Assembly: GCF_000092465.1 (NCBI RefSeq)
Contig: NC_014205.1
Location: 1,260,001-1,292,000 of the forward strand
DNA length: 32,000 nt
From: Staphylothermus hellenicus DSM 12710
Lineage (GTDB): Archaea > Thermoproteota > Thermoprotei_A > Sulfolobales > Desulfurococcaceae
Reading direction: 5' to 3'
The position numbers were made by a program, and so were the translations under genes. Below, piece after piece: positions 1 through 32,000 of the stretch; position 1 is the stretch's first letter, and the number at the start of each line of letters is the position of its first letter. A model generated the notes under the pieces. That model did no database searches and was not told where the DNA came from. It saw nothing but the letters and a program-made list of their open reading frames with translations.

Positions 1-715
1 GGAAAGCTTTTCCCTCTTTTATAATTATTGCATCAATAATCCAGCCTCCAGCATGTGGTTCTAGCGAGGCAATACCAATGTTTTCTCCTCTACTACTGGC
101 TATTCTAAATATTGCTCCACCCATCAATGTTTCTCCTATAGGATCAACTGTTGCTATTTCATTTCTTATATCCGCGGCAACAGGCTTCTCTGCTTCCTTA
201 ACTATTGGCTGAGTAGAACCCATTACCTCGAGTGTTTTCTCCTCTTTCTCTTCAGCCCATTCTTCTTCAGGTGTTTTCACTTCTCCTCTAAGAATTTTCT
301 CTGCTTCTTCACTAGTTGGTGCTTCCCGGTATTGTTTCTGTATATCTGCTAGTTTTTCCTTTAATACTTTCTTAACAACTTCCATTACTTTCTCGTCCGG
401 TTGTCTCTTAAAATACTCTATTCTAAGAGTGTCATAGTTCCATTTTATTCTCCACTCGGAGGGGTCAACAACGTATTTAACTCTTATTCTAACAACATCG
501 CCTTTATCACAGCCGAGATTCTCTACAAGTATAATGTATAGTAGCCTGTTTATCTCGCCTGATGCTCTAGCAACCTCTCTTGCAAACTCTTTATTCTTTT
601 TAACCAAATCCCTTAATTGTGCGAAAAGCGTTCTTCTAAGCTTATTTGCATAAGCACCAGCTATTACTAATCCCGTGCTTAATTCATTTTCAATTCTTTC
701 TGTTCCCTCGCTCAT
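1..715 (-). CDS. hypothetical protein, N-terminal part only (gene runs off the left edge)
   Basis: Missing from the ORF track because it is open at the window edge. Reverse-strand ATG at 715-713 (MSEGTERIENELSTGLVIAGAYANKLRRTLFAQLRDL...) stays open down to position 2 (238 codons). Lys/Glu-rich middle region. No family recognised. Confidence 0.6.
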   Translation of the reverse strand, partial: MSEGTERIENELSTGLVIAGAYANKLRRTLFAQLRDLVKKNKEFAREVARASGEINRLLYIILVENLGCDKGDVVRIRVKYVVDPSEWRIKWNYDTLRIEYFKRQPDEKVMEVVKKVLKEKLADIQKQYREAPTSEEAEKILRGEVKTPEEEWAEEKEEKTLEVMGSTQPIVKEAEKPVAADIRNEIATVDPIGETLMGGAIFRIASSRGENIGIASLEPHAGGWIIDAIIIKEGKAF

Positions 716-828
716 AAACATACACCCGGCTATTACTATAATATTATATATTCATAATTTATATAAAACAATTTATTTCTCTAAAAGACTATAGTATTTC
801 ATAGGAAAAAATTATAGTGTGATGAAAA

Positions 829-1074
829 GTGTCTAGTAAGAAAGTATTGTTTGAAGGAGTGATTGTAGGGTTCGAATCCCCACCGGGATACTCTGATCCA
901 GCCTTGTTTATTCAAGGATCAATAAATAATGAAACAGCGTCTTTTTACCTATTGATCCCGAGAGAGAAGCACAATGAATATATGAGGTTAGGGGTTGGAC
1001 AAATGATTAGTGGTAGAGGCGTAATTGTTTCAACTGAACCCCTTATAATAAAGCTGATCGGAGATGAAGAATAA
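829..1074 (+). CDS. small hypothetical protein (81 aa, GTG start)
   Basis: ORF-track ORF that overlaps the next ORF by 11 nt, an operon-like arrangement. Typical AT-rich codon usage. No recognisable motif. Confidence 0.45.
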   Translation: MSSKKVLFEGVIVGFESPPGYSDPALFIQGSINNETASFYLLIPREKHNEYMRLGVGQMISGRGVIVSTEPLIIKLIGDEE

Positions 1075-1555
1075 AATGGGTAATATGCGTCTCCTACGTA
1101 AACCTCCTCGTATAAAAGTTTTAGAAGCTATTGGCAGTATAGGTGATCAGAGAGTTAAGGTATTAGATGATCATAGAGCAGAAGTTGTTTCTAGCCGTGG
1201 AGACAGGGTTTACAAGGTTATTGTTGAGCCGGTTAAGCATAATGTTTACCACGCGTATAGTAGTGATAATGGAACAATATTCAGAGGCTACGTTGGCTAT
1301 CCAATAATTGCTTTTCTAATGACTAAGAGTGTTATACCTATAGATAAAGAAGTTATGAAGGCAGTCACAGGTGTTCCGTGGAAGGATTTGAATGAGAGAT
1401 ATAAGAAGTACAGTATTGTAGAGAATATTGTTTTGAATAGAGCTGAGAGAATGGGTGTTAGTAGAGAAATAATTATGGATTACATCAATATTGTTATGAA
1501 GAAGCTTGGATTACTAAAAATATACTTCGTCGAAGAATTAAAGAATAAATTCTAG
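1064..1555 (+). CDS. hypothetical protein (163 aa)
   Basis: Clean ORF coupled to the upstream small ORF. No catalytic motif recognised. Confidence 0.6.
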   Translation: MKNKMGNMRLLRKPPRIKVLEAIGSIGDQRVKVLDDHRAEVVSSRGDRVYKVIVEPVKHNVYHAYSSDNGTIFRGYVGYPIIAFLMTKSVIPIDKEVMKAVTGVPWKDLNERYKKYSIVENIVLNRAERMGVSREIIMDYINIVMKKLGLLKIYFVEELKNKF

Positions 1556-1561
1556 CTAGTA

Positions 1562-2206
1562 CTAGTATAGATTTATAAAGCCATGAACAACTCTAATATA
1601 TTTTCTCAAAACTAATTCAGACAATATTTTTCTAGCCTCCACCTTATTAACCCCCAGCTCTTTTGAGAGAATAATAGCTGCGTCTTTAACAGTTAATTCA
1701 CCATATTCAATCATTGATTCTCTGAGAATCTCATATGCTCTACCAAGTATTCCAGGCGGTTTTTCAACCAGGAATACCTTGTTCTCCCCAATCCTGACAC
1801 GGTATCTCTCATTGTTATCGGTAAATAATAACTCGTAAATACTGTGTTGTATTTGTTTCAGAAATATCTTGGTATAGCTGCGTGGTATTTTGAAACTATA
1901 ATTGCCGGGGGTTAATGTTATCAAGATGTTTTCAATGTTTAACTTGTATGGAAGTATTTCTGGTTCAAATACAACCACTACCATATCACGTGGTGGTTCT
2001 AGGAACTTATACGTTATAATAATGTTTTCAGGGATATCGACTAAGTATTTTTCTCCAAGAATATCTCCTGGATCAACTAATAGGATCTTTTTATTCCGAG
2101 ATACATGCTTTACAGCATTCAATACTAGTATGATTTTCGCATTCATATAATGGCTGATCAACGCTTTTTTATTAGTTAGTAATTTCTCATATATCTCTGC
2201 AATCAT
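1562..2206 (-). CDS. hypothetical protein with possible C-terminal winged-helix-like region
   Basis: 214-aa ORF. The C-terminal segment ELTVKDAAIILSKELGVNKVEARKILSELVLRKYI resembles an HTH/wHTH. The antisense ORF 1902-2150 is judged spurious. Confidence 0.55.
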   Translation of the reverse strand: MIAEIYEKLLTNKKALISHYMNAKIILVLNAVKHVSRNKKILLVDPGDILGEKYLVDIPENIIITYKFLEPPRDMVVVVFEPEILPYKLNIENILITLTPGNYSFKIPRSYTKIFLKQIQHSIYELLFTDNNERYRVRIGENKVFLVEKPPGILGRAYEILRESMIEYGELTVKDAAIILSKELGVNKVEARKILSELVLRKYIRVVHGFINLY

Positions 2207-2269
2207 TTCTAAGAACCCTACAGTATACTATGATACTAGTTTTATTTTTGACCAGACTATATTTTATTC

Positions 2270-3292
2270 GTGTCCCGCATAAGTCTTAATAGGTGTGTGG
2301 AGATGGAGGATCTCTATCTTGGATGGATTGAGCAGTTAAGAAAAGGCTTGGAGCAGTGGGGCAGTGTTAAGGTTCCAGGCAAGTATAGATTAGTGTTTAT
2401 AGCTGGCATGGGTGGTAGCGGTATTGTTGGAGACTATGTTGCTGCACTAAGCAATATTAAAGGTTCTATACCGGTTCTTGTTTCTAAAAGCCATTTAGTC
2501 CCAAGTTTCCTTGGCAGAGATGATTTAGTATTTATTGTCAGCTATAGTGGGAACACATTGGAAACTAGGATCGCATATGAAAAAGCTGCTGAGAAAAAGC
2601 CGCGGATAATTATTGTTTCAAGCAATGGATTATTGGAGAGTATTGCTGCCGAGAACAATATACCTTTTATCCCAATTATTAAGGGTGTTGCTCCGAGAAC
2701 CGCGTTGCCGCACATGTTATATGCTATACTAGGAGTTCTTGATTCTTCAGGGTACAGTATTGTGAGCCATAGTGAAGCGGTTGATGCATATGAGAATTTA
2801 AAGAATAATGTGAAAGAAGCAGTTGATAAAGCACATGAGCTGTCAAGTTTCATCGCTGAACATAAGGGTTTACCTATTCTAGCAACCCATACACCATTGG
2901 AAGCATTAGTTGTGAGGGGGAAGAACGAGTTCAACGAAAACTCTAAGATCCCTGTCAAAGTAGAGGTTGCTCCTGAATGGATGCATAACGATATTGTTGG
3001 GTGGGAGAAACCGTTTGAGAACAAGTATTCAGCAATAATAATCCGTGATCCAAGCGATGATATTGGTTCTAAACTAGTTGATTTCATGAAGAAGATCTAT
3101 ATGAGCAATAACATACCAATATATGAGCTGGATCTACAAGGTAGTACTTTTCTCGAGAAACTACTGTATGGTAGCTTGGTCCTTGGCCTTGCAAGCGTTA
3201 AGCTGGCTAGGATTAGAGGAGTTGATCCCTTAGCTACCGAGAATATCACGTTATATAAGAAGGATGCCCCCAAAATATTTGGGAGAAGCTAG
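2270..3292 (+). CDS. bifunctional phosphoglucose/phosphomannose isomerase (SIS-domain, crenarchaeal PGI/PMI type)
   Basis: 340 aa. GMGGSGIVGDY phosphosugar-binding loop, SYSGNT motif, and size and layout typical of the archaeal PGI/PMI family. Antisense ORF 2542-3087 is spurious. Confidence 0.8.
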   Translation: MSRISLNRCVEMEDLYLGWIEQLRKGLEQWGSVKVPGKYRLVFIAGMGGSGIVGDYVAALSNIKGSIPVLVSKSHLVPSFLGRDDLVFIVSYSGNTLETRIAYEKAAEKKPRIIIVSSNGLLESIAAENNIPFIPIIKGVAPRTALPHMLYAILGVLDSSGYSIVSHSEAVDAYENLKNNVKEAVDKAHELSSFIAEHKGLPILATHTPLEALVVRGKNEFNENSKIPVKVEVAPEWMHNDIVGWEKPFENKYSAIIIRDPSDDIGSKLVDFMKKIYMSNNIPIYELDLQGSTFLEKLLYGSLVLGLASVKLARIRGVDPLATENITLYKKDAPKIFGRS

Positions 3293-4149
3293 AGAGATGA
3301 TAGCCAAAAAGCCAGCAGCCCGATCATCATGGCGTATAACATGTTTTTTCGGGCTTTCTCCAATATTGTTTTATCATTTATTCTTTTAAAGCTCTTATAA
3401 GCCCATACCGTGTAGAGGGCTGCGGCGATAATTATTAGCACCATGTATAGTATCCCTGCTCCTCCAAGTATTCCAGCTAATATACCCATTAGTGAGCCTA
3501 GTATTCCAGCTGATAAAATGGTTTTTCCCGCGGTTTCCACACCATACTTTATAGGTATTGTTACGTATCCATATTTTTTATCTCCGACAATATCTATTGT
3601 TGCCTTCAATACTTCTCTACCAGTAGTTATAATGAAGATTGTTGTGGAGAACAGTATTGTGAAGACAAGCTTGTTTATCGGCATACCTGCTAATATGTAG
3701 CCATAAATTATTGGCCCAGTAGTGCTTATGGATACTATGAAGTGGCTCCACCAGTATTTTCTCAAATAACTATACATGTATCCTACCACACTATATGTTA
3801 GCGCAGTTATTAGGGGTGCTATGCCTAGGAAAATATTGATAAACGGTATAATGATAAGCATGGATATGCTGGAATAATATATTGTTCCAGGATCGATTCT
3901 CCCACTAGGTATAGGTTTCCACGGCTTATTCACAGCATCCACTTCTCTATCAACATAATCGTTTATCAGCATAGATGATGCTGCTCCTAGATAACCAGTT
4001 ATGAATCCAATGATTATGCATAGTGGGCAGTCTATACTATAATCTGTAAATACGAGATATGCGAAAACAACGCCTATACCGGTCATGAACGAGTTAATAG
4101 GCCGTGTCGTGGCAAATAATTCCTTTAACCAACCCAAGATATTGGACAC
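3289..4149 (-). CDS. UbiA-family prenyltransferase, likely digeranylgeranylglyceryl-phosphate synthase
   Basis: 286 aa, polytopic membrane protein. First Asp-rich motif NDYVDREVDAVNKPWKPIPSG (NDxxDxxxD). Size matches archaeal DGGGP synthases. The substrate assignment is inferred. Confidence 0.75.
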   Translation of the reverse strand: MSNILGWLKELFATTRPINSFMTGIGVVFAYLVFTDYSIDCPLCIIIGFITGYLGAASSMLINDYVDREVDAVNKPWKPIPSGRIDPGTIYYSSISMLIIIPFINIFLGIAPLITALTYSVVGYMYSYLRKYWWSHFIVSISTTGPIIYGYILAGMPINKLVFTILFSTTIFIITTGREVLKATIDIVGDKKYGYVTIPIKYGVETAGKTILSAGILGSLMGILAGILGGAGILYMVLIIIAAALYTVWAYKSFKRINDKTILEKARKNMLYAMMIGLLAFWLSSL

Positions 4150-4245
4150 CCTATAATATATTGGCTTAACAATTCTTTTATCATTGAAACAATAAGTATT
4201 TCTGAGTAAATAAAATAATTCTCCTAAAACAATTCATATCTACAT

Positions 4246-4312
4246 AGATGATGAAACGACGGTAAACCATACTCGTTAAAACGGGGATGAGGATCGTTCT
4301 CCTAACTGATGC
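4246..4312 (+). ncRNA. candidate C/D-box sRNA
   Basis: C box AUGAUGA at 4248-4254. C'-like AUGAGGA at 4287-4293, followed by exactly 12 nt (UCGUUCUCCUAA) and D box CUGA at 4306-4309, then a T-tract (tgctgttttta). Total about 65 nt, in an intergenic region. Weaknesses: no good D' box, weak terminal stem, and no convincing (10 nt or longer) rRNA target within this window. Confidence 0.3.
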
Positions 4313-4353
4313 TGTTTTTATAGAACCCATGCTTAATCTATTAGGGGCGATAC

Positions 4354-5379
4354 ATGTTGGGAATAAATGAGATTAGATGGAATCCTTTACTGAAACAATG
4401 GATTATTGTTGCCGGACATAGAGGTAGGAGGCCTTGGAGACCTGGGGAGAGAGGTAAACGTTTTTGCCCATTTTGTCCAGGCGCTCCTGAAACGAAGGAT
4501 CTTGGAGAATGGGATGTTATCGTGTTGCCTAATAAGTATCCTGCCCTCACACCTAATCCTCCGAAGCCAGAGGATCCTGGGACCCCATTGTTCAGAGTAG
4601 GGGAGGCTAGGGGGGTTTGCAAGGTTCTTGTGGAAACTCCTAGGCATGAGGGGGATCTGCATGATTTATCTTTGGAGCATATGGTTAAAGTAATTAATAT
4701 GTTTAGGGAGGAATACGAGAAATTATCTAGGCTACCGTTTGTTGAGTATGTTGCAGAGTTTAGGAATAAGGGTAGAGAAGTAGGTGTTTCGCTGAGCCAT
4801 CCTCATTCACAAATATATGCTCTCCCATTTATTCCTCCAAAGATCACTGCTGAAATAGAGTCTTTTAGGGAGTACTATGAGGAGATGGGTAAGTGTTTAC
4901 TATGTGATATCTTAGCTGAGGAGCGGAGGCTTGGTAAGAGAATAGTTTATGCGAACAAATTATTCACGGTTCTCCTCCCCTACTATGCTATGTGGCCTTA
5001 CGAAGTACATGTTATTCCTCATAGACACCTGGGCTCCTTAATGGATTTCAATAGTGAGGATTCCCTATACTTGGCTGACGCGTTAAGAGTGGTTACTGCT
5101 ACATATAATGTTTTGCTGAGAAAAGATGCTCCATACATAATGGTTTTCCACCAGAACCCCTCTAAGAAGAAGCTTGGCTATTATCATATGCATATAGAGT
5201 TTTATCAACCATACAGGGACAGGGATAAGCTGAAATATGCTGCTGGTATTGAGTGGGGTTTCGGTGTTTTCACATATGATGGTGTGCCGGAGGAGAAAGC
5301 CGGTGAGTTGAAGAAAGCATGTAGTATAGCTGTTGATAAACGCTTAGATAAAGTATTGGGTGGATGCGGTGGCGGATAA
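4354..5379 (+). CDS. galT: galactose-1-phosphate uridylyltransferase (HIT superfamily, GalT)
   Basis: CPFCPG zinc knuckle near the N-terminus and active-site SHPHSQIY (HxHxQ). 341 aa. The 3' end overlaps the next gene. Confidence 0.85.
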   Translation: MLGINEIRWNPLLKQWIIVAGHRGRRPWRPGERGKRFCPFCPGAPETKDLGEWDVIVLPNKYPALTPNPPKPEDPGTPLFRVGEARGVCKVLVETPRHEGDLHDLSLEHMVKVINMFREEYEKLSRLPFVEYVAEFRNKGREVGVSLSHPHSQIYALPFIPPKITAEIESFREYYEEMGKCLLCDILAEERRLGKRIVYANKLFTVLLPYYAMWPYEVHVIPHRHLGSLMDFNSEDSLYLADALRVVTATYNVLLRKDAPYIMVFHQNPSKKKLGYYHMHIEFYQPYRDRDKLKYAAGIEWGFGVFTYDGVPEEKAGELKKACSIAVDKRLDKVLGGCGGG

Positions 5380-6643
5380 GGATCCTACAAGGTATATTGT
5401 CTCGGAATATAAGAGATTCTATGGTTTAGAGCCAGAAGTAATAGTTTCTGCTCCGGGGAGACTGGATTTCTTAAATACTCATCAAGACTATAAGGGCTTA
5501 CCTGTTGTATCTATCGGTATAAATTTGAGAACATATGTTGCAATCTCTAGATCCCCCAGTAATTATTCTAGGATTATATCGTTGAACATGTTGTGGGAGG
5601 ATAAGGGTTTCCAGGATATTTTCCGTGTTGAAAACACGTTTTTGAGGATGGATAAATGGTTTGGAAACTATATTAGAGCATCAATGATTGCTTTGAAACA
5701 ATGCTGTGGAAGCATCGGGGATGTTTGGGCTCTAATATATAGTGATATACCTATCGGGGCTGGACTAGCTAGTAGCGCTGCATTACTGGTTGCATTTATT
5801 GGAGGTGTAAACGAGCTCTACGGGTTAGGCTTGGATAGGAGAGATGTTGCTGAGCTAGCTTATCATGTAGAACATGATATTATGAATATACCGTGTGGTA
5901 GACTGGACCAGTATGGCTCGGCTTATGGGGGTATTGTCAGGATAGAGACTAAGCCACCATATAATGTGGAGGAGCTACAACGTATTAATGGTGTATTCGT
6001 TGTTTTGGATTCAGGGATAAAGCATAGCACAGCGGATATTCATCCGTTGAGGCAAGCTGAGATAAATACGGGTTTGAGACTTCTACTCCAAATGAATGAT
6101 CTGGATAGGAGGGTTAGGGAGAAACTAGCTCGTGAATACTATGCTGTTAAGTGGGATATGATAAGATATGAGGAGATAAAGCCTTACCTATACAGGTTAC
6201 CGGTTATTCCTAGGAAGAGAATAGAGTTTACATTCAAAATGAATGATTCAACACGTCTCGCCCTAGAAGTATTGAAGGGGGGTATTCCTAGTTTTGAGAA
6301 GTGGGTAACGGTTCTTGGCTGGGGGTGGAGGGATAAAATATTGGAGGCCATGAAAAACAGTGATCCTGTTTTAAGCCTTATAGGATTAACTATGAATTAC
6401 CAACACATCTTACTAAGGGATCTATACGATGTTAGCTTGCCCCAAATAGAGAAAATACGTGATGCAGCATTATCAGCCGGCGGTTTAGGAGCTAAGATTT
6501 CCGGGGCGGGACTGGGTGGTTCACTAATAGTGCTCGCAAAAGATAGGGGAACCGCTGAGAAAATACTGAGAAAAGCCCTAGACAACGGAGCTGTTCGTGG
6601 ATGGATTGTAGAAATAGATTCTGGACTGAGAAGAGAAGCATAG
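5360..6643 (+). CDS. galK: galactokinase-like GHMP kinase
   Basis: N-terminal galactokinase signature APGRLDFLNTHQDY (compare PGRVNLIGEHTDY), GHMP motif PIGAGLASSAAL, and C-terminal GAGLGGS. GTG start overlaps the galT stop region by 20 nt. Confidence 0.8.
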   Translation: MDAVADKDPTRYIVSEYKRFYGLEPEVIVSAPGRLDFLNTHQDYKGLPVVSIGINLRTYVAISRSPSNYSRIISLNMLWEDKGFQDIFRVENTFLRMDKWFGNYIRASMIALKQCCGSIGDVWALIYSDIPIGAGLASSAALLVAFIGGVNELYGLGLDRRDVAELAYHVEHDIMNIPCGRLDQYGSAYGGIVRIETKPPYNVEELQRINGVFVVLDSGIKHSTADIHPLRQAEINTGLRLLLQMNDLDRRVREKLAREYYAVKWDMIRYEEIKPYLYRLPVIPRKRIEFTFKMNDSTRLALEVLKGGIPSFEKWVTVLGWGWRDKILEAMKNSDPVLSLIGLTMNYQHILLRDLYDVSLPQIEKIRDAALSAGGLGAKISGAGLGGSLIVLAKDRGTAEKILRKALDNGAVRGWIVEIDSGLRREA

Positions 6644-6663
6644 CCTAGTAATTACTAAGCGAT

Positions 6664-6800
6664 ACGCGCCATGGATAGGCAGCCCGGGAACCCTGCGCCC
6701 TTTTATCCCCCATTATAGGGGTTTACACTCGAACCGGGTCAAGGGGCTCCGCCTCAATGTCCCGGGCAATGCAATCATTATTTTGCCCGGCTCGTCCCCG
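6664..6800 (-). other. 23S pre-rRNA processing stem, 3' strand (trailer)
   Basis: Complementary to 10010-10108. For example, 6666-6685 pairs with 10087-10106 (20 bp; the single mismatch is a G-U only in the rRNA-sense strand), 6711-6725 pairs with the CCUCCAUUAUAGGGGG block near 10050-10065, and GGCGGAGCCCC pairs with GGGGCUCCGCC. An extra hairpin CCGGGCAA-[AU-rich loop]-UUGCCCGG at 6763-6791 branches from the stem. Confidence 0.7.
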
Positions 6801-6807
6801 GGTGAGT

Positions 6808-10008
<3,201 letters not shown>

Positions 10009-10009
10009 C

Positions 10010-10108
10010 GGGGACGAGGGGCGGAGCCCCTGCCCGGTTTCGACCAGTGCCCCCTATAATGGAGGATTACCGGGCACAGGGCCCCTGGGCTACCTATCCA
10101 TGGCGCGC
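10010..10108 (-). other. 23S pre-rRNA processing stem, 5' strand (within the 16S-23S spacer)
   Basis: Pairs with 6664-6800 (see that feature). The spacer 10009-10431 contains no tRNA. Confidence 0.7.
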
Positions 10109-10215
10109 ATCGCCCCCCGTTAACTAAGCCTAAACCATCTAAGCATCAAGGGGGGCTCGCGCCCTTCACACGGAACCAATTCATGGTTCCGTGTTGCATC
10201 GGGCAAATATGTAGT

Positions 10216-10251
10216 GAGGGGTCGAAGCCGGAGAGGAACAATACAACCCCC
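10216..10251 (-). other. 16S pre-rRNA processing stem, 3' strand
   Basis: Perfect 36-nt reverse complement of 12084-12119 (gaggggtcgaagccggagaggaacaatacaaccccc). A further complementary block follows (aggtgttctccca, about 10312-10328 versus about 12032-12044). Confidence 0.85.
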
Positions 10252-10431
10252 ATCCCCTATTATTTTAAGTGTCTTGTTGAAGACCCAAGCCCCATTCAAG
10301 AGGGGGTGTATTGGGAGAACACCTAAGGCCCCCTCATCTAGAACGGGGACAATAATGTTTTTATCAATGGGAAGAGGGAGGATTATCCACCTCTACGACC
10401 CCTTTGGAGCCCCGGCCCTTGCCCGCAGGCG

Positions 10432-11940
<1,509 letters not shown>

Positions 11941-12083
11941 TTGCGGCCGCAAGGGGGCGGGGCTCCTTTTAGGGGTCGTAGAGTTTGTGGAGCCCCCCTC
12001 TTCCCATAAAGCATACTCTATAGTGTTCGGGGGCAGGTGTTCTCCCACCCCCTGTGTTGAGAAGGGGGTGTGTTTTCCGGGGA

Positions 12084-12119
12084 GGGGGTTGTATTGTTCC
12101 TCTCCGGCTTCGACCCCTC
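12084..12119 (-). other. 16S pre-rRNA processing stem, 5' strand (leader)
   Basis: Perfect 36-nt complement of 10216-10251. Confidence 0.85.
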
Positions 12120-12244
12120 GTCAGACCCAAGCGTCCCAGGGGTAGGTGTAAGCTTAATCATTCTATTTGTCAACTATGCCCCTGGGGGGCTTGGGTCTCC
12201 ATCGGTGATTGGTAATCGTCTGTATGATTATTGGGTGTTTCGGG

Positions 12245-12262
12245 ATTTATATATATTATGCC
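12245..12262 (-). promoter_or_regulatory. candidate rRNA operon promoter (TATA box)
   Basis: The minus-strand sense reads GCAUAAUAUAUAUAAAUCCC, the first strong TATA-like element upstream of the 16S leader stem. No transcription start can be proven from sequence. Confidence 0.3.
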
Positions 12263-12368
12263 TCATGATCATTTAATCACATATTGAAACAAAGCGGTGC
12301 AAGTGGGATAACAATGTCCACAATAAACATATACTACCATGGAAAAACATGTCTACCCAAATAATAAA

Positions 12369-12458
12369 CAATGTCCCCGCGGCAGGAGACCGCCCCCTCA
12401 TCCCTCCCGGGCTAAGCCCGGAGTCGGGGCGATGCCGCCGCCGGGAAGCCGCGGGGCC
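12369..12458 (-). ncRNA. candidate single-hairpin H/ACA-box guide sRNA
   Basis: An isolated roughly 90-nt GC-rich island in AT-rich intergenic DNA. In the minus-strand sense the layout is as follows:
- a 9-bp lower stem CCCCGCGGC / GCCGCGGGG;
- an internal loop (pseudouridylation-pocket-like): 5' side UUCCCGGCGGCGGC, 3' side CUCCU;
- an upper stem AUCGCCCC / GGGGCGGU;
- a K-turn-like pair of motifs (CGA opposite GGAUGA);
- an apical hairpin CUCCGGGC-UUA-GCCCGGGAG.
ACA follows immediately after the lower stem (12374-12372), 14 nt from the top of the pocket. TATA-like elements lie upstream at 12468-12476 and 12486-12495. Confidence 0.55.
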
Positions 12459-12580
12459 ATAAAATACTTATATAAACAGCCAGCCTAATATAATACCCTC
12501 CCACCACTGTTTCAAATCCCTACAATGAATAGCCTAGAATAAATAATTGATGCAACAATCCTTCTTCCCACTATCGTACT

Positions 12581-12602
12581 CTCAATTTTCCTAGATTGTT
12601 TC
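12581..12602 (-). repeat. solitary inverted copy of the CRISPR-like repeat
   Basis: ctcaattttcctagattgtttc is the reverse complement of gaaacaatctaggaaaattgag. That is 21 consecutive matches to the repeat at 12828-12851, in the opposite orientation, 225 bp away. Confidence 0.6.
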
Positions 12603-12827
12603 TATTCTTTGTATTTCATTGTTTATTTTTATTTATTTTTCTAGTATTTGTGTTTTGTCTTTGATGGTTGGTGGTGTGTAATTGGTTTGATGAGGATCTA
12701 CATTTGTGGCGTCATCCCTGACTCGGGTAGGTAGTGTATTGTATATGGTTTCCCAAGGATCTCTAGAGCTATCATTGCATATACCGGGAGTATTCTAAGG
12801 CTAGCACCTGCTTCAAGTATCATGCTA

Positions 12828-12913
12828 GAAACAATCTAGGAAAATTGAAAGAGCTCTATGTAGGCCTTAGACTTAACCGGTGGCCTCTCGAAACAATCTA
12901 GAAAAATTGAAAA
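12828..12913 (+). CRISPR. orphan CRISPR-like mini-array: 2 repeats and 1 spacer
   Basis: Repeat 1 is 12828-12851, GAAACAATCTAGGAAAATTGAAAG (24 nt, ending in the ATTGAAAG typical of crenarchaeal repeats). The 38-nt spacer is 12852-12889. Repeat 2 is 12890-12913, GAAACAATCTAGAAAAATTGAAAA (22/24 identical, degenerate like a terminal repeat). An AT-rich leader-like tract lies upstream. No cas genes are in the window. A MITE with terminal inverted repeats is an alternative reading. Confidence 0.45.
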
Positions 12914-12923
12914 ATGTAGGGTG

Positions 12924-13015
12924 TGGAGCCGCCGCCGGGATTCGAACCCGGGACCTCCGCCTATCCAGGATAGAGTTACCAGGGCGGCGCTCCAACCAGG
13001 CTGAGCTACGGCGGC
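12924..13015 (-). tRNA. tRNA-Thr (GGU) with 14-nt canonical intron; CCA encoded
   Basis: Cloverleaf: GCCGCCG-UA-GCUC...GAGC-G-CCGCC-CUGGUA[intron 12976-12963, ACUCUAUCCUGGAU]A-GGCGG-AGGUC-CCGGG-UUCGAAU-CCCGG-CGGCGGC-U-CCA. The BHB central helix is CUGG/CUGG with 3-nt bulges. Confidence 0.9.
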
Positions 13016-13114
13016 ATCGTTTTTATTCATCGATAATATTTGATAAAAGCCTGTGTGCTTATATATTTTTAGCCTGGAATATTCATGGAATAATCCTAGT
13101 AGTAATTTATATAG

Positions 13115-13855
13115 GTGCATGCTATGCTTATGATCCGCTTAGCAGCCTTTGATATTGATGGCACATTGACAATTAATAGGTCTAGCTCTATTCTATGCTT
13201 AGAAGCTGTTGAGGCTTTGAGAAAGCTTGAGAGAAACGGTGTTATAGTGGTTCTTGTTTCTAGTAATGCATTACCAGTGGTTGTTGGGTTGAAGAAATAC
13301 ATTGGTTTATCAGGGCCAGCTATTGGTGAGACAGGTGCGCTAATATATTATGGTGGGGAAGAAATAGTTGCCACAACAAAGTATTCTGCTAAACAAGCAT
13401 ATCTCGACGTATTAGAGAAGTATAAGGAATACGTTTATGGATCATGGCAGAACATGTTCCGCCTACACGATTATGCTTTAAGAATAAGAAAACAATATTT
13501 GAGCAGAGACAACGAAATATATTCATCAATAAAAGAATACGTTGAAAACAAATATCCACATATAAAAGTAGGATACAGCGGATACGCAATACACCTAACA
13601 CCAAAAGATACTGGGAAAGGAAAAGCATTAAAACAAATAATGGAAAAACATGGAATAAAACAAGAAGAAACAATAGGGGTAGGAGACAGCATTATGGATT
13701 GGGAATTCATCAAGGAGACAAAAATAAAAGTAGCAGTAGCAAACGCAGACCCAGAACTAAGAAAGAAAGCAGACATAGTAACAACAAAACCAAGCGGATA
13801 CGGAGTAATAGAAATAATTGGGAAAATACTAGCTAATAACAAGTTTACTAGATAA
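13115..13855 (+). CDS. HAD-superfamily phosphatase (archaeal phosphoglycolate phosphatase / SPP-like subfamily)
   Basis: Motif I AAFDIDGTLT and motif IV GVGDSIMDWEF, with a cap-domain-sized insert between them. 246 aa; the true start may be one of the Met codons at residues 4-6. Substrate not determinable. Confidence 0.75.
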   Translation: MHAMLMIRLAAFDIDGTLTINRSSSILCLEAVEALRKLERNGVIVVLVSSNALPVVVGLKKYIGLSGPAIGETGALIYYGGEEIVATTKYSAKQAYLDVLEKYKEYVYGSWQNMFRLHDYALRIRKQYLSRDNEIYSSIKEYVENKYPHIKVGYSGYAIHLTPKDTGKGKALKQIMEKHGIKQEETIGVGDSIMDWEFIKETKIKVAVANADPELRKKADIVTTKPSGYGVIEIIGKILANNKFTR

Positions 13856-14114
13856 AACACAGCTTTACCAATTCTGGAGCACTGGTTTTAATATATTCAA
13901 CACCACCATACCTAGTAAGTTTGAAGCTGCTCCTATTAACAATGCATCTTCTCTTAGAGGATAGTATATGATTTTATATTATGCATTCATTTATGGAGTG
14001 TTGAATAATGAATATTAGTTGATAAGTTGTTTATTCATTACTAATTTATAATGTATTTTTATATTAGATCATCAGAATAAATATATGGATGCAAACATTT
14101 AAGGCGGTAGGTCC

Positions 14115-14885
14115 ATGAATAAATTATTTAGCATTATCCTCGTACTGGTTATTGCTGGTTTTCTAATTATAAGTACATCCGGTGTTAATTCGCCTCAAAA
14201 CATTAATGCTCACGAGCCTGAAATACAAGAAATAATAAAGAATAATGTGCCAATATATTATCTAGGCCATGATCTCCGTGAACTCCAGAAAATATTTGAA
14301 AATATTTATCCTCTTCAAAACAAGCTTCCAATAGGAACACATATATTAATCGTTGAGGGAGCCTATGCTAGTAAACACATGGAAGCCGAGGAGATCATGA
14401 GAGAGGAGCTTCTTAGAAGCGTTCCCATCATAATCATTAATGGCCATACAGAAATACTGCGTTCAATAATACCTTCAGATTTTAAACCCGAAATCATTAA
14501 TGGGAGATCACCTATTAATGAAACGGTGAATGAAGCAGTTTATGGATACCTAGTCTATTCCACTAAAAATGCTCTCGTACAAAGTGTGTTTATTTCAACA
14601 GATCCAGGGGAAGAAGGAATTATAGAAGCATATAAATGGGCTGTTCGAAACACTGTTTCCGTTAGCCATACACCTAATCCTAACATAGTAGACTCAACGT
14701 ACAAAACTGAAATATATCAGTTAAGTATTTCCACAGGCAACAGCTGGTTTCCCTACGGGAGATTAGAAGTTGCAACACAATATTATAAGTTGATCAATGA
14801 TTATTCAAATACTTATGACTGGTATATTGCTCATATTATTCAACAATCCGTTCCAGGAGATAAGATCTGGGGCAGAAACGTATAG
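14115..14885 (+). CDS. hypothetical secreted/membrane-anchored protein (possibly the 5' part of a disrupted gene)
   Basis: N-terminal signal/anchor MNKLFSIILVLVIAGFLIISTSG. The ORF ends right at the start of an AT-rich plus GC-rich insert-like region. See the finding on 14871-15166. Confidence 0.6.
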   Translation: MNKLFSIILVLVIAGFLIISTSGVNSPQNINAHEPEIQEIIKNNVPIYYLGHDLRELQKIFENIYPLQNKLPIGTHILIVEGAYASKHMEAEEIMREELLRSVPIIIINGHTEILRSIIPSDFKPEIINGRSPINETVNEAVYGYLVYSTKNALVQSVFISTDPGEEGIIEAYKWAVRNTVSVSHTPNPNIVDSTYKTEIYQLSISTGNSWFPYGRLEVATQYYKLINDYSNTYDWYIAHIIQQSVPGDKIWGRNV

Positions 14886-14980
14886 TGTTGCTTTCGTAAT
14901 ATTTATATGCTGTTGTTTCAGGGAGGATTTATATATGTGTTTATTATATGTGTTTATCTAGATATTTTGTTTGATGATGA

Positions 14981-15165
14981 GGCTTTGGATCCCGCGCTCG
15001 ATATGTAGGGGTAAGCTAAGCCCGAATGGGCGCGGGTTTAGAAGTATCCGAAGATGTGGGGAGCACTCCGTTCCCCCCGAAAGCCCCTCAATGAAGATGG
15101 GAGAGGGGAAGGCTAGCCGTAGCAAAAACAACAAAAGTTACGGCTAACCAGAACGGTTCTGGTTG
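14981..15165. other. GC-rich structured element of unknown class (ncRNA or MITE-like insert)
   Basis: A local GC island between two AT-rich ORFs. On the + strand a closing stem GGCUUUGG (14981-14988) / CCGAAAGCC (15077-15085) encloses GGAUCCCGCGC...GCGCGGG..AUCC and GGGGA...UCCCC hairpins. Further elements are hairpin UAGCCGUA (15114-15121) / UACGGCUA (15139-15146) with an A-rich loop, and the palindrome CCAGAACGGUUCUGG (15148-15162). It is bracketed by UGAUGAUGA (14972-14980) and CUGA (15174-15177). Strand not determined. Confidence 0.4.
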
Positions 15166-15178
15166 GAGAACTGCTGAC

Positions 15179-15598
15179 ATGTATACATGGATAGATGTAG
15201 ACCATTATAACTCTAATTATATGCTTACAAATTATGATCCCACTACAACTCTAAAAGCCTCCACAGTAACTATTACAGTTTTTCCTCCAGTCCTAAGTAT
15301 GGAGAACCAATTGCCATATTCATGGAGTTATCCAGCAAGCAATGTCCACATAATCGATCTAAGCGATTATTCATTGAATCTAGCTAAGTGGTGGCATAAT
15401 ATAGCTGAAGATACAGATCTAGGCTCTACTGTTTATCGTATCGAGCCAGGAGCATTGATCAGGGTTCCACAAGATTCACCTATTGATTGGCAAGAACACT
15501 ATGGAGTAAAATATGGCAGACAAACCAGTCTCTGGTGGTTCCCATGGTGGCACTACTGGGAATACACAGGTGAGGGATGGATAGAGGTTAAAGTCTAA
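15179..15598 (+). CDS. hypothetical Trp/Tyr-rich protein (possibly the 3' part of the disrupted gene 14115-14885)
   Basis: 139-aa ORF. The reading frame is open upstream to 15095 without a start codon. Confidence 0.55.
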   Translation: MYTWIDVDHYNSNYMLTNYDPTTTLKASTVTITVFPPVLSMENQLPYSWSYPASNVHIIDLSDYSLNLAKWWHNIAEDTDLGSTVYRIEPGALIRVPQDSPIDWQEHYGVKYGRQTSLWWFPWWHYWEYTGEGWIEVKV

Positions 15599-15729
15599 AA
15601 TAAACAAGTTTTTGCCGAGACTCTCTACCCTAGGTAAAAATAGATCTTTTAATATTCCTGCCAAGATTAAGATGGCAGGAGAGGGGTAAAGTGCTTGGAA
15701 AATTAGAGAAAAACCCGAATATGAGGATG

Positions 15730-15854
15730 TGGAGCCGGGGGCGGGATTCGAACCCGCGATAAAGCGGGTTTCCGTGAACCCCCTTACAGGGTATGGTTTG
15801 TTATAGATTATGGGCCCTGCAGCCCGCCGCCTTAGACCGCTCGGCCACCCCGGC
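15730..15854 (-). tRNA. tRNA-Cys (GCA) with about 47-nt canonical intron; CCA encoded
   Basis: GCCGGGG...CCCCGGC-U-CCA acceptor with U73. Anticodon arm GCGGG-CUGCAG[intron about 15816-15770]A-CCCGC. T arm GCGGG-UUCGAAU-CCCGC. The variable region appears to be 6 nt (UUUAUC), so the exact intron borders are less certain. Confidence 0.8.
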
Positions 15855-15895
15855 TCTTCATATTTGTGGTTATTTCTACGGGTTTATATTTATGT

Positions 15896-16981
15896 TTATG
15901 GGATCTTGTATTTAGAAAATCTACCTGCTTTTACATTTATCTTTATTTTTCCGTTCCATTCATCCTTTACTTCATCATATACTTTTTGTAGAACAGCTTT
16001 TGTATCTATGCCTGGATATACTGATTTTTTAACCTCTAAATATAGTTGGAGATTGTTCCCGGATATTTTATACATTGATTTAGTAATTGGGACACCGTTC
16101 TCGTTTAGTGCTCTAATTATTCTGCCTAGTATAGTGGTTGCTATGAAGTCTTCTTTTTTAACTAGTAGTTTAGTCTTGGTTTCAGTTGCCATTTTTATCT
16201 GTGACTTAATTATTTTATCATACATTCTCGTTTTCTCAATATATACTGATAAAGCCGCGGAAAGCGTGCTCTCAAGATCTAGTAGCATCATAGCTGTCTG
16301 ATACATAGGGGCTAGCTCGATCGTTAAATAAACAATATCCTCTCGTAATTCGAGTTTAACATCTAATATATCAAATCCGAGTCTCTCGATTAATTCATAG
16401 ATTTCTCTCCTAATACTTTCAAGATCTATTTTTGGAGCAGGTTTAACAGGCTTAGTTACTGCTTCAGTAGCTGATGAATCCTGGCTAGCTTCTGTCTTGG
16501 AAACCTGGGATGGGGTTTGTATAGGTGTTGTCTCTTCCTGTTGAGAAATACTTGTTTCTTGTTTTATAGAAGCAGCTTTTTCAAGTTCTTCTAGTTTTTC
16601 ATGTCCAATTATTTCTTCAAGAACTTTTCCGGGAACACTATATATTTCAATAGAAGATAATAATTGTTCGGGACCGGATTCAAAGGTGTTATATGCTTCT
16701 ATACCATGTTTTTTCTCCTTATTCTCATAGATTGCGCCGATCAGGAGCCCGTTATATATGTAGAAAATAAATTGTTTTTCACCAGCAGGTTTAATTACAA
16801 GTCTATAAAAACCAGTACTATATTTTTCAGCAACCCTGTCAAGTTCTTCCCTTTTAATGTTTCTAAGTCTATCAACAATGTTTTCCGAGAGAATGATTTT
16901 TGCCTTGCTAACTACATCGTCTAAGAGCCTACTAAAATCAAATCTTTCTAGAAGACTCTTCAACAGCCTCCAAAACCTCAC
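15896..16981 (-). CDS. hypothetical protein with low-complexity Ser/Thr/Gln/Glu-rich linker
   Basis: 361-aa ORF with two globular-looking halves joined by QETSISQQEETTPIQTPSQVSKTEASQDSSATEAVTKPVKPAPK. No family recognised. The overlapping + ORFs 15810-16301 and 16664-16924 are judged spurious. Confidence 0.65.
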   Translation of the reverse strand: MRFWRLLKSLLERFDFSRLLDDVVSKAKIILSENIVDRLRNIKREELDRVAEKYSTGFYRLVIKPAGEKQFIFYIYNGLLIGAIYENKEKKHGIEAYNTFESGPEQLLSSIEIYSVPGKVLEEIIGHEKLEELEKAASIKQETSISQQEETTPIQTPSQVSKTEASQDSSATEAVTKPVKPAPKIDLESIRREIYELIERLGFDILDVKLELREDIVYLTIELAPMYQTAMMLLDLESTLSAALSVYIEKTRMYDKIIKSQIKMATETKTKLLVKKEDFIATTILGRIIRALNENGVPITKSMYKISGNNLQLYLEVKKSVYPGIDTKAVLQKVYDEVKDEWNGKIKINVKAGRFSKYKIP

Positions 16982-17115
16982 ATATTGCTTTTATAACTAT
17001 GATGCTTTCAAATAATATATTATAGACCATAATTGAATATTTAAACGATACTGAACAATTATCGTAAAACTCTATGATGCATCGAAAAATTATATTTAAT
17101 GATTTACCCGTGCAG

Positions 17116-19677
17116 TTATCTATTCTGGAAAATAATTGTTTTTACCTCGTATGGTTTAAAAGATAATTTTATACATCCATTATCTTCTTCTAAGTAACCA
17201 AGCATGTTTCCTAGAAAATCTGTCTCATAAGCTTCGCTATACCTAAAACTTGTTCTTAAACATGCAGTAATTGTTTTGTTTACTGGATTATATGCTCTCA
17301 ATAATATCTTATAGGGCTCTACTTGTGTTATAGTTGTAATAGCTATATCGTCTGGTTCAACACTCATCATTGAAAAATTAATGTTTTTCATAGCTGAACT
17401 GTTCTTATAACCAATAATATGTATTGTTGAAAGTTCTCTGGCAACATGATATGTTTTACCCTCCACATACGTTCCCTTGTGCGGATATATCCATATCCGC
17501 GCCGTTCTACGTCCTTGATCCATGTAGAGGAGTTTCTTGGAATACCTCAAATAGGATAGGTAAGTGTTTATCATTAATAAGGAGTTCAGTATTTTCCTTA
17601 TTAATCCTTTAAACTTTAAAAATATTAGATCAAACATTTTATTCTGAATATGCTTATATATATCCACATAGCCAGTATATGCTTCTCTAACGGGAAATAA
17701 TGGTGATCTAAGCAGGCTTACCCCTATTATACCATTCATCCAGCTATATCCATATTTTGAATCAGTAATAATGGATACACCGAATTCGCCGTTTGATATA
17801 TCTACCCATGAATGCCCTGGTGCTTCATATTTTGCTTTATCAAATGGATCACTTGTTCTGAGAGGATCTTTTCTTATGGTAACACCGTAGGGAGCTTCGA
17901 ATACTGCGGTTTCTGAATTAATATTTAATGGTATGAGGAGCTTGAGCATTTTATGTTTTGTTTTCCATATGATGTCCAAGTATATTTCGACATATGGTTT
18001 GTCAGCATATAAGCCGATCTCGGCTGATATATCTGCATAGCCTCTATTAAACAATTGTTTATAGATATATCTACACTTAACCGATGCATATAGTGGTCCA
18101 CGATGTTTTATCTCTACCCCTACAGGCTCCGGATCTTTGTGGAGATACTTGTTTATTCCGTCAAGATAATATGTTTCCCAAGCATCAAATAATCCTGCAG
18201 CATATAATCTCCCCCTGGTAGGCATAGGTAGGTCATTATATATTCTTAGCCGAATCGGTTTCCTGATAATATTAAGGTTAAAACGTTTATCGAATATGCT
18301 TGTTATCAAACACTTCTTTTTATCAATTATTATTTTCAAATAGTTATTTTCAAGAAATATGAAGTCTCTATCCTCATTTATCTCAACAGTATCACTGGGT
18401 GAATCATTAAATTTACCTATAACTCTGAATCCTAGGGGTGGAATGTTTCTCACATATACTAATTTCTCATTATCCCCTAGATCCTGGTATACACCATTTA
18501 TGTTTCCATGAATCCTCACATATGTGGTTAATGGGAAACCGTTTGGGTTAAACAATACATACTTACCATTTATTTTCTCCAATATCTTCTCGAGCCCTCT
18601 TCGATAAAGTTTCGATAACTGCTTAAACAACACGTATGCCCTAGTTCTAACCTCTATGTATACGTCTGGAGATAATGTTGCCGATAAAGCATCGTGTCCC
18701 TGATTTATCAGTAGTAGGCGCCAGAGCTTCTCAATAATGCTTGGGTATTCCGTGTTATATAAAATATTGAGTATTGTGTAAAGCTTTTCTATGCTCAGCA
18801 ATAATTCTTCATTAATTCTATTAAGCTTCTTAATATATGAGCCTACAGTATATGTTCCTCTATGAAACTCTAAGTAGAGTTCTCCAGTGTATATGGGGAT
18901 TTTATTATTATAGTGTTTTTCAACGTATTTGAAGTATTCTCTTACTCGTGAAGGCGTTATTGCAATAATATCTCTTTTACTTCTACGCCATTCTATTATG
19001 TTGTTTATTGTGTCCTCATCTATTCCGCCGCCATGGTCTCCTTTACCGTAAATTATCAATAATGCTGGGATTAATTGTTTTCTTAATTGTTCCTGGACAG
19101 CATATATTATTCTTTCATAATTGGTTAAGAACTCATTATAATCTAGAGGAGTAATATATCCCAATACCTTGCTATCATCGTTACCGCGCCAAATAAAGAT
19201 ATGGTATGGGAAATCATTGGCATCGTTCCATCTAAGCTTAGATGTAACAAAGTATTTGATACCGGATTTTCCAAGTAGCTGGGGGAGGCTGGAGGGGAAA
19301 CCAAAAGAGTCAGGTAAAAACAGTATCTCAGCATACCTGTTGAAACGTTGATAAAAGTATTTCTGGCTCATAACTAGTTGTCTAATAATTGATTCTCCCG
19401 AAGGCATATTTGCGTCAAACTCTATAAATCCCCCGGCAAGCTCCCAGCGTCCTTTCTCCACAAAACCTTTGATCTTATCGAATAAGGCATTATTGTTTTT
19501 CTCAATATATTCGTAGTAAAGAGAAGAACCCATAATAAAGTATAGATCACTATGTTTCTCCATCAAATTTATGATTTGAGAAAATGTTTCATTAACAACA
19601 CGTAAAGATTCTTCCAGAGGCCAAAGCCATTCAGTATCAATATGAGAATACCCTGTAAGGAATACTTTTATATCCAA
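17116..19677 (-). CDS. glycoside hydrolase family 38 alpha-mannosidase
   Basis: 853 aa. N-terminal metal-site motif GYSHIDTEWLW, then GRWELAGG...DANMPSGESIIRQ, LPDSFGFPSSLPQLL and YGKGDHGGG, all hallmarks of GH38. Confidence 0.85.
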   Translation of the reverse strand: MDIKVFLTGYSHIDTEWLWPLEESLRVVNETFSQIINLMEKHSDLYFIMGSSLYYEYIEKNNNALFDKIKGFVEKGRWELAGGFIEFDANMPSGESIIRQLVMSQKYFYQRFNRYAEILFLPDSFGFPSSLPQLLGKSGIKYFVTSKLRWNDANDFPYHIFIWRGNDDSKVLGYITPLDYNEFLTNYERIIYAVQEQLRKQLIPALLIIYGKGDHGGGIDEDTINNIIEWRRSKRDIIAITPSRVREYFKYVEKHYNNKIPIYTGELYLEFHRGTYTVGSYIKKLNRINEELLLSIEKLYTILNILYNTEYPSIIEKLWRLLLINQGHDALSATLSPDVYIEVRTRAYVLFKQLSKLYRRGLEKILEKINGKYVLFNPNGFPLTTYVRIHGNINGVYQDLGDNEKLVYVRNIPPLGFRVIGKFNDSPSDTVEINEDRDFIFLENNYLKIIIDKKKCLITSIFDKRFNLNIIRKPIRLRIYNDLPMPTRGRLYAAGLFDAWETYYLDGINKYLHKDPEPVGVEIKHRGPLYASVKCRYIYKQLFNRGYADISAEIGLYADKPYVEIYLDIIWKTKHKMLKLLIPLNINSETAVFEAPYGVTIRKDPLRTSDPFDKAKYEAPGHSWVDISNGEFGVSIITDSKYGYSWMNGIIGVSLLRSPLFPVREAYTGYVDIYKHIQNKMFDLIFLKFKGLIRKILNSLLMINTYLSYLRYSKKLLYMDQGRRTARIWIYPHKGTYVEGKTYHVARELSTIHIIGYKNSSAMKNINFSMMSVEPDDIAITTITQVEPYKILLRAYNPVNKTITACLRTSFRYSEAYETDFLGNMLGYLEEDNGCIKLSFKPYEVKTIIFQNR

Positions 19678-19736
19678 TACGCCTGCACCATGATGGAGAA
19701 TATCACTGCTAGAAATAGCTCTGAATAATTAAAAAG

Positions 19737-19844
19737 TGGGGCCGCGGGGATTTGAACCCCGGGTCACGGGGGCCCAACTCGGGCACTAGGTCCTATTTGG
19801 AGCCTAGTGTGCCCCGCATCCTAGCCAAGCTAGACTACGGCCCC
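19737..19844 (-). tRNA. tRNA-Pro (UGG) with 33-nt intron at non-canonical position 32/33; no encoded CCA
   Basis: GGGGCCG-UA-GUCU...GGAU-G-CGGGG-C[intron 19810-19778, ACACUAGGCUCCAAAUAGGACCUAGUGCCCGAG]UUGGGC-CCCCG-UGACC-CGGGG-UUCAAAU-CCCCG-CGGCCCC-A. The BHB is near ideal: central helix CGGG/CCCG, bulges GCA and AGU, and a 7-bp intron helix CACUAGG/CCUAGUG directly abutting. Confidence 0.75.
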
Positions 19845-19927
19845 ACAATATCATTAATTTATCCATGTTATTTTCCTTTTAAAACTCTTTGTCAAGGTTT
19901 TTTCTATAGTTGAATAAAATGAGAAAA

Positions 19928-20038
19928 TGCCGCCGCCGGGATTTGAACCCGGGACAACCGGATCTCCCCTGAGCTCGGCCGACTTCGGACCATGACTCCG
20001 TATGAGTCCGGCGCTCTGCCAGGCTGAGCTACGGCGGC
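19928..20038 (-). tRNA. tRNA with CAU anticodon (elongator Met type; Ile2 cannot be excluded) with 37-nt canonical intron
   Basis: GCCGCCG-UA-GCUC...GAGC-G-CCGGA-CUCAUA[intron about 20000-19964]A-UCCGG-UUGUC-CCGGG-UUCAAAU-CCCGG-CGGCGGC-A. G1-C72, so not an initiator. No CCA encoded. Confidence 0.8.
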
Positions 20039-20093
20039 TTCAATTTTTTGATTATATTTATGGGATTTATAAATATTAGATGGAAAAGCTTTT

Positions 20094-20291
20094 TTATATT
20101 ACAATTACTACTTCGCTATTTGCCCTCTCCTTATTGATTTCTCTTCCCTCAATTTTAGACATTTCCAATATTATTCTCTCAAGCGCCATTCTTATTAGTT
20201 CACTGCGTGAAATACCTAGGATTGATGCGTATTCATCTATTTTCTCGACTAAATCCTCATCTGCTTTAAAAGTGACCACTTTTAAAACCAT
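20094..20291 (-). CDS. ribbon-helix-helix (CopG/Arc/MetJ-like) DNA-binding protein
   Basis: 65 aa. The N-terminal beta-strand plus two helices pattern VVTFKADEDLVEKIDEYASILGISRSELIRMALERII is typical of RHH. No adjacent toxin-like ORF. The antisense ORF 20080-20343 is judged spurious. Confidence 0.6.
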   Translation of the reverse strand: MVLKVVTFKADEDLVEKIDEYASILGISRSELIRMALERIILEMSKIEGREINKERANSEVVIVI

Positions 20292-20465
20292 TATATATCA
20301 TCCCAAATACGTTCTCTGGTTATTGATTTATGTTTTGTTTTAGTGTATATAAACTTCAATACTTGATCAATTAAAGAGGGGTAGGTGAAAGTATTAGCCA
20401 CGGGATAATTAGGATAAAACTATATATCTCCCATAAACTAACAAAAATAACCTGGAGATAATAAA

Positions 20466-20562
20466 GGGCCCGTAGCCTAGCCAGGATAGGGCGCCGGCCT
20501 CCTAAGCACAGTATTTTAGCAGGGCCAGCCGGAGACCCGGGGTTCGAATCCCCGCGGGCCCG
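20466..20562 (+). tRNA. tRNA-Arg (CCU) with 22-nt canonical intron
   Basis: GGGCCCG-UA-GCCU...GGGC-G-CCGGC-CUCCUA[intron 20505-20526]A-GCCGG-AGACC-CGGGG-UUCGAAU-CCCCG-CGGGCCC-G. TATA-like ctatatat lies about 35 nt upstream. Confidence 0.85.
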
Positions 20563-20591
20563 CATATATTTTTTCCAAAACAATATGGGAG

Positions 20592-21314
20592 GTGGGCTCG
20601 ATGGGTTTCTCAGTTGAAATGATTGTGTTAAATGATAATGTTGGTAGACCCGGCCTTCTCAATGATTGGGGTTGGAGCGTATATGTTGAAGTTATGGGTG
20701 AAAAAATACTTTTCGATGCTGATACTTCTCCAGAAATAATAAGATTTAATACTAAACAATTAGGAGTTGATCTAGAAAAGCTGGATTATTGTTTCTTAAG
20801 CCATCACCACGGCGATCACTACGGCGGGTTCGAGTACTTCGCTGATTTAAAACGTAAACTAAAAATATATGTACCACCCGGCGATGTTGATTATTTGAAA
20901 AACTATAATCTCACACCAATAATTATACGTGAACCGGCAAAATTATCAACAAATACTTGGAGCACTGGCCCCCTTAAATATGGCTATATATATGAGCATG
21001 GATTATTCATTTATAACGAAGAAATAGATCCAATCCTTATCGTTGGATGCAGCCATCCAGGTGTAGATAAACTAGCCGGGGCCGTGAAGAAAATTACTGG
21101 GAAAGACTTGTTCTTAGTGATTGGAGGATTTCATTCTCCACCGAGAAAAGTTATCGATAACTTAGCAAGTATCACGAAATATATATGTCCTACACATTGC
21201 AGCGGTGAAGCAGCCAAGAACTATGTTATGAAAACATATCCGGAAAAATACTGTAAAGCTAGAACAGGCTCTATAATAAAGGTTAAGGATCAAAAAATAG
21301 AAGTCACTTATTAG
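20592..21314 (+). CDS. metallo-beta-lactamase-fold hydrolase (COG1237-like)
   Basis: SHHHGDHYGG (HxHxDH) motif plus downstream His/Cys ligand candidates. 240 aa. The start is GTG 20592 or ATG 20601. Confidence 0.75.
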   Translation: MGSMGFSVEMIVLNDNVGRPGLLNDWGWSVYVEVMGEKILFDADTSPEIIRFNTKQLGVDLEKLDYCFLSHHHGDHYGGFEYFADLKRKLKIYVPPGDVDYLKNYNLTPIIIREPAKLSTNTWSTGPLKYGYIYEHGLFIYNEEIDPILIVGCSHPGVDKLAGAVKKITGKDLFLVIGGFHSPPRKVIDNLASITKYICPTHCSGEAAKNYVMKTYPEKYCKARTGSIIKVKDQKIEVTY

Positions 21315-22114
21315 CCGAGAAATGTATCAAGCAGAAACATTATAATAAAACCTATGAAGAAACCAAGTGTGGATAAATCGTCGTGGCCATGACTATATAT
21401 TTCAGGGACAAGTTCGTGGACAACAACATATATCATTGCTCCAGCTGAAATACTCATTAGAAAAGGCATAAGTGGTTCTAGAAGATTACCGGACAAAATA
21501 ATTATGCCCAGAGGAATATATGCAGCTGCTAATTCGGAAAAACCACTGATTATCCCTAATACTAATGATTTCTTAGAATCATTTGAAATACTATAATAGG
21601 GTAGAGACACAGCTAATCCTTCAGGAATATCCTGTATACCTATAGCTATAGCCACTAATAACCCGGTTTTAAGCTCGTAAATCGTCGATACTCCTACAGC
21701 CATGCCTTCGGGTATATTATGTATAATGATTGCTAAAACAACTAGTGTTATCCGCTTAACTTTTCTTTGAAACGATTTAGGTCCTTCATAGCCTTTAATT
21801 AAGTGTAGATGAGGCAAGGATTTATCTAGTGAATAAATAGTTAGAGCGCCTATCACGAATCCGGAGTATACACATAAATAACAACCTGTCTCTAATGAGG
21901 GAATCAACAGGCTTGTAAACGAAGCTACAAGCATTACACCAGCGGAGAAGCCTAGTCCAGAATAAATATATTTCTCCCCGATCCTCTCACCTAAAACTAC
22001 GGGGATGGAGCCAATAGAGGTTAGTATTGCAGGAATAAAACCAATAAATAATATTTGGAGCGGAAGAGGTAGTTTTACTAATCCCTCTATAATATAATTT
22101 AAATCAATCAACAT
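21311..22114 (-). CDS. ZIP-family divalent metal (zinc) transporter
   Basis: Polytopic membrane protein with the paired signatures HNIPEGMAVG and QDIPEGLAV. The maximal ORF extends to 22177 but would overlap the upstream alaX gene by 53 nt. The ATG at 22114 (MLIDLNYII...) is the more plausible start. Confidence 0.8.
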   Translation of the reverse strand: MLIDLNYIIEGLVKLPLPLQILFIGFIPAILTSIGSIPVVLGERIGEKYIYSGLGFSAGVMLVASFTSLLIPSLETGCYLCVYSGFVIGALTIYSLDKSLPHLHLIKGYEGPKSFQRKVKRITLVVLAIIIHNIPEGMAVGVSTIYELKTGLLVAIAIGIQDIPEGLAVSLPYYSISNDSKKSLVLGIISGFSELAAAYIPLGIIILSGNLLEPLMPFLMSISAGAMIYVVVHELVPEIYSHGHDDLSTLGFFIGFIIMFLLDTFLG

Positions 22115-22124
22115 AAATAAGACC

Positions 22125-22844
22125 TTAAGGCTTAACAGTATAATATAATCTTTTCCTCTTCCTACCCTTATTAACAATCTTCAATGGAACAATCTCGCCG
22201 ATCTCACCCGTATTCTTAACGTGGGGGCCGCCATCTGCTTGTATATCAACACCGGGTATCTCAACTATTCTTAACACATCAATATTTGGGGGCGTACGTT
22301 TAGCTAGTTTTACAATACCAGGTATTTTCAAGGCTTCCTCCCGCGGTAACCAATAAATTTTTACCTCAATATTGCGCTTAATGATCTGATTAGCTTTTTC
22401 AACTATATCTAGGAATAGTTCTTTATTGAATTCCTCGAGGCTGTAATCATCATAAGCGTATTCTTCGGAGATATTACCGCCAGTAATTAATGCTCCATGC
22501 TCGTTATACATTATGGAAGCTAATATATGAGCTGCTGTGTGTAGTCTCATGAGTTTATATCTTCTATTCCAATCAATAACTTGTTTAACAACATCACCCA
22601 CCTTAAGATCATGTTCTCCATCGACAATATGGACCACGTCACCTATATTTTTATCAATCAAAACCTGGACAACTCTATATTCTCCACCATCTTTAACCAG
22701 CTTACCAGTATCGTGGTCAACACCGCCGCTTCTAGGATGAAAAATTGTTGTATTAAAAACTATCTTGTTACCAATAACTTCTCTAACCCTTGCAATGTTC
22801 TCCTTCAAATATGAGTCATATTGATATAAGAGCTTTGTAGTCAT
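22125..22844 (-). CDS. alaX: AlaX-type alanyl-tRNA editing protein (tRNA_SAD domain)
   Basis: 239 aa. The HTAAHIL (HxxxH) zinc motif and overall AlaX-M-like size. The second motif reads DGGPH instead of the usual CxxxH. Confidence 0.75.
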   Translation of the reverse strand: MTTKLLYQYDSYLKENIARVREVIGNKIVFNTTIFHPRSGGVDHDTGKLVKDGGEYRVVQVLIDKNIGDVVHIVDGEHDLKVGDVVKQVIDWNRRYKLMRLHTAAHILASIMYNEHGALITGGNISEEYAYDDYSLEEFNKELFLDIVEKANQIIKRNIEVKIYWLPREEALKIPGIVKLAKRTPPNIDVLRIVEIPGVDIQADGGPHVKNTGEIGEIVPLKIVNKGRKRKRLYYTVKP

Positions 22845-22875
22845 TAATCATCACATCCACATATTATAAATAGAA

Positions 22876-22975
22876 TGGTAGCCGGGCGGGGATTCGAACC
22901 CCGGTCACGGGGGTTCTCCCCAGAATCTATGACTGGGCCAGAGCCCCGCATCCTTGGCCGCTAGACGACCCGGCT
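22876..22975 (-). tRNA. tRNA-Gln (CUG) with 24-nt canonical intron; CCA encoded
   Basis: A1-U72 acceptor (AGCCGGG / CCCGGCU). Anticodon arm CGGGG-CUCUGG[intron 22937-22914, CCCAGUCAUAGAUUCUGGGGAGAA]C-CCCCG. Textbook hBHBh' motif: H = CUCU/GGAG, bulges GGC and AAC, h' = CCAG/CUGG. Confidence 0.85.
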
Positions 22976-23169
22976 ACTTATTCTCATCATATTTGTTTAA
23001 TTAATTATTCTGGGTTTTTATACTTTGGTATCTAATAGGATCCTTTTTGAAGCAAATTTTTTAAAATAAAACACAGTTAAAGTTATAAACCTTGCCATTG
23101 ATGGATTTATATAGTTTATGGAAAAGTTTATAAGGGTTCTAACATACATGTTAATAGCTAAAAATATTT

Positions 23170-24111
23170 ATGGTGAATAATATGTCTGATCCTATAAAAA
23201 CTTCTCAAAAAGATAAACAAAAATGTCCAGAGGATCAAATAATTTATGATCCGGAGATGGGTGAATATATTTGTTTATTAACAGGCGAGGTAATTGAGGA
23301 AAAAGTTATTGATGATAGACCTGAGTGGAGAGCATTCACCCCCGAGGAGAGGGAGAGGAGAAGCAGAATAGGAGGACCATTAACAAGCACTGTTCACGAT
23401 AGAGGATTAGCTACTGCAATAGATTACTCAAACAAAGATGCTACAGGCAAAAGACTAGAGCCACGTAGGAGACTAGAAATACAGAAGCTTCGAAGATGGC
23501 AGGCAAGATCAAGAATACAAAGTAGTATTGAGAGAAACCTTGCCCAAGCAATGAATGAGCTAGACCGATTATCAGACCAGCTCAACCTGCCTAGAAACGT
23601 GAAAGAAGAAGCAGCTAGAATTTATAGGAGAGCTGTTGAAAAAGGTCTTGTACGTGGAAGAAGTATTGAAAGCGTAATAGCTGCTGCAATATATGCGGCT
23701 TGCCGAGAATTAAAGGTTCCAAGAACCCTGGATGAAATATCTAAGCATACTAAGAGTAGTAGAAAAGATATTGCTAGATGCTATAGATTACTCCTCAAAG
23801 AACTCGATATAAAAGTGCAGACAAGCGACCCCATAGATTTCATACCGCGAATAGCGCATGCTTTGAATCTAGGCGGCGGTGTAATGAAGAAAGCAGCCGA
23901 GATACTACATAAAGCTAGATCAATAGGTGTTACAGCAGGAAAGGACCCCGCAGGACTGGCGGCAGCCGCAGTATATATAGCTGCACAATTATCAGGTGAA
24001 CGTAGAACGCAGAAAGAAATTGCACATGTAGCTGGAGTAACTGAGGTAACTGTAAGAAATAGATATAAAGAACTTGCAAAAGAGCTGGGAATAGAACTTC
24101 CAACTACATAA
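23170..24111 (+). CDS. tfb: transcription initiation factor B (TFB/TFIIB homologue)
   Basis: N-terminal ribbon region, DDRPEWRAF linker/B-finger block, and two cyclin-fold repeats ([16 protein letters not shown]..., [16 protein letters not shown]...). TATA-like aagtttataaggg at about 23122-23134. Confidence 0.9.
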
Positions 24112-24175
24112 CTTGTATAAAATAAATTAAAATTAACATTTTTATTTAGTCCTTCTATTCCCTCTGCTGTATTGT

Positions 24176-24502
24176 CTAGTCTATTATCATTATGTTTTCT
24201 GGTAGAAAACCAAGCTCATTTATTAATATATCTTTAACTCTATGTCTATGATCTCCTTGTAACTCTATTTTACCGTCCTTAACTGTTCCTCCAGTTGCAA
24301 GTTTTGATTTCAATTTTTTAGCTAATTGTTTTAATTCGCTTTTCGAACCAGTTAATCCCTCAATAACAGTTACTTCCTTACCAAATTTCCGCCTATCTAG
24401 CCTGATTTTGATTATTTGCTGTTCTCTCTCCAACTGCTCAACTAGTTCAGGAGGGAGCCCACCATATATTGATGAAAAGTCCTCCTCCATGCCTTTTTCC
24501 AA
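24176..24502 (-). CDS. translation initiation factor aSUI1 (eIF1 homologue)
   Basis: 108 aa. SUI1 core [19 protein letters not shown]...[26 protein letters not shown]. Confidence 0.85.
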
Positions 24503-24614
24503 CCATTTAATCTTATTATTCTTCTATACATTATTGTTTATTGGCAGTTTATAAAATTTATATTCCACTTATACTATTGAATGAACTGTTATATAATGCC
24601 CTTGGTGTGAGAGC

Positions 24615-24767
24615 ATGGTTAAGTATAAATGTGCTAGATGCGGCAGAGAATTTGACCTGGAAGAAATGATTAGTATTTATGGGAGACAGCGTGTTAGATG
24701 CCCATATTGTGGATACGAGATAATATATAAAGTCGCGCGAAGCTATCGATTGGTAAAAGCTATTTAA
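24615..24767 (+). CDS. rpoP: DNA-directed RNA polymerase subunit P (Rpo12/RpoP)
   Basis: A 50-aa ORF below the ORF-track cutoff: MVKYKCARCGREFDLEEMISIYGRQRVRCPYCGYEIIYKVARSYRLVKAI. Four-Cys zinc ribbon (CxxC...CxxC) and typical RpoP length and sequence. TATA-like ttatataat lies about 20 nt upstream. The 3' end overlaps the convergent agmatinase gene by 4 nt. Confidence 0.8.
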   Translation: MVKYKCARCGREFDLEEMISIYGRQRVRCPYCGYEIIYKVARSYRLVKAI

Positions 24768-25645
24768 AGCAAATCCTTCTTCTCAATCATACCTATTATT
24801 TCAAACACTATCTTAGATGCTAATATACTTGTAATATCATTAATGTCGACTAGTGGATTAACTTCTACAATATCGAATCCAATAACTTGTCTTGCATTCC
24901 TAGCTATATTCCTTATTATTCTTAAGAGATCGATGGGGTGCAGACCTAAAGCTTCAGGATTAGATGTTCCAGGAGCATAGGCTGGATCTATTGCATCTAT
25001 GTCTATGCTGATATATATGTTTCCTAGATTATCATCTATTATTTGTTGGTAATCATCGAGGTTCAGTGGAGAAAACAATGTTATATTAGATTGTTTCTGA
25101 ACAAATCCTAGTTCTTCTTCACTAATTGCTCTGGCACCAAAATGAATTATAGGAATATCTGTCTCCTCAAGTATTCTGCGAAGATGAGTTGCATGATTAA
25201 GCTTTGAACCTAAATAGTCATCTCTCAGATCTAGGTGTGCATCAAAAATTATTAATGTATCAATAGTATTGGCTAGCTCATGTATAATCGGGTATGTAAT
25301 TAGGTGTTCTCCCCCTAGGAAAACATATGTTTTACTAGGATATTCTTCTCTAATTCCCCTAACCACATTCTTTATTCGATCAATATTTTCTCGTAAAAAC
25401 CCTGGAGCCATAACAATGTTTCCTAGATCATTAAAGCCTATTCTTTCAAGACTAAGGTTTTCAAGTAGCGAGTAATATTCAATATTGCAAGATACTTCTC
25501 TTATCTTATTAGGAGCCATTCTAGTTCCTGGCTTATAGGTTGTTGTCGAGTCTAGGGGTATTCCTACAACTATATATTTTGAATTCTCATCTCTTACACA
25601 TGCAAATGCGCAGGTTTCCTCTAGTAAATGCTTCCACGTAGTCAA
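24764..25645 (-). CDS. speB: agmatinase (arginase/ureohydrolase family)
   Basis: Mn-binding motifs GGEHLITYP, FDAHLDLRD and SIDIDAIDP. 293 aa. Confidence 0.85.
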   Translation of the reverse strand: MTTWKHLLEETCAFACVRDENSKYIVVGIPLDSTTTYKPGTRMAPNKIREVSCNIEYYSLLENLSLERIGFNDLGNIVMAPGFLRENIDRIKNVVRGIREEYPSKTYVFLGGEHLITYPIIHELANTIDTLIIFDAHLDLRDDYLGSKLNHATHLRRILEETDIPIIHFGARAISEEELGFVQKQSNITLFSPLNLDDYQQIIDDNLGNIYISIDIDAIDPAYAPGTSNPEALGLHPIDLLRIIRNIARNARQVIGFDIVEVNPLVDINDITSILASKIVFEIIGMIEKKDLL

Positions 25646-25730
25646 CTCGTATACAGCTCCATATTATTTTATTGATAAGCATCAACAATATATTTCAGGT
25701 TTAGAAGATAAAAACTATAGTTTAAACAAG

Positions 25731-27518
25731 ATGAAACGAGGTATTAAAATATTGGCGAATAAACAGGTTGATAAGTATCAAATACTTTTAGATCTGGGTA
25801 AGAGACGGGGTTTATTCTGGTTATCCTATGAAATATATGGTGGAGTAGCAGGATTCTATGATTTCGGTCCCAGTGGAGTATTGATTAAGAGAAATATTAT
25901 CAATGAATGGCTTAACCAACTTGTTTACAATACAGGACTTGTTCTAGAAATTGAAACCCCAATAATTACTCCTAGAATAGTGTTGAAAGCCAGCGGCCAC
26001 GAAGATCACTTCACAGATCCCATTACAGAATGCACTAGATGCGGAAGAGTTTTCAGAGCAGATCATCTTATCGAGGAAGCTCTGGGAATTAGAGCAGAAG
26101 GATTATCCATGGATGAATTATGGAAACTCATCAAAGAACACAATATTAGATGCCCGGAATGCGGAGGAGAACTAACCAAGCCTAAACCAGCACTTCTATT
26201 GTTCAAAACCGAGATAGGCCCATATAAGGGGAGCCCCGCATATCTCAGGCCGGAAACCGCGCAAGGAATGTTTGCATCGTTTAAACACGTATTAAATATT
26301 GCACGAAATAAATTACCGCTTGGAATAGCTCAAATAGGTAGAGTCGGTAGAAACGAGATTTCCCCGCGCCAAGGCCTACTACGGCTCAGAGAATTCACAA
26401 TTATGGAGCTAGAATTCTTCTTTGATCCAGAGAAAGCCCTTGAAGAAACAATGACATACATGACGGATGAGATAAGAAATGAAAATATAAACATTATCAC
26501 CGCCGAGGACAAGTTGAAGGGGGAGGAAAAAACCAGAAAATACACTGCTATCGAATTAATTGAAAATAAAATAGTCAAGAATCCATGGATGGCTTATTGG
26601 ATGGCGCTAGGAAACATCTTCTTAAGAAAACTGGGAATCCCGCCTGAAAAAATACGTTTTGACGAGAAATTACCAGAGGAAAAAGCTCATTATTCAGAGC
26701 AAACATTCGACCAAGAAGTATACACTGAAAAATATGGCTGGGTAGAAGTAGCAGGGTATAGTTATAGAACAACATATGATCTAAGCAGGCACATTGAATA
26801 TTCAAAAGCTGACCTCACATATTTCAAGAAATACAGTAAACCAGTAAAGAAAAAAATTATCAAAGTAGTTCCCAACCCTAAGAAAATAAGAGAAATCGTA
26901 GGAGAAGATATTGGGGTAATCATGAAAAAACTCAGTGAAATACCCGCTGAAAAAATACTGGAAAACCTTAATAAGAATAACTATGTAGAAATCAACAATT
27001 ATAAACTGGGCCGCGAATGCTTCATAATAAGTGAGAAAGAAGAAACTATTCATGGAGAAAAAATAATACCCCACGTTGTAGAGCCCTCGTTCGGTTTAGA
27101 GAGAATATTCTATGTTGTCTTAGAAAACTCTATAAATATTGCTAGGGATGGAAGAATAGTTCTCAAACTACCTCCGAGAATAGCTCCATATAAAGTAGCT
27201 GTTTTCCCACTAGTCACAGGTAATAAGCCCAAACATAAAAAGATGGTTTCAATAGCCAGACAAATATATAGGGCCCTATTAGAGAACAACATACTAGCCT
27301 ACTATGATGAAGAAGGAAGTATCGGTAGAAGATATGCGAGAGCCGATGAAATAGGTATACCATACGCTATAACAGTTGATTACCAAACATTAGAGGATAA
27401 AACAGTTACACTGAGAGATAGGGATTCAAGGGAACAGATAAGGCTACATATTCAAGAAATATACGATAAACTATTAAGCCTGCTTGGAGAGAAAAAAGAG
27501 TTTAACATAGAGTTTTAA
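25731..27518 (+). CDS. glyS: glycine--tRNA ligase (archaeal/eukaryotic-type class II GlyRS)
   Basis: 595 aa. YGGVAGFYDFGPSG N-terminal block, class II motif 2 region YLRPETAQGMF, EPSFGLERI, and a C-terminal anticodon-binding domain (VAVFPL...GRRYARADEIGIPYAITVD). Confidence 0.9.
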   Translation: MKRGIKILANKQVDKYQILLDLGKRRGLFWLSYEIYGGVAGFYDFGPSGVLIKRNIINEWLNQLVYNTGLVLEIETPIITPRIVLKASGHEDHFTDPITECTRCGRVFRADHLIEEALGIRAEGLSMDELWKLIKEHNIRCPECGGELTKPKPALLLFKTEIGPYKGSPAYLRPETAQGMFASFKHVLNIARNKLPLGIAQIGRVGRNEISPRQGLLRLREFTIMELEFFFDPEKALEETMTYMTDEIRNENINIITAEDKLKGEEKTRKYTAIELIENKIVKNPWMAYWMALGNIFLRKLGIPPEKIRFDEKLPEEKAHYSEQTFDQEVYTEKYGWVEVAGYSYRTTYDLSRHIEYSKADLTYFKKYSKPVKKKIIKVVPNPKKIREIVGEDIGVIMKKLSEIPAEKILENLNKNNYVEINNYKLGRECFIISEKEETIHGEKIIPHVVEPSFGLERIFYVVLENSINIARDGRIVLKLPPRIAPYKVAVFPLVTGNKPKHKKMVSIARQIYRALLENNILAYYDEEGSIGRRYARADEIGIPYAITVDYQTLEDKTVTLRDRDSREQIRLHIQEIYDKLLSLLGEKKEFNIEF

Positions 27519-27588
27519 ACTATTAATTTATAATCCCTTATCAATACGATATATATGGAGATACTCTACTAGCTATATAAGCTGAAAG

Positions 27589-27996
27589 GTGCATACTATG
27601 TATCCCGAAGAAAAAGAAACTACTACATCAACACAAAGCACAGACAAAGAAAAAAGTGAAACAGGTAAAAAAGTTGATATTAAAAAACTCGTATCAATAA
27701 TTCCGCCAGCATCCGAGCTTAGGAGAAAACAGAAAGTATTACGCGAAAAAAGGATAAGAATAAAATATGATGAATCCCTACCGGAAAACACAGCTAAAGT
27801 ACCCAAAGACCTTGCTGAAGCCCTTGGAATAAAAGAAGATGATACAATAGAAATTGTTATTGCCGGTAAGAAGAAGTTCATGTTTAAAGCAGTAATAATA
27901 GATGAGACCGGGACAAATCTAGTATATTGTTATCCGGAAGAACTACGGGAAAAAGGCGTAGCAGATAATAGTATTGCTACTCTAAGAAAGCATTAA
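27589..27996 (+). CDS. hypothetical protein (basic/low-complexity N-terminus; possible AbrB/SpoVT-like C-terminal fold)
   Basis: 135-aa ORF (GTG 27589 or ATG 27598). The C-terminal VPKDLAEALGIKEDDTIEIVIAGKK resembles swapped-hairpin barrel proteins. Weak inference only. Confidence 0.5.
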   Translation: MHTMYPEEKETTTSTQSTDKEKSETGKKVDIKKLVSIIPPASELRRKQKVLREKRIRIKYDESLPENTAKVPKDLAEALGIKEDDTIEIVIAGKKKFMFKAVIIDETGTNLVYCYPEELREKGVADNSIATLRKH

Positions 27997-28045
27997 CTGG
28001 ACTACCAAGCATTAAACGACGAGTTTCTATATGGATTGATGAGTC

Positions 28046-28432
28046 ATGAATGAATACATATACGATTACTTATCAAGTCTTAGAGACCTAGTAAATGCAT
28101 ATGAGAAACTAATAGATAAGTTGAAATATGTAAAGAATGCTTCAAATAGTGATCCTGAAAAAGTCGATAGAATTATACCTGAAATCAAAGGGATCCTTGA
28201 AAAAACAACGATATTGCTTTCCAAGTATGAAGACGTTATAGCAATAAATAGTGATATAGATGAAAATACCCAACAATATTTAAAAACGTACTATAAATAT
28301 TTGAAACTAGTCAGTATTCCATACACATATGATCTATTAAATGAATTGAAACAAGTCCTTATAAAACATAACTATTTCAAGAAAGCAATAAAACTAGATA
28401 CATTAATTAAAACACTAAGTCAGCTAACCTGA
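28046..28432 (+). CDS. hypothetical all-helical protein
   Basis: 128-aa ORF with Lys/Glu/Leu-rich heptad-like sequence. No family recognised. Confidence 0.5.
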   Translation: MNEYIYDYLSSLRDLVNAYEKLIDKLKYVKNASNSDPEKVDRIIPEIKGILEKTTILLSKYEDVIAINSDIDENTQQYLKTYYKYLKLVSIPYTYDLLNELKQVLIKHNYFKKAIKLDTLIKTLSQLT

Positions 28433-28450
28433 AAAACAATTAGAGAACAC

Positions 28451-30058
28451 TTAACAAGCAAGTATTCTAATAAATTTCCCCCATACAAATCTAGGGGCTA
28501 CATCGTATATTTCAACTAATGCTTCGCACCCAGAAAATCTAGGACTCGTCAACCCTTTTACAAAAACTGTGGGACCATGATTAATTGGGTAACCATAATA
28601 TTTGCCATTATTGTAGAGCAGTAGTACATGTATTTTTCTCCCAATCAAGCTCTTCTTCGACATTAAATTATGTTTTTCAACTTTCTTCTTGATCAAATTG
28701 ATTATTCTACTATGTCGTTTAATATCTGGTTTTAGATCCTGGAATGCAGTTCCAGGCAATGGGACAAACTTGTAGAGAGTAATTTTCTCCACGCCTAAGC
28801 TAGATAACTTATTTATTGTTTTGAGAGTTTTTCTATAAACTTTCTCATTAGCTAATGGTAATCCATACATTAGATACACATAAGGTCTTAAACCATAGGC
28901 TTTCAACAACTTTACCGCTTTATAGACATGTTCAACACTTATAGGTTTTCCGAGAACTAGGGAATTATATTTTGTATCACCTGTTTCTAAACCTATATGT
29001 ATAGTTGTACCAGACAAGTATTTTCCAAGAATTCTAGCTACATCTTCATTGACTAGACACGCTTTTATGTTTTCAATAAATATTCTTGTATTTCTATTTC
29101 TCACCTCTTCTATTTCGAAAATACTAGATAGAAGTGCTTCGATCATTTCTATATTTGGTTCCGGATAACAGGGATCAGTTAATGGTTTAGGTTTAACTAG
29201 TAAGTCTCTACCATAATCTAAGAAGTCAGGAGCGCTTAGAACAATTCTCTTAGCACCATGTATTATTAGTTCTCTGATCTCCTCAACTATACTATCAATG
29301 CTTCTACTACGAGCTGGTCCGAACATGTAGGGTACACTGCAGAATCCGCATCCGGGAGGAATATTTGCTGGGCAATACATTCTTTTTTCAAGATCCCCTT
29401 TTCTACATATAAAGCATTTTATACAGTTTAATCCGTTGACCCCGCTAATAACTGGTCTAAAGTAATTGCTGCATCCACGCACTACTTCGACGTAATACCT
29501 ATATATTTTATGATCAGGATAGGACTTTTCTATTTCTATCCATGGCTTATTTCTGGATATTATTTCTGCAGGTGTATATAGGTGTGGTGAGGTGGCTTTA
29601 ATTTCTCCACTTTCATCTCTAAATGCTATTGCAGGTACACCGCCGACGTTTTTTCCGGTAAGGATTTTGTCGAGGAGCTTAGGCAAAGGTATCTCGGCTT
29701 CACCTATTAATACATAGTTTATTCTCGGATTGTTCCTTAATAATTCCTTGTATTCAAAACTTATTGGGCCACCCACTATTATATAGCCTTTATAATTAAT
29801 TTTCTCCACTAAACTAAGCAGCCTAGATAACGCTCCCTTATCGCTCGACATCGCCGAGATCATTATTGCCTTATATTTTCTTAGTATCTCAGGCTTGTTA
29901 ATAACTAGTTCATAAGCTTTTAGATCAGTTTTAAACCCAGCATTCTTTATAATACCAGCTACTACTCTGGGACCAGCACCGACTACGTCGAATGTACTAT
30001 ACCTGCTACCACTAGCCCTAGCTAGTGCATCGATTACTAGAATACTCATTTTTAGCAT
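28451..30058 (-). CDS. radical-SAM-like enzyme with N-terminal Rossmann/B12-binding-like domain and C-terminal TRAM-like domain
   Basis: 535 aa. TIM-barrel-type blocks (RIVLSAPDFLDYG, IHIGLETGD, YLMYGLPLANE). The Cys-rich core reads RGCSNY...CIKCFIC...YCPANIPPGCGFCSVP rather than a plain CxxxCxxC. Function unknown. Confidence 0.6.
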   Translation of the reverse strand: MLKMSILVIDALARASGSRYSTFDVVGAGPRVVAGIIKNAGFKTDLKAYELVINKPEILRKYKAIMISAMSSDKGALSRLLSLVEKINYKGYIIVGGPISFEYKELLRNNPRINYVLIGEAEIPLPKLLDKILTGKNVGGVPAIAFRDESGEIKATSPHLYTPAEIISRNKPWIEIEKSYPDHKIYRYYVEVVRGCSNYFRPVISGVNGLNCIKCFICRKGDLEKRMYCPANIPPGCGFCSVPYMFGPARSRSIDSIVEEIRELIIHGAKRIVLSAPDFLDYGRDLLVKPKPLTDPCYPEPNIEMIEALLSSIFEIEEVRNRNTRIFIENIKACLVNEDVARILGKYLSGTTIHIGLETGDTKYNSLVLGKPISVEHVYKAVKLLKAYGLRPYVYLMYGLPLANEKVYRKTLKTINKLSSLGVEKITLYKFVPLPGTAFQDLKPDIKRHSRIINLIKKKVEKHNLMSKKSLIGRKIHVLLLYNNGKYYGYPINHGPTVFVKGLTSPRFSGCEALVEIYDVAPRFVWGKFIRILAC

Positions 30059-30160
30059 CCGAAACCATTTCCTAATCGTATCTTATATTTTTAAAACCTA
30101 TGATAACTAGTATCCCTTAAATACCTCTACCCGATTATAGATATTCAAAGGGAGACTGAA

Positions 30161-30826
30161 ATGGCTGAATACGGGCAGGATACATTAGCAGAGATACATG
30201 TGTATGAAAACATGGTTAATCTGCTTAACCAAGCAGATGATGTTATTAAGGCATTTACAGATGTTTTATCGAATCTTTTATCGGATCAAGAGTTCGACAA
30301 GTTATATAATAAGATACAAGCACCAAAGATACGGGTCGAGGAAAATAGGCTTATGTTAATGGAGTATCTTATAAGACTTGGAGAAACACTGCCTAATAGA
30401 CAAAACTATATATCTATTGCTCTCGGAATAGATAGACTTGTCCAGCTATTAGATGGCGCATCATATAGATTAACCCTTTTAAGAATGAAGGGATACAGAA
30501 TAGATCAGAACATCTATGATCAGCTGAAAGAACTAGCATCCACTGTCATAGCACAATATCATGAATTAAATGAGGGGTTAAACAAGCTTAAAACCGATCC
30601 TAAGAAAACCATAATGCATGTAAGAGAAATATCCCGTTTAGAAAATAAGGCAGACGAACTATATAGAAACCTAACTTTCACTATATACACTAAATATGAG
30701 AACAAAATTGTACCGTTAATGGTATTAAAAGATGCTATTGATTTTCTAGAAAACGCTGCCGATTTATTAAAGGCCTTAGGTGAAGAGCTACGATTTCTAG
30801 CACTGCACAGAATACTGATAACATAG
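30161..30826 (+). CDS. DUF47 / PhoU-like helical protein
   Basis: 221 aa, all-helical. The segment REISRLENKADELYRNL resembles the DUF47 (TIGR00153) signature region. No adjacent phosphate transporter. Confidence 0.5.
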   Translation: MAEYGQDTLAEIHVYENMVNLLNQADDVIKAFTDVLSNLLSDQEFDKLYNKIQAPKIRVEENRLMLMEYLIRLGETLPNRQNYISIALGIDRLVQLLDGASYRLTLLRMKGYRIDQNIYDQLKELASTVIAQYHELNEGLNKLKTDPKKTIMHVREISRLENKADELYRNLTFTIYTKYENKIVPLMVLKDAIDFLENAADLLKALGEELRFLALHRILIT

Positions 30827-31380
30827 CCGGCATCAAGACGGAGACCTGTAAAGGCTATCTCCTCTATAACCGTGTAATTGTTCCCGAATATGATTGTGCA
30901 AATAAAATATATTGGAACGGCTATTATGGTTCATTCCTAGGAATACAAAAACCTAGAAATAAAAATATTCAAGCACCACTAGAATTATCCATTATTGAAG
31001 CACTATATTTGTTCGAGAAAAAAACCCTAGACATCTACATGGGAAATAAAAAAGTAGAAGAGAACGAGCTATATACTATAGGAAACAAGTATATTGAAAG
31101 ATTTAAGGAGCTCTACATTGTTTATAAAGATCTAAGAGAACGTGGATTTATTGTAAGACGAGGACTAAAATTTGGCTGTGATTACCTGATCTACAGGTTT
31201 GGTCCAGGAATAGATCATGCCCCATTTGGTGTCGAAGTATTTTTATCAAGCGAAAAATATGATCCAATAGACATTGTTAGAATAGGCCGCCTATTACATT
31301 CTGTGAGGAAAAAACTGATAATAGCAATAGTTAGTGGTGAACAAATAAAGTATGTATTATTATCTTGGTGGAAACCATGA
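30823..31380 (+). CDS. endA: tRNA-splicing endonuclease, catalytic subunit (EndA); start codon uncertain or non-canonical
   Basis: Catalytic C-terminal domain YKDLRERGFIVRRGLKFGCDYLIYRFGPGIDHAPFGVEV...LLHSVRKKL (Tyr/His/Lys triad). The ORF track starts at TTG 31009. The same frame is open from 30784 and encodes the conserved N-terminal domain (KGYLLYNRVIVPEYDCANKIYWNGYYGSFLGIQKP...PLELSIIEALYLFEK) without any in-frame ATG/GTG/TTG. The 5' coordinate given is the ATA that overlaps the upstream TAG stop. Confidence 0.8.
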   Translation: MAGIKTETCKGYLLYNRVIVPEYDCANKIYWNGYYGSFLGIQKPRNKNIQAPLELSIIEALYLFEKKTLDIYMGNKKVEENELYTIGNKYIERFKELYIVYKDLRERGFIVRRGLKFGCDYLIYRFGPGIDHAPFGVEVFLSSEKYDPIDIVRIGRLLHSVRKKLIIAIVSGEQIKYVLLSWWKP

Positions 31381-31500
31381 GAAAATATATAAGACGTTAT
31401 GGTGATATAGACTCTAGAAGTTCATCATTAACAGTTTATATGAATAGTAAAGCTAGGGAATAGGAAAAAATAATGGAAACGATGTGGAGCTGATTAACCC

Positions 31501-31896
31501 TTGAATAAGCGTCCATTTAATAAATCCTATTCTAGTCGAGGCCCGCATCGATCTTTCAAAAATGATAGGAGCAGGCCTCTTCAAAGAAAAGCTTATCCAA
31601 TGCCTAAAGGTGACAAATGCAATCCATTATGTCCATTTTTTGTATGTACAAGGAATGCATTAGTGATAGTGACAAAATCTTATAGGGGCAAGATCAGAAA
31701 GGTGGCTTTCTGCAGACTAACTGGTAGCGAATGTATTGGTGCAGAATGCAAATTTGCAAGTTGTAGAATCAATGCACTATTACCTGACGGTAGATGCGCT
31801 AAGGCTTTAGAGAAAAAAACACGTAAAACAACAGATAAAGAGCTCTTCCGCGAAATGGAAGAGATCGAAGATTACGATGTAGAAGATTTCCTCTAA
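31501..31896 (+). CDS. hypothetical 8-Cys protein with basic N-terminus and acidic tail
   Basis: 131-aa ORF from TTG 31501. It is preceded by GGAGCTGAT (31484-31492), an 8/9 match to the complement of the 16S 3' end found in this window (anti-SD ...GGAUCACCUCC). An alternative ATG lies at 31597. Cys pattern [10 protein letters not shown]...[19 protein letters not shown]...GRC. Confidence 0.6.
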
Positions 31897-32000
31897 CACG
31901 ACATCCATCTACAGTATAAATTATGAGGAACTCCTAAGGAATCCAATACTTTTCCAACAATAAACAATACTATATCATCTAATGTTTTTGGCTTAGAATA
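31893..32000 (-). CDS. possible C-terminal end of a gene entering from the right edge
   Basis: The reverse frame is open for all 35 codons from the window edge to a TAG at 31895-31893 (...[35 protein letters not shown]). That is unusual for AT-rich DNA but too short to identify. Confidence 0.25.

Follow-up and report, generated by a model that had tools for sequence, protein, structure and literature searches.

Crenarchaeal CRISPR arrays have repeats of 24-25 bp, spacers of 35-43 bp and leaders of 200-400 bp, and mature Sulfolobales crRNAs bear an 8-nt 5' repeat tag (PMC4390879). The adaptation genes of type I-A systems have a regulatory companion, csa3a, which has been described as lying on the reverse strand next to the adaptation cassette (PMC4333418). 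Degenerate orphan arrays are marked by large deletions and by collapse through repeat-repeat recombination, archaeal integrative elements insert and degenerate at tRNA sites, and some Sulfolobales plasmids bear small CRISPR loci (PMC4390879). The genus Staphylothermus is reported to have many small arrays at a distance from cas genes: in S. marinus, 9 of the 12 arrays, which comprise 5-17 repeats, are located away from cas (PMC2678158). By the count of the Cbp2 paper, S. marinus and S. hellenicus each have four types of repeat.

The locus described here lies in a stretch of 32,000 nucleotides from Staphylothermus hellenicus DSM 12710 that was analysed as a whole and is referred to below as the window. 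Sequence comparison indicates that positions 12579-12913 (Table 1) are very probably what erosion has left of a type I-A CRISPR-Cas locus. With the type I-A adaptation locus (csa1-cas1-cas2-cas4 plus csa3), as found in Sulfolobus islandicus REY15A, the relic shares the order csa3 fragment, leader end, first repeat, but it is without functional genes, 36 csa3 codons and ~97 nt of leader being left. Its 24-nt repeat ending in ATTGAAAG and its 38-nt spacer are likewise those of type I-A crenarchaeal arrays, although the arrays are down to one spacer and one solo repeat. Like locus F of S. solfataricus, which is leaderless and inactive, and like orphan arrays generally, the relic is far from cas genes, has a degenerate terminal repeat and bears signs of large deletions; unlike them it is far smaller, with three repeats in total, and keeps a cas pseudogene fragment. 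One spacer between two host-type repeats is also the arrangement of the mini-arrays of archaeal viruses and plasmids (pNOB8 and pKEF9), whose elements integrate and degenerate at tRNA genes (PMC4390879), and the relic too adjoins a tRNA. By contrast with these elements, it is accompanied by no integrase, att duplication or element genes, and its repeat was not found in IMG/VR. The relic is an ordinary genomic fossil of a known kind, neither a new system nor a transposon.

Table 1. Features of the relic and its surroundings (positions are those of the window).
Feature	Position	Strand	Remarks
23S rRNA	6807-10009	-	
16S rRNA	10431-11941	-	
Solo inverted repeat	12579-12602	-	GAAACAATCTAGGAAAATTGAGAG; 23/24 match, 1 mismatch (A22G)
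Truncated CRISPR leader, repeat-proximal ~97 nt	12603-12699	-	AT-rich; TATA-like AAATAAATAAAAATAAAC; aligns to L067 1406-1499
csa3 (CARF regulator) pseudogene fragment	12718-12826	-	36 codons, ~residues 65-100 of a 183-aa Csa3
Repeat 1	12828-12851	+	Exact 24-mer, 0 mismatches; heads the divergent one-spacer stub
Spacer	12852-12889	+	38 nt; 53% G+C vs ~36% for the genome
Repeat 2	12890-12913	+	2 mismatches (G13A, G24A); degenerate
tRNA-Thr(GGU), intron-containing	12924-13015 including CCA (Rfam 12927-13015)	-	Rfam tRNA 57.4 bits; anticodon read directly
Hairpin RNA-to-tRNA spacer, window			465 nt
Hairpin RNA-to-tRNA spacer, L003			~365 nt; contains a small, unrelated ORF
Hairpin RNA-to-tRNA spacer, L070			~76 nt

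When the window was scanned for the 24-mer GAAACAATCTAGGAAAATTGAAAG with up to three mismatches allowed, three copies were found, and no matches were obtained in 100 dinucleotide-preserving shuffles of the window. Two of the copies are direct and have a period of 62 nt from start to start, made up of a 24-nt repeat and a 38-nt spacer, so that two direct repeats of constant length surround a unique spacer of typical length. This pair, with its second copy degenerate at 22/24, had been proposed in an initial sequence-only reading of the DNA, and both copies were recovered by the scan; the accompanying claim of crenarchaeal CRISPR dimensions is borne out by the published ranges (PMC4390879). The third copy, which had been placed at 12581-12602 with 21 consecutive matches, is present and inverted but begins at 12579 and matches at 23 of its 24 positions. 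The arms of this inverted pair extend to 26 nt with 96% complementarity and are 221 nt apart. A gapped scan of the window yielded no extra degenerate copies above background, the next scores being at most 18 where unrelated window sequence scores 22-26, and an Rfam search of the repeats returned neither CRISPR-DR nor any other family. Repeat 1 is intact up to its 3' end, ATTGAAAG, and the 5' tag of a crRNA processed from it would be AUUGAAAG. Repeat 2 is without the final G of the tag (G24A).

The sequence-only reading had set the array between the rRNA operon and tRNA-Thr, and the 16S, 23S and intron-containing tRNA genes were all located accordingly, on the minus strand. Direct reading shows that CCA is encoded at 12926-12924, from which it follows that repeat 2 ends 10 nt from tRNA-Thr, the distance originally given. 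The T-rich antisense tract that had been noted in the degenerate repeat was seen as well: the minus strand has TTTTTCAATTTTTC at repeat 2, including ...ACATTTTTCAATTTTTCTAG, which provides two T5 runs past tRNA-Thr. These runs probably terminate tRNA-Thr transcription, as judged from the relative L003, which has a T5 run directly past the tRNA, and from the repeat 2 runs being the first ones here. Pfam analysis of the 20 larger ORFs of the window gave housekeeping genes only, with no cas, orc1/cdc6 or whiP gene, in agreement with the earlier statement that cas genes are absent from the 32 kb; a 36-codon csa3 fragment in the core of the repeat unit is the one cas sequence present. The G+C content outside the RNA genes is ~36%. 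The adjoining HAD phosphatase has its best similarity, 67%, to a Staphylothermus sp. MAG and is also similar to proteins of other Desulfurococcales. The window was reproduced at 100% identity by short k=31 Logan assemblies, made independently from two sequencing runs of the strain. They break at 12090, in the 30-nt inverted repeat of the 16S processing stem, and are unbroken across the whole repeat unit, which suggests that the core has no second high-identity copy in that genome.

Inspection of the core between the inverted repeats revealed a 41-codon minus-strand ORF (12698-12823) in which the csa3 fragment sits. In a 90% clustering of 15 billion proteins, this ORF forms a one-member cluster known from this locus only. 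A HMMER search of 1.84 billion representative proteins returned a sole non-repetitive match, P0160 (E 4e-6, 67% identity over 36 aa), for which pairwise BLASTP gave 3e-15. P0160 is a Csa3 of 183 aa, the type I-A regulator with a CARF and a winged-helix domain, and is recognised by Pfam Csa3_N (6e-19), PADLOC CARF3 (2e-44) and PADLOC Csa3 (5e-23); it also matches TIGR01884 (Csa3) with an E value of 1.5e-13 and 50.6 bits, which is under the curated cut-off of 60.2 bits. By itself, the fragment in the window matches the PADLOC CARF3 profile PDLC01850 (E 2.4e-4). No csa3 N-terminal or HTH remnant was detected by tblastn, and the recognisable residues are only ~65-100 of 183. Since a complete CARF domain and the C-terminal winged helix are missing, the window csa3 is a pseudogene fragment. 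The 5' end of repeat 1 lies at most 5 nt from this fragment, in mid-gene. An apparent reach of the csa3 homology into repeat 1 ("IVSS", 10/15 nt past a 15-nt gap) was judged not significant.

P0160 is encoded by a metagenomic contig, L067, on which csa3 occupies positions 675-1226. The order on this contig is csa1 (Pfam PF06023, 1.4e-28), which lies on the other strand, csa3, an AT-rich 274-nt leader, and then a repeat; in REY15A csa3a follows cas4, whereas in L067 csa3 is divergent from csa1. The L067 repeat, GAAACAATATAGAAAAATTGAAAG at 1501-1524, is identical to the window 24-mer at 22 of 24 positions and has the A13 of repeat 2. As the contig stops 10 nt past it, no second repeat can be seen, and the csa1/csa3/leader context suggests that a full array begins there. 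Through L067, the window repeat is thus linked to cas genes by a 22/24 relative that stands behind csa3 and a leader and beside csa1, with one repeat in view. This answers in part the refuting condition set by the sequence-only reading, namely that arrays of the genome and its relatives should be without the 24-mer.

The window and L067 share two colinear alignment blocks, one in csa3 and the other comprising leader and repeat. Within csa3, window 12752-12723 matches L067 938-967 at 27/30 positions. The second block is a local DNA alignment of window 12699-12577 with L067 1406-1526, which covers the last ~95 nt of the leader and the repeat. With the repeat left out, the leader block scored 42, compared with 28.4 +/- 4.3 for dinucleotide shuffles (9/1000 reached 42 or more) and a maximum of 31 over 390 control segments of the window; the leader homology alone is therefore moderately significant (p about 0.01). 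The leader stump stands directly before the solo repeat, matching the position of the repeat behind csa3 and leader in L067. As read from these alignments, the 225-bp core between the inverted repeats is a csa3 fragment joined to a leader remnant. The TATA-like tract of the stump, at 12630-12647 on the minus strand, lies ~30-45 nt upstream of the solo repeat and faces the hairpin RNA and the rRNA operon, toward which the retained leader end may plausibly still drive transcription. Upstream of repeat 1, direct reading found no leader and no recognisable TATA box, and antisense csa3 debris adjoins. The AT-rich, leader-like tract that the sequence-only reading had assigned to repeat 1 does exist, at 12603-12660, but it belongs to the inverted solo repeat.

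Searches for the repeat elsewhere returned no other array. With positions 13 and 22 left free, the otherwise exact repeat gave 0 matches in genome contigs, IMG/VR and JGI metagenomes, a pattern that was too strict in hindsight, the L067 relative differing at position 9. With three positions free, no other array came up among 185,579 species genomes, in the JGI metagenomes or in IMG/VR, the relaxed rescan of IMG/VR giving 0 matches. The sole match of the relaxed rescan, L068, falls inside a bacterial sensor-kinase ORF and was rejected as a chance match. As no further array with this repeat was found in the collections scanned, the repeat family is either very rare or poorly sampled. The repeat sequence was also absent from the literature by full-text search, the CRISPRmap and CRISPRstrand supplements include no Staphylothermus repeats, and a Cas2 search (SSO1404 aligned with SSO8090) yielded Sulfolobales-like matches only. 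For the spacer, a comparison with viruses and plasmids had been suggested at the outset; it produced no match, and no protospacer was found in 50,697 phage/virus records, IMG/VR, the window or the fetched loci beyond chance matches. The test is a weak one, given how few viruses of hyperthermophiles have sequenced genomes.

The geometry of positions 12579-12851 could also be that of a ~273-bp MITE with 26-bp terminal inverted repeats and an extra solo terminal repeat; the sequence-only reading had considered a MITE of roughly 270 bp with 21-bp terminal inverted repeats. Such an element would be kin to the S. marinus MITEs, and it deserves serious attention because S. marinus carries 14 copies of an inverted-repeat MITE of ~260 nt (PMC2678158), similar to the unit in size and in terminal inverted repeats as judged from the published description. 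The arms described above do form terminal inverted repeats, 26 nt long, 96% complementary and 221 nt apart. Between them, however, lie a csa3 fragment and a CRISPR leader remnant in place of parent-transposon sequence, and the arms themselves are the CRISPR repeat that also occurs behind csa3 and leader in L067. A MITE leaves the third copy, at 62-nt spacing, without a role. No second copy is present within the 32-kb window, and the one-member cluster formed by the 41-aa core ORF and the unbroken passage of the k=31 assemblies through the unit likewise speak against a multicopy element. No target-site duplication is evident in the flanks (...atcgta / agctct...), which is not decisive alone, some IS families making none. 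With cas-locus debris in the core, cas-associated arms, no target-site duplication and no other copy detected in the window or indicated by the strain's assemblies, we regard a MITE as highly improbable. Inverted sites around an AT-rich tract resemble archaeal origin architecture, and the inverted repeats here do flank such a tract, so that they might instead be protein-binding sites unrelated to CRISPR (like origin-recognition boxes, or operators) around an unwinding region or a promoter ahead of the rRNA operon. This is extremely improbable: no orc1/cdc6 or whiP gene is found in the window, the repeats are absent from the syntenic relatives, the motif has the crenarchaeal repeat tag at its end, and the csa3/leader/repeat homology with L067 explains the layout fully.

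Two further explanations accept the CRISPR nature of the repeats. The direct pair might still work as an orphan mini-array, its transcript being processed by the Cas6 of the host and serving type I-A or III effectors in trans; it would then be akin to the arrays of one or two spacers known from viruses and plasmids of archaea. In favour of this, the intact repeat 1 has ATTGAAAG at its end, as would a source of the tagged Sulfolobales crRNAs; conjugative plasmids of Sulfolobales, whose integration sites are tRNA genes, can carry small CRISPR loci (PMC4390879); and Staphylothermus genomes are reported to have cas genes and several arrays. Yet repeat 1 is without a leader or a TATA box and is adjoined by antisense csa3 debris, the unit is antisense to tRNA-Thr read-through, and the spacer has no target in the collections searched. 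The loss of the final G from the repeat 2 tag is minor for this spacer but is a sign of decay. A function of this kind is quite unlikely. It is distinctly unlikely that the pair is a secondary stub, made when Cas1-Cas2 put a single spacer at the solo repeat and duplicated that repeat in an ectopic or last-gasp acquisition. Two repeats and one spacer are the exact product of one integration, and repeat 1 and the solo repeat, which have G13 and a 5' flanking TA in common, are closer to each other than repeat 1 is to repeat 2. A fresh duplication should, however, have left identical repeats, whereas repeat 2 has two mismatches, and integration here would have had no leader to direct it. The A13 of repeat 2 matches the L067 family repeat, which suggests that repeat 2 has an older and independent history.

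The reading of the relic as an eroded type I-A locus accommodates its layout as a whole. Along the minus strand, antisense repeat 2 comes first and is followed by the spacer, repeat 1, csa3 residues 65-100, the ~97-nt leader end and a single repeat. The ancestral layout would have been that of L067, with csa1 (and presumably cas1, cas2 and cas4) on one strand and csa3, leader and array on the other. Two arrays inverted around an adaptation cassette are the usual Sulfolobales layout, and a second, inverted array would have stood on the far side of the ancestral locus. We infer at least three deletions, and likewise their order and mechanism. One would have started at repeat 1, at its 5' edge, and reached csa3 codon ~64, removing the other leader and the adaptation genes; another, of ~420 bp between the homologous blocks, would have taken the distal leader together with the part of csa3 that encodes the C-terminal half; and a third would have removed the csa3-side array past its first repeat. 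A recognisable cas pseudogene fragment has been retained, which marks the locus as a decayed complete locus and not a dispersed array. Of the possibilities raised by the sequence-only reading, that of a decayed array is upheld by the 22/24 repeat behind csa1/csa3 and a homologous leader in L067 and by the csa3 and leader debris in the core. That of two divergent array remnants holds in that both stubs are present; the leader they were thought to share, ~97 nt long, belongs to the solo repeat. Because there are no cas genes, one stub is without leader or promoter and the other is without a spacer, the relic is most likely dead as an immune module.

Two relatives, L003 and L070, are syntenic with the window through 16S, a TATA-containing promoter common to all three (window 12245-12262), a GC-rich hairpin RNA, tRNA-Thr and the HAD gene, and neither holds a copy of the repeat. 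Contigs L065 and L066, from a sister strain, end inside the tRNA, and the intergenic comparison therefore covers L003 and L070. To judge from the lengths of the hairpin RNA-to-tRNA spacer in the window and the two relatives (Table 1), the relic is in a hypervariable spot directly past the tRNA 3' end. Given this position, the relic may have been brought in by an integrated element or island since lost. Such an origin is plausible, with tRNA-Thr as a possible former integration target; no remnant of an integrase, an att duplication or other element genes was found at the relic. A 13-mer, GCCGCCGCCGGGA, that occurs in both the tRNA and the hairpin RNA was considered as an att site and rejected, as it is also kept in relatives that have no relic.

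Parts of the relic might nevertheless have been co-opted, and not simply tolerated, as the tRNA-Thr terminator, as a promoter in the leader end, or through the spacer acting as an in-trans guide. We consider this unlikely. On a co-option view, the repeat-2-specific G24A lengthens a T run to five, and the promoter gives a solo-repeat RNA or reads into the conserved H/ACA-like small RNA and the rRNA operon. If any of this did occur, the remains of a CRISPR locus would now serve as housekeeping transcription signals where the rRNA operon begins.

The relic reveals no new mechanism. Its geometry shows that divergent array remnants can mimic a MITE, which calls for caution in the annotation of archaeal repeats and transposons. 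The spot past tRNA-Thr, which heads the single rRNA operon present in the window, is a variable site in this lineage. There, the relic provides a dissectable example of a type I-A locus eroding to a few hundred bp with its parts still recognisable.

The intergenic spacer directly 3' of tRNA-Thr was found to differ widely in length among syntenic relatives, measuring 465 nt in the window, ~365 nt in L003 and ~76 nt in L070, the latter two being relatives that share the 16S/tRNA-Thr/HAD gene order. In L003, the spacer contains a 64-codon ORF that is membrane-like and unrelated. On this comparison of sequences, the spacer looks like a site of recurrent insertion and deletion.

The rRNA promoter of the window was identical in L003 and L070. 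Near-identical counterparts of the candidate hairpin RNA were also present in both relatives, in a comparison of two to three sequences, which is too few for covariation; both counterparts carry an extra, lineage-specific apical hairpin. The candidate has a closing stem of 9 bp with ACA directly 3' of the stem, together with an internal GAUGA/CGA motif that is kink-turn-like. In these features, it resembles an H/ACA guide sRNA. The sole Rfam hint was a non-significant one to Pyrobaculum sR207 (E 8.3).

Coordinates of features in the window and of the equivalent spacers in two relatives
Feature	Position	Strand	Detail
Spacer 3' of tRNA-Thr	window 12462-12926		
Spacer 3' of tRNA-Thr	L003 566-931		
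Spacer 3' of tRNA-Thr	L070 ~864-939		
rRNA promoter	window 12245-12262	plus	TATA-containing, conserved; TTTATATATATTATGCC
Hairpin RNA candidate	window 12362-12461	minus	GC-rich, conserved; between CRISPR relic and rRNA promoter
16S processing stem	window 10216-10256 / 12079-12119		long inverted repeat, 41 nt, 95%
23S processing stem	window 6659-6721 / 10051-10113		long inverted repeat, 63 nt, 84%
tRNA gene	window 19737-19844	minus	39-nt intron; Rfam 46.8 bits, E 3e-9
Non-coding gap	window 14886-15178		~290 bp; flanked by ORFs 14115-14885 and 15179-15598

At least six tRNA genes are present in the window, only one of which was detected by ARAGORN. The intron-containing gene at 19737-19844 was undetected by that program and was absent from the gathering-mode Rfam scan of the whole window.

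GC-rich hairpins occur within the non-coding gap, as does TGATGATGA, which is C-box-like. A Pfam scan of the two ORFs flanking the gap returned no match. Both Logan assemblies of the strain stop inside this gap, at 15037-15042, which suggests either that the sequence is also present elsewhere in the genome or that there is an assembly problem.

Rescanning with a relaxed pattern of the 24-nt repeat (21 specified bases, for which ~1 spurious match is expected per scan) gave one match, L068 3227-3250. This was rejected as a true repeat copy, being a chance match inside a bacterial sensor-kinase-like ORF.

The metagenomic contig L067 (positions 1-1534; Logan SRR21462135) is a fragment of a type I-A adaptation locus, in which csa1 (on the opposite strand), csa3, a leader and a first repeat follow in order. 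The contig stops 10 nt past the first repeat, as would be expected if the sampled population were polymorphic in its leader-proximal spacers.

Follow-up and report, generated by a model that had tools for sequence, protein, structure and literature searches.

The closest described systems are the minimal, non-autonomous and protein-less PATE-like elements of the IS200/IS605 family (the term PATE is from Dyall-Smith et al. 2011, PMC3119063), which "often encode omega-RNAs" that act with TnpB in trans (Meers et al. 2023, PMC10055086). In the IS605 and IS607 elements with a tnpB gene, this omega-RNA is a multi-hairpin RNA on the tnpB strand that extends over the last ~150-200 nt of tnpB to the right end, and its guide comes from the flank (PMC10055086; bioRxiv 10.1101/2023.11.20.567912). 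For IS607 elements, the serine recombinase TnpA_S is reported to integrate at 5′-TGGG-3′, where a strict GG core comes to stand at each junction and the element end reads ...CGG (bioRxiv 10.1101/2023.11.20.567912).

Here we analyzed a 32-kb stretch of Staphylothermus hellenicus DNA (32,000 nt in full, called the window below), for which an original prediction, made from the letters alone, had described a structured GC-rich element inside a secreted-protein gene. Our analysis makes it probable that a TnpB element inserted into this gene and that its remnant is a protein-less, PATE- or MITE-like derivative which keeps the omega-RNA scaffold. As in the PATE-like IS200/IS605 elements, there is no gene, the right end carries a hairpin, a structured RNA region overlaps the tnpB 3′ end, and both inverted terminal repeats and a real target duplication are missing; TnpA and TnpB would likewise be needed in trans. 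The element differs from the PATE-like ones in that it is known from one copy, its left end is presumed, its host is a hyperthermophilic crenarchaeon, and it still holds recognizable decayed tnpB codons. Because these codons are kept, it would be a deletion derivative and not a streamlined palindromic element. Its scaffold, a putative omega-RNA of an archaeal TnpB family, resembles the IS605/IS607 omega-RNAs in position, in its several hairpins and in lying on the tnpB strand with a guide expected from the flank. It matches no Rfam family, and sequence kinship to characterized bacterial omega-RNAs is not expected.

A secreted-protein gene split by inserted DNA

Two open reading frames are present at 14115-14885 (256 aa) and 15179-15598 (139 aa), and the second frame is open upstream to 15095 without a start codon. 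The proposal that both are parts of one gene was borne out by database comparison, in which single homologues of ~400 aa bridge the break. The in-silico fusion of the two halves was covered to 94% by a 394-aa protein of Thermococcus piezophilus (P0002) with 49% identity. An exhaustive search with this protein yielded 384 cluster representatives at E ≤ 0.001, and the best 150 of these are mostly ~390-430 aa long. We found no Pfam domain in the family, and a single-sequence AlphaFold prediction of an intact homologue was unusable (pLDDT 39). The gene is split by inserted DNA, and the locus is arranged as follows:

14115..14870, + strand: disrupted gene, N-terminal part, aligning to residues 4-250 of the T. 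piezophilus homologue
14868..14872, + strand: left junction TGG/GG (the slash marks the junction here and below), from the sequence read and the homologue spacing W-x-S-G-W
14871..15154 (+/-2 nt), + strand: insert without a protein gene, probably derived from a TnpB-type insertion sequence; deleting it restores the frame and the spacing of the homologues
15146..15164, no strand: perfect palindrome of 9+9 nt, AACCAGAAC-G-GTTCTGGTT, with the right junction at its centre
15155..15598, + strand: disrupted gene, C-terminal part, matching residues 258-389 of the T. piezophilus homologue

The annotated 256-aa frame, which is 100% identical to an S. hellenicus hypothetical protein (P0001), continues to 14885 with four codons (GRNV) and a stop supplied by the insert. 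The annotated 139-aa frame (hypothetical protein ADI32414.1/WP_013143612.1) begins at an internal ATG at 15179. Most likely, the host gene is inactivated or at best made as two fragments. Only frames of 54-58 aa overlap the insert, and it contains no intact transposase or nuclease gene. At the syntenic locus of S. marinus both the host gene and the element are missing, and their place is taken by a block of ~9 kb that encodes an ABC transporter and a TnpB; direct DNA similarity to the insert was detected neither at this locus nor across the 21 kb examined.

The insert had been proposed to comprise 296 nt (14871-15166). This deletion does fuse the two frames, but leaves a four-residue gap, whereas a deletion of 284 nt joins the halves as ...DKIWGSGWRTAD.... 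Because the homologues carry W-x-S-G/S-W at the break (G or S in fourth position), the 284-nt removal gives the best junction. The insert then ends at ...CCAGAAC, where homology also places the right end of the transposon. The reconstructed empty site reads ATCTGG/GGTTCTGG, i.e. TGGGG, within the stretch ...GATAAGATCTGGGGTTCTGGTTGGAGAAC..., and the right junction is ...AAC/GG at 15152-15156. The boundary is uncertain by 2 nt, as GG stands on both sides.

Near the two junctions lie the sequences TCTGG..AGAAAC (14866-14879) and TCTGG..AGAAC (15158-15171), which the original prediction had read as a target-site duplication. Such a duplication would imply a classical MITE, derived from a cut-and-paste (DDE) transposon and bounded by terminal inverted repeats, and the imperfect direct repeat, the small size and the AT-rich portion would suit this. 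The two TCTGG copies, however, are both already contained in the reconstructed empty site and do not both flank the insert from outside. The copy on the downstream side belongs to the ancestral, conserved coding sequence and also occurs in insert-free homologues; window positions 15157-15190 are 88% identical to positions 971-1004 of locus L002. No terminal inverted repeats were found in the insert, the best end-to-end inverted match being an internal one of 9 nt with one mismatch and the exact inverted repeat, of 8 nt, being internal as well. No target-site duplication was found either, and the GG core alone is ambiguous. The right end shares homology with the ends of TnpB elements; these duplicate nothing, or only retain a core dinucleotide. 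A DDE-type origin has next to no credibility, and of the earlier suggestion "MITE or mobile ncRNA" the general direction was right, but not a classical MITE with target-site duplication.

The insert might also be an archaeal mRNA intron, in which case the splicing endonuclease would remove it at a bulge-helix-bulge (BHB) motif and the gene would still be functional. BHB introns are present in crenarchaeal cbf5 mRNAs (PMC2738675), the insert lies on the strand of the gene, deleting it brings the reading frame back, and the tRNA genes in the window are long and probably intron-bearing. However, a systematic scan of all exon-end/exon-start pairs around the junctions returned no canonical BHB (a 4-bp helix with 3-nt bulges on either side, plus an outer helix) at in-frame junctions fitting the homologues. 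A hand-built candidate, CUGG/CCAG, lacks both flanking helices, and the insert shares homology with transposon DNA and gave no Rfam group I or II intron signal. We therefore consider an intron very improbable.

The palindrome across the right junction consists of one arm from the element end and one from the ancestral gene sequence. Only five 9+9 palindromes occur in the 32 kb, three of them in rRNA (shuffle mean 0.98). The left junction is palindromic as well (TCTG-GGG-CAGA).

The GC island and its relation to tnpB tails

The intervening DNA consists of an AT-rich left part and a GC island, as originally described. The GC content is 0.47-0.55 over about 14950-15150 compared to ~0.33 in the flanks. 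The + strand of 14981-15154 folds with -70.2 kcal/mol (z = -4.07; 0 of 200 shuffles as good), which supports the claim that the island is a structured nucleic acid on this strand. The fold of the - strand is weaker (z = -2.53), and several stems hold G-U pairs that on the - strand are A-C mismatches. The closing stem with nested hairpins that had been proposed earlier was not recovered; the minimum free energy (MFE) structure consists of four side-by-side hairpins. The following segments and hairpins can be assigned:

14871..14976, + strand: AT-rich left part, presumed left end and promoter region, from sequence features
14977..15053, + strand: decayed tnpB 3′ coding remnant with zinc-ribbon codons ...ICRGKLSPNGRGFRSIRRCG..., from BLASTP, nucleotide match and fold
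15054..15110, + strand: omega-RNA-like scaffold core, from identity to the relative L093, nhmmer, covariance model and family covariation
15111..15154, + strand: right-end hairpin and terminal motif AACCAGAAC, aligning to the family right-end hairpin
14983-14999/15028-15053, + strand: hairpin 1 of the MFE fold
15058-15064/15070-15076, + strand: hairpin 2 of the MFE fold
15084-15089/15103-15108, + strand: hairpin 3 of the MFE fold, CCCCUC/GAGGGG
15111-15123/15137-15149, + strand: hairpin 4 of the MFE fold, with a 13-nt A-rich loop

In the tnpB remnant, 14983-14999 forms a long stem with 15028-15036 plus 15046-15053. The scaffold core then reads, in this order, GAUGUGGGG, the hairpin 15058-15064/15070-15076, the linker CCGAAAG, the helix CCCCUC/GAGGGG and GGGGAAGGC.

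By a pattern scan we found a metagenomic full-length TnpB element (L093), with TnpB encoded at 920-2089 (PF07282, E 9e-20), that lines up with the window in three colinear blocks of 14/14, 41/45 and 12/12 nt. Window positions 15016-15029 equal L093 1946-1959, and the scaffold core is 91% identical to L093 2105-2148 across 45 nt (E 2e-12). Both elements terminate in CCAGAAC, the end of L093 reading ...GGGCUGAAAAGCCCAGAAC. Residues 11-30 of a 58-aa frame in the window align to residues 336-357 of the L093 TnpB (BLASTP E 0.002) with the zinc-ribbon motif kept; the 58-aa frame has no Pfam match. Compared with L093, two stretches of the tail region, of about 110 nt and about 35 nt, are missing from the window, as is nearly all of tnpB. 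These several gaps would indicate several deletion events.

S. marinus has TnpB genes (PF07282) that are members of a large Desulfurococcales family. The tails of this family, i.e. the last ~180 nt to the right end ...GCACGGGCAACCAC, are conserved more as nucleotides than as protein, and C-termini such as PDQMQTQEGMKGKP, PEGDETPNPMKGKP and PQPYANPRRDEGEA look as if one conserved DNA had been read in shifted frames. Covariation, named earlier as a check, was found in the tail hairpin of this family, in which both sides have changed at two pairs in 10 of 25 sequences. A long-range helix in the family (UGGGUUA/UAACCCG) was discarded, as its covariation was inconsistent on inspection and RNAalifold does not predict it. 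From its position, the covariation and the nucleotide conservation across shifted reading frames, we infer that this region is the omega-RNA of the family.

We built a covariance model (R1) from 25 Desulfurococcales/S. marinus TnpB tails, with the window left out. Its best match in the window was 15021-15151 on the + strand, at full length with 18 bits and an E-value of 4.7e-4 (next match 0.059); the score is modest, and these E-values are rough by the tool's own statement. As positive control, the tail of the full-length TnpB gene in L093 scored 16 bits (E 5e-4). An nhmmer profile of the TnpB tails gave 15045-15093 as its sole match in the window (E 0.005), with a score of 9 bits that is likewise modest. 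Judged by these sequence comparisons, 15016-15154 is homologous to tnpB tails and right ends. The joint folding of the window, L093 and the family tails was not informative, as the MAFFT alignment was too gapped.

The scaffold parts occur in identical order in the window and in the TnpB elements of S. marinus and Desulfurococcales metagenome-assembled genomes (L005, L087, L008-L086): a GAUG(U/A)GGGG hairpin, CCCCGAAAGCCCC, a CCCC...GGGG helix, the right-end hairpin and AACCA(C/G). The right-end hairpin of the family reads GCCCGUGC...GCACGGGC-AACCAC. The window differs from these elements by shorter hairpins, a deletion of about 16 nt in the second loop and the terminal motif CCAGAAC in place of CAACCAC.

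A strongly folding GC island in an AT-rich hyperthermophile genome may also be an independent cellular sRNA gene (C/D-box, K-turn or other), located between separate genes or itself mobilized. The C-box-like TGATGATGA at 14972-14980 and CTGA at 15174-15177 are both present, as UGAUGA and CUGA motifs, and Rfam returned weak matches to snoU83B and sR49. These reached 17.2 and 15.5 bits (E about 1-2.5), less than half of the respective gathering scores of 35 and 50, and the two boxes are 194 nt apart and have no terminal stem, so the C/D-box and K-turn idea is not supported. CUGA falls in conserved codons (ADM) of the host gene, and the flanking frames are one gene. The S. marinus syntenic locus has no counterpart, and nothing similar was found in the 21 kb examined there. 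At gathering thresholds, the only Rfam matches in the window were rRNA and tRNA, and a permissive scan of 14700-15400 returned nothing better than E about 1 and no group I/II intron. The sequence is accounted for by the tnpB-tail homology, and an independent sRNA gene deserves very little weight. Originally assigned to no known class, the island is instead homologous to a tnpB 3′ end, an omega-RNA scaffold and a TnpB right end.

The left part, further copies and partner genes

The AT-rich left part contains a TATA-like TTTATATA at 14928-14935, a 13-bp tandem duplication (TATATGTGTTTAT x2) at 14932-14957 and a weak predicted hairpin at 14879-14909, and the element would have its own promoter. 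The similarity to the S. marinus TnpB left-end/promoter region is marginal, as 1-3 of 300 shuffles reached the observed score. The left ends of the Desulfurococcales family start with GACTAT... and are unrelated to GGCAGAAAC... in the window; two copies of the L093 type did not define a left end. The left 106 nt show no convincing homology to any definable left end, so a functional left end is only assumed. Two further matches were considered. The sequence ATGAGGCTT might have been a retained tnpB start codon; the alignment to L093, the closer relative, places 14981-15050 on the zinc-ribbon region instead, and the same nine bases also resemble the start of the frame upstream of tnpB in locus L092. 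By tblastn, TnpB N-termini aligned with the minus strand at 15027-14956 (24 bits), which was treated as chance, because a spurious match to an internal TnpB segment scored equally.

No second copy of the element was found in the 32-kb window. Peptide-pattern scans with the 58-aa frame in genome and metagenome collections gave no match, and the window was not returned either; apparently S. hellenicus is missing from these collections or masked in them. Scans of viral contigs and plasmids for the element were empty. Two independent assemblies of S. hellenicus read sets break within the element, at 15037 and 15042, and the next contig begins at 15095; its far end lies 29 nt into a tRNA gene. Such breaks resemble those at repeats with k = 31, which suggests that the genome has at least one further, near-identical copy of a ~117-nt core, about 15008-15124.

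Among the best 120 homologues of S. marinus TnpB there is none from S. hellenicus, and the partner nuclease may therefore be absent; a mini-transposon served in trans would presuppose a TnpB encoded in this genome. No serine recombinase tnpA was found in L093 or L092, where the frame upstream of tnpB has no Pfam match, nor in the Desulfurococcales loci, which have only a small divergent frame upstream, again without Pfam match.

These observations bear on whether the 284 bp ever moved as a unit. A full-length TnpB element may have inserted and later shed its inner part through deletions at this site, in which case the remnant is an inert fossil. The segments missing relative to L093 would fit this, as would the lack of demonstrable left-end homology and of an S. 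hellenicus TnpB of the S. marinus family among the best 120 homologues. Against it, the stems are still almost perfectly paired and the GC content of the island is 55% in a genome of 36.8% GC (PMC3236042), and the assembly breaks suggest a further core elsewhere. Recent activity or several copies fit the intact stems, the GC content and these breaks better than an old fossil, which we regard as rather unlikely. Present or past mobility of the 284-bp unit is presumed.

Proposed origin and implications

In the proposed scenario, an insertion sequence of the IS200/IS605-IS607 "OrfB/TnpB" group would have entered the TGGGG site of the secreted-protein gene, and the 284-bp gene-less element either arrived as such or decayed in place. 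From left to right it would consist of an AT-rich part with archaeal TATA-like boxes, ~75 nt of decayed zinc-ribbon tnpB, the RNA scaffold and the hairpin-bearing right end. The scaffold would correspond to the RNA that overlaps the tnpB 3′ end in intact elements (omega-RNA, also called reRNA). In intact relatives, this RNA would be transcribed through the right end, so that its 3′ tail copies flanking DNA, and TnpB guided by this tail would cut the empty site (TAM plus flank), by which the element is kept in the population. Protein-less PATE-like copies rely on TnpA and TnpB in trans.

The junctions differ from the usual Y1-transposase pattern in having GG on both sides of the TGGGG site. They resemble those of IS607 in the site TGG/GG (14868-14872), the GG at both junctions and the right junction ...AAC/GG (15152-15156). 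As there is one insertion only and no target rule can be defined, this match of the GG core could be chance. Unlike in IS607, no serine recombinase gene was seen in the related loci (L093, L092 and the Desulfurococcales family), and no 9+9 palindrome spanning the right junction has been described for IS607.

We also considered a bolder joint reading, a live, self-promoted mini-transposon of a hyperthermophilic archaeon that consists of a guide RNA only and chooses targets complementary to its own termini. It would be transcribed from its own TATA box, and a TnpB encoded elsewhere would cut the empty site TGGG + GTTCTGGTTGG.... Such a choice of targets would explain the palindromic junctions (9+9 on the right, TCTG-GGG-CAGA on the left). 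We judge this combination improbable. To our knowledge, no TnpB element has been described that pairs its ends with the target by rule and also has GG-core junctions.

The annotation of S. hellenicus is corrected by this result, as two "hypothetical proteins" turn out to be pieces of a single disrupted gene, and the GC island that separates them is most probably debris of a transposon and not a new cellular RNA. The element belongs to a known kind of mini-transposon, not to a new RNA class. A GC island in an AT-rich hyperthermophile genome, classically taken as the sign of an RNA gene, can be the guide-RNA scaffold of a TnpB element, and such scaffolds will recur as "unknown structured RNAs" because no Rfam model covers them yet. 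The Desulfurococcales TnpB tails (alignment A4, model R1) form a conserved, covarying scaffold that could seed an RNA family and could offer thermostable pairs of TnpB and omega-RNA. The junction anatomy, with its GG core and right-end palindrome, provides a small lead on target choice by archaeal elements.

The split gene and the boundaries of the insert

The open reading frames at 14115-14885 and 15179-15598 are each annotated in the database as an independent hypothetical protein, the product of the first (P0001) being 100% identical to an S. hellenicus hypothetical protein. The suggestion that they are two parts of one gene was borne out, because single homologues align across the break. 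A 394-aa protein of Thermococcus piezophilus (P0002) spans both frames, its residues 4-250 and 258-389 being matched separately by the two S. hellenicus pieces. With P0002 as query, an exhaustive HMMER search yielded 384 cluster representatives (E ≤ 0.001), and single proteins of ~390-430 aa are the majority among the best 150 of these 384. Judged from these protein alignments, the two frames really are one split gene. All sequence features listed in the original prediction were found in place.

Members of the host-gene family (P0002, P0129-P0276) are secreted proteins of ~400 aa, a few of them with PKD/Hint or InlB B-repeat fusions. A Pfam search of the family gave no domain, and a single-sequence AlphaFold model of a homologue was uninformative (pLDDT 39). 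One metagenomic homologue (P0003, 290 aa; L002, 213-1085) is also truncated, ~25 codons past the break point in S. hellenicus, and at L002 1085-1200 the last ~30 nt of its gene are near-repeated 70 nt further on. Here the same gene family is disrupted independently of S. hellenicus.

At the position of the break, homologues read W-(D/H)-S-(S/G)-W-K-T-A-D. Deleting 14871-15154 (284 nt) gives ...DKIW-G-SGWRTAD... and restores the spacing of the homologues, whereas the 296-nt deletion proposed originally (14871-15166) creates a four-residue gap relative to them. The reconstructed empty site is ATCTGG/GGTTCTGG (slash, cut point), ambiguous by 2 nt with GG on each side. Positions 15157-15190, including the downstream TCTGG copy, are 88% identical to L002 971-1004, a homologue without the insert. 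Because the reconstructed empty site holds both TCTGG copies, the repeat taken for a target-site duplication is no duplication; both copies are W-G-S-G-W codons of the uninterrupted gene. We looked for terminal inverted repeats of the insert and found none. For a BHB intron, a systematic splice-motif scan found no motif at any in-frame, homologue-consistent junction.

Features of the insert (window positions)
14871-14976: AT-rich left part, 106 nt, with TATA-like boxes (TTTATATA at 14928-14935) and a 13-bp tandem duplication
14981-15154, + strand: GC island
15016-15029: block 1, 14/14 with L093 1946-1959, zinc ribbon codons L-S-P-N-G
15052-15096: block 2, 91% of 45 nt with L093 2105-2148 (E 2e-12), scaffold core
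15101-15112: block 3, 12/12 with L093 2186-2197

The GC island and the tails of tnpB genes

The GC content rises from ~0.33 to 0.47-0.55 across about 14950-15150. On the + strand, 14981-15154 is predicted to fold into four hairpins (-70.2 kcal/mol; z = -4.07, none of 200 shuffles as good), compared with z = -2.53 on the - strand. Rfam returned nothing for the insert at gathering thresholds and, in a permissive scan, only matches of E about 1, among them two C/D-box models that stay below half of their cut-offs. The C and D boxes proposed earlier do not hold, as 194 nt separate UGAUGA from CUGA, and the latter falls within conserved host-gene codons.

The syntenic locus of S. marinus has neither the host gene nor the insert. 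A TnpB gene (PF07282) lies near it, and translation of the GC island yielded fragments similar to TnpB C-termini. In S. marinus F1 (L005, 11050-19920), a ~9-kb block stands in place of the split gene, flanked by orthologues of the window's HAD hydrolase and 361-aa protein and containing a TOP6A fragment, a sugar ABC transporter, the TnpB element and an MFS transporter.

The S. marinus TnpB family comprises 629 matches (E ≤ 1e-20), mostly from hot-environment metagenomes, whose C-terminal 40-60 residues occur in several peptide versions (...PKAPDQMQTQEGMKGKPV..., ...PKAPEGDETPNPMKGKPV..., ...PKAPQPYANPRRDEGEA...). These alternative C-termini (P0014-P0127) resemble translations of a single conserved DNA stretch in shifted frames, which would place the constraint on the nucleic acid, not on the protein. 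After fetching 79 loci, we built an alignment of 25 tails that extends from the ASWN codons up to the right end (...GCACGGGCAACCAC). The consensus structure begins with a covarying hairpin, GGGGxx...xxCCCC, with both sides changed at two pairs in 10 of the 25. It further contains a CCCC...GGGG helix, a hairpin at the right end, in whose loop the tnpB stop codon lies (L008-L027 and others, last ~120 nt of tnpB), and long-range UGG...CCA pairing. Many members also carry a small conserved divergent ORF (MSYVYCFEAKIMKYGGGRYIIYPPKEYQEKLKQFHGRRVKV...) between left end and tnpB (L008 ~1230-1440, - strand; equivalents in L009-L069), with no Pfam match and not recognisable as a transposase.

A covariance model trained on these 25 sequences alone was searched against the entire window with filters disabled. 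Its best match was full length at 15021-15151 on the + strand (18.0 bits, E 4.7e-4), the second best reaching E 0.059; a sequence-only profile gave a single match, 15045-15093 (E 0.005). By eye, window and family have the same order of parts, GAUGUGGGG-hairpin-CCCCGAAAGCCCCU-...-GGGGAAGsC-hairpin-AACCA. Closer family members score 33-125 bits. Since the bona fide tail of the metagenomic TnpB locus L093 scores 16 bits, the 18 bits of the window are those of a true but distant member.

L093 is among three metagenome contigs recovered with a pattern derived from the core. It encodes a full-length TnpB (920-2089, 389 aa, PF07282 E 9e-20), and the three blocks listed are colinear between its 3′ region and the window. 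Both elements terminate in ...CCAGAAC, and the right end in the window is therefore 15154. The 58-aa ORF of the window (ICRGKL--SPNGRGFRSIRRCG) aligns with VCGGELDLSPNGHRLMRCLRCG of L093 (E 0.002); two stretches of the L093 tail, about 110 nt and about 35 nt, are absent from the window, as is nearly all of tnpB. The AT-rich left part would be the natural place for a left end and promoter. It has only marginal similarity to the left-end/promoter region of S. marinus, and matches neither the Desulfurococcales family left ends (GACTAT...) nor the poorly defined left boundary of L093 and the related L092. Directly upstream of the tnpB start, and overlapping it, these two loci share a conserved ORF of ~120 aa without a Pfam match (L093 548-919, L092 ~3974-4310), which in L092 begins ATGAGGCTA, resembling window 14977-14985 (ATGAGGCTT).

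On these sequence comparisons, the GC island is made up of decayed tnpB 3′ coding sequence, a scaffold overlapping the 3′ end of tnpB, and the right end of the transposon. The scaffold at this place is the omega-RNA (reRNA) in characterised TnpB elements, where its 3′ extension into the flank directs TnpB to the empty site. For the archaeal family we infer the same predicted role from position, covariation and frame-independent conservation. The original prediction had rightly placed a real feature and correctly guessed a mobile element splitting a gene. Its RNA of unknown class is indeed structured, the class being a predicted guide-RNA scaffold plus right end in a protein-less derivative of a TnpB element. 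PATE-like copies lacking protein genes, which "often encode omega-RNAs" that act in trans, have already been described (PMC10055086).

Copy number and genome setting

In two independent assemblies of S. hellenicus read sets, contigs terminate at 15037 and 15042, and the neighbouring one starts at 15095 (Logan L088, L089, L090). On its other side, this neighbour breaks off after 29 nt of the tRNA gene at 20466, as a k = 31 graph behaves at a repeat. Precisely the TnpB-homologous core, ~15008-15124, is therefore probably present in more than one copy in the genome, a hint rather than a measurement. A GC-rich stretch with many G-runs lies at 11940-12150, upstream of the 16S rRNA gene. The start of one Logan contig at 12090 is a hint of a repeat that ends near 12119.

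An archaeal rRNA operon lies in the window, as do intron-bearing tRNA genes. Four Rfam tRNA matches of 89-122 nt (12927-13015, 15733-15854, 19928-20038, 20466-20562), none called by ARAGORN, presumably contain introns because of their lengths, and a 100-nt tRNA-Ala (22876-22975) was called by ARAGORN alone and is absent from the Rfam list. The 23S rRNA match (6807-10009) covers 3203 nt against 2987 model positions, and the gene may contain insertions or an intron, which rRNA genes of Desulfurococcales are known to carry. The published genome has 36.8% GC, 1.58 Mb, 69 pseudogenes and one rRNA operon (PMC3236042).

Anatomy of the junctions

The insertion site is TGG/GG, with GG at both junctions and AAC/GG at the right one. 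IS607-type elements are reported to integrate at 5′-TGGG-3′ with a strict GG core kept at both ends (bioRxiv 10.1101/2023.11.20.567912). In none of the related loci looked at was a gene for a serine recombinase found.

At the right junction, a perfect 9+9 palindrome has its centre, AACCAGAAC-G-GTTCTGGTT (15146-15164), of which AACCAGAAC is the element end and GTTCTGGTT ancestral gene sequence. Palindromes of this kind number just five in the 32 kb, three in rRNA, and about one on average in shuffles; that one lies exactly at the junction is therefore unlikely to be due to chance. The left junction (14866-14876) has a weaker palindrome, TCTG-GGG-CAGA, and CAGAA(A)C stands at both termini as a direct repeat. 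The sequence that follows the right end of L093, GCAGAAAT, is similar to the left terminus of the insert in the window. This arrangement points to a role of similarity or complementarity to the element ends in the choice of target. The mechanisms known for TnpB elements do not account for the palindromic junctions and CAGAA(A)C termini. The remaining value of the locus lies in these peculiar junctions and in archaeal omega-RNA scaffolds that are missing from Rfam.
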